Source: an uncultured archaeon
Lineage (GTDB): Archaea > Asgardarchaeota > Lokiarchaeia > Sigyniarchaeales > SOKP01
NCBI GenBank assembly: GCA_964493715.1
Contig: CAZBPC010000019.1
Location: forward strand, 12,715 to 46,772
Direction of reading: 5' to 3'
DNA: 34,058 nucleotides
In this document: piece by piece, positions 1-34,058 of the stretch
Layout of the letters: each line of letters starts with the position of its first letter
Numbering within the stretch: the first letter of the stretch is position 1
The notes under the pieces: generated by a model
Database searches by the model: none
Told to the model about the DNA's origin: nothing
What the model saw: only the letters and a program-made list of their open reading frames with translations
Position numbers and translations under genes: made by a program

Positions 1-102
1 TCAGGAATGATGGAGCATTGTTCTGAACTTGTGGGAAATATTGCTCGTCTCACCATAAAGATTATATTGAATACTGGTTATAAACCTCCTCAGAAGGTGT
101 AA
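1..102 (+). CDS. 3' end of a CDS running in from the left edge (SGMMEHCSELVGNIARLTIKIILNTGYKPPQKV*), possibly a C-GCAxxG-C-C paralog
   Basis: Frame 1 is open from base 1 to TAA at 100-102, 5 nt before the next ATG. The terminal C..V helix resembles the C-terminus of the downstream protein. Confidence 0.55.
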   Translation, partial: SGMMEHCSELVGNIARLTIKIILNTGYKPPQKV

Positions 103-107
103 ATTAA

Positions 108-620
108 ATGGAAAATGAGATAAACAATAAATTTGATGAAAGACTTGAAAAACTGAGGAAAGAACTTCCCGCTATGAGAAAGGGGGTTAATTGTTGTGAA
201 TTAACTCTAACAAACATTTTGGATGTTTTAGGAGTAGACTCATATTTATTTCATAACCTTGCGATGCCATTAGCAGGTGGTTTTGGGGGTTATAAGGCCA
301 AAGATGGATGGCAAGGGGCTTGTGGAGCCGTTACAGGAGCATGTGCCGCAATCGGAGTTATAATGGGTGGTGATAAAAAAATGGACGATGGGCAAATGGT
401 AATAGCATACTTAAAAGCATCTAAATATTGTAGTGACTTTGAAGGAGAATTTCAATCAGTACTTTGCTCTCGTTTATGTGGATATGATTTCAGTACTCCA
501 GAAGGATTTATTCAATATCAAAAAAATAGAGTTTGGGAAAAAACATGCTATAAATTTGTCATTTGGGCAGTAAATCACGTTAGAAAACTCACAAAAAAGG
601 ATTTAAGAAATAACTGGTAA
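108..620 (+). CDS. C-GCAxxG-C-C family putative redox-active protein
   Basis: NCCE, FGG, ACGAVTGA, LCSRL and terminal KTC motifs. Confidence 0.85.
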   Translation: MENEINNKFDERLEKLRKELPAMRKGVNCCELTLTNILDVLGVDSYLFHNLAMPLAGGFGGYKAKDGWQGACGAVTGACAAIGVIMGGDKKMDDGQMVIAYLKASKYCSDFEGEFQSVLCSRLCGYDFSTPEGFIQYQKNRVWEKTCYKFVIWAVNHVRKLTKKDLRNNW

Positions 621-758
621 TATTGTAAAATTTTATTATTAAAGGTCCCTAAATAATATTTAAATTATTATTTCGAAATTAAAAATTTTTAAAGAATAAA
701 TATCTTAATACTATTATTCCGAAATAAATATATCAATTATAACATAAGTGGTAATATT

Positions 759-1004
759 ATGTCAGATGAGACCGAATCACGATTTTGTCCTTACTGTGGA
801 ATTGAATTAAAGCATCCATACTGGAAACATGTTCAAAAAGAGCATCCTCAGAGATATGCACAAAAAGAGACATGGGTGCAACTATACAAGGATTACAAGG
901 CAGCTGGAATGAACGAGGAAATTTCTATTCAAGTAATCTCTGAACTATTTAATGCTACTATGGATGAAATCAAATCTTTCTTAAAAAATGCTAAAGTTTT
1001 ATAA
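759..1004 (+). CDS. Small C2H2-type zinc-finger protein
   Basis: CPYC-x10-H-x4-H motif; GTGGT SD-like sequence upstream; helical C-terminus. Confidence 0.7.
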   Translation: MSDETESRFCPYCGIELKHPYWKHVQKEHPQRYAQKETWVQLYKDYKAAGMNEEISIQVISELFNATMDEIKSFLKNAKVL

Positions 1005-1111
1005 TATATAAAATATCTAATTCTTTTCATTGCTCATTTTTACTAAATTTATATTCACAATTAATTATTGGTGTACTATCTATTAATATAGAATACTAAA
1101 TTGAATACAAT

Positions 1112-1687
1112 ATGAAAGCTTTAATTTTGGTTGGTTGTAAAAAAGACAACGCTGAATCTGCAATGATTTATGAATCCATGATTAAGGAACTTAAGAAATT
1201 AAATTGGGATATAAATTCCATAAATCTTGAAGATATAGAATTAGCATTTTGTACGGGTTGTTTTGGATGTTGGATTCAGACACCTGGTGAGTGTGTCATT
1301 AAGGATTACCAAGAAACAATTGTAAGAGAAATGATTCATAGTGATCTTATAATATATATTACTCCTATTACATTTGGTGGCTATTCATCTATTTTGAAAG
1401 AAACTTTAGATAGACAAATTTCTCGTGTTTTACCATATTTTATGAAAGTAAATGGGGAAGTCCATCATGTTAGAAGATACGAAAAGCAACAATCCTTAAT
1501 AGCAATTGGGATCCTAGATACGCCTGATAATGAGAAAGAAGAAGTATTTAAGACATTAGTAGCACGAAACGCAATTAATATGTGGAGCCCGTATCAGAAA
1601 GCGATTATTTTTACACTTGACCAAGATATATCAGAATTTTGTAATAATTTCAATAAATCATTGGTGGAGGTAGAACAAATTTTATGA
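1112..1687 (+). CDS. Flavodoxin-like iron-sulfur flavoprotein / NADPH-dependent FMN reductase family
   Basis: CTGCFGCWIQTPGECVIKD Cys motif; TPITFGGYSS..K..LDR. Confidence 0.85.
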   Translation: MKALILVGCKKDNAESAMIYESMIKELKKLNWDINSINLEDIELAFCTGCFGCWIQTPGECVIKDYQETIVREMIHSDLIIYITPITFGGYSSILKETLDRQISRVLPYFMKVNGEVHHVRRYEKQQSLIAIGILDTPDNEKEEVFKTLVARNAINMWSPYQKAIIFTLDQDISEFCNNFNKSLVEVEQIL

Positions 1688-2361
1688 GTAAACCTAATAA
1701 AGTTTTGCTGCTCGTAGGAAGTCCGAAAACCTCATCAAGTGCATCATTCTCTCTCGGAAATTTTTTATTACTAAAATTAGAACAAAATGGATTAATAATT
1801 GAGCGGGAGTTTGTGTATAGACTCATTAGAAAAGATGTTGGGCAACAGAAATTATTAATGAAAGTTGATGATGCTGATCTAATTATTCTCTCATTTCCTC
1901 TATATGTTGATTGCTTACCCGCGGGAGTTATAAAAGCATTGGAATTAATAAGGGATCATAGAAAAGCAATGCAAAATTCAAAGAGTCAAGCGTTCGCAGT
2001 AATCATTAACTGCGGTTTTCCAGAGACACAGCATAATTTTGTAGCAGCAAGAATTAGCGAGATATTTGCAAGAGATGTAGGTTTTGATTGGAAAGGAGCC
2101 TTAACGCTTGGGATGGGGGGTGTTATTGGTGGTAGAGCGTTAGAAAAAGCTGGTGGAATGGTGAAAAATTTGATCCTTGGGTTTGATATTGCAGCTACAG
2201 CTTTAGCTAAAGGTGATATAATTCCAGAGGAAGCTATAGAACTGGTAGGAAAAAAAGTAATGCCTTATTCACTTTATACAAAAATGGGTAATTTAGGATG
2301 GATTTTACAAGCTAAAAAGTTTGGAGCTCGAAAAAAAATTAAAGATCGGCCTTATCTATAG
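1684..2361 (+). CDS. Flavodoxin-like NAD(P)H-dependent oxidoreductase
   Basis: LVGSPK, FPLYVDCLP and NCGFPE motifs; ATGA overlap with the upstream gene. Confidence 0.85.
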   Translation: MSKPNKVLLLVGSPKTSSSASFSLGNFLLLKLEQNGLIIEREFVYRLIRKDVGQQKLLMKVDDADLIILSFPLYVDCLPAGVIKALELIRDHRKAMQNSKSQAFAVIINCGFPETQHNFVAARISEIFARDVGFDWKGALTLGMGGVIGGRALEKAGGMVKNLILGFDIAATALAKGDIIPEEAIELVGKKVMPYSLYTKMGNLGWILQAKKFGARKKIKDRPYL

Positions 2362-2421
2362 CTTAAAATGCATAAAAATAAATAAGAGATTTAAAATAAA
2401 TACAAATAATTAAAATTTTAT

Positions 2422-2709
2422 CTAAAAATCATCTTCGTCATCTTCAATTAATCCGGCTGATTTCAGCATGTCTTCAACCGAATCTCTTGCTTTCATGACT
2501 TGTTCATTGTCAGTGAGTTTTAAGTTCTCTAATACTGAATCCGAAAATTCCATGAATTTTTTAATGGATGTGGATGAGAAATCTTTAAGTTTTTCTGCTG
2601 TTTCTTCCATGAATTCACGACCAGATTCTCCAAACGCATTTCCCACGAAATCAAGAAATTTATCGTTTAATGAATCTAGAAAATTCTCCTTTTTTTCTTC
2701 TTCTCCCAT
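2422..2709 (-). CDS. Small acidic helical hypothetical protein
   Basis: ATG-initiated 95-aa ORF with genome-typical E/K/D-rich composition; AT-rich promoter-like region upstream. Confidence 0.7.
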   Translation of the reverse strand: MGEEEKKENFLDSLNDKFLDFVGNAFGESGREFMEETAEKLKDFSSTSIKKFMEFSDSVLENLKLTDNEQVMKARDSVEDMLKSAGLIEDDEDDF

Positions 2710-2793
2710 TATTACTTACAACTTTATATAGTTATTATTTTAAAGTTAATGCTTAACCTAATTATAAGTTTTTCACACTCTTAAGCTTATTTC

Positions 2794-2934
2794 TTATATG
2801 ATTTTCTTGCGTTTCCATCTCTTCAAATCATCAAGAGAGTAACCCAATAAATCAAAATATATTTCCTCATTATTTTCTCTAACTTCCGGACCGATTTTTT
2901 CAATATGCCCTTTACAAGAGGAAAATTTAATCAT
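2794..2934 (-). pseudogene. C-terminal remnant of a family III (CaiB/BaiF) CoA-transferase
   Basis: Hand translation MIKFSSCKGHIEKIGPEVRENNEEIYFDLLGYSLDDLKRWKRKKII* resembles the family C-terminal pattern IKFS...P.LGEHNEEIY.ELLGYS.EEL..L....VI. There is no room for the rest of the gene. Confidence 0.6.
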
Positions 2935-3012
2935 AGAATCTAAAAAAAAAATTTACAAGCCAAGAATAATAAAAGAAAAATAATAAATAATCATTAGAAG
3001 TGAATTCAAGCA

Positions 3013-3960
3013 TCAGGGATATTGAATTGCAAAACTTAAATCATAGAGCTTTTGGTTTGCATCCATTTTTATCTTAGCGTCTTTTATAATTTCAATAAAA
3101 TCGTCTGTAAGTCTCCTCATTTCTTGCTTTGCAGCATTCGCGTGTCCTGATAAAGCGATTCTCCCAAATTCAGAATTTATGAGATTTAAAATCTTTTTCC
3201 TTATAATAGGTGTAGGGATCCAAGACAGAGTCTTAAATTTCTTTGGTAGAATCGTGATATTTAAATCTTTTAGTGCTTTAATGCTTTCTCTAAATCCTTT
3301 TTTTGCCAAATTAATGAGTTCTGTATCTTTTCCGAGTGATGTATCTCGATTTTTCGCTGCATAACCCCCCATGGCTAATGGAGCGATTAAAGCCATATGT
3401 GTTTTCAGCCACGAATCGATATCTGCACTCAAATCAACCTTGAATCCTGCTCTTGTAAATTCCTTCTCGATAGTTATTAAACGCTCAGTAATGGCACCAT
3501 CAAGTTCTCCTACATATAATATGGCATTTTCTACATATGCAGCAATAATTTTGAAATCTTCCCTGTATCCCCCAGGACCACCGAATCCAAGAAGAATTCT
3601 ATCTTTTTCTATGAAATTTAAGTATTCTTTAGCTCCACTCGGATTATTTCCCGTGAAGATTATGGTAGGACTGATATTCTCATTTAGTATGGATAAAATC
3701 TGGCTAACTTGTTGTCGTTGCATGATCACTAAGATTATGTCGTAATAATCATCTTTTTCTAGTTTGTCTACAATGTTAATATCTGTTTTATATTCTTTAT
3801 CAAAAATACCATCTTGAATGACAAGACCGTGTTGTTTTAAATCTGTTAACCGTTTTCCTCTCGCAAGGATAGAAGTGTCTATTCCACCACTCTTTAAAGT
3901 GTAAGCGAAAATGCTCCCAATAACTCCCGCTCCATATACTAAAACTTTAATAATCTTCAC
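3013..3960 (-). CDS. Ketopantoate reductase (PanE/ApbA) family protein
   Basis: VYGAGVIG Rossmann motif, ARGKR, WLKTH. Confidence 0.8.
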   Translation of the reverse strand: MKIIKVLVYGAGVIGSIFAYTLKSGGIDTSILARGKRLTDLKQHGLVIQDGIFDKEYKTDINIVDKLEKDDYYDIILVIMQRQQVSQILSILNENISPTIIFTGNNPSGAKEYLNFIEKDRILLGFGGPGGYREDFKIIAAYVENAILYVGELDGAITERLITIEKEFTRAGFKVDLSADIDSWLKTHMALIAPLAMGGYAAKNRDTSLGKDTELINLAKKGFRESIKALKDLNITILPKKFKTLSWIPTPIIRKKILNLINSEFGRIALSGHANAAKQEMRRLTDDFIEIIKDAKIKMDANQKLYDLSFAIQYP

Positions 3961-4063
3961 CTTGAATGAAGGTTTTATTCAAATTATTAATATCAAAGAA
4001 TATATTTAAATTTAGGTGAACCTAAAAATCCTTAAAAATTAGTTGATAGTAAAGCTCATTATA

Positions 4064-4954
4064 CTATTTTGAGTTAGGATTTTCTCCCATACAGGGTACA
4101 TCAAATTGACAAAAAGCACAACCGACAGGTGGCTGCCTTTTTCTTAAAACTCCATTAAAACGGGTCCATTTTGGTTGAATATATGGTTTTAACCTTTCTC
4201 TTACACTCTCTCTTATATAACGCCCATACTCTGCACATTTAAACTTATCATGTCCTTCTTCAGTAATAGCGTTTGCAGGACATCTTTCAATACATTTTTT
4301 ACAAGTTCCTTTCGAATAAAAAAGACAATTTCCATATGGCTCATTACTAACTCTTTTAGTTATTATCATGGGAGCATTTGTAAGGACAGATGTTATTCGC
4401 ACGTTGCAACCAACTTCGGTGATTAATCCCTCATGAAGACTAAATGTTCCAAGACCTGCTGCAAACGCAATATGTCTTTCTGACCAGTTAGAATATATTT
4501 TTCGCCCTGTTTTAACATTAAATGTATCGCTAAGCATTCCAGAGGTGGCTATAAATCCATTTTTATGAAAAAATTTTATGACTTCCTTTAATACTACATC
4601 CATGAACCTATCTGCTTGATTTCGTCCAATGCAGTATTCATCAGCTGGGATCTTATCGGCATTTTTACTCGCTTCACGAATACTATTGCTGTATGGAAAT
4701 ATTATTGATACAATTCTAATATTCTCTGCTTTCCCTGTAAATCCATTAGCTTCCCACATCTCCAATGGAGTAAGATGCTTTAATCCCACAACCTCTTTAA
4801 ATTTATGAAATATTGCGTCATCTCCATTTGAAGCACCAAAAATTGGATCTGAAAAAATATTTTCACTTCCATAATCGATTGGTAATCTATTGAGCTCGTG
4901 AGTATTAAAAATCTCAATTAGTAAGTTTCTGAGCTGAAATTCAATCTCACTCAT
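4064..4954 (-). CDS. Epoxyqueuosine reductase-like (QueG/RdhA superfamily) 4Fe-4S protein
   Basis: WSERHIAFAAGLGTF; C..C...CP and C..CQ..VPC cluster motifs. Confidence 0.8.
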   Translation of the reverse strand: MSEIEFQLRNLLIEIFNTHELNRLPIDYGSENIFSDPIFGASNGDDAIFHKFKEVVGLKHLTPLEMWEANGFTGKAENIRIVSIIFPYSNSIREASKNADKIPADEYCIGRNQADRFMDVVLKEVIKFFHKNGFIATSGMLSDTFNVKTGRKIYSNWSERHIAFAAGLGTFSLHEGLITEVGCNVRITSVLTNAPMIITKRVSNEPYGNCLFYSKGTCKKCIERCPANAITEEGHDKFKCAEYGRYIRESVRERLKPYIQPKWTRFNGVLRKRQPPVGCAFCQFDVPCMGENPNSK

Positions 4955-5045
4955 GTGTTATCCCGCACAATAAAGGACTAATAATTGTAAATTAAGCCTT
5001 TAGATTTTAAAATGATCACATGTTTTAAAATATAAGTGAAAACAT

Positions 5046-6527
5046 ATGAGTAAAAATCACTTCCTTCACGGGTTTTTAAATCCTTCTTCGATTGCTTTTT
5101 TTGGTGCCAACAACAAGGGAGGCTCTTTAGCTTCAATCCAAATAATGAATTTGATTAAATCGAATTATAGTGGAAATATTTATCCAATTCATTTGGAAAT
5201 GGATTCGGTAATGGGATATAAAGCATATAAATCAATTGCAGATCTTCCAGAAATCCCAGATCTGGTAGTAGTTGTGCTCCCTGCCAAGATTGTCCCTCAT
5301 ATTTTTCAGGAAATTGGTGAAAAAGGCATAAAAAAAATAATTTTAATCTCTGGAGGATTTCGAGAATTAATCGATGATCGGGAAAATAGTTTAACCGAAG
5401 AAATTTGTAAGATTGCCAACCAATATGACATGAGATTTATTGGACCAAATTGCTTAGGAGTGTTTAATAATTTTTTCGAACCAGAAAAAGAAAACTCTGC
5501 TTTTAACATAGCTATATGGGAACATATTCGGAAAGGAAACTTTTCCATTGCTTCACAGTCGGGAACCTTAAGTTCTCATATTTGGTTTGCTCCAGATGAT
5601 GCAGACTTAGGATTATGCAAAAGTCTCTCAATTGGCAACGAGGCTAATATCGACATTGTTGATTGCTTAGAATATTATAAGGATGACTCTGAAACTAAAG
5701 TTATAGGTTTATATATTGAGGAGTTAAAAAGAGGTAAGAAATTTTTAGAGATATGTAAACAAGTAACTCCTATAAAGCCAATTATAGGAATATATGTAGG
5801 TGGATCTCAAGCAGGTAATCGAGCATTGCAAAGTCATACTGGTTCACTTGCAGGAGATTCAAAGATATATAGATCTGTTTTTAAGGAAGCTGGAATAATA
5901 AAAACGGATTATGTTCAAGAATTTTTAGATATAGCACTAATTTTATCAAAAGAAATTTTACCAAAAGGGAATCGTCTAGGAATTATAACTAATTCTGGAG
6001 GTCCTGGTGCCATGGTTGCAAACAATGCTGAGCAACATGGACTTGTAGTTCCTGAACTTTCAAAGAATTTACAAGATGAACTTAAAAACATATTACCCTC
6101 AACAGCAAGTTATAGAAATCCCATTGATTGTACCTTTGATATGAATTTACCTTATTTCTATATTACATTACCAGAAATACTAATGAAATCTGGAGAAATT
6201 GATGCGATAATTCAATATGGTGTTGTTGGATTTCAAGATGTTATGGACGATTATTTGCAAAATGAGGAAATTGCCAAATATGCGGATTTTTCCACTAATT
6301 CTGATGAGGAACAAGATAAAATAGCAAAAAAATTGCTCCAACCAACTTTAAATAATTCCAAAAAATATTCGATTCCAATTCTGTACGTGAGCCCAATGAA
6401 ATTTGACAGTCCGTGGTCTAAGCGTATACGAAATAACGGAGCTATACTTTTTAAATTTTGGGATCGCCCGGTAAATGCCTTAGCTAAGGTATGTGAATAC
6501 GTGAATTTTAAACTAAATAGAAATTAA
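5046..6527 (+). CDS. acdA: ADP-forming acyl/acetate-CoA ligase, alpha subunit
   Basis: CoA-binding domain, GPNCLG, SQSG, GNEA, catalytic SHTGSLAG, TNSGGPG, NPID. Confidence 0.9.
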   Translation: MSKNHFLHGFLNPSSIAFFGANNKGGSLASIQIMNLIKSNYSGNIYPIHLEMDSVMGYKAYKSIADLPEIPDLVVVVLPAKIVPHIFQEIGEKGIKKIILISGGFRELIDDRENSLTEEICKIANQYDMRFIGPNCLGVFNNFFEPEKENSAFNIAIWEHIRKGNFSIASQSGTLSSHIWFAPDDADLGLCKSLSIGNEANIDIVDCLEYYKDDSETKVIGLYIEELKRGKKFLEICKQVTPIKPIIGIYVGGSQAGNRALQSHTGSLAGDSKIYRSVFKEAGIIKTDYVQEFLDIALILSKEILPKGNRLGIITNSGGPGAMVANNAEQHGLVVPELSKNLQDELKNILPSTASYRNPIDCTFDMNLPYFYITLPEILMKSGEIDAIIQYGVVGFQDVMDDYLQNEEIAKYADFSTNSDEEQDKIAKKLLQPTLNNSKKYSIPILYVSPMKFDSPWSKRIRNNGAILFKFWDRPVNALAKVCEYVNFKLNRN

Positions 6528-6555
6528 AACTGATATTTTATCTTAAATATACTTA

Positions 6556-7392
6556 CTAATCCTCTTTTCTGTTTTCCATTATCCATTTTACAGCAAAATC
6601 AACCATTTCTCGTTGAGATAATAATCTAGCTTTAGCTTGTCCTACCTTTTGGGGTTGATAATTTATCGATTGTTCATAATCACTCCCAAGATCATTAAAA
6701 TCATCACTAATATTATCCAATTCATTCCAAGTTACCCAAGTTCTCTTTTTTTTTACATAAATTGCTGAACTGATAGCAATATATTTTTTTCCAGGATAAT
6801 CACATAAGTATTCTGCAAGATGTAATGAACTGTTAATTAAGTGTGGAACTCCTAATAATAAAATTTGACCGTATAATTTATAGATTTTTCCCAAAGGGGA
6901 ATCCATCCCAAGATCATTTTCTAACGGATGATTTTTAACTATTTTATTTGCATGTTTACCCCATGCTGCAAATGAAGTTGTTGGATGATTACTCCGAATA
7001 ACATTTGGGTATTTTCTAAACGTTTCTGAAATGGTCCCCATACCTCTTGTGGGGGCTTTATCTGGGTGGAATGCTGGGATATATTTTCGAATAGATGACC
7101 ACCATTCCTCTGGAACTGGAGGATAATTCCATCCTGATGGTTCCGTATTTCCTGAAGTAAAGGTAGGCATTATAAGGGTACCTTTTGGAGTAATTACATC
7201 CATTAAAGCATCAATTATGGCAACTGGACCTCCAACAGTCCATCCCAATTTGCTTAATGAACTGTGAACAATGAGTACAGCTCCTTCTTTTAATCCCATG
7301 GACTCAAAATCTTTTTTGAGTGAATCCAGAGTATTTGGTTTTATAGTATTTTTAACCGTATCAAATTCCTTATCAATATAACTCAATTTCAA
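6556..7392 (-). CDS. Aminoglycoside N(3)-acetyltransferase family protein (YokD-like)
   Basis: VHSSLS.LG...GG, GTLIMPTF, RSNHP..SFAAWG, SSLHLAE. Confidence 0.88.
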   Translation of the reverse strand: MKLSYIDKEFDTVKNTIKPNTLDSLKKDFESMGLKEGAVLIVHSSLSKLGWTVGGPVAIIDALMDVITPKGTLIMPTFTSGNTEPSGWNYPPVPEEWWSSIRKYIPAFHPDKAPTRGMGTISETFRKYPNVIRSNHPTTSFAAWGKHANKIVKNHPLENDLGMDSPLGKIYKLYGQILLLGVPHLINSSLHLAEYLCDYPGKKYIAISSAIYVKKKRTWVTWNELDNISDDFNDLGSDYEQSINYQPQKVGQAKARLLSQREMVDFAVKWIMENRKED

Positions 7393-7503
7393 TTCCCTTG
7401 GTAATCAATATGATATAAGAAATAATCCATAAACAAATATTAAGTTTCAATAAATATTCCACATTAATATCAAATTACTAACGAAATAAAATAACTGAAA
7501 AAC

Positions 7504-8271
7504 ATGAATGATTATAAATTCTGGATAACCAAACTTGAAGATAAGATTTTTTGGCTTTATCTAAATAATCCTAATAAGAAAAATGCTTTTGATCCTGATG
7601 TTGTTAGAGAATTAGATCAAATTTTAGAGGAAGATATTGGAAAAAACTTGGATAAAATTCGTGTTTTAGTATTTACCACTGCACTGGAAGATATCTTTAC
7701 TGTTGGGCTTGATATAAATTGGTTAGTGGCTCTAGATGAGTCTAAAGCAAAAGATATGACCAGAAATTTGCAGAATATTTTTAGTAAATTTGAAACCCTT
7801 TCGATCCCCGTAATTGCTTCAATAAGGGGTTTGAATCTTACTGCGGGATTTGAATTAATGTTATGTGCAGATCTCATAATTGCTGCTGATAACGCAAAAT
7901 TCGGGCAAGTCGAAACTAAATGGGGACTGACTCCCGCTGCGGGAGCAACTCAAAGATTAACACGTTTGATTGGGCCTTTAAAAGCTAGAGAATTGATATA
8001 TACCTCAAAGGTCATTGATGCTCAAGAAGCTTTAAAAATTGGCTTGATCAATGAAGTTGTACCTTTAGCAGAACTTGATGATAGAGTTAAAGCAATATCG
8101 GGGTTAATAATTCAAAATTCTGGTAAAGCCATTGGTTTAAGTAAGCATTTAATTCAGTTGGGAACTTACAATAACGTAAAAGGATTCCAATCGGAAGGAG
8201 AAGCTTTTCAAGAACGTTTTAGCTCTGGAGAACCAAAAAACAAATTAAAATCTTTCTTAAATAGAAAATAA
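7504..8271 (+). CDS. Enoyl-CoA hydratase/isomerase (crotonase family)
   Basis: FTVGLD, GFEL.LCADL, FGQVE..WGLTPAAGATQRL.RLIG. Confidence 0.88.
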   Translation: MNDYKFWITKLEDKIFWLYLNNPNKKNAFDPDVVRELDQILEEDIGKNLDKIRVLVFTTALEDIFTVGLDINWLVALDESKAKDMTRNLQNIFSKFETLSIPVIASIRGLNLTAGFELMLCADLIIAADNAKFGQVETKWGLTPAAGATQRLTRLIGPLKARELIYTSKVIDAQEALKIGLINEVVPLAELDDRVKAISGLIIQNSGKAIGLSKHLIQLGTYNNVKGFQSEGEAFQERFSSGEPKNKLKSFLNRK

Positions 8272-8293
8272 TTCTTAAGGAGTATCCTCACAG

Positions 8294-9301
8294 CTAAAAT
8301 GAAGATATTAAATTATTTTTTGCTAATAATTCTTCTCTTCTACGGCGGTAATACATGATGGGATTATCACCTTGAATTAGCTTTTCTCCCATTTTTAATT
8401 GAGTTTTGATTGGTTGTTGCGTTAGAACGACATCTCTATCTTGATGTAGGATGACTTTATTAAATTTATTAGCTAACCAATTAACAAATGATTTTAAAAC
8501 GGGGATTCTTAGAAATTTTTGATAAAATCTCATGTAAAATTTTGTGTGAGTTTCATCTACAGGAACAAACGCTATAAATATTCGGACTTTTTCCCCGAGA
8601 TAATTCTGCCATATATGTGGAAATTTAAACTGAAGGTGAAAAACTTTCATTTCATCAGTAAATTCTTCAGGTTTCAAAGGATCAGTCTTTCCATTATCTT
8701 TTTGATTATAGACCCAGAAGGTGAACTCATTTCCATCTTCAGAAGGCTCAACTAATGGTCCATTGACAAGCGTTTGATAACCTCGCCCAATCGTGTTATG
8801 ATGAACATATGGTAAATGAACAACATCCAGTTGATTCTCTATTGCCCGAGAATAGTGAACTGGCCATATTTCGGTATGTGTTTTATATGAGAATTTTTTA
8901 TCAATATCTTGGAAAAACGGAACTGGAGGATATTCTGGTTGAGTGTCTCCCCACCACATCCATATAAAATCATGATTTTCTCTGGTAGGATAAGCTATAA
9001 CTTTAAAGCGCTCTGGTACGGGAGTATTTTTTCCATTTGCAGGTATTATTGTACATTTTCCCGTCTCATCATATCTTAAACCATGGAAGGGGCATTCTAC
9101 TTCGTCTCCGTTGTTGCAAATTTTTCCAATACTTAATGCTGCACCACGATGAGCACACATGTCTTTTAAACAAATGATATCTCCATTTTTCTTACGCCAG
9201 AAAACCAATTTTTCTCCAAGTCTTGTAACCCCAATTAATTCGCTTTTTGGGACCTCTTTAGATTCCAATACTGCATACCATTGATTCCTAATCATAGACA
9301 A
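8294..9301 (-). CDS. Rieske non-heme iron oxygenase alpha subunit (VanA/PaO-like)
   Basis: Rieske ligands CAHRG...CPFHG; mononuclear Fe motif ENQLDVVHLPYVH; C-terminal QD. Confidence 0.88.
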   Translation of the reverse strand: MSMIRNQWYAVLESKEVPKSELIGVTRLGEKLVFWRKKNGDIICLKDMCAHRGAALSIGKICNNGDEVECPFHGLRYDETGKCTIIPANGKNTPVPERFKVIAYPTRENHDFIWMWWGDTQPEYPPVPFFQDIDKKFSYKTHTEIWPVHYSRAIENQLDVVHLPYVHHNTIGRGYQTLVNGPLVEPSEDGNEFTFWVYNQKDNGKTDPLKPEEFTDEMKVFHLQFKFPHIWQNYLGEKVRIFIAFVPVDETHTKFYMRFYQKFLRIPVLKSFVNWLANKFNKVILHQDRDVVLTQQPIKTQLKMGEKLIQGDNPIMYYRRRREELLAKNNLISSF

Positions 9302-9428
9302 TCGATAGTTAAAATTTATATGAATTTAAGATTTTGCGCTTAATATTTTATAAATTCATTCATTTAACTATTCAATACGCAATTAGTAGAAATAATATGA
9401 ATAGATAATAAATAAAGAGGAGTTAATC

Positions 9429-11444
9429 ATTTCAGATAGAAAAAAATTATGGGAACCTTCAGAAGAATGGATAAAGAATGCTGAGATCACTAAATTTATC
9501 CAGAAAGTAAATAAGGATTTCGGTCAAAACATTAAAGATGGTAAAGAACTATATAAATGGTCTGTAGAAAAGATTGAAGATTTTTGGGCCGCTATGTGGG
9601 ATTTTGGAGGTATAATAGCTTCCAAAACGTACGATAAAGTGGTTGAGGATTTAAGCATCTTCCCCGGAACTAAATGGTTCCCTGGATCAAGATTAAATTT
9701 TGCTCAAAATCTACTCAAGTATAAAGATAACCAATTAGCTTTTATTTTTCAAGGAGAAACCAAGGTTTCGAAGCAAATTACCTATGAAGAACTATATAAA
9801 GAAGTTGCTCGCTTAGCGAAATCTCTCAAGAAAATGGGCGTTAAAGTGGGAGATCGAGTAGTGTCCTATATCCCAAACTTGATCGAAACTCCTATTGCCA
9901 TGTTAGCTACTGCTGCCATTGGAGCAACTTGGGCATCATGTGGAGCAGAATTACAACCGAACGCCGTGATTGATCGGTTTGGACAAATTGAGCCAAAAGT
10001 ACTCTTTACTGTCGATGGATATTTCTATAGAGATCAAGAGTTTAATATCACTGAAAATGCAAAAAGTGTGGTTGAAGCTATTCCTTCAATAGAAAAAGTA
10101 GTAGTAGTATCTTACATTACTAATGGAAAGCCAAAAATAAGCCACATTCCAAATGCGGTACATTGGGACGATTTTATCTCAAAAGAAGAGAACCCCACTC
10201 TTGAATTTGAGCAATTACCCTTTGATCATGCTTTATATGTGATGTTTTCATCTGGAACAACGGGAAAACCTAAATGTATGGTTCAAAGCGCTGGGGGTGT
10301 ATTAATTAATCATTTAAAAGAATTGATCTTATCTACTGACTGCAAGAGAAGCGATGTTATAAACTATATTACTGCGCCCTCATGGATGATGATATAAGTA
10401 ACCCTTATATCAGCCAAAATGTGGAACTGGCTTATCAGTGCCTTAGCAACGGGTGCAACAATATTTTTATATGATGGAAATCCACTATATCCAGAGCCAT
10501 TAAGGTTTTTTGAATTAATTGAAAAGCATAAAGTTTCTATATTTGGCACTAGTGCAGCCTATATTCATTACCTAATGGGTCTTAGGGTTAAGCCTGGAGA
10601 AAAATTTGATTTAAGTGCATTGAGAGAGATATCACAAACAGCATCTACATTATCACCTGAAGGATTTGAATTTGTATATAGGGATATTAAACAAGATTTG
10701 TTTTTTAACTCAATCAGTGGTGGTACAGATATTAATGGTTGCTTTGCTGGAGCAATACCAATATTACCCGTATATTCTGGTGAATTACAAGGTCGTGCGT
10801 TAGCGATGAAAGTCGAATCTTATGATGGCAGAGCAGAACCAATAGAAGATGAACAAGCTGAACTCGTATGTGAAGCCCCAGCACCTTCAATGCCTACCTA
10901 TTTTTGGGGCGATGATGAGAACATGACGAAATATAAAGTTGCTTATTTCGACTATTATAAGGATGTAGGCAAAAATGTGTGGCGTCATGGAGATTATATC
11001 GTTATTCATAGTGATACGGGAGGGATTACATTCTGGGGTAGGTCTGACGCAGTACTTAAACCAAGTGGCGTGCGCATTGGAACTGCGGAAATCTACAATG
11101 TTGTGGAACAGTTGCCGGAGATTGCTGATAGTTTAGTAATTGGCCAGCAATATGAAGGAGATATCCGAATTGTGATGTTTGTGCTTTTAAAAGAAGGTTA
11201 TAAATTAACTGACGAATTAAAAACAAAAATACGACAGACTTTACGTGAAAAAACCAGCCCACGACACGTTCCAAAATTAATAATTGAAGCACCCCCAGAT
11301 GGCATACCATATACTTTTAGTAATAAGAAAGTTGAGATTGCTGTCACGAAAATCATTCATGGAATGGAAGTAACTAATCGCGGAGCTCTTAGGAATCCAG
11401 AATCACTTGATTTTTATGAGGAAATGAAAGAAGAACTTCACTAA
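9429..11444 (+). CDS. aacS: Acetoacetyl-CoA synthetase (acetoacetate-CoA ligase), interrupted by a 30-nt insert or intron; 661 aa if spliced
   Basis: ORFs 9594-10397 and 10419-11444 are in the same frame. Motifs: LWEPS, WFPG.RLNFA, MFSSGTTGKPK, WMM|WNW, SISGGTD, WRHGD, GRSD, GVRIGTAEIY. The frame is open back to ATT 9429, behind GAGGAG. Confidence 0.9.
10389..10418 (+). other. Candidate bulge-helix-bulge (archaeal endonuclease-type) intron in mRNA
   Basis: Inner 9-bp stem TGATATAAG/CTTATATCA; 3-nt bulges TGA and AAA; central TGGA/GCCA helix; outer CCTCA/TGTGG helix. Cutting after the second nt of each bulge removes exactly 30 nt, including TAA, and gives SWMMWNW. Confidence 0.72.
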
Positions 11445-11574
11445 TTTTAAATTTAATTATTTTTTTTCTATTAAATTAGGTTCATGTCTTTATGTTTAAT
11501 AGTAAAAAAAAAAAAAGTTTTTTTAAGGTCTTAATCCGCTTTTTATTTTATTTTCCCAGTTTGAATCAGTATAG
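11445..11574. terminator. Convergent oligo-T/oligo-A termination region between aacS and katG
   Basis: T-run near 11460-11467 on the + strand and a long A-run near 11504-11516 (U-run on the - strand); archaeal termination occurs at oligo-U. Confidence 0.45.
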
Positions 11575-13764
<2,190 letters not shown>

Positions 13765-13837
13765 TCATCTCCTTTATTGCCTTATTATGTTATTTTTAAA
13801 CATGATATATATTTATGAAATTAGTTTATGATTTATA

Positions 13838-13858
13838 ATATAAGAATCATTCTTATAT
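13838..13858. promoter_or_regulatory. Per/Fur-box-like operator
   Basis: Perfect 10-1-10 palindrome ATATAAGAAT-C-ATTCTTATAT between the divergent katG and Fur-family genes. Confidence 0.7.
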
Positions 13859-13944
13859 AATAGACATTATCAAATTGTAAACATTATTAATATATCTTAT
13901 GATTTATTCTAAAAACACTTTAAAATATATAACTATTCATTTAA

Positions 13945-14367
13945 ATGATTGATTTGGATACTCAAAATTTAATTTCGATTTTTCGAAAAAACGGATATAA
14001 GGTAACTACTCAGCGTTTGGTAATATGCAAGTTTATCCTATCGCGCAATGATCATCCTTCAACAGAGAAGATATATCAAGAATTGAGAGAGAAGTATCCA
14101 ACGATAAGTTTAGGGACACTATATAAAACATTACACCTTTTGAAAGAATTAGGATTGATACAAGAGCTAGGTTTTAATGAGAGTATTATAAGATATGATC
14201 CTGATATGGAAGTCCATATTAATATGGTATGCTCCAAATGTGGAAAAATTCAAGATTATAAAGCTAAAAAAATTAAGAAACTATGGAATGAAATTATATC
14301 TGATATTGGAATTAAACCTAATGGACAACGGTTAGATATTTATTATGAGTGTGAAAATTGTAAATGA
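13945..14367 (+). CDS. perR: Fur-family regulator (PerR-like)
   Basis: TTQR, HPSTE.IY, ISLGTLYKTL, RYD...HINMVCSKCG, C-terminal CENC; divergent from katG. Confidence 0.85.
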   Translation: MIDLDTQNLISIFRKNGYKVTTQRLVICKFILSRNDHPSTEKIYQELREKYPTISLGTLYKTLHLLKELGLIQELGFNESIIRYDPDMEVHINMVCSKCGKIQDYKAKKIKKLWNEIISDIGIKPNGQRLDIYYECENCK

Positions 14368-14485
14368 ATTTAGTTAAATGAATTCTCTTTTCCTTCAAAT
14401 TGAAATCAATGATAAAACAACTTTGAATGTTTTCTAAATATTTTATTGAGATCAACCTTATAAGAGCTAAAAATAAAATCTAATT

Positions 14486-15082
14486 ATGGATTCATATGAT
14501 AAATTACCCGATGCTCAAATTGAACCTATAGGAGAAATATCCAAGAAATTCCTGGAGTTAGGCATAAAATCGTTTAAAGAAGCGTGTATGTACGTGCATA
14601 ATAGTACATATGGATACAATTCGAATTATGATGATAAAATGATATTTTTTAAAGAGAATATGGGTAGTTGTACTATAAAACATGCAACTATTGCAGGACT
14701 TGCTGAGGAACTTCGAATTCCTTTATACAAATACGTAGGCATATATAAATTTACAGAAGAAATAACTACTGGAGCTGGTGAAATATTGAAAAAGTATAAT
14801 GTTCCTTACGCACCAATGGTTCATTGCTTTTTAGTTTATAAAGAATTTCAATTTGATCTTACCGAAGGAAATTATAATGGGAAAAAGACTTCGATTAACG
14901 AATTTATAAAAACAGAAAAAGTGACTCCATTTATCAGTAGAAAAGATGAATACAAGCTCTTTAAAAAAATTCTTAGAGAAGAAATTTTACCTAGTAAAGA
15001 AATGGAAGGAATCGATGAACGAACATTACTAAAAGCCAGGGAAGAAAGTATCATTTTACTAAAAGAATGTATTAAGAAATGA
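14486..15082 (+). CDS. Hypothetical protein, possible transglutaminase-like fold
   Basis: GSCTIKHA, VHCFL and FDLTE could supply a Cys-His-Asp triad. Confidence 0.6.
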   Translation: MDSYDKLPDAQIEPIGEISKKFLELGIKSFKEACMYVHNSTYGYNSNYDDKMIFFKENMGSCTIKHATIAGLAEELRIPLYKYVGIYKFTEEITTGAGEILKKYNVPYAPMVHCFLVYKEFQFDLTEGNYNGKKTSINEFIKTEKVTPFISRKDEYKLFKKILREEILPSKEMEGIDERTLLKAREESIILLKECIKK

Positions 15083-15138
15083 GATTATACACTCATTTGA
15101 ACACCCTTCCTGATAATTCATTTCATACCTAATTATCC

Positions 15139-16590
15139 TTAAACTGACCGCTTTTTTTTCCAATGAGGGCTATCGCTTGTTTGTAAATACCATCTAAGTA
15201 ATTTCTCTTTCAGATTAGATTTAACGCTTTTATAATCTTCATTTTCAAATAAATTTATAATTTCTTGCGGATCATTTTTAAGATCATATAATTCTTCTTT
15301 TCCTGCATCTCGAAGGATAAGTTTCCAAAATTCGGTACGTATCATGACCGATCGAGCAACGGTTTCAGGATATTTCTGGGGAATGTTTGTCTTTTCGTAA
15401 TAAATTCCCAATCCGGGTAAATTTGGGTCTTTAATAATATACTCAAAACATTGGGGTTCATTAAAATTATAACCCCCTTCAGCAAATACAGCATCTCGAA
15501 TTTTAGTCTGGGTTCCCTTTATGATTGGAACCAAATTTTTTCCATAATGAATATAAGGAAAACTTAATTCTATTTGAGCAATATCAAGAATAGTTGGAAA
15601 AAGATCAATAGTCTGAACTAATTGAGAAAATATCTTTTCCTTTCTGCCAATTTCAGGTGCTTTAATTATTAAAGGTACTTTTAACAGGCAATCTTGAAAT
15701 GCATTTGGCCATTTCTCAGTTAAACCATAATCACCTGTAAAATCCCCATGATCTGAAGTAATAAATATCGCTGTTTGTTCATATACTCCAATTTCTTTTA
15801 GTTTGTTTAAAATTTCTCCAATTTGATGATCAACACGCGTGATCATTGCATAATAGGTCGCCCGTATCTCCTTAAATTCATCTAATGTTAAATTTTTAAG
15901 ACCATATCGTTCTTGCATTAATCTCATAAATTGCGGTTTATCTTCAAGCATAGCTGGAATGGGATCATGTATATTGGTACGATTATATAAGGAAAAATAT
16001 GGTTCTTCAACATGATACGGGGGATGAGGGGCAGCCATGGATATAAACAAGCAAAATGGAGTTTTAAGCTCTGAGTCTAGAAATTTTATAACTTCTTTAA
16101 CTAAAAAAAAATCATAATCTTCTGCTTCCTTTTCATTACTTTTCCCGTAATAAAATGATTTTCTAAGACGATGTCTCTCAGGAAAGGGATTTAATTTGGG
16201 AATCGGAGGTTTAAATTGAATACGATGGGTTATGCTTTTATCAATTGAATCTTTATCAAATAAATCGTTTCTCCCTACCCAGATTACATTATATCCATTA
16301 TCTTTAAGAATTTTAAATAGGTTTTCTTCATGTGGTTGGAGTAATTGATATAAACCTCTATGTCCATTTGAATGAACATATTGTCCCGTAAATGTACAAC
16401 ATCTTGATGGGGTACAAACCGGATTAACACTGTAACAATTACTAAACGTCACGCCTTCTTTAGCTACCTGATCTATATTAGGAGTTTCCAATACTGGATT
16501 TATAATGCCCCCTAATGATATACAATCTCCTCTCAGAGTATCTGGTAAAATAATAACAATATTCGGTCTTTGAGGGCTCTCCAGCATCAT
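15139..16590 (-). CDS. Sulfatase (Cys/formylglycine type)
   Basis: PNIVII..D.LR, CTPSR motif, PHPPY, TSDHGD, ELYDLKNDP.E. Confidence 0.9.
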   Translation of the reverse strand: MMLESPQRPNIVIILPDTLRGDCISLGGIINPVLETPNIDQVAKEGVTFSNCYSVNPVCTPSRCCTFTGQYVHSNGHRGLYQLLQPHEENLFKILKDNGYNVIWVGRNDLFDKDSIDKSITHRIQFKPPIPKLNPFPERHRLRKSFYYGKSNEKEAEDYDFFLVKEVIKFLDSELKTPFCLFISMAAPHPPYHVEEPYFSLYNRTNIHDPIPAMLEDKPQFMRLMQERYGLKNLTLDEFKEIRATYYAMITRVDHQIGEILNKLKEIGVYEQTAIFITSDHGDFTGDYGLTEKWPNAFQDCLLKVPLIIKAPEIGRKEKIFSQLVQTIDLFPTILDIAQIELSFPYIHYGKNLVPIIKGTQTKIRDAVFAEGGYNFNEPQCFEYIIKDPNLPGLGIYYEKTNIPQKYPETVARSVMIRTEFWKLILRDAGKEELYDLKNDPQEIINLFENEDYKSVKSNLKEKLLRWYLQTSDSPHWKKKRSV

Positions 16591-16785
16591 TTTTCTTTTC
16601 CGTATAAATCCTTATCTTTGATATGCATTAATTATCATTTATACTTTAAATCATATTTCTAATACAAAATATCTAATTCTAACTTTTATTTATTGGAATT
16701 TAGAATTTTGGATCTCTTCTTTACTAAGTACTATGATATTTAAAATAATAAAAATATATAAAAAAAAGAAATAAGCGTTTCAGGT

Positions 16786-17502
16786 TTATGTGAGAGGAGA
16801 CCCACAGGTTCCACAAAACTTACCTGCTCCTGTAACATCTGCCCCACAATTTGGACAATATTTAACACTTGTAGAGGAGGGGGTCGCTGAAGGTGTAGGT
16901 GTTGGTTGATATGTGGGTGTTGTCATTGGTGCCATCATTATTTGTTCCAGTTTTGCAACTTTAAAGTATCCAATTATTTGGAAAATCCATCCAATTAAAG
17001 CAGTAATCAATAAGAATACAAGGACATACATTAAAGCAGCATTTTTCAGATAATGGCAACCTTCTTCTGCATCTCGAGCAATATAAGCTGGGAACATCGC
17101 AGTGTTTTGTCTAAAGAAGGTTTCTAGACTACCCCAAGCACCCATTTCGATCGCGGCAGCAATAATTGTAATGATCAAGCCAATTCCAGTAAAGACAAAT
17201 AATGGCGTAAGATATGTGAAATTAAATGTATATGCGAAATCCATATAATCTATTGGGAAGAACCATCCCACTACACTCACTATTCCACCGATAAATTTAA
17301 AAATTATAGCAGTTATAAATTTTGTTCGATAATCCTCTATTAGAGGATTGTTTAATTTTAAATTAGCGTTTCTTATATCTGATAGCGCTAAAATAGTAAA
17401 AATTAGTCCAACAAAAGGAATGGGAATGATGACGAAAATAGCTATAATTTTCATTCGACTTCCAAACGATCTCCAATCAAGGTTTAAATCTGTATTTGAC
17501 AT
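16786..17502 (-). CDS. Membrane protein with Pro/Thr linker and C-terminal double zinc ribbon
   Basis: Several hydrophobic segments, PT-rich linker, YCPNCGA...KFCGTCGSPL. Confidence 0.8.
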   Translation of the reverse strand: MSNTDLNLDWRSFGSRMKIIAIFVIIPIPFVGLIFTILALSDIRNANLKLNNPLIEDYRTKFITAIIFKFIGGIVSVVGWFFPIDYMDFAYTFNFTYLTPLFVFTGIGLIITIIAAAIEMGAWGSLETFFRQNTAMFPAYIARDAEEGCHYLKNAALMYVLVFLLITALIGWIFQIIGYFKVAKLEQIMMAPMTTPTYQPTPTPSATPSSTSVKYCPNCGADVTGAGKFCGTCGSPLT

Positions 17503-17675
17503 TTTATGAACCTATTATTTTTTTATTTTAGTATGATGAATTTACAATATTTAATATTTTTCCAATTATTTTAATTTTATTTAATCTTGTAATTTTGAAT
17601 AAGTGTAGCTTGCCGTTTAAACCATCAATTGAATAATCGTGTTTTAAAATATGCAAAAAAAAAATCAAAAAAACT

Positions 17676-18665
17676 TTAAAAATAGATATCTTGTCCTATA
17701 TTATGTGACAAAGCTCGATCATATACTAATTTTGCGACAGCTACATCTTGAGCACTAATGCCAACGGATTTAAAAACCGTAATGTCTTTTTCTGTATCAC
17801 GACCATGTCTCTTACAGGTAATAATGTCTCCGATTGATATAATATCTTTTTCAGTAATGATGCCCTCATTGATGGGTATAATGTAATCTCCTGCTTCGGC
17901 TAAACAAGCTTCCTTTAAACCTGCTACTAGTAAAGTAGCCCTTTTAATAGTTGTGGAATCCAATTCTCGAACGGTAGCGGAGTGAGCACCTATAGAAGAG
18001 ATATGCATTCCTTCCGAAATTTTATCTCCTGAAAATAAAGGTGTTGTACTGGTAGTTGCAGCAACTAGAATATCTGTATTAGCTAGCAAATCATCCCCGG
18101 AGTTGGTGATTTCAACATTTATTCCTAATTCATTTTCTAATTCATCCTTAAATGATTTTGCTACTGATCGATTCAAATCATACACTTTACATTTTTCTAA
18201 TTTTTGATTTAGTGCCCAATAAACTCCAACAACTTGCTTTCGAGCTTGAACTCCAGCGCTATAGATCCCCATTGTTTTGCTATTTTTACGAGCTAAGTAT
18301 TTTACTCCTACTCCCGTGGCCGCACCAGTTCGCATTGCGGTGATTAAGCTTCCATCCATGATTCCAATGATATCTCCAGTTTCCATATCTTGTACCATGA
18401 TTTTTGCTAATACTGTAGGCATATTATGTTTTGTAGGATTTTCCTTATATACTGATACAATCTTAGTGGCAAGAGCACTCATTTTACCTCCAATTAAGCC
18501 GGGCATTATCAAAGTTAATCCTGGTGCTGGATCTGTTATTGCTATTCTTTGAGGTACAACAGCATTTCCTAAAGAAAGTTGCTTGTATGCCTCTTCTACG
18601 TATTCTAAGGCGTCATTCATGTTTAATAATTCATTTACATCTTGTTTTGACAGTATTCGTACCAT
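17676..18665 (-). CDS. Ornithine cyclodeaminase/mu-crystallin family protein (archaeal alanine dehydrogenase-like)
   Basis: K.VSVY..N, ITAMRTGAA, AGVQA, EAGD, TVFKSVG.SAQD. Confidence 0.88.
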   Translation of the reverse strand: MVRILSKQDVNELLNMNDALEYVEEAYKQLSLGNAVVPQRIAITDPAPGLTLIMPGLIGGKMSALATKIVSVYKENPTKHNMPTVLAKIMVQDMETGDIIGIMDGSLITAMRTGAATGVGVKYLARKNSKTMGIYSAGVQARKQVVGVYWALNQKLEKCKVYDLNRSVAKSFKDELENELGINVEITNSGDDLLANTDILVAATTSTTPLFSGDKISEGMHISSIGAHSATVRELDSTTIKRATLLVAGLKEACLAEAGDYIIPINEGIITEKDIISIGDIITCKRHGRDTEKDITVFKSVGISAQDVAVAKLVYDRALSHNIGQDIYF

Positions 18666-18807
18666 AAAGACAATTATCTACAATAATATTTAAAATTTAA
18701 GCCAATTTCAATCTCCAATTTTCTATCAGTTTCGAAATTTTATATATAAGAAAATAGAGAAAGAAACAAAAAATAAAAAGGCAAGAACTCTTTTTCTATA
18801 TTGGATT

Positions 18808-19197
18808 ATGCCAAAACAAAAAAAAGGAGCCAAAAAAGGTAGGAGGACTTATGGTCCACCGTCAGAACAACCAGTAGTAACTCGAGTAAGAATGCCAAGA
18901 AGACGTGACGGAGAAATGTTTGGGCGAGTTGTCGAGATATATGGTCAAGAACGGATGGAAATATTCTGTGAAGATGGAAAATCTCGTATAGGAAGAATTA
19001 GGGGAAAAATAAAAAAGAGAGTTTGGGTAAGGAAAGGAGATTTAGTGATTATTAATCCTTGGGGTTTTGAAACGGTAGTTCAAGATCAAAAGGAGAAATG
19101 CGAGATATTTTGGAGATACTTAAAGCATGAAGTTTCTTGGTTAGAAAGGAATAATAGATTGCCTGAAATTCTTGATATAAATAATATTCCTCTATAA
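18808..19197 (+). CDS. eif1a: Translation initiation factor aIF-1A (eIF1A)
   Basis: RVRMP...EMFG.V....G, C.DGK.R.GRIRGK.KKRVW.R.GD.VI..PW, I.WRY. Confidence 0.93.
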   Translation: MPKQKKGAKKGRRTYGPPSEQPVVTRVRMPRRRDGEMFGRVVEIYGQERMEIFCEDGKSRIGRIRGKIKKRVWVRKGDLVIINPWGFETVVQDQKEKCEIFWRYLKHEVSWLERNNRLPEILDINNIPL

Positions 19198-19227
19198 GAC
19201 AAGCATTATCATTAATTTAATGTAAAA

Positions 19228-19458
19228 TTAATTTATTATTTCATTCAATTTTGTTAAAAGTTCTTCAAGAGAGCATATCTTTTCTTTAGCTCGAATTTTT
19301 GGCAATTCAACCTTATCTCGAGAGTACAAATTATCATTTTCTTTAAGTATTTCAGAATAGATTATATTTTGAAGCGGGATAAATTCGGGATAAGTCTTAT
19401 GGTCTTCTAGATAATGGAATGTTAAATAGTGGAAAAGTAGTGATTGCTTAGGATGCAT
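19228..19458 (-). CDS. Small hypothetical protein (possibly truncated)
   Basis: 76-aa ORF with no recognisable motif. Confidence 0.4.
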   Translation of the reverse strand: MHPKQSLLFHYLTFHYLEDHKTYPEFIPLQNIIYSEILKENDNLYSRDKVELPKIRAKEKICSLEELLTKLNEIIN

Positions 19459-19520
19459 ACCTTATTGATTTTTGAAGCAATAAAGTTTATAATACAGTTT
19501 ATGGTCATATTTTAAAAAAA

Positions 19521-19709
19521 TTAAGTTTTTTCTTTATTTCTCTCTTTTCTTTTTTTAAGGACTTCTTTTAATGCTTCTTCCTTATATCTTTCCTGTTCAT
19601 CCCAAAAATTGGGATTATTCATGTTTGCTTTCATATTTTCCACCATTGCTTGAGCAACTTCATCTGCAGTTTGAATTTTCTTTTTTTTTTTCTCTTTTTT
19701 CTCTTTCAT
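19521..19709 (-). CDS. Small basic hypothetical protein
   Basis: 62-aa K/E-rich ORF; GAAGG SD-like sequence upstream. Confidence 0.55.
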   Translation of the reverse strand: MKEKKEKKKKKIQTADEVAQAMVENMKANMNNPNFWDEQERYKEEALKEVLKKRKERNKEKT

Positions 19710-19755
19710 AAAAAAACCTTCTTTCTATTATTCTTTTCTTTATTTTAATATAATC

Positions 19756-20757
19756 CTAATTCGTTTTATATGCGCTAAGCAGATCATCGGGTAAATGGAT
19801 GGCAAATTTACACTCCATATCTCCATTAAGTGCTGTCTTTATAGGTTTTACTTCAATGGGGCGCTCAAAAATTTGCTCCCAATATAGTTTATACCAACCT
19901 GCACTACAATGGCAGAAATTTTTTGTGATTTCATTTTCATTACCATTTTTTAGTGCTCCTCTAATCCAAGGGCAATAACAAATAAAAAATTTTTTCATTT
20001 GGTCATCTTTTGCGTCTAAAAATTCCCTCATCTGATAGGGAAGTTTAGACACGTAAATGATATTTTCTTTTCTAATTCCTTGTGCAATTCCTTGGTTTTC
20101 CCGTACGTATTGAACTATATCATCATCTATCTTCTGAGCAAACTCTAATGTTCCTTCATTTTTATGTTTCTCTAGTCGTGAAACTAAATCTTTATGCATT
20201 TTCTCTAAAAATCCATCAATACCTAATTCCTTAAGGAGTTTTTTATCTCCCTCAATATCATCTGGAGGTCGTCCATGCAAACATGGCGAGAGAAGATCAA
20301 TTGTTTTTTCTGTCCCAACTTTTTCTTCCAATCTTTTTAAAACAACCTTCGTGAATTCAGGTTTCTTTTCAGGGTGGACACCTAGTTGAGGAATTGTCAA
20401 ATCTTGAAAAATCTCATCTCTTAATGGTTCACCATAAACTTCAGCTACACTTAAATATAAATTATCCATTGCATTATAAGATTCACTAATATCTATTATT
20501 CTAGTAATAAATTCAGGTCTATCTGAATAATTAGCATAGTGCATTATAGCCCTAAGGAAATTTAAAACAGAATTTTCGTCGTGCAGGACGAGATAATCAG
20601 AATAATCCATTATTTTTTTGGGTAAACTTATTTCGAGAGTTAAATTTTCTTTAGAGAGAAATTTTTCATAATTCCTAATTTGTTGAATATATTCTGTAAT
20701 CAATTGACTTTCGATTTCATTCTCTACCAGATAATTTTTAAATTCAATTTCATTCAA
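19756..20757 (-). CDS. Conserved hypothetical protein with Cys-rich, V4R-like C-terminal domain
   Basis: CLH, CYCPW, FCHCSAGW...WE.IF..P.EV......L.GD..C.F.I pattern. Confidence 0.7.
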   Translation of the reverse strand: MNEIEFKNYLVENEIESQLITEYIQQIRNYEKFLSKENLTLEISLPKKIMDYSDYLVLHDENSVLNFLRAIMHYANYSDRPEFITRIIDISESYNAMDNLYLSVAEVYGEPLRDEIFQDLTIPQLGVHPEKKPEFTKVVLKRLEEKVGTEKTIDLLSPCLHGRPPDDIEGDKKLLKELGIDGFLEKMHKDLVSRLEKHKNEGTLEFAQKIDDDIVQYVRENQGIAQGIRKENIIYVSKLPYQMREFLDAKDDQMKKFFICYCPWIRGALKNGNENEITKNFCHCSAGWYKLYWEQIFERPIEVKPIKTALNGDMECKFAIHLPDDLLSAYKTN

Positions 20758-20967
20758 TACGATTCAATTAATGGAGCATAATGGTAAAAATATTAATTTT
20801 TTGAATTTTGCCGAACTTTAAACATAGCACTAACGTTATTATCTAATAATCTTTTAATTAGATTTTTTATCCACCGTAAAGAGCATCTAATCAGTTAAAT
20901 CATTATTAAGAGTTCTTAGTTAATCCTATAGACTAATTTTACAATTTGTCCTGTTTTTATTTAGTAA

Positions 20968-21801
20968 TTAATCTACCCAAAAATCTTTTGCTAGCTGTCT
21001 TCTAGTTTGCCATAAACCATCTTTATCAGTAAATCCAATTATTCCTTTTCCCTGATCAGCGTCTTTTATTTTCCACATTCCGCTAACAGCTCCCGTTAAC
21101 GCACCAGATAAAACTTCAAAACCTTGAGCTGTGTACAAATCACATTCTACTCCACGGTTGATAATGAATTTTAGTTGACGTAAACCTTGTTGATTTTTAG
21201 ATTTGAGTACATCTAATAATAATTCTACTTCGGTATCTAGTTGATCATCAGCTACAACTCGATTCCAGAGATTCCATTCTACTGCTTTTTCTCCAGAGTG
21301 GAGAGCGCCAATAAGATTAATTTCTTTTGCTCTACGACGACCTATAAGTCGAGCTAATCGGGTAGTACCTCCCCATCCAGGAGTAATTCCAACATCAACT
21401 TCGGGCATACCCCATTTCGAACGTTCGGTCGCAATTACAAAATCACAAACCATTGTAATTTCTAAACCACCACCTACAGCATAACCATCTACTGCCGCAA
21501 TTGTAATTTTATCTAACTCTTCGAGCTGATTAGCCATGTTCTGATAGTATCTCACCCGTCTTGTAATATCATTCGCATTTCCCCACTTAATCATTTCTTT
21601 AATATCATCGCCCACGCAGAAATTATCTCCAGCACCCTTGATAACTAAGAATTTGAGTTTTGTAGAGTCTCTCACAATTTCTATAGCGGCAACGATTTCT
21701 TCAGAAAGTTTCATGCTTAATGCGTTCATGACATCAGATCGATTGAGTGTTATCCAAGCTACATCATCAGTTTCTTGATAAATCAAATTTTCGAATTTCA
21801 T
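20968..21801 (-). CDS. Enoyl-CoA hydratase/isomerase (crotonase family)
   Basis: ITLNR...NAL, FCVGDD, AVGGGLE...CDF, GMPEV.VGITPGWGGT.RL.RLIG. Confidence 0.9.
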   Translation of the reverse strand: MKFENLIYQETDDVAWITLNRSDVMNALSMKLSEEIVAAIEIVRDSTKLKFLVIKGAGDNFCVGDDIKEMIKWGNANDITRRVRYYQNMANQLEELDKITIAAVDGYAVGGGLEITMVCDFVIATERSKWGMPEVDVGITPGWGGTTRLARLIGRRRAKEINLIGALHSGEKAVEWNLWNRVVADDQLDTEVELLLDVLKSKNQQGLRQLKFIINRGVECDLYTAQGFEVLSGALTGAVSGMWKIKDADQGKGIIGFTDKDGLWQTRRQLAKDFWVD

Positions 21802-21958
21802 ATTCTATACTTGATCAATTATTTATATAAATATAATTAGAATTTTTGAAAGTAGATGATGACTATTTAGAAAACATGTTTTTCCTATCTATGATAGAGT
21901 TAATTTTTAATGAGGCTGCTAGGCTCTTTTCGAAATAGATTTTATAATAAAACTAATA

Positions 21959-22609
21959 TTATTCAATGGTATACCCTTGTTCTTCCCATGCTTTTCGCAT
22001 AATGGCGTTATGCCTTAAATATTCATCAACTATACTTTTTGGTACGTTATTCAATGGACAACTAAAATTCGGACATTTTGAACAACCAAGAAAATGCATT
22101 GAAATGATCCATATTATTGAAAAAACCAGCGAGATTCCAAAATAAATGTACATTTCTGCTATGAGAAAGAAAACTAAAGGAAATCCCGCAAAAATTGAAA
22201 TACCAATTATGAATTGAATTCTTTCTGAGCGACTCATAGGTGCAGGATTATATTTCCAAGCTTTATAAAGGCCGTAATTCGCATAACACTTGAGTGTTTT
22301 ATCATCTTCAAATGCATAATAAGGACAATGACTGCAGAGAATTTTATTTTCCCAAACCTGGAAGAAAAACACTAAAAAACCAATATAACTTGAGATTAGG
22401 ACAATCAATAGAAGAATATTTAATCCTCCTGAAATAAAACTTTGTAAAAGTCCAATTACCAAAACTACCCATACGCTCAAAACGGGAATCATGAAATAGA
22501 TGGTGTCTTTTATTTCAAATTTACACATTAATTTTCCATTCACAGAGCATTGTTCGCAACTCTCTGGATCAAGATTGCAGATATTTTTCTGTTTATTATT
22601 TTCTTTCAA
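21959..22609 (-). CDS. Four-TM membrane protein with Cys clusters
   Basis: C..C N-terminus, CSHCPYY, CSKCPNFSCPLN; TTG start behind GAGGT. Confidence 0.75.
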   Translation of the reverse strand: MKENNKQKNICNLDPESCEQCSVNGKLMCKFEIKDTIYFMIPVLSVWVVLVIGLLQSFISGGLNILLLIVLISSYIGFLVFFFQVWENKILCSHCPYYAFEDDKTLKCYANYGLYKAWKYNPAPMSRSERIQFIIGISIFAGFPLVFFLIAEMYIYFGISLVFSIIWIISMHFLGCSKCPNFSCPLNNVPKSIVDEYLRHNAIMRKAWEEQGYTIE

Positions 22610-22656
22610 TATTTATACCTCTTAAAAAAATGGTTATTTCCTTTATCTTATTACAA

Positions 22657-23172
22657 TTATAAAGACTTTATTATTTCTGCGGCCCATTCCTTTGCTCTTT
22701 TTACTTCCGCATCGGGATTATTCTTTAAAGGTTCCGAAAAAATGTTTTCTCCCACAATGTTACAATTTTGCAGTTCTTTCTTTAATCTTTTCATTGCTTT
22801 AACTCCATTTCCGCCTGCACAGTTCCAAATTGCGAGATTTTTATTAGATAAATCATTCATTTTAAAATAACTTCTTATTGATGGGGTTAATGTCCATGCC
22901 CAAACAGGTGTTCCGAGAAAAATCAAGTCATAATCAATTGGATCATATTCTAAAGGCTCTAATTTTGGTTTATGTTTCATCTTTGCATGCATTCCCCCCC
23001 AAAAAAAGCGGGTTCTACTCTCAGAATCCAAATCTTTTATGGGTTTCAGTCGTTCAACTTCAGCACCCGTTTGTTCCTTTATTGCTTCAGCAATAAGATG
23101 GGTATTACCCGTAAGGGAGTAATAAACAATTAAAATTTTATTAACCATTATAATTCTCTTAGAGTATAGCAT
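22657..23172 (-). CDS. Flavodoxin
   Basis: YYSLTGNT FMN-binding loop and GTPVWAW; the real start may be the ATG at 23148. Confidence 0.88.
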   Translation of the reverse strand: MLYSKRIIMVNKILIVYYSLTGNTHLIAEAIKEQTGAEVERLKPIKDLDSESRTRFFWGGMHAKMKHKPKLEPLEYDPIDYDLIFLGTPVWAWTLTPSIRSYFKMNDLSNKNLAIWNCAGGNGVKAMKRLKKELQNCNIVGENIFSEPLKNNPDAEVKRAKEWAAEIIKSL

Positions 23173-23333
23173 CTTTTTAAAACCTTTTAGTATAAAAATT
23201 GAAGAAGATTAATTTCAAACAATCAAATTCAATCTATGATTTGTCTAATTGAAATACTTTTTATCAAAAAAATATATAAATCAATATTCCTATTGAATTA
23301 TTTTTAAGTCTATAAAGTAGGAAAAAAAGTCTT

Positions 23334-24119
23334 TTAACTTTGAAATCTCTTTTCTAGTGTCTTTTCATGCAAAAAGAAAGCAAGAAATAGAAAACCAAGA
23401 CCAAGTAAAGAGAGTATTATCAGATCTATCAATATCCCGAACATCCCAAATACACTTAAATCTCCAAGACTAACATTTATTATGTCAATAAAATAAGTTA
23501 GTGGAGATATATACGCTATTGGCGTTAATACAATTGGTATAAATAATGGAGTCATGAATACAAGAGGGAATTTTATAAGAATGGTAAAAACCATTGTACT
23601 CCCTGGCGTACTTGATGATGGAACCGAAAGTATTAAACTAAAACATGAAAATGCCAAACCCGCAACGATCATTCCCACTATTATAAGCAACAAGTTAAAA
23701 TTAAGCGAAATTACTGAGAAAATAGATCCAAGTATCAAGGGAATTGAAGAAAAAAGTATTCCGTAAATTAAAGAACTCCACATACTTCCAAGTAGTATTG
23801 TTTTAATCGAAATTGGGCAAGTTATTAATCTCTCTAATGTTTTTTGCATAGCTTCCCATGGAAAGACAATTGGTCCTAGGGAGGTTGAAGTTAAAAATAA
23901 GATCATAGCCATCATACCAGAAATCAAATAGATTGATTGAATATTTCTGCCAATTGTAAGAGCTACAAAAAGTATTAACGGAAAAAGTATTCCTTGAATA
24001 AGCACAGGAGGTTTATTATAATAGATTCTGAGATCTTTCTTAGTAATTATAAAAGATCTTCGAATTTGAGTACCAACACTTCTGAATTTCGACATTTCAT
24101 AATCTACAGATTTGTTCAC
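23334..24119 (-). CDS. ABC-2 type exporter permease
   Basis: Six TM segments, LERL..CPI, SPLTY; overlaps the ATPase stop codon. Confidence 0.85.
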   Translation of the reverse strand: MNKSVDYEMSKFRSVGTQIRRSFIITKKDLRIYYNKPPVLIQGILFPLILFVALTIGRNIQSIYLISGMMAMILFLTSTSLGPIVFPWEAMQKTLERLITCPISIKTILLGSMWSSLIYGILFSSIPLILGSIFSVISLNFNLLLIIVGMIVAGLAFSCFSLILSVPSSSTPGSTMVFTILIKFPLVFMTPLFIPIVLTPIAYISPLTYFIDIINVSLGDLSVFGMFGILIDLIILSLLGLGFLFLAFFLHEKTLEKRFQS

Positions 24120-25114
24120 TTTGACCCACCTCTTTCTATAATTTTTAAGAAAGCTTCTTCTAATTTGGGTTGATATGTTATCAGTTTTTTAATTTTCAGA
24201 TTATTAGTTCTAACGTAATCGATTATTTCGCATATGGAATTATGTATATCATCAACAATAATGTGATATCCTCCATTTACTTCTTGAACTTTGTTTATAT
24301 AGTTCAGTTTCTCAATTTCATTTTTTAACAAACCGTTTTCAACGGATAGATCTATTGCTTGATATTCTTGAACGAGAACTTTAAAATTTTCAGGGGTATC
24401 TAAACTTATTATCTTACCTTTATTAATAATAGCGATCCTATGACATAATTCATTTGCTATATCCATATCATGTGTGGTTAGGAAGATTGTGGTTCCTTTT
24501 TTATTGTATTCCAATATTATTTCTTTGATAATTCTAGCTGACTGGACATCTAAACCACTAGTAGGTTCGTCTAAAAATAGAATTTCTGGATTGCTCATTA
24601 AAGCCATGCTCAACAGTAAACGTTGTTTCATCCCTTTTGAGTATGTTTTGGCTTTAATATTCTTTTTTTCTAAAAGCTCGAATTCTTTAAGTAAATACTC
24701 CGCTCTGTTTTTCCTTTCTTCTTTAGATAATCCATATAATTCTCCAATAAGTAAAAGATTGTGCCATCCACTTAAATCAGTATATACACTTGCTTCCTCT
24801 GGCACATTTCCAATTAGCTGCTTTATATGTAATGACTCAGTCCTCGAATCCTTTCCAAATATTGTAATACTACCAATGGTCGGTTTCAGAACGCCTGTCA
24901 ACATGCGAATCGTTGTTGTCTTCCCAGCACCATTCGGTCCTAAAAATCCAAAAATCTCTCCTTTCTTAACTTTAAAACTTATGTTATCAACAGCCTTAAA
25001 TTCCTTTCCTGAATTATCTCCATTGGATTTCGATTTTGAGTGCATTTTAGCTTTTCGAGATACTTCAAAAAATTTCGAAAGATTCTTTACTATAATCGCA
25101 ACCATATTCAACAC
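24116..25114 (-). CDS. ABC-2 type exporter ATP-binding protein
   Basis: GPNGAGKTT Walker A, YSKGMKQR signature, FLDEPTSGLD Walker B; the start may be the ATG at 25105. Confidence 0.92.
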   Translation of the reverse strand: MLNMVAIIVKNLSKFFEVSRKAKMHSKSKSNGDNSGKEFKAVDNISFKVKKGEIFGFLGPNGAGKTTTIRMLTGVLKPTIGSITIFGKDSRTESLHIKQLIGNVPEEASVYTDLSGWHNLLLIGELYGLSKEERKNRAEYLLKEFELLEKKNIKAKTYSKGMKQRLLLSMALMSNPEILFLDEPTSGLDVQSARIIKEIILEYNKKGTTIFLTTHDMDIANELCHRIAIINKGKIISLDTPENFKVLVQEYQAIDLSVENGLLKNEIEKLNYINKVQEVNGGYHIIVDDIHNSICEIIDYVRTNNLKIKKLITYQPKLEEAFLKIIERGGSK

Positions 25115-25123
25115 CTTATGTGT

Positions 25124-25279
25124 CTATTTTTTCGTTTCATCAAGTTTAATGTGTTTTAGTAACTCATTTATCGATTGATGTCCATGACATTTTATAACTT
25201 GGTTAAGCGAACAACCTTCAGGATACTTTACTTTAATTTCTGGACTAGAACATTTACATTCTTCCTCATCTATTTTCAT
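25124..25279 (-). CDS. Unannotated 51-aa Cys/His-rich small protein
   Basis: Hand translation MKIDEEECKCSSPEIKVKYPEGCSLNQVIKCHGHQSINELLKHIKLDETKK*; GAGGA upstream; first gene of the ABC-2 operon. Confidence 0.65.
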   Translation of the reverse strand: MKIDEEECKCSSPEIKVKYPEGCSLNQVIKCHGHQSINELLKHIKLDETKK

Positions 25280-25413
25280 AATTTTTTCCTCGATTTTTGT
25301 TATAAAAAGTAAAATTCTAATTAGTTTGATTTATTATTCAACTAATTCAAGCATATATTTAAATATTTCGAAGGATAATTAAATTTATTAGATATGTAGT
25401 GATTTAAATTATT

Positions 25414-25758
25414 ATGAAGGAAATTAACTTAGATGATATAGGGGACTATATTAGGGCTTTGCATTGTGGTATTCGATGGCAAATAATTGATTTTTTAAAA
25501 GACGCTCCTAAAAGCTCAGAGGAAATCTTCCTGTATTTGAAAGAGTTAAGGAAAAAAATAAAAATCGATAAAACACAATGTAAAGGCGGTTGCCATAATG
25601 AGTTTAAAAATGAGATCAAAAAGCAAAATGTCTATTATCACTTACGAGAGCTTGAAAAAGTGGGGATCATTATTTTAGAAGATTATAAGCCAAGTGAGAG
25701 AGCGCCAGAAAAGGTTTGGAAATTAAATCTTGAGAAAATAATAATCAAATTTAAATAA
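25414..25758 (+). CDS. ArsR-like winged-helix transcription regulator
   Basis: RAL..GIRWQI..FL, VYYHLRELEKVGII, PEKVWKL; CKGGCH insertion. Confidence 0.8.
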   Translation: MKEINLDDIGDYIRALHCGIRWQIIDFLKDAPKSSEEIFLYLKELRKKIKIDKTQCKGGCHNEFKNEIKKQNVYYHLRELEKVGIIILEDYKPSERAPEKVWKLNLEKIIIKFK

Positions 25759-25991
25759 AAATTGCTATTTTGCTGAAAAAAAGCATCATTGTGCTCCTAT
25801 AAATTTCTCTATTTCGATTAATTTGTATAATTAATATCTAAAATAACTACATCCGCGACATAATATGGGATTATTCCTCTTTGTTGCTGTTGTAATGGCC
25901 CGAATGATTTATCAAGATTTGAATCATTTTCCTCGACCATTAAAGAATTATGTTCCTCTCATGAATATTGTGATTAAAGCCAATGAATTCT

Positions 25992-26007
25992 GAAAAAATA
26001 TTTAAAA
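25992..26007 (+). promoter_or_regulatory. BRE/TATA promoter of the leader-leuS transcript
   Basis: GAAAAAA followed by TATTTAAAA, about 27 nt upstream of the leader ATG at 26030 (spacing typical of leaderless transcripts). Confidence 0.5.
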
Positions 26008-26029
26008 CAATAATTCTAATTAGATTATA

Positions 26030-26116
26030 ATGACAAATAATAGCAACATTGCAAATCACATCCTAAAGAAAAATTTAGCTTTAGATGACTTGCTAGTTCT
26101 ATTATTACTGTTATGA
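26030..26116 (+). CDS. Leucine-rich leader peptide upstream of leuS (MTNNSNIANHILKKNLALDDLLVLLLLL*)
   Basis: 10 of 28 codons are Leu, including 7 of the last 8; ends 129 nt before leuS; followed immediately by a stem-loop. Confidence 0.75.
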   Translation: MTNNSNIANHILKKNLALDDLLVLLLLL

Positions 26117-26245
26117 ACGGGACAAATCCGCTCCTTCTCTTTCTGAAGTATTCCCATGGATTTGTCCGTTTGGCATGAATATGTAATTGAAAGAGATAGT
26201 AGCGCGAACTTTTTCCCTAATAATAAAAAATAAGGAAGGAAAAAA
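26116..26245 (+). promoter_or_regulatory. Attenuator-like structured RNA between the leader peptide and leuS
   Basis: AACGGGACAAATCC (26116-26129) pairs with GGATTTGTCCGTT (26158-26170). Loop TCTCTTTC (26136-26143) is complementary to GAAAGAGA (26189-26196). TTTTTCC near 26210 is complementary to GGAAAAA just before the ATG. Confidence 0.6.
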
Positions 26246-29134
26246 ATGTACAATGCGCGTGAAATTGAAAAAAAATGGCAACATAGATGGCAGGAGGAAA
26301 AAATTTTTGAAGCAAATTGTGATTTGAAAAAAGCAAAAAAATTTATAACAATCCCTTACCCTTACGCTTCAGGTCCACAACATATAGGACATGGAAGAAG
26401 TTATGCAAATGGAGACATTTTTACTCGCTATTATCGAGCGAAAGGATTTAATGTATTACTCCCAATGGCATTTCATATTACTGGAACTCCAGTATTAGCG
26501 ATATCATCAGCTATTGAACGTGGAGAAAAGAAGATAGTTGATAGAATGTATGATTATGTGTCCCTTCACACATCGAATGAAAGTAAAATCAAGCAAATCG
26601 TGGACGAATTCGTCGACCCATGGAATGTGGTGAAATATTTTTCTAATGCTATCAAGGAAGATTTCATATCTCTTGGAATGAGCATAGATTGGAGAAGAGA
26701 ATTTACCACGGGAGACCCTACTTATAACAAGTTTATTGAATGGCAGTTCCAGAAGCTGATGGATAAAGGATACATAGAGAAAGGGGCATATCCCATATTA
26801 TTTTGTCCCCGAGATAATAACGCTGTTGGGGAAGATGACATAGCAAGTGGAGATGAATTAGACTTGAAGATCAATGAATTTATTTGTATCAAATTTCCCT
26901 ATGAAGATGGATATTTAGTACCTGCAACTTTAAGACCGGAAACCATTTTTGGAGCTACTAACATTTGGGTAAATCCAAAGGGGATTTATGTCTGGATTCT
27001 AATAAATGGAGAAAAATGGATAGTTTCAGAGGAAGCTGTCGAATTATTAAGAAATCAAGGAAAAAATGTGGAAATTCTCGAGAAATTCTCTGGAAAATTT
27101 CTGATTGGAAAAAAAGCAAGACTGATAGGAGGTAATAGAAGCTTACCAATACTGCCGGGTGATTTTGTAGATACCTCCACTGCAACTGGTGTTGTTTATT
27201 CAGTTCCCGCTCACGCTCCCTATGATTATATTGCTTTATTGGATTTACAGAAAAACGAAGAGATTATTGAACAGTATCATCTTGATAAAGCTGCGATTAA
27301 AAGTATAAAACCCATTGTTATTATCAAATCAAAAGGAATCAGTGATATTCCAGCTAAAGGTTATTGTGAAAAATTTGGGGTTGAAACTCAATTAGATAAA
27401 GAAAAATTAGATAGGGCAACTGTAGAACTATACAAGAGTGAATTCTATAATGGAATTCTAAATGAAAAATGTGGAATATACAATAAAAAATCTGTGAATG
27501 AAGCAGTTAACGAAGTAAAACAAGATTTAACCAATGAGGGAAAAATTGATAGGGTTTATGTTCCCGTAACTCGAAATTTGAAGTGTCGTTGTGGTGAAAA
27601 GATTATAGTAACGATTTTAGAAGATCAGTGGTTTCTCAATTTCAATTCGGGAGTCTGGAAGGAAAAGGCCTTCGAATGTCTTGAAAAAATGGAAATCGTT
27701 CCGAAAAAATATCGGCAAAATTTCGTGAATGTATTTCATTGGTTAGAAAAAAGACCATGCGCAAGAAAACGGGGATTAGGTACAAAATTACCCTTTGATA
27801 AAAATTGGATCATTGAATCATTAAGTGACTCAACTATTTACATGAGTTTCTACACCATCATTCACATAATAAATAGGAATAAGATTGAGGCGGATCATTT
27901 AATTCCAGAAGTATTTGATTTCGTTTTTTTGGAAAAAGGTGATATTAATCGGGTATCTAAATTGTCTCAAATTCCAAAGGCAGTATTAAGCGAGATGCAC
28001 TCCGAATTTTCATACTGGTATCCTGTTGATCATAGACATACCGCAATAATGCACATCTCTAATCACTTGAGCTTTTACCTATTCCATCATGCAGGAATTT
28101 TTCCAGAAAAATATTGGCCAAGATTGTTAACATTAATAGAACCCGTCATTGTTGAAGGTGAAAAAATGGGAAAATCTAAAGGAAATCTAATTTCATTAGC
28201 AGAAATTCGAGAAAAGTACTCCACAGATTTATTTCGCTTTTACATATCACATAGTGCAGATCTTGGTGCTAGCATGGATTGGAGAGAGAAGAAAATCCAA
28301 TCTGTTTCAAACCATATTGAAAAATTTTATAGGTTTGTCAGAGAAAACATAACTAAATCGAAGCAAATTGATCTGAAAATTAATGATATTGAATTAGATT
28401 ATTCCAGATTAATTCTCTCAAAAATAGTTAGGAATTTCATAAATGCTGCAAACGCTCTAAAAAAGTTTAATCTACGGAAGTACCTTCAAATTGGATTTTA
28501 TGAGACTTTTAGTTTGATCCAAGAATTCAAAAAAAATGCCGAGGATAAATCTGAGTTTATGGTTGTGTTTAATATTATGATATCAGATTGGTTAAAATTA
28601 TTATCTTTAACCCTTCCTCATGTTTGTGAAGAACTATGGGAATATGCTGAACTGGAAGGATTTGTTTCAAATACTTTATGGGGTGATTTTAATGAAAAAT
28701 ATCTTGATCAAGATATAGAAAATGAATACGAATACATATCTTCTATCATAGAGGATATTCTAAACATACAAAAAATTGCTAATACACAAAACAATGACAA
28801 GATTTTCATTTACACATCTCCAAAGTGGAAAATAGAAGTTTTAAATGTCATAATTTCAAAAAAAGGCGATTTTAATTTAATTTTGACCGAACTCAAGAAA
28901 GATATTAATATTATGAAAAATAAACAACTCATCCCATTTGTCAAGTCTCAAATTAAAAATAGAGTTTGGGAAATCAATTATCAAAATATGGACGAAAATA
29001 AACTCATAAAGAAATTCAATAACTTTATTGAGAAACGAGTTGGAAAAAAGATTGTTTTAAATTCTACACACGATCCCACTGGAAAAGCCTTGAAAGCCAA
29101 TCCATTTAAACCGGCAATCTATATAGGAGATTAA
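26246..29134 (+). CDS. leuS: Leucine--tRNA ligase, archaeal/eukaryotic type
   Basis: PYPY.SG..HIGH, DWRREFTT, ATLRPETIFGATN, SVPAHAPYDY, IESLSDSTIY, KMGKSKGN, KA.PFKPAIY. Confidence 0.96.
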   Translation: MYNAREIEKKWQHRWQEEKIFEANCDLKKAKKFITIPYPYASGPQHIGHGRSYANGDIFTRYYRAKGFNVLLPMAFHITGTPVLAISSAIERGEKKIVDRMYDYVSLHTSNESKIKQIVDEFVDPWNVVKYFSNAIKEDFISLGMSIDWRREFTTGDPTYNKFIEWQFQKLMDKGYIEKGAYPILFCPRDNNAVGEDDIASGDELDLKINEFICIKFPYEDGYLVPATLRPETIFGATNIWVNPKGIYVWILINGEKWIVSEEAVELLRNQGKNVEILEKFSGKFLIGKKARLIGGNRSLPILPGDFVDTSTATGVVYSVPAHAPYDYIALLDLQKNEEIIEQYHLDKAAIKSIKPIVIIKSKGISDIPAKGYCEKFGVETQLDKEKLDRATVELYKSEFYNGILNEKCGIYNKKSVNEAVNEVKQDLTNEGKIDRVYVPVTRNLKCRCGEKIIVTILEDQWFLNFNSGVWKEKAFECLEKMEIVPKKYRQNFVNVFHWLEKRPCARKRGLGTKLPFDKNWIIESLSDSTIYMSFYTIIHIINRNKIEADHLIPEVFDFVFLEKGDINRVSKLSQIPKAVLSEMHSEFSYWYPVDHRHTAIMHISNHLSFYLFHHAGIFPEKYWPRLLTLIEPVIVEGEKMGKSKGNLISLAEIREKYSTDLFRFYISHSADLGASMDWREKKIQSVSNHIEKFYRFVRENITKSKQIDLKINDIELDYSRLILSKIVRNFINAANALKKFNLRKYLQIGFYETFSLIQEFKKNAEDKSEFMVVFNIMISDWLKLLSLTLPHVCEELWEYAELEGFVSNTLWGDFNEKYLDQDIENEYEYISSIIEDILNIQKIANTQNNDKIFIYTSPKWKIEVLNVIISKKGDFNLILTELKKDINIMKNKQLIPFVKSQIKNRVWEINYQNMDENKLIKKFNNFIEKRVGKKIVLNSTHDPTGKALKANPFKPAIYIGD

Positions 29135-29177
29135 TTCAAGCTCATTTTTAAATATAATTTAACCACCAGTTATTTTC

Positions 29178-30371
29178 CTATTCAAATTTTAAAGTATTAA
29201 TGATTCTCTTCATACAATTTTCTAAAATTGATTTTGGACAAGCTACATTGATCCTTTCAAATCCAGAACCACCTGGACCGAACATTGTACCATCATCAAA
29301 CACTACTTTAGCTTTTTTAAGCATTAAGTTTTTAAGTTCTTCATCGCTGAAATTAAGACAGTTGAAATCTAACCAAGCGAGATATGTACCCTCGGGGTCG
29401 ATAAATTTTACACTCGGGAGTTCTGTTTCTATAAATTCCTTTAAATAATTGAAATTGTTATTAATATAATGTAAAACTTGCTCCAACCAATCTGATCCTT
29501 CATTATATGCTGCAATCATTGCCACAATTCCAAACGTATTAGGAATATGTATTCCATTTTTATGAACTATCGTATGGTTAAAAGATTCTCTTATTTTTTC
29601 GTTAGGTATGATAATATTTGAAATTTGAAGTCCTGCCATATTAAAAGTTTTACTTGGGGCAGTACACATTATAGTATTTTGCTCAAATTCTTCTGAAATC
29701 GTTGAAAATAAGGTGTGCTGAAATCCTGGGAGAATTAAATCATGATGAATTTCATCTGCTATTATCATAATATCGTTCTCAAGACAAATTTCACCAATTC
29801 TTTTTAGTTCTTGTTGAGTCCAAATTCGTCCTACTGGGTTATGAGGACTACATAGAATAAATATTTTAGCAAGAGGATCTTTAGCTTTTTCTTCAAAATC
29901 CTCAAAATCAAATTTATATCTTTTATTTTCATAGTGCAATTGGTTGATTAAAACGTAACGACCATTATTGGTTATGGCGGAAAAAAAGGGATAATATACA
30001 GGGGATTGTATTATGATTTTATCACCAATATTGGAAAATGTTTGTATCATCATGTAAATTGCGGGGACTATTCCCGGACTGTAAATTATCCAATTAGGGT
30101 CAACGTTCCAACCGTGTTTTCGATGCATCCATCCTATAACAGAATCATAATAAGTTGACGTTTCATGCCAATTATATCCATAGATTTCTTCATTTGCTCT
30201 TTTCTTTATAGCGTCGATTACCGGTTGAGGACATTGAAAATCCATGTCTGCAACCCAGAGAGATAATAAATCATCATCATCCGTCTTAAAAAATTTTTGG
30301 AGTGCTTGCTTACTCCATTTTAGTGAGAAAGAAGAATCTCTATCAATTAACCTATCAAAATCATATTTCAT
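29178..30371 (-). CDS. patB: PLP-dependent cystathionine beta-lyase / C-S lyase (MalY/PatB)
   Basis: WVADMDF, CSPHNPVGR.W, ADEIH, APSKTFN, EGTYLAWLD, RINVACP. Confidence 0.92.
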   Translation of the reverse strand: MKYDFDRLIDRDSSFSLKWSKQALQKFFKTDDDDLLSLWVADMDFQCPQPVIDAIKKRANEEIYGYNWHETSTYYDSVIGWMHRKHGWNVDPNWIIYSPGIVPAIYMMIQTFSNIGDKIIIQSPVYYPFFSAITNNGRYVLINQLHYENKRYKFDFEDFEEKAKDPLAKIFILCSPHNPVGRIWTQQELKRIGEICLENDIMIIADEIHHDLILPGFQHTLFSTISEEFEQNTIMCTAPSKTFNMAGLQISNIIIPNEKIRESFNHTIVHKNGIHIPNTFGIVAMIAAYNEGSDWLEQVLHYINNNFNYLKEFIETELPSVKFIDPEGTYLAWLDFNCLNFSDEELKNLMLKKAKVVFDDGTMFGPGGSGFERINVACPKSILENCMKRIINTLKFE

Positions 30372-30705
30372 TTTGAATCTAGAGATGAAATTTAAAAATT
30401 CATTTAAACATTTATTATTCGCAAGCCTAAAATAAATTCAAAGTTCATTTTTCAATAAAAAAAGATATTAAAGTTAATAGTAATGATTCTAAATATAACC
30501 CATTTAATAAAAAGACGACAGTACTTCTTTTCAAATTAGCACTATCTCTCGGAAATTTATAGAATTAATAGAAACTTAAAAAATTTCTTTATAAAATTCT
30601 CAATCGCATGCTTTTTGAATATAAATTCAAAATCGCCTTTATAAAATAAACTTAAATAATTATCAATCATTTGTATTTTTAAAATCTAATATCATGTGAA
30701 GATTT

Positions 30706-32052
30706 ATGACAGAAGCAATAAATATGTATGAAAAATATTTCAAAGATCCAAAACGGGAACCTGTATTAATTGATTATGTCCGAACGCCAATTGGTAGAAG
30801 AAAAGGAACAGTAGGGCGTCACAGAGGAGATGATTTAGTAGTACATTGCTACCAAACTATTGTTAATCGGAATAACTTCGATGTTAATATAATTGGGGAT
30901 TCTATGGTTAGTTGTAACAGTCAAATCGGGGATTGTGCTTTAGACATTGGGAGAACATCTGCATTGGCTGCTCATTTGCCGGTTAGTGTACCTGGAATGT
31001 CCATTAATCGTCAATGTGCTAGTGGAGCTCAATCAGTTATGTCTGCTTGGCAAGCTATTGCCTCAGGAATCAATGATTGTGTTATCTGTGGAGGAACAGA
31101 AGTCCAAAATCGATATCCGATAATGTCAGATTCTTATGTGTTTGATAAAGAACAGAATAAACCAATGATGGTTGCACCTAATAAAAAAATTTTAAGTAAT
31201 CCCGAAGTCGCGCAAAAATTAAAGGAATTTAAAACCTCCTTTGCAGGACAAATTAATTCCGCTCACGATCTTGGCGTCCATTGGATGAAAAAATCAGGAA
31301 AATCTTTAGAAGATTTCAGACTTGAACTAGATACTCTTTCACTTGCATCACATCAAAAAGCAATTACCACTTGGGATAAAAGAGGAAAAGAAATTGAACC
31401 TATATGGTGTCCAAAGCTTGATGAGAATGGGAATCCTACATTTGATGAAAATAATGATGTTGCAAAGGATCCAAGTTTATCGGTCCTAACTGAGAGAGAT
31501 GAAGCACCTCGACCTGATACAACAATGGAGAAGTTAGCAAGTTTAAGAACTATCATTGGTAGAAAAAGTCAAGCCTTTTTGACTGCTGGTAATAGTTGTC
31601 CAACCAGTGATGGTGCTGCAGCACAACTTTGGATGACCCGTGAATTAGCTGAGGAATATGGTTTAAAAATTAGAGCTTCAATTGTGGGCTATGCTGTTGT
31701 TGGGACGGATCCTGTTTTGCAACTAACTGGACCAATAAAAGCAATGCCAGAAGCACTTAAAAGAGCAAATTTAACGTTTGACGATATGAGTTTTATTGAA
31801 ATCAACGAAGCTTTTAGTCCAGTTATCTTTGCTTGTTGTTATGATCTTGGTATAGAATGGGACGATCCCAGATTTAATCCTTGGGGTGGAGCAATTGCAT
31901 TAGGGCATCCTACAGGAGCAACTGGTACTAGATTAATTGGTACAAATCTCCATCAATTAGAGGAATCTGGGAAAGAATTCGCTATTAGTTCGATGTGCGT
32001 TGGATTAGGAATGGGATCAGCAACCATAATAAGAAATGAAAATCCTAAATAA
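30706..32052 (+). CDS. Acetyl-CoA C-acyltransferase (thiolase)
   Basis: RTPIG, catalytic Cys in INRQCASG, TAGNS...DGAA, EINEAF, GGAIALGHP.GATG, MCVGLGMG. Confidence 0.93.
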   Translation: MTEAINMYEKYFKDPKREPVLIDYVRTPIGRRKGTVGRHRGDDLVVHCYQTIVNRNNFDVNIIGDSMVSCNSQIGDCALDIGRTSALAAHLPVSVPGMSINRQCASGAQSVMSAWQAIASGINDCVICGGTEVQNRYPIMSDSYVFDKEQNKPMMVAPNKKILSNPEVAQKLKEFKTSFAGQINSAHDLGVHWMKKSGKSLEDFRLELDTLSLASHQKAITTWDKRGKEIEPIWCPKLDENGNPTFDENNDVAKDPSLSVLTERDEAPRPDTTMEKLASLRTIIGRKSQAFLTAGNSCPTSDGAAAQLWMTRELAEEYGLKIRASIVGYAVVGTDPVLQLTGPIKAMPEALKRANLTFDDMSFIEINEAFSPVIFACCYDLGIEWDDPRFNPWGGAIALGHPTGATGTRLIGTNLHQLEESGKEFAISSMCVGLGMGSATIIRNENPK

Positions 32053-32141
32053 TTCTTATTTCTTATTTTTATTTTATTTGATAAGATTATCATCTTATAA
32101 TTTAATATTGATGATTGATAAATACATTTAGGTGTACCTTG

Positions 32142-33368
32142 ATGAAAAAAGTAGCAATTATTGGAGTTGGACACACTAAATTTGGGAGGCTCCCAAATAA
32201 AAATTTAATGGATTTATTATCAGATGCATCATTGGAAGCAATGGAAGATTCAAACACCAGTGATACTGATTTTGATTCAGTTTATGTTGGAGCCATGAAT
32301 CCTGCTGTTTTTAATAATATCTCTGGAATAGCAAGCAATTTAGTAGATCGCTTAAGTTTATTAGCTGCTGCAGCAGATCATATTAAAAATGGTCCAGCAA
32401 GCGGAGGATCAGCAATAAAAGCGGGTTTCCAAGCTATTGCATCTGGAATGAGTGATTTAGTTTTAATTGTAGGGGGTGAAAAAATGACTCACATAACTAC
32501 ACCTGGCTATGTTACGTCCGTAGTCGCTACTTTAACTCATCCTCAAGCTGAACGTCCTTTTGGTGTTTCATTACCCTCTTTAGCTGGCATGTTAACTCGA
32601 TCATATTTAGAGAAATATAACGCCAAATTGGAATGGCTTTCTGATATTGCTATTAAAAATCATCGAAATGGAGCACTTAATCCAAATGCACATTTTCAGA
32701 GAACTATTGAAGATTTTATGAAAAGCGCGAGGGAGAAAGGGAAAGGAAACTGGGATAATGTATATCAGTTTTTAGCAGATGAAAAAATGAATCCAATTAT
32801 CGCAGATCCTCTTAGATTGTTTCATGTTTGTCCAATTTCTGATGGTGCTGCCGCTCTCGTATTATGTAATGCTGAAAAGGCAAAAGCGTATTCTGATTCT
32901 CCAATTCTAATTAGTGGGATAGGACAAGCAACTGACACTCATATAGTATTTGAAAGGGAGGACATCACTACTTTGAAAGCTTTAAAACTAGCCTCCACTC
33001 AAGCATATAAAATGGCACATAAAACTCCAGAAGATATTGATGTTGCTGAATTGCATGATGCTTTTGAAATTTTAGAAGCAGTCCAATCTGAAGATATTGG
33101 TTTTTTCAAGAAAGGAGAAGGCGCTAAAGCCGCACATGAGGGGTTAACAGAAATAGGTGGAGAATTACCGATCAATCCTTCAGGCGGGTTGAAGGCGCGA
33201 GGCCATCCCTTAGGTGCTACGGGTGTTGCACAAGTAGTAGAATTATTTTGGCAATTACAAGGAGAAGCAGGAAAAAGACAAGTGGATGGTGCTGAAACGG
33301 GGATTACTTGCAACTTTGGAGGATTTGGGAATAATATTATTTCTATATTAGTTGAAAGGATGTACTAA
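32142..33368 (+). CDS. Thiolase-domain protein (SCP2/archaeal type) lacking the first catalytic Cys
   Basis: VAIIGVG.TKFG, KNGPASGG, SDGAAA, ELHDAF, NPSGGLKARGHP.GATG, N.GG; AGGTG SD before TTG/ATG at 32139/32142. Confidence 0.88.
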   Translation: MKKVAIIGVGHTKFGRLPNKNLMDLLSDASLEAMEDSNTSDTDFDSVYVGAMNPAVFNNISGIASNLVDRLSLLAAAADHIKNGPASGGSAIKAGFQAIASGMSDLVLIVGGEKMTHITTPGYVTSVVATLTHPQAERPFGVSLPSLAGMLTRSYLEKYNAKLEWLSDIAIKNHRNGALNPNAHFQRTIEDFMKSAREKGKGNWDNVYQFLADEKMNPIIADPLRLFHVCPISDGAAALVLCNAEKAKAYSDSPILISGIGQATDTHIVFEREDITTLKALKLASTQAYKMAHKTPEDIDVAELHDAFEILEAVQSEDIGFFKKGEGAKAAHEGLTEIGGELPINPSGGLKARGHPLGATGVAQVVELFWQLQGEAGKRQVDGAETGITCNFGGFGNNIISILVERMY

Positions 33369-33479
33369 TACAATCAAATGTATAGTATTATATCGACGGT
33401 CATATAATATTTAAATTAATAATTCAGAAAAATGCCTTAACATCCTTGTATTTTTTTTATTCCAATTTAACCACAAATA

Positions 33480-34058
33480 TTAAAAATCTTCAATAATCGC
33501 TTTAATCTCTTTGATAAAGGGTTTAGCATAAGATTGCCACATCTGTTTTGTAATATCATCGCCCGGAGTTTGTTCTATAAGTTCCTCACCTTTCATTAAA
33601 TGCTCAAGTGCTAAATTATAATCTTCCAACTCTCTATAACAAATTCCAAGTTTAATGTGTGTTTGATAAATATACCAACTATTTGGATTCAATTCTATTG
33701 CTTTTTGAAACTTGTTAATAGCTGATTCGTGTTCATTGAAAGCCATAAGAATTTCACCATATGAATCCTGATAAATTTCATTATTTGGCTCTTGCTCTAT
33801 GAGGTCTTGGACTACTCTTAAAGCCTCGTTTCTTTTATTTAAGTATTGATACCAGTGCGCTTTGTAATTGAGAAGTTCATTGTCTTCGGGGTATTCTTTA
33901 GTTAATTCATCTATAATTTTGAATCCTCCAACAAGATCTCTCATATTTTTTAGAACAGATGCTTTTTTCAGTTTGATATCTTTTTCGTTTTCAGGAAAAT
34001 CTTTTAGCATTCCATCAAAAAGGATTAAAGCTTCATTGTATTTATCAAAATAAAGTAG
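33480..34058 (-). CDS. Tetratricopeptide-repeat protein (5' end outside the window)
   Basis: Repeated TPR helices (DSYGEIL....A...FQKAIELNP; LGICY...Y.LA..HL.KG); frame open to the window edge. Confidence 0.85.
   Translation of the reverse strand, partial: LLYFDKYNEALILFDGMLKDFPENEKDIKLKKASVLKNMRDLVGGFKIIDELTKEYPEDNELLNYKAHWYQYLNKRNEALRVVQDLIEQEPNNEIYQDSYGEILMAFNEHESAINKFQKAIELNPNSWYIYQTHIKLGICYRELEDYNLALEHLMKGEELIEQTPGDDITKQMWQSYAKPFIKEIKAIIEDF

What the first reader, a model, noticed from the sequence alone, without database searches (positions are those of the whole stretch)
10378..10424. Candidate bulge-helix-bulge intron inside the mRNA of a metabolic enzyme (acetoacetyl-CoA synthetase)
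Seen: the two halves of aacS are in the same frame, separated by 30 extra nt that contain TAA and lie inside the conserved family motif WMMWNW. The RNA can form an outer helix CCUCA(10378-82)/UGUGG(10420-24, one U-U), a central 4-pair helix UGGA(10383-86)/GCCA(10413-16, one A-G), two 3-nt bulges UGA(10387-89) and AAA(10417-19), and a perfect 9-bp inner stem UGAUAUAAG/CUUAUAUCA with a 5-nt loop. Established: the archaeal splicing endonuclease EndA cuts BHB motifs after the second nt of each bulge and RtcB ligates the exons; such introns are typical of tRNA and rRNA, and the well-known mRNA case is crenarchaeal cbf5. Applying that rule (cuts after 10388 and 10418) removes exactly 30 nt and yields TCA TGG ATG ATG TGG AAC TGG = SWMMWNW, a 661-aa enzyme. 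Inference: endonuclease-type mRNA splicing of an ordinary metabolic gene in an apparent Asgard archaeon, possibly a regulatory switch. This would parallel eukaryotic HAC1/XBP1 splicing, and annotation would miscall the gene a pseudogene. Alternative: a 27-nt insertion scar with an ATG duplication.
Basis: partly seen in the sequence, partly recalled or inferred. Interest (0 to 1): 0.95.

Follow-up and report, generated by a model that had tools for sequence, protein, structure and literature searches.

The report
Endonuclease-type intron in archaeal aacS gene
A 30-base hairpin insert that breaks an Asgard archaeon's acetoacetyl-CoA synthetase gene has the shape of the introns archaea cut out of tRNAs, is kept with compensating changes in dozens of related genomes, and is one of at least nine such inserts in this genome's protein genes, so these archaea very probably splice messenger RNAs far more often than was known.

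Summary
Window 10389-10418 is a 30-nt insert with an in-frame TAA and a perfect 9-bp hairpin, inside the SWMMWNW motif of aacS. All 19 orthologs from relatives lack it.

It is not a scar, pseudogene or assembly artefact.
- The same site holds an insert of exactly 30 nt in 43 other aacS loci (21 species genomes of one Asgard family, 22 metagenome contigs).
- Six of nine stem pairs show compensatory changes.
- Both exons are under strong purifying selection (dN/dS 0.03-0.11, dS near saturation).

The bulge-helix-bulge (BHB) cut rule restores the ortholog sequence exactly.

A whole-genome scan with the same geometry found eight more homology-validated inserts of 29-31 nt: the only RtcB ligase gene, NadE, a LeuRS-like gene, a VWA gene and four sites in thiolase genes. 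The same scan recovered tRNA introns of the same architecture at 11 tRNA loci. The genome encodes two EndA subunits and RtcB.

No RNA data could be obtained, so splicing is inferred rather than shown.

In the literature I searched, cbf5 is the only coding-region mRNA BHB intron; Haloferax has one in a 5' UTR. I conclude this is an EndA/RtcB-spliced mRNA intron (confidence 0.85), one of a family of mini-introns. Any regulatory role is untested.

The parts
9429..10388 (+). aacS exon 1 (320 codons if ATT 9429 is the start; the frame is open from 9405)
   Evidence: open frame, no ATG/GTG/TTG before 9594; residues from 9594 onward match acetoacetate-CoA ligase profile positions 56-320; relatives have ATG, or a conserved ATT/ATC, at the equivalent codon. 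The start codon is inferred.
10378..10382 (+). Outer helix h, 5' strand (exon), pairs with 10420-10424
   Evidence: 4 of 5 column pairs are standard pairs in 33-39 of 39 rows, and the middle pair is U-U in 38 of 39. The sequence is exon, so little covariation is possible.
10383..10386 (+). Central 4-position helix H, 5' strand (exon, Trp codon plus A)
   Evidence: three pairs are invariant (UGG with CCA). The fourth is A-G in 37 of 39 rows, A-U in 1 (L073) and A-A in 1 (L096).
10387..10389 (+). 5' three-nt bulge; predicted EndA cut after 10388
   Evidence: Geometry. The cut position is inferred from the established BHB rule and gives the ortholog sequence.
10389..10418 (+). 30-nt intron (1 nt + 9-bp stem + 5-nt loop + 9 nt + 4 nt + 2 nt)
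   Evidence: Absent from 19 of 19 orthologs in relatives. Present with exactly 30 nt in 43 other aacS loci. Present in DNA contigs of runs X1, X3 and X7.
10390..10412 (+). Inner helix h': 9-bp stem (10390-98 with 10404-12) and 5-nt loop (10399-10403)
   Evidence: 94.6% of cells paired, 6 of 9 pairs changed on both sides, 0 of 500 shuffles reach the covariation score.
10395..10397 (+). In-frame TAA inside the intron
   Evidence: a TAA or TAG at this codon in all 39 distinct rows.
10413..10416 (+). Central helix H, 3' strand (intron)
   Evidence: One search shows it could instead pair with the downstream TGGCT (10428-10432).
10417..10419 (+). 3' three-nt bulge; predicted cut after 10418
   Evidence: AAA is invariant in 39 of 39 rows.
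10420..10424 (+). Outer helix h, 3' strand (exon)
10419..11444 (+). aacS exon 2 (341 codons plus stop)
   Evidence: matches profile positions 320-654 of 657; dN/dS 0.03-0.11 against other intron-bearing alleles.

Best explanation

Proposed mechanism. The transcript folds so that the exon sequence around the first Trp codon pairs with the 3' end of the intron (central helix). The intron forms a 9-bp hairpin, and the two exons pair across the junction. This presents two 3-nt bulges on opposite strands. The heteromeric splicing endonuclease EndA cuts after the second nucleotide of each bulge (after 10388 and after 10418). RtcB then joins the exons, giving an mRNA for a full-length acetoacetate-CoA ligase with the intact SWMMWNW motif.

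What is shown: the anatomy; its conservation and covariation; selection on the exons; the enzymes' genes; and eight more such introns in this genome's protein genes, next to tRNA introns of the same build.

What is inferred: that cutting and joining actually happen in the cell, and at these nucleotides.

Most likely these introns are tolerated, occasionally gained and precisely lost elements of the same class as the organism's tRNA introns. A regulatory role is possible but untested.
For: 1. Exact excision. The BHB cuts restore the sequence that 19 of 19 intron-less orthologs encode.

2. Conservation. The pattern scans returned 46 metagenome and 36 genome loci. Of these, 22 and 21 are aacS, each with an insert of exactly 30 nt at this site. 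In 398 genomes of the phylum, 21 carry it, all in one family and spread over 8 genera; 0 of 265 outside that family do.

3. Structure. In 39 distinct rows, the inner stem is 94.6% paired with 6 of 9 pairs changed on both sides. The three central UGG/CCA pairs and the AAA bulge are invariant. None of 500 shuffles reaches the observed covariation score, and slid controls pair in only 29-47% of cells against 85.5% observed.

4. The gene is alive. Both exons are open in 27 other full-length loci, with dN/dS 0.027-0.114 and dS from 0.6 to saturation. Divergent strains in DNA contigs keep the insert without gaps.

5. Machinery. There are two PF01974 EndA genes and RtcB. Asgard EndA is the broad-specificity (alpha-beta)2 type (PMC5829648, passages read).

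6. It is not a one-off. The same geometry and cut rule restore conserved motifs in eight further places:
- RtcB, profile 46|48.
- A LeuRS-like gene, 46|48.
- NadE, 155|156.
- Thiolases, 215|217, 54|57 and 306|309, plus a second site in one of them.
- A VWA gene whose 7 intron-less orthologs read exactly the predicted junction.
All nine places carry an in-frame stop or a frameshift. RtcB is single-copy, and its intron is also in a second species' assembly.

7. Positive control. The same scan, followed by ARAGORN on the excised sequence, finds tRNA introns of 26-32 nt with this geometry at 11 tRNA loci, at canonical and non-canonical positions. One example is the 30-nt 9+5+9 intron of tRNA-Gly at position 37/38.

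8. Exon flanks. Third-codon-position diversity within 10 codons of the junction falls to 0.28 and 0.21 in intron-bearing alleles. It is about 0.5 elsewhere, and 0.44 and 0.37 in intron-less alleles.
Against: - No RNA evidence. No RNA run was listed for this sequence and only DNA contigs could be laid, so neither a spliced junction nor a circular intron has been seen.
- The central helix is imperfect. Its fourth position is A-G in 37 of 39 rows, and the outer helix has a U-U.
- Thermodynamic folding of the single sequence predicts only the hairpin and is not better than shuffles (z = -1.04).
- RNAalifold pairs the intron's AGCCA with the downstream TGGCT instead of the upstream UGGA. The only two informative variants split one each way (L073 favours the BHB, L096 the competitor).
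- The reduced synonymous diversity in the exon flanks also affects columns that do not pair in the model: G at column 11 in 28/39 versus 2/19, and C at column 62 in 36/39 versus 5/19. Co-conversion during intron spread, or relatedness, could explain it instead of the outer helix.
- Two intron-bearing loci have a shortened exon 2 (L035 306 codons, L101 284 codons) and may be decaying copies.
- My genome scan assumed the BHB geometry, so the eight other introns were found by that assumption. Their independent support is homology only.
Confidence: 0.85

Rival explanations
1. Programmed translational bypass. The ribosome takes off at an ATG before the hairpin, skips 30 nt of unspliced mRNA and lands on the ATG at 10419-21, as in phage T4 gene 60 or the mitochondrial 'byp' elements.
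For: In aacS the insert is flanked by identical ATG codons. A stop follows two codons after the ATG at 10389-91, and a hairpin begins at the take-off site. The stop is conserved in 39 of 39 rows.
Against: The other eight inserts of the same architecture have no matching take-off and landing codons, and two are not multiples of three (29 and 31 nt). The fixed distances of 1 nt before the stem and 6 nt after it, and the conserved pairing of the intron's CCA with the exon's UGG, are BHB features with no role in bypass. tRNA genes, which are not translated, carry the same elements.
Confidence: 0.03
2. Split enzyme. The insert divides aacS into two separately translated polypeptides (stop at 10395-97, restart at ATG 10419) that assemble into an active enzyme. 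The hairpin serves translational coupling.
For: Exon 2 happens to begin with ATG. Both halves are under purifying selection, which this model also predicts.
Against: The break lies inside a conserved motif. There is no Shine-Dalgarno-like sequence in the insert. In the other eight cases exon 2 mostly does not begin at a start codon, and several junctions split a codon (phase 1 or 2). The strict 30-nt length and BHB geometry would be unexplained.
Confidence: 0.05
3. Dead gene or insertion scar. A 27-nt insertion with a 3-nt target duplication inactivated aacS.
For: There is an in-frame stop, an ATG repeat at both ends, and no canonical start codon before 9594. Two of the intron-bearing loci have a shortened exon 2.
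Against: dN/dS is 0.03-0.11 in both exons at near-saturated dS among 27 other intron-bearing alleles. The insert is retained with compensatory changes in 43 loci and 8 genera. Boundary repeats are not general: 3 nt in aacS, 2 nt in RtcB, and none in the LeuRS-like gene or NadE. The ATT/ATC start is itself conserved in a subset of relatives. The single RtcB gene of a complete genome with many tRNA introns carries the same kind of insert.
Confidence: 0.03
4. Assembly or sequencing artefact.
For: The genome is a metagenome-assembled genome of 160 contigs. Three of the nine inserts lie within about 330 nt of a contig end.
Against: Logan contigs of three runs from different studies contain the insert (X1 and X3 across it, X7 reaching into it), including two divergent strain variants. 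No joint lacking it was seen. Independent assemblies of 21 species genomes carry it.
Confidence: 0.005

Closest known systems
cbf5 pre-mRNA intron of Crenarchaeota (Watanabe et al. 2002, seen only as a citation; Yokobori et al. 2009, PMC2738675, search listing and abstract seen)
   Same: A BHB-type intron inside the coding region of a protein gene, removed by the hetero-oligomeric splicing endonuclease. It is patchily present among relatives, with gain and loss.
   Different: The host lineage differs (an Asgard family, not Crenarchaeota) and so does the gene. cbf5 itself is uninterrupted here. Here there are at least nine introns in one genome, including several in one thiolase gene, with a uniform build of about 30 nt shared with the tRNA introns. 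Splicing of cbf5 was shown experimentally; here it is inferred.
Archaeal tRNA BHB introns, abundant in some Asgard archaea (PMC11291895 and preprint 10.64898/2026.10.13.758758, passages read)
   Same: Same geometry (h, 3-nt bulge, 4-bp H, 3-nt bulge, h'). Same size class in this genome (26-32 nt, for example the 30-nt 9+5+9 intron of tRNA-Gly). Same presumed enzymes.
   Different: The host RNA is an mRNA, so the exon half of the motif must be built from codons. Failure to splice gives a truncated or frameshifted protein rather than a misfolded tRNA.
BHB intron in the 5' UTR of Haloferax volcanii HVO_1309 (PMC7714728, passages read)
   Same: An mRNA substrate of the archaeal splicing endonuclease.
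   Different: That intron lies in the untranslated leader and does not interrupt the reading frame. It was validated in vivo and in vitro.
HAC1/XBP1 unconventional splicing (IRE1 plus tRNA ligase; recalled, and mentioned in PMC13149111)
   Same: Spliceosome-independent endonuclease-and-ligase splicing of a short intron in a cytoplasmic mRNA that changes the reading frame. In metazoans the ligase is RtcB.
   Different: The endonuclease (IRE1, not EndA) and the RNA motif (twin stem-loops with 7-nt loops, not BHB) are different. The stress-regulated role known for HAC1/XBP1 is untested here.
Translational bypass elements (T4 gene 60; mitochondrial byps; recalled)
   Same: Short in-frame-breaking inserts with a hairpin and a stop. 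In aacS there are also identical codons at both ends.
   Different: There are no matching codons in the other eight inserts, and the same elements occur in tRNA genes.

Membership tests
Archaeal BHB intron (EndA/RtcB-spliced) | [quoted passage not shown] | tested here: met
   The geometry is exact. The central helix has 3 invariant Watson-Crick pairs plus A-G in 37 of 39 rows (A-U in 1), which is a relaxed form. It is 4 of 4 in 7 of the other 8 introns of the genome.
Archaeal BHB intron (EndA/RtcB-spliced) | Flanking helices h (exon with exon) and h' (within the intron) | tested here: met
   h' is a 9-bp stem, 94.6% paired, with 6 of 9 pairs showing compensatory changes. h has 4 of 5 pairs.
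Archaeal BHB intron (EndA/RtcB-spliced) | Cuts within the bulges leave a functional mature RNA | tested here: met
   In silico only. Cuts after 10388 and 10418 give the sequence of 19 of 19 intron-less orthologs. The same rule restores the motifs of RtcB, NadE, the thiolases, the VWA gene and the LeuRS-like gene.
Archaeal BHB intron (EndA/RtcB-spliced) | The host encodes the splicing endonuclease and an RtcB-type ligase | tested here: met
   Two PF01974 genes, at 102 and 68 bits. One RtcB gene at 484 bits, itself interrupted by a 29-nt insert.
Archaeal BHB intron (EndA/RtcB-spliced) | Spliced RNA, a circular or linear excised intron, or in vitro cleavage observed | not testable with these tools
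   No RNA run was listed; only DNA contigs were laid.
cbf5-type pre-mRNA intron | The intron is located in the cbf5 (pseudouridine synthase) gene | tested here: not met
   cbf5 of this genome matches TIGR00425 positions 5-319 in one open frame of 343 aa. The present intron works like the cbf5 intron but is not that intron.
Translational bypass element | Matching take-off and landing codons flanking the skipped stretch | tested here: inconclusive
   Met in aacS (ATG and ATG) but not in the other eight inserts of the same architecture.
Pseudogene | Relaxed selection or further lesions in both halves | tested here: not met
   dN/dS is 0.027-0.114 in both exons. Both exons are open in 27 other full-length loci.
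IRE1-type (HAC1/XBP1) splicing | Twin stem-loops with conserved 7-nt loops cut by an IRE1 RNase | not tested
   The structure here is a single hairpin within a BHB. I made no search for IRE1. Only the ligase class is shared.

The most novel reading that the evidence does not exclude
A population of uniform mini-introns of about 30 nt, of the same build as the tRNA introns, has spread into protein-coding genes of a family of Lokiarchaeia-type Asgard archaea.

This one genome has at least nine. They sit in aacS, several thiolase genes, NadE, a LeuRS-like gene, a VWA gene, and the sole gene for RtcB, the very ligase needed to splice them. That last case would make RtcB expression depend on pre-existing RtcB protein.

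The introns are gained, and precisely lost, between closely related species. If this is right, routine protein-enzyme splicing of mRNAs, with intron gain and loss dynamics, exists in the closest prokaryotic relatives of eukaryotes.
Probability: 0.75. Interest if true: 0.92.

Novelty: new variant of a known kind. Interest (0 to 1): 0.86.

Why it matters
For more than twenty years the only BHB intron known inside an archaeal coding region has been the one in crenarchaeal cbf5. One further case is known in a Haloferax 5' UTR. This is stated in PMC7714728, and my six literature searches found nothing newer.

Here a single Asgard genome shows at least nine such introns, in ordinary metabolic genes and in RNA-processing genes. 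One of them, in aacS, is maintained across eight genera with compensatory changes.

If RNA data confirm splicing, four things follow.
- Gene callers systematically mis-annotate these genes as pseudogenes or split genes in Asgard metagenome-assembled genomes.
- The substrate range of EndA/RtcB in the closest relatives of eukaryotes includes many mRNAs.
- Intron gain, precise loss and site preference become testable in a prokaryote.
- An RtcB gene that needs RtcB for its own expression would be a self-sustaining loop worth studying.

It also gives a natural archaeal counterpart to endonuclease-and-ligase mRNA splicing of the HAC1/XBP1 kind.

Tried and rejected
Repeated or mobile element. The hairpin is unique in the genome at up to 3 mismatches, so it is not a multi-copy element by sequence.

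RNA evidence. No RNA holder was listed. The four runs laid were DNA contigs only. They showed no joint lacking the 30 nt, which says nothing about RNA. X12 had no cover at the insert.

Single-sequence thermodynamics. Not informative.

Unbiased consensus folding. RNAalifold recovers the hairpin but proposes a competing outer helix.

Outer-helix test by synonymous sites. CCC is 33/39 versus 3/19 and TCA is 36/39 versus 4/19, but non-pairing columns are biased too. I therefore do not count this as specific support; only the local drop in diversity is reported.

Genome scans.
- First scan: 25,614 geometry hits, 79 of which restore an open frame. Among hits with a 9-bp stem, 5 of 400 restore a frame; most with stems of 5-8 bp look like neighbouring genes.
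- Relaxed scans: 15,539 hits with 92 frame-restoring, and 25,576 hits with 84 frame-restoring, 52 of them new. Together these added four validated cases.
- All other frame-restoring hits were judged by eye from junction peptides and dropped without a homology test, so some real introns may have been discarded and the count of nine is a lower bound.
- A tenth, relaxed 31-nt candidate near C28:22400 does not fit the strict geometry.

Window 7033-7062. This is a BHB-like hit but lies antisense to an intact ORF at 6556-7404(-), so it is a false positive.

'1 TAA' flags in VWA orthologs. These lie upstream of the start codon and are not introns.

Essentiality argument. It fails for the LeuRS-like gene and NadE, because intact second copies exist. 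It holds only for RtcB.

Gene tree. The careful search did not finish; the quick IQ-TREE tree was used.

Regex parsing limits.
- In one search only 24 of 30 RtcB loci matched my regex. Six were not evaluated: L114, L122, L123, L129, L131 and L134.
- In one search only 11 of 30 VWA loci matched.

Rfam and ARAGORN found nothing in the window.

Supplementary files of papers were not opened. The supplements of the 2026 Asgard tRNA-intron preprint and of PMC11291895 might list non-tRNA introns that I could not see.

Claims that something is not in print rest on searches, and on passages read.
Full report
**1. The observation**

An acetoacetate-CoA ligase gene is interrupted at window 10389-10418 by 30 nt that carry an in-frame TAA (10395-97) and a perfect 9-bp hairpin (10390-98 with 10404-12, loop 10399-10403).

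The two halves match the NCBIfam profile NF002937 up to and from position 320. Translating through gives ...APSWMMI*VTLISAKMWNW....

In 19 of 19 ortholog loci taken from relatives (64-89% identity in exon 2), the motif APSWMMWNW is uninterrupted. So the extra 30 nt are an insertion relative to them.

Because ATG stands at both ends, four cut registers give the same product. The BHB rule selects 10389-10418.

The gene has no ATG/GTG/TTG in frame before 9594. Relatives have either ATG or a conserved ATT/ATC at that codon, so this is not a sign of decay.

**2. It is real DNA and it is old**

Logan contigs of runs from different studies contain the insert. An identical contig and a variant with 33 differences in 305 nt and no gap are in X1. 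Variants with 33 and 49 differences and no gaps are in X3. A contig from X7 reaches into the insert. No contig lacked it.

A degenerate pattern for the exon flanks with a 27-33-nt gap found 46 metagenome and 36 genome loci.
- Of these, 22 and 21 are aacS, and every one has an insert of exactly 30 nt.
- The remaining 39 loci have no aacS context.

In 398 genomes of the phylum the insert is in 21, all in one GTDB family (20 of 132 besides this genome) and spread over 8 genera. It is in 0 of 265 genomes outside that family. The record titles mostly read Promethearchaeota.

**3. The structure is under selection**

In 39 distinct 71-nt rows, counted:
- The inner stem is paired in 94.6% of cells, and 6 of 9 pairs changed on both sides.
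- The three UGG/CCA pairs of the central helix and the AAA bulge never vary.
- None of 500 shuffles reaches the observed covariation.
- Sliding the partner strand drops pairing from 85.5% to 29-47%.

Weak points of the structure:
- The fourth central pair is A-G in 37 of 39 rows.
- The outer helix has a U-U.
- RNAfold predicts only the hairpin (z = -1.04).
- RNAalifold pairs the intron's AGCCA with a downstream TGGCT rather than the upstream UGGA. The two informative variants split one each way.

A stop codon (TAA or TAG) occupies the third intron codon in all 39 rows.

**4. The gene is alive**

Both exons are open in 27 other full-length intron-bearing loci. Against the window's allele, dN/dS is 0.027-0.114 in each exon, while dS runs from 0.6 to saturation (my own Nei-Gojobori script). 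Two loci have a shortened exon 2 (L035, L101).

On a quick maximum-likelihood tree of 29 intron-bearing and 17 intron-less alleles, the two kinds are interleaved: 9 changes by parsimony, and at least 5 forced by well-supported branches (the careful search did not finish). This means repeated precise loss, gain, or exchange by recombination.

Synonymous diversity among intron-bearing alleles falls to 0.28 and 0.21 within 10 codons of the junction. It is about 0.5 elsewhere, and 0.44 and 0.37 in intron-less alleles. This fits constraint on the exon part of the motif, but also fits short co-conversion tracts, because non-pairing columns are biased too.

**5. The machinery and the wider pattern**

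The genome (100% complete by markers) has two EndA-family genes and one RtcB gene.

The RtcB match came back in two pieces 29 nt apart. The gap is an insert with a 4-bp central helix, two 3-nt bulges, a 9-bp stem and a 4-nt loop. The BHB cuts restore PGGVGY|DINCGVR (Pfam profile 46|48). A second species of the genus has the same insert with one change, and 22 other parsed loci have none.

I then scanned the whole genome for this geometry and asked where excision fuses two long open frames that the unspliced DNA breaks. Nine places are backed by homology (table):
- aacS.
- RtcB.
- A LeuRS-like gene (profile 46|48).
- NadE (155|156).
- Thiolase genes at four sites (54|57, 306|309 and 215|217; a second site in the same gene).
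- A VWA gene. Its seven intron-less orthologs read exactly the predicted junction, and three other species have an insert at the same site, two with covarying stems.

Eight of the nine are 29-30 nt and one is 31 nt. All break the frame or carry a stop. Only aacS and RtcB have short boundary repeats. One thiolase gene holds at least two, and probably three, introns.

The count is a lower bound. The scan assumed a strict architecture, and I discarded the other frame-restoring hits by eye.

**6. Positive control**

The same scan, followed by ARAGORN on the excised sequences, recovered tRNA genes spanning the junction at 11 loci (19 overlapping excisions out of 102,558 candidates). Their introns are 26-32 nt and sit at canonical and non-canonical positions. 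The tRNA-Gly intron at position 37/38 has exactly the 1+9+5+9+4+2 build of the aacS insert. So the protein-gene inserts belong to the same structural class as this organism's bona fide endonuclease introns.

**7. Rivals**

- Translational bypass fits aacS alone (ATG at both ends). It does not fit the other eight inserts or the tRNA cases.
- A split two-subunit enzyme is contradicted by split codons and the lack of start codons at most second exons.
- A pseudogene is contradicted by the selection data.
- An artefact is contradicted by the independent assemblies.

What remains open is whether splicing is constitutive or regulatory, and how the introns arrive.

**8. Comparison with what is known**

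In the papers I could search, the BHB introns reported in archaeal mRNAs are these:
- The crenarchaeal cbf5 intron (PMC2738675, abstract). cbf5 is uninterrupted in this genome.
- One in the 5' UTR of Haloferax HVO_1309. PMC7714728 states in a passage I read that cbf5 was the only other example.

Asgard archaea are reported to have the broad-specificity (alpha-beta)2 EndA (PMC5829648, passages) and very many tRNA introns (PMC11291895, passages; preprint 10.64898/2026.10.13.758758, abstract and passages). Neither of the latter two papers mentions protein-gene introns in the text I could see, and supplements were closed. Six searches found no report of BHB introns in Asgard protein-coding genes.

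**9. Verdict**

It is a new variant of a known kind: the cbf5-type mechanism, but in Asgard archaea, in many genes at once, with a uniform mini-intron build shared with tRNA introns, and including the ligase gene itself. Direct RNA or biochemical proof is still missing.

Noticed in passing
G000 C2:12136-12164(-) (L108); same site in G001 (L112): The only RtcB ligase gene of the genome is interrupted by a frameshifting 29-nt BHB-type insert in the GVGY|DINCG motif. Making RtcB would then need RtcB. Present in 2 of 24 parsed loci of the genus.
   Followed up: partly
G000 C39:8748-8777(+), C44:26027-26056(+), C28:34412-34441(+), C28:22709-22738(+), C28:23007-23036(+), C120:4198-4228(+), C145:299-328(-): Seven further inserts of 30-31 nt with the same geometry, in NadE, a LeuRS-like gene, a VWA gene and thiolase genes. 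Each restores a conserved motif or profile contiguity when excised by the BHB rule.
   Followed up: yes
G000 C28:~22398-22430(+): A probable third intron (about 31 nt, 9-bp stem, 3-nt loop) in the same thiolase gene, between GVEK and LMDEGG. It fits only a relaxed BHB with an internal loop, and its exact boundaries are not settled.
   Followed up: partly
window 9426-9431: aacS appears to start at ATT (or ATC), behind a GGAG-like stretch at 9415-9422. The same non-canonical codon is conserved in a subset of relatives, while others have ATG at the same place.
   Followed up: partly
window 10412-10416 with 10428-10432: The intron's AGCCA can also pair with TGGCT of exon 2 (second Trp codon). This helix competes with the BHB central helix. 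It could be chance, from the two Trp codons, or an alternative conformer.
   Followed up: partly
G000 C145:299-328 and C28:23007-23036: Two thiolase introns at different gene positions share 20 of 30 nucleotides, hinting at copying of an intron between sites. No statistics were done beyond the pairwise count.
   Followed up: no
G000 C120:4198 and C28:23007: Two thiolase paralogs carry introns 4 nt apart at the same HDCFT motif (phase 1 versus phase 2). This suggests a preferred site or intron sliding.
   Followed up: no
G000 C44, C28, C145 contig ends: Three of the nine introns lie within about 330 nt of a contig end. Strain mixtures with and without an intron may break the assembly there.
   Followed up: no
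window 26261-29125(+): An intact archaeal-type LeuRS (966-aa open frame) lies in the window. The intron-bearing LeuRS-like gene on C44/C45 is a second copy.
   Followed up: partly
L052, L060, L061, L105 (record titled Candidatus Njordibacter): In a bacterial aacS-like locus the pattern hit a 32-nt stretch where APWM is followed by a stop and then by GWMMWNW. It looks like a short local duplication, not a BHB insert.
   Followed up: no
window 7033-7062(+): A 30-nt stretch fits the BHB geometry well but lies antisense to an intact ORF (6556-7404, minus strand). It is a false positive that shows the geometry alone is not specific.
   Followed up: yes
L172 (G051), VWA gene junction: At the same codon where G000 has a 30-nt intron, this species has a different insert of about 33 nt. 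The site seems to have been occupied more than once, or the intron has been remodelled.
   Followed up: no
G006:C235, G011:C43, G009:C264, G024:C429: Short fragments (about 30-47 aa) resembling the C-terminal end of aacS occur in four relatives. In two of them (G011, G009) the fragment lies on the same contig as the full gene. In two (G009, G024) the fragment contains stops.
   Followed up: no

What the first reader, a model, noticed from the sequence alone, without database searches (positions are those of the whole stretch)
25992..26116. Poly-leucine leader peptide upstream of leuS: attenuation-like amino-acid sensing in an archaeon
Seen: an unannotated 28-codon ORF (26030-26116) ending TTG CTA GTT CTA TTA TTA CTG TTA TGA (LLVLLLLL*) directly upstream of leucyl-tRNA synthetase. 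It uses four different Leu codons, so it is not a simple nucleotide repeat. A BRE/TATA element lies about 27 nt before its ATG. Established: runs of cognate codons in leader peptides are the hallmark of bacterial ribosome-mediated attenuation (leuL, trpL, and pheM for pheST); this mechanism is poorly documented in archaea. Inference: ribosome stalling when Leu-tRNA is scarce switches leuS expression on.
Basis: partly seen in the sequence, partly recalled or inferred. Interest (0 to 1): 0.88.

Follow-up and report, generated by a model that had tools for sequence, protein, structure and literature searches.

The report
Leucine-codon leader ORF before archaeal leuS
A tiny, conserved upstream reading frame packed with leucine codons, followed by conserved RNA helices, precedes a second leucyl-tRNA synthetase gene in a group of Asgard archaea; it looks like the amino-acid-sensing 'leader peptide' switches of bacteria, which I found no report of in archaea.

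Summary
Window 26030-26116 (+) encodes MTNNSNIANHILKKNLALDDLLVLLLLL*, 129 nt upstream of an archaeal-type leuS at 26246-29134. A BRE/TATA-like element is centred about 27 nt before its ATG.

It is not chance. The uORF is present in all 36 related loci (30 distinct leaders) of one Promethearchaeota genus. The frame is open in 29/29 aligned leaders, indels are in frame, and Leu positions are kept through synonymous changes (one column: CTT/CTC/TTA/CTA/CTG).

Three helices are supported by covariation. S0 lies inside the uORF. Hairpin S1 starts right after the stop codon. Helix S2 pairs S1's loop with downstream sequence.

The gene is an accessory second LeuRS. The canonical paralog has no such leader (0/15).

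The same genome has a Trp-rich uORF before trpB2 (conserved in 32/36 loci across the order) and a His-rich uORF before hisIE (5/5). Non-cognate candidates are not conserved.

Best reading: a near-leaderless, ribosome-mediated sensor of Leu-tRNA charging. The output step and its direction remain unresolved: I found no uniform terminator and no consistent SD masking. No expression data were obtainable. Six literature searches found no archaeal precedent.

The parts
25992..26007 (+). BRE/TATA-like promoter element (GAAAAAA TATTTAAAA), centred about 27 nt before the uORF ATG. This implies a leaderless or near-leaderless uORF.
   Evidence: Sequence. Conserved block in the upstream alignment. A TATA-like word lies at -42..-19 of the uORF in 27/29 leaders, against 5/29 before leuS.
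26030..26116 (+). uORF of 28 codons plus TGA: MTNNSNIANHILKKNLALDDLLVLLLLL*
   Evidence: Conserved in 36/36 related loci. Frame open in 29/29, against 0/29 and 3/29 for the other frames, with excess synonymous change. All gaps inside the ORF are multiples of 3.
26090..26113 (+). Leu-rich tail: 7 Leu in 8 codons (TTG CTA GTT CTA TTA TTA CTG TTA). This is the presumed sensing codons.
   Evidence: Per-column codon table: TTA19/TTG10/CTA1; CTT13/CTC8/TTA6/CTA2/CTG1; TTA 30/30.
26030..26114 (+). Helix S0 inside the uORF. In the window's MFE, 26030-26047 pairs with 26096-26114. The family-wide core pairs codons 5-7 with the codons just before the final Leu run.
   Evidence: MFE. A1 columns 13-20/67-74 are 83.7% paired, with 4 of 7 pairs changed on both sides.
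26117..26169 (+). Hairpin S1: 5' arm 26117-26129 (starts at the base after the stop codon), 3' arm 26158-26169, with a pyrimidine-rich loop.
   Evidence: It is the only helix in the RNAalifold consensus. 90.2% paired, with 6 of 12 pairs changed on both sides. Hairpin alone has a mean dG of -12.8 kcal/mol.
26136..26196 (+). Helix S2: the pyrimidine tract in the S1 loop (26136-26143, UCUCUUUC) pairs with GAAAGAGA (26189-26196). In the window's MFE it extends to 26119-26143 pairing with 26189-26217, which excludes S1.
   Evidence: S2a is 92.7% paired. S2-long is 84.2% paired with 7/16 pairs changed on both sides, against 43-67% for slid controls. Present in 25/29 MFE folds, while S1 is in 0/29. 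Window MFE.
26210..26214 (+). T5 run just 3' of the long helix. It is a possible archaeal termination signal, but it is not universal.
   Evidence: a U>=5 run about 83-93 nt after the stop occurs in 5/29 leaders, including the window. A U>=5 run about 20 nt after the stop (inside the S1 loop) occurs in 21/29, but not in the window.
26232..26239 (+). Purine-rich SD-like AAGGAAGG, 6 nt before the leuS ATG.
   Evidence: Purine-rich or GGTG-like words lie 6-12 nt before the ATG in other leaders (printout). Calling them SD sites is my inference.
26246..29134 (+). leuS, an archaeal-type leucyl-tRNA synthetase of 962 aa. It is the accessory second paralog ('LeuRS2').
   Evidence: Pfam tRNA-synt_1 plus Anticodon_1. 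NCBIfam TIGR00395 and NF008957 above cutoff.

Best explanation
The 216-nt stretch between the promoter at about 26000 and leuS is a cis-regulatory leader. Its sensor is a leaderless or near-leaderless 28-codon ORF that must be translated, and about a third of its codons are Leu. Most of those sit in the last eight codons, directly against the stop.

Proposed mechanism:
- When charged tRNA-Leu is scarce, the ribosome dwells on these codons. Hairpin S1 begins at the first base after the stop, so a ribosome on the last Leu codons or the stop covers S1's 5' arm.
- S1 then cannot form, and the pyrimidine tract that would have been S1's loop pairs with the downstream GAAAGAGA segment (S2).
- When Leu-tRNA is plentiful, the ribosome terminates and leaves. 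S1 is transcribed before S2's 3' strand, so it can form first.
- The choice between S1 and S2 sets how much full-length, translatable leuS mRNA is made. This tunes an accessory second LeuRS to the charging state of tRNA-Leu.

What is shown: the uORF, its coding-type conservation, the Leu enrichment, helices S0/S1/S2, the promoter position, and the parallel Trp and His leaders.

What is inferred: that stalling occurs, that S1 and S2 are alternatives selected by the ribosome, and the output step. For the output I favour premature transcript termination or 3'-end formation within the conserved 100 nt after the stop. I also infer the direction: by analogy with bacterial pheST, T-box and thrZ control, starvation turns the gene ON.
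For: Conservation
- The uORF is found in 18/18 same-genus loci with enough upstream sequence. It is also in 18/18 Promethearchaeota-type loci among 80 genome-contig loci. Together these give 30 distinct leaders.
- Among the other 62 LeuRS loci (46-60% identity), only 2 have any Leu-tailed small ORF. There are 0/2 upstream of the 46%-identity homologues of other genera.
- There are 0/15 upstream of the canonical 933-aa LeuRS.

Coding signature
- Frame 0 is open in 29/29 leaders, against 0/29 and 3/29 for the other frames.
- The synonymous share of codon differences is 22.9% in frame against 8.2/8.1% out of frame. In the tail it is 57.3% against 8.5/10.3%.
- Leu columns change between TTA/TTG/CTT/CTC/CTA/CTG, and all three stop codons are used.
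- Gaps inside the ORF are multiples of three.
- Leu makes up 263 codons in 29 leaders (about 32%), against 9.9% in long ORFs of the genome.

Structure
- S0, S1 and S2a together are 89.3% paired, against 38-55% when the partners are slid. 12 pairs change on both sides, and 0/500 shuffles reach this.
- S2-long is 84.2% paired.
- S1 starts at the base after the stop in the alignment.
- MFE folds of the full leader contain S2a in 25/29 and S1 in 0/29. S1 nonetheless covaries, which is what two alternative conformers would give.

Promoter
- A TATA-like word lies before the uORF in 27/29 leaders and before leuS in 5/29.

Uniqueness
- nhmmer with the leader alignment finds only this site in G000. There is no Rfam family match.

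Parallel cases in the same genome
- A uORF ending WRWQWQWRS* lies 156 nt before trpB2 (NF009057 643.7 bits). A W-x-W uORF is found in 28/30 plus 4/6 loci across four families of the order.
- A uORF ending HLHHHQHHK* lies 86 nt before hisIE (PRA-CH plus PRA-PH). It is kept in 5/5 orthologous loci and is followed by a hairpin that abuts the stop.

Negative controls
- The W-rich ORF before carA is kept in 1/25 loci. The Ile-rich ORF before an aminotransferase is kept in 2/21.
Against: - There are no expression data of any kind. No RNA run was listed, so the TSS, translation of the uORF and transcript 3' ends are all unobserved.
- The expression platform is not identified. A U>=5 run lies in the S1 loop in 21/29 leaders but not in the window, and after S2 in only 5/29.
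- Predicted accessibility of the leuS SD/AUG does not shift consistently when the ribosome footprint is masked (means 0.59 free, 0.55 early stall, 0.50 late stall).
- No conserved leader segment shows cognate-specific complementarity to the leuS RBS.
- S1 plus S2a could coexist as an H-type pseudoknot. Mutual exclusivity is therefore argued only for the extended S2, and it is my inference.
- Part of the peptide conservation (N-N/K-T-A and A-V-L-L) is explained by helix S0, so not all of it reflects codon sensing.
- The helices were read off the same sequences on which the pairs were counted. The leaders all come from one genus, so they are not independent.
- The S2b extension is weakly supported in the alignment. 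The downstream partner of S1's 5' arm is only modestly better than non-cognate (-8.3 against -6.6 kcal/mol).
- The direction of regulation rests on analogy alone.
Confidence: 0.68

Rival explanations
1. The conserved unit is a structured RNA (S0/S1/S2, possibly a pseudoknot) that binds a protein, for example LeuRS itself in autoregulation, or a tRNA or metabolite. The open frame would be secondary or serve only to load ribosomes.
For: Three helices have covariation support. Helix S0 explains the conserved N-terminal and A-V-L-L codons. The fold z-score of 26020-26260 is -2.52. Bacterial thrS and T-box precedents are recalled, not tested.
Against: The reading-frame signals are strong and are not explained by structure. 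The frame is open in 29/29, indels are in frame, the tail shows 57% synonymous change, and Leu is kept through two-position codon changes such as CTT to TTA. There is no Rfam hit, T-box included. A UGGN-like word after S1 is absent in one clade (by eye). The Trp and His leaders share cognate codons with this one, not a common RNA motif.
Confidence: 0.12
2. The uORF encodes an arrest peptide. The nascent chain (...DLLAVLLL) stalls the ribosome in response to free leucine or another ligand, as TnaC does with tryptophan, rather than through hungry codons.
For: The motif D-L-L-A-V-L-L-L is well conserved in most leaders. The stall site would lie next to the stop, as in TnaC (recalled).
Against: A second clade has a different tail (KKVLLQALLQLLL) that keeps only the Leu positions. 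A-V conservation is explained by helix S0. The His and Trp leaders show the same cognate-codon logic with unrelated peptides.
Confidence: 0.08
3. The small ORF is an independent micro-protein gene, or a dual-function sRNA ending at the T-run after S2, that merely neighbours leuS. leuS would have its own promoter.
For: A hydrophobic tail could suggest a membrane-associated peptide. A T5 run follows the long helix in the window (26210-26214). The spacer before leuS is AT-rich and could hide a promoter.
Against: The link to this LeuRS clade is invariant (36/36), while the upstream neighbour differs between loci (a 114-aa HTH gene in the window, a 134-aa ORF in L004/L009). The tail has only 8-10 hydrophobic residues and is replaced by an amphipathic Leu/Gln tail in one clade. 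TATA-like words precede leuS in only 5/29 leaders. There is no second copy in the genome.
Confidence: 0.08
4. A chance ORF in AT-rich intergenic DNA.
For: TTA is the commonest Leu codon in this 31% GC genome (47%), and Leu/Ile/Phe-rich ORFs are frequent.
Against: See the genome-wide counts and the conservation and coding tests.
Confidence: 0.01

Closest known systems
Bacterial leader-peptide transcription attenuators (E. coli leuL, trpL, hisL; pheM before pheST). Recalled from textbooks and reviews, not read here.
   Same: A short ORF in the 5' leader is enriched in codons cognate to the regulated gene. The cognate codons lie just upstream of the first arm of conserved, competing RNA helices. 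Several amino-acid pathways in one genome carry such leaders (here Leu, Trp and His).
   Different: - The host is an archaeon, with a TBP/TFB promoter and an archaeal RNA polymerase that terminates at oligo-T without needing hairpins (recalled).
- The uORF is leaderless or near-leaderless.
- No uniform hairpin-plus-U terminator precedes the gene.
- The second helix uses the loop of the first rather than its 3' arm.
- There is no sequence or Rfam similarity to the bacterial leaders.
Polycysteine leaderless short ORFs of mycobacteria (the 'Cys ribulon'), Canestrari et al., bioRxiv 10.1101/834739 (abstract read).
   Same: A leaderless sensory sORF carries a run of cognate codons as the first cistron. 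Several loci share the design, so the ribosome coordinates a regulon.
   Different: There, stalled ribosomes block structures that otherwise sequester the RBS of the next gene. Here no consistent RBS sequestration or leader-RBS complementarity is predicted, and the gene start is 112-159 nt from the uORF stop. The domain of life also differs.
T-box riboswitches and starvation-induced second aaRS genes in Firmicutes, e.g. thrZ and tyrZ (recalled).
   Same: The regulatory logic is the same: an extra aminoacyl-tRNA synthetase copy is placed under a sensor of the charging state of its own tRNA.
   Different: The sensor is a translated ORF, not a tRNA-binding RNA. There is no T-box match.

Membership tests
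Leader-peptide (ribosome-mediated) attenuator | A short ORF in the 5' leader of the regulated gene, enriched in cognate codons | tested here: met
   7 Leu in the last 8 codons. About 32% Leu across 29 leaders against 9.9% genome-wide. It is the only such intergenic ORF next to a gene in G000.
Leader-peptide (ribosome-mediated) attenuator | The ORF is under selection as a translated frame | tested here: met
   Frame open in 29/29 against 0/29 and 3/29. Excess synonymous change (22.9% against 8%). In-frame indels. Actual translation was not observable.
Leader-peptide (ribosome-mediated) attenuator | Alternative RNA helices, one of which overlaps the footprint of a ribosome stalled on the cognate codons | tested here: inconclusive
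   S1 starts at the base after the stop and covaries. S2 also covaries. MFE folds contain S2a in 25/29 and S1 in 0/29. S1 plus S2a could also be a pseudoknot, so exclusivity is inferred.
Leader-peptide (ribosome-mediated) attenuator | A terminator (hairpin plus U-run in bacteria; oligo-T in archaea) between the leader ORF and the gene | tested here: inconclusive
   A U>=5 run lies in the S1 loop in 21/29 leaders (not in the window) and after S2 in 5/29, including the window at 26210-26214. No single position is universal.
Leader-peptide (ribosome-mediated) attenuator | Expression of the downstream gene responds to supply of the cognate aminoacyl-tRNA | not testable with these tools
   No RNA run was listed for this sequence. 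The organism is known only from metagenome-assembled genomes (titles).
Translational attenuation by a leaderless sORF (mycobacterial Cys type; erm/cat type) | A stalled ribosome opens a helix that sequesters the RBS of the downstream gene | tested here: not met
   Mean unpaired probability of SD..AUG is 0.59 free, 0.55 and 0.50 masked, with no consistent gain. Cognate leader-RBS duplexes are no better than non-cognate ones. These are predictions only.
T-box riboswitch and other Rfam leader families | A match to the family covariance model | tested here: not met
   0 hits at gathering score in the whole window. The only hit at E<=10 in 25950-26300 is a chance-level viral pseudoknot match at E=9.5.
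Archaeal-type leucine--tRNA ligase (the regulated gene) | Score above the curated cutoff of the equivalog model, with catalytic motifs present | tested here: met
   TIGR00395 935.7 bits (cutoff 648.5) and NF008957 1079.8 bits (cutoff 677). HIGH (QHIGHG) and KMSKS-type (KMGKSKG) motifs are visible in the translation; the motif names are recalled.

The most novel reading that the evidence does not exclude
Promethearchaeota (Asgard archaea) use a set of leaderless sensory uORFs with cognate-codon runs as a ribosome-directed amino-acid regulon: Leu before leuS2, Trp before trpB2, His before hisIE, and probably more. This would be the first ribosome-mediated attenuation system in Archaea. Its RNA switch (stop-abutting hairpin against a loop-capturing long helix) would act on archaeal transcript elongation or 3'-end formation, for example by exposing or hiding a U/C-rich tract, rather than on a bacterial-type terminator. 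The Trp leader spans four families of the order. A Leu-rich leaderless uORF also precedes the closest DPANN LeuRS, so the device may be old and may move with genes.
Probability: 0.5. Interest if true: 0.9.

Novelty: new variant of a known kind. Interest (0 to 1): 0.87.

Why it matters
Leader-peptide attenuation is a textbook example of transcription-translation coupling used for regulation, and it is regarded as bacterial.

Six full-text searches found no report of cognate-codon leader peptides in any archaeon. The library lacks most subscription journals, so this is not proof of absence.

Three independent cognate pairs in one Asgard genome are each conserved in relatives, while non-cognate look-alikes are not. 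This argues that archaeal ribosomes are used as amino-acid sensors in cis.

Archaeal RNA polymerase, termination (oligo-T, FttA/aCPSF1; recalled) and leaderless initiation all differ from the bacterial machinery. The output mechanism is therefore likely to be new. It offers a concrete, testable handle on how coupling is exploited in the lineage closest to eukaryotes.

It also gives an annotation rule (cognate-codon uORF plus stop-abutting hairpin) for finding regulated genes in uncultured archaea. Finally, it flags a conditionally expressed second LeuRS whose role is unknown.

Tried and rejected
- RNA evidence. The look-up of sequencing runs listed no RNA holder for window 25400-27400. Read laying was therefore not used, and I draw no conclusion on expression.
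- Known RNA families. Rfam gave nothing at gathering threshold or at E<=10. There are no tRNA genes in the window.
- SD sequestration. Masking the ribosome footprint does not consistently change predicted SD/AUG accessibility. No leader segment is specifically complementary to its own RBS. I rejected this as the general output; it rests on prediction only.
- Universal terminator. U-runs are frequent but not at one conserved place, and the window itself lacks the loop U5.
- S2b extension (A1 columns 108-115/182-189). It is only weakly supported in the alignment. In single-sequence folds the long helix does extend outward, in variable registers. The cognate duplex of S1's 5' arm with the region after S2 is -8.3 against -6.6 kcal/mol for non-cognate. 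I kept this only as a possibility.
- Programmed frameshift or read-through at the Leu run. Considered because a possible pseudoknot follows the stop. Rejected because the other frames carry stops (0/29 and 3/29 open), and the ATGA-overlapping ORF at 26113-26178 occurs in only 6 of the 18 genus loci.
- A second uORF after the AGGUGG word. No conserved start or frame (by eye).
- Leaders before the canonical LeuRS: none in 0/15 loci.
- Other candidate leaders. The W-rich ORF before carA (1/25) and the Ile-rich ORF before an aminotransferase (2/21) are not conserved.
- Rows dropped. L010 has only 53 nt upstream. L049 was left out of alignment A1 and because its downstream part and gene start are uncertain. 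L006 lacks sequence upstream of the promoter.
- Papers.
  - Passages read by 'find': PMC11456600 (mentions possible uORFs in Methanosarcina, no attenuation) and PMC2965389 (archaea appear only in the reference list).
  - Abstract and outline read: 10.1101/834739.
  - Search listings only: all other papers.
  - Supplements were closed and could hold uORF lists for archaeal Ribo-seq studies.
  - Recalled, not read: trpL/leuL/hisL/pheM, T-box, thrZ, TnaC, FttA, archaeal coupling and ribosome footprint sizes.
Full report
THE OBSERVATION

The window carries, on the + strand, an ATG ORF at 26030-26116. It reads MTNNSNIANHILKKNLALDDLLVLLLLL*, and its last codons are TTG CTA GTT CTA TTA TTA CTG TTA TGA. 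A 962-aa ORF starts 129 nt downstream (26246-29134). It is an archaeal-type leucine--tRNA ligase: Pfam tRNA-synt_1 plus Anticodon_1, and NCBIfam TIGR00395 at 935.7 bits against a cutoff of 648.5. GAAAAAATATTTAAAA at 25992-26007 puts a TATA-like box about 27 nt before the ATG.

IS IT MORE THAN CHANCE?

The window is contig C19 of a 3.68-Mb, 31% GC genome (G000).
- Of 23,888 ATG ORFs of 15-45 aa in that genome, 10 have at least 7 Leu among the last 9 residues.
- Of the 33 with at least 6, all but 3 overlap a long ORF on one strand or the other. Only this one lies within 300 nt upstream of a gene.
- Among 2,266 intergenic small ORFs placed up to 350 nt upstream of genes, it is the only one with 7 Leu in an 8-residue window.

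CONSERVATION

Relatives were taken from two collections.

- Every locus with at least 270 nt of upstream sequence (18 of 18) has a 26-32-codon ORF ending in a Leu run, 112-159 nt before leuS.
- L010 has only 53 nt upstream and could not be assessed.
- The two 46%-identity homologues from other genera (L019, L020) have none.

From named GTDB genomes, the organisms are Promethearchaeota MAGs.
- All 18 loci of this clade have the uORF (L049 was found but missed by the stricter script).
- Only 2 of the other 62 LeuRS loci (DPANN, ANME-1, Methanosarcinales and others) have any Leu-tailed small ORF.

The 36 loci give 30 distinct leaders.

The upstream neighbour differs between loci: a 114-aa HTH gene in the window, and a 134-aa ORF in L004 and L009. 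The leader travels with leuS.

IS THE FRAME SELECTED AS A FRAME?

- In the 29-leader alignment A1 (L049 omitted), all gaps inside the ORF are 3, 6 or 9 columns.
- Frame 0 is open in 29/29 leaders. The other two frames are open in 0/29 and 3/29.
- Among all pairwise codon differences, 22.9% are synonymous in frame 0, against 8.2% and 8.1% in the shifted frames. In the Leu tail the figures are 57.3% against 8.5% and 10.3%.
- The codon table shows Leu kept through first- and third-position changes. One column is TTA19/TTG10/CTA1. The next is CTT13/CTC8/TTA6/CTA2/CTG1. Another is TTA 30/30.
- The stop codon is TGA in 14, TAA in 13 and TAG in 3.
- Two peptide types exist: ...LDDLLAVLLLLL and ...KKVLLQALLQLLL. 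What they share is the Leu positions.
- Leu is about 32% of leader codons, against 9.9% in long ORFs. TTA, the commonest Leu codon of the genome (47%), makes up 68% of leader Leu codons. So this is not a rare-codon design.

PROMOTER

A conserved purine run plus TATA-like box lies upstream of the uORF in every leader for which sequence is available.
- A TATA-like word is found at -42..-19 of the uORF ATG in 27/29 leaders, but at the same distance from the leuS ATG in only 5/29.
- The spacing implies a transcript starting 0-8 nt before the uORF ATG. No SD-like word lies in between.
- leuS itself is preceded by purine-rich SD-like words (printout).
- I infer that leuS is transcribed from the uORF promoter. 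This is not shown.

RNA STRUCTURE

RNAalifold on the leaders calls one helix, a hairpin right after the stop. Reading the alignment suggested two more. Pair counts on A1 are:

| Helix | Where | Paired | Pairs changed on both sides |
|---|---|---|---|
| S0 | Codons 5-7 with the codons before the last Leu run | 83.7% | 4 of 7 |
| S1 | 5' arm begins at the base after the stop | 90.2% | 6 of 12 |
| S2a | Pyrimidine tract in the S1 loop with GAAAGAGA about 50 nt downstream | 92.7% | 2 of 8 |

- Together they are 89.3% paired, against 38-55% when the 3' partners are slid. 0 of 500 shuffles reach the observed covariation score.
- Extending S2 inward gives 16 pairs, 84.2% paired, with 7 changed on both sides (slid controls 43-67%).
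- An outward extension (S2b) is weak in the alignment. It does appear in variable registers in single-sequence folds.
- MFE folds of the region from the stop onward contain S2a in 25/29 leaders and S1 in 0/29. S1 alone is worth -12.8 kcal/mol on average.
- Two helices that both covary but do not coexist in nested folds, with the weaker one transcribed first, are what a kinetic switch would show. S1 plus the short S2a could instead be an H-type pseudoknot, and I cannot exclude that.
- These helices were derived from the same sequences that were then counted, and the leaders are kin.

Window coordinates:
- S0: 26030-26047 with 26096-26114 (MFE).
- S1: 26117-26129 with 26158-26169.
- S2a: 26136-26143 with 26189-26196.
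- Long helix in the MFE: 26119-26143 with 26189-26217.

WHAT THE SWITCH WOULD CONTROL

I could not settle this.
- A U-run of at least 5 lies about 20 nt after the stop, inside the S1 loop, in 21/29 leaders but not in the window. A U-run after S2 is present in 5/29, including the window at 26210-26214.
- Masking the mRNA under a ribosome placed early or late in the Leu codons does not change predicted accessibility of the leuS SD/AUG in a consistent way (means 0.59, 0.55, 0.50).
- No conserved leader segment pairs better with its own RBS than with the RBS of other leaders.
- Conservation ends about 100 nt after the stop, and the last 30-60 nt before leuS are variable.
- For these reasons I favour an output inside the conserved part (premature termination, factor-dependent 3'-end formation or processing) over SD masking. 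This is inference.

THE GENE IS A SECOND LEURS

Nearly all genomes of the order carry a 933-aa LeuRS. In G000 it appears split over the ends of contigs C44 and C45.
- The 962-aa enzyme of the window is found in 18 of 24 genus relatives. It was not found in G003, G005, G009, G015, G019 and G020 (completeness 81-100%).
- Its closest relatives outside the genus are DPANN sequences at 56-61% identity over the N-terminus.
- None of 15 loci of the canonical LeuRS has a Leu-rich uORF.
- The leader alignment finds no second copy in G000.

PARALLEL LEADERS IN THE SAME GENOME

The unbiased scan also returned two further cognate pairs.

(a) Trp before trpB2.
- MLTEKMTFWRWQWQWRS* lies 156 nt before a TrpB2-type gene (NF009057 643.7 bits, TIGR01415 595.8 bits).
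- A W-x-W(-x-W) uORF is present in 28 of 30 relatives' loci and in 4 of 6 more, across four families of the order.
- It was not found in the three genomes of genus g2. One further locus (L138) had only 66 nt of upstream sequence.
- Its last codons and the sequence after the stop form a conserved hairpin followed by U5.

(b) His before hisIE.
- A uORF ending ...FFSHLHHHQHHK* lies 86 nt before hisIE (PRA-CH plus PRA-PH).
- A His-rich end is kept in 5 of 5 loci of that orthologue, with an in-frame 36-nt deletion in one. It is absent before other hisI(E) forms.
- A 14-bp hairpin starts at the stop codon, followed by a second hairpin, UUUU and the SD.

As controls, the W-rich ORF before carA (1/25) and the Ile-rich ORF before an aminotransferase (2/21) are not conserved.

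Three cognate pairs that are conserved, set against non-cognate ones that are not, are the strongest argument that these ORFs are sensors. All three place the cognate codons against the stop and a conserved hairpin against the stop.

COMPARISON WITH WHAT IS KNOWN

- The design works like bacterial leader-peptide attenuators (recalled).
- It also works like the leaderless polycysteine sORFs of mycobacteria (abstract read).
- It is not a member of any Rfam leader or T-box family.
- Its expression platform does not fit either the bacterial terminator or the RBS-sequestration scheme, as far as prediction can tell.
- Six full-text searches returned no paper describing cognate-codon leader peptides or ribosome-mediated attenuation in archaea. 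An archaeal Ribo-seq paper mentions uORFs only as a possibility.
- The library omits most subscription journals, and supplements were closed. The claim of novelty is limited to those searches.

VERDICT

What remains open is the direct evidence (TSS, translation, response to Leu) and the output mechanism and its direction. I rate it a new variant of a known kind of regulation, in a domain of life where these searches found no report of it, with interest 0.87.

Noticed in passing
L111:1291-1344 (= G000:C11:10501-10554, +), not in the window: A Trp-rich uORF, MLTEKMTFWRWQWQWRS*, lies 156 nt upstream of a TrpB2-type gene. A W-x-W uORF is conserved in 32 of 36 relatives' loci across four families of the order. 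It is followed by a stop-spanning hairpin plus U5 and several further conserved hairpins.
   Followed up: partly
L141:1268-1414 (= G000:C66:4963-5109, +), not in the window: A uORF with a His-rich end (...FFSHLHHHQHHK*) lies 86 nt upstream of hisIE. It is kept in 5/5 orthologous loci. A 14-bp hairpin starts at the stop codon, followed by a second hairpin, UUUU and a GGGGG SD.
   Followed up: partly
window 26246-29134; G000:C44:25799-26026 and C45:1342-2307: The genome has two LeuRS genes. The window's 962-aa enzyme is an accessory paralog: it is in 18 of 24 genus relatives, and its closest outside relatives are DPANN sequences at 56-61% identity. The 933-aa LeuRS common to the order is split over two contig ends and has no leader.
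   Followed up: partly
L048:534-653 (Aenigmatarchaeota MAG contig JASEGQ010000019.1): The closest non-Asgard LeuRS also has a BRE/TATA-like box. About 27 nt later there is a 16-codon GTG-start ORF, VKHMSESVLFELFLLL*, with 5 Leu in its last 8 residues. It ends 31 nt before the LeuRS ATG. This is a single case and was not tested for conservation.
   Followed up: no
window 26113-26178 (+): An ORF, MNGTNPLLLFLKYSHGFVRLA*, starts at the ATGA overlap with the uORF stop. A counterpart occurs in only 6 of the 18 genus loci, those whose uORF ends in TTATGA. It runs through hairpin S1, so it looks like a by-product of the conserved RNA sequence.
   Followed up: partly
G000:C68:1008-1085 (+) and G000:C6:26119-26172 (-): A W/R-rich small ORF before carA and an Ile-run small ORF 24 nt before a class I/II aminotransferase looked like further leaders. 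They are conserved in only 1/25 and 2/21 relatives respectively.
   Followed up: yes
window 23334-25114 (-), 25414-25758 (+), 29178-30371 (-): The neighbours of the locus are: an ABC-transporter-like pair (an ORF with an ATPase-like P-loop sequence and a hydrophobic, permease-like ORF, judged by eye from the translations), a 114-aa protein with a weak HTH_20 match just below Pfam's cutoff, and a class I/II aminotransferase on the opposite strand. No link to the leader was seen.
   Followed up: no
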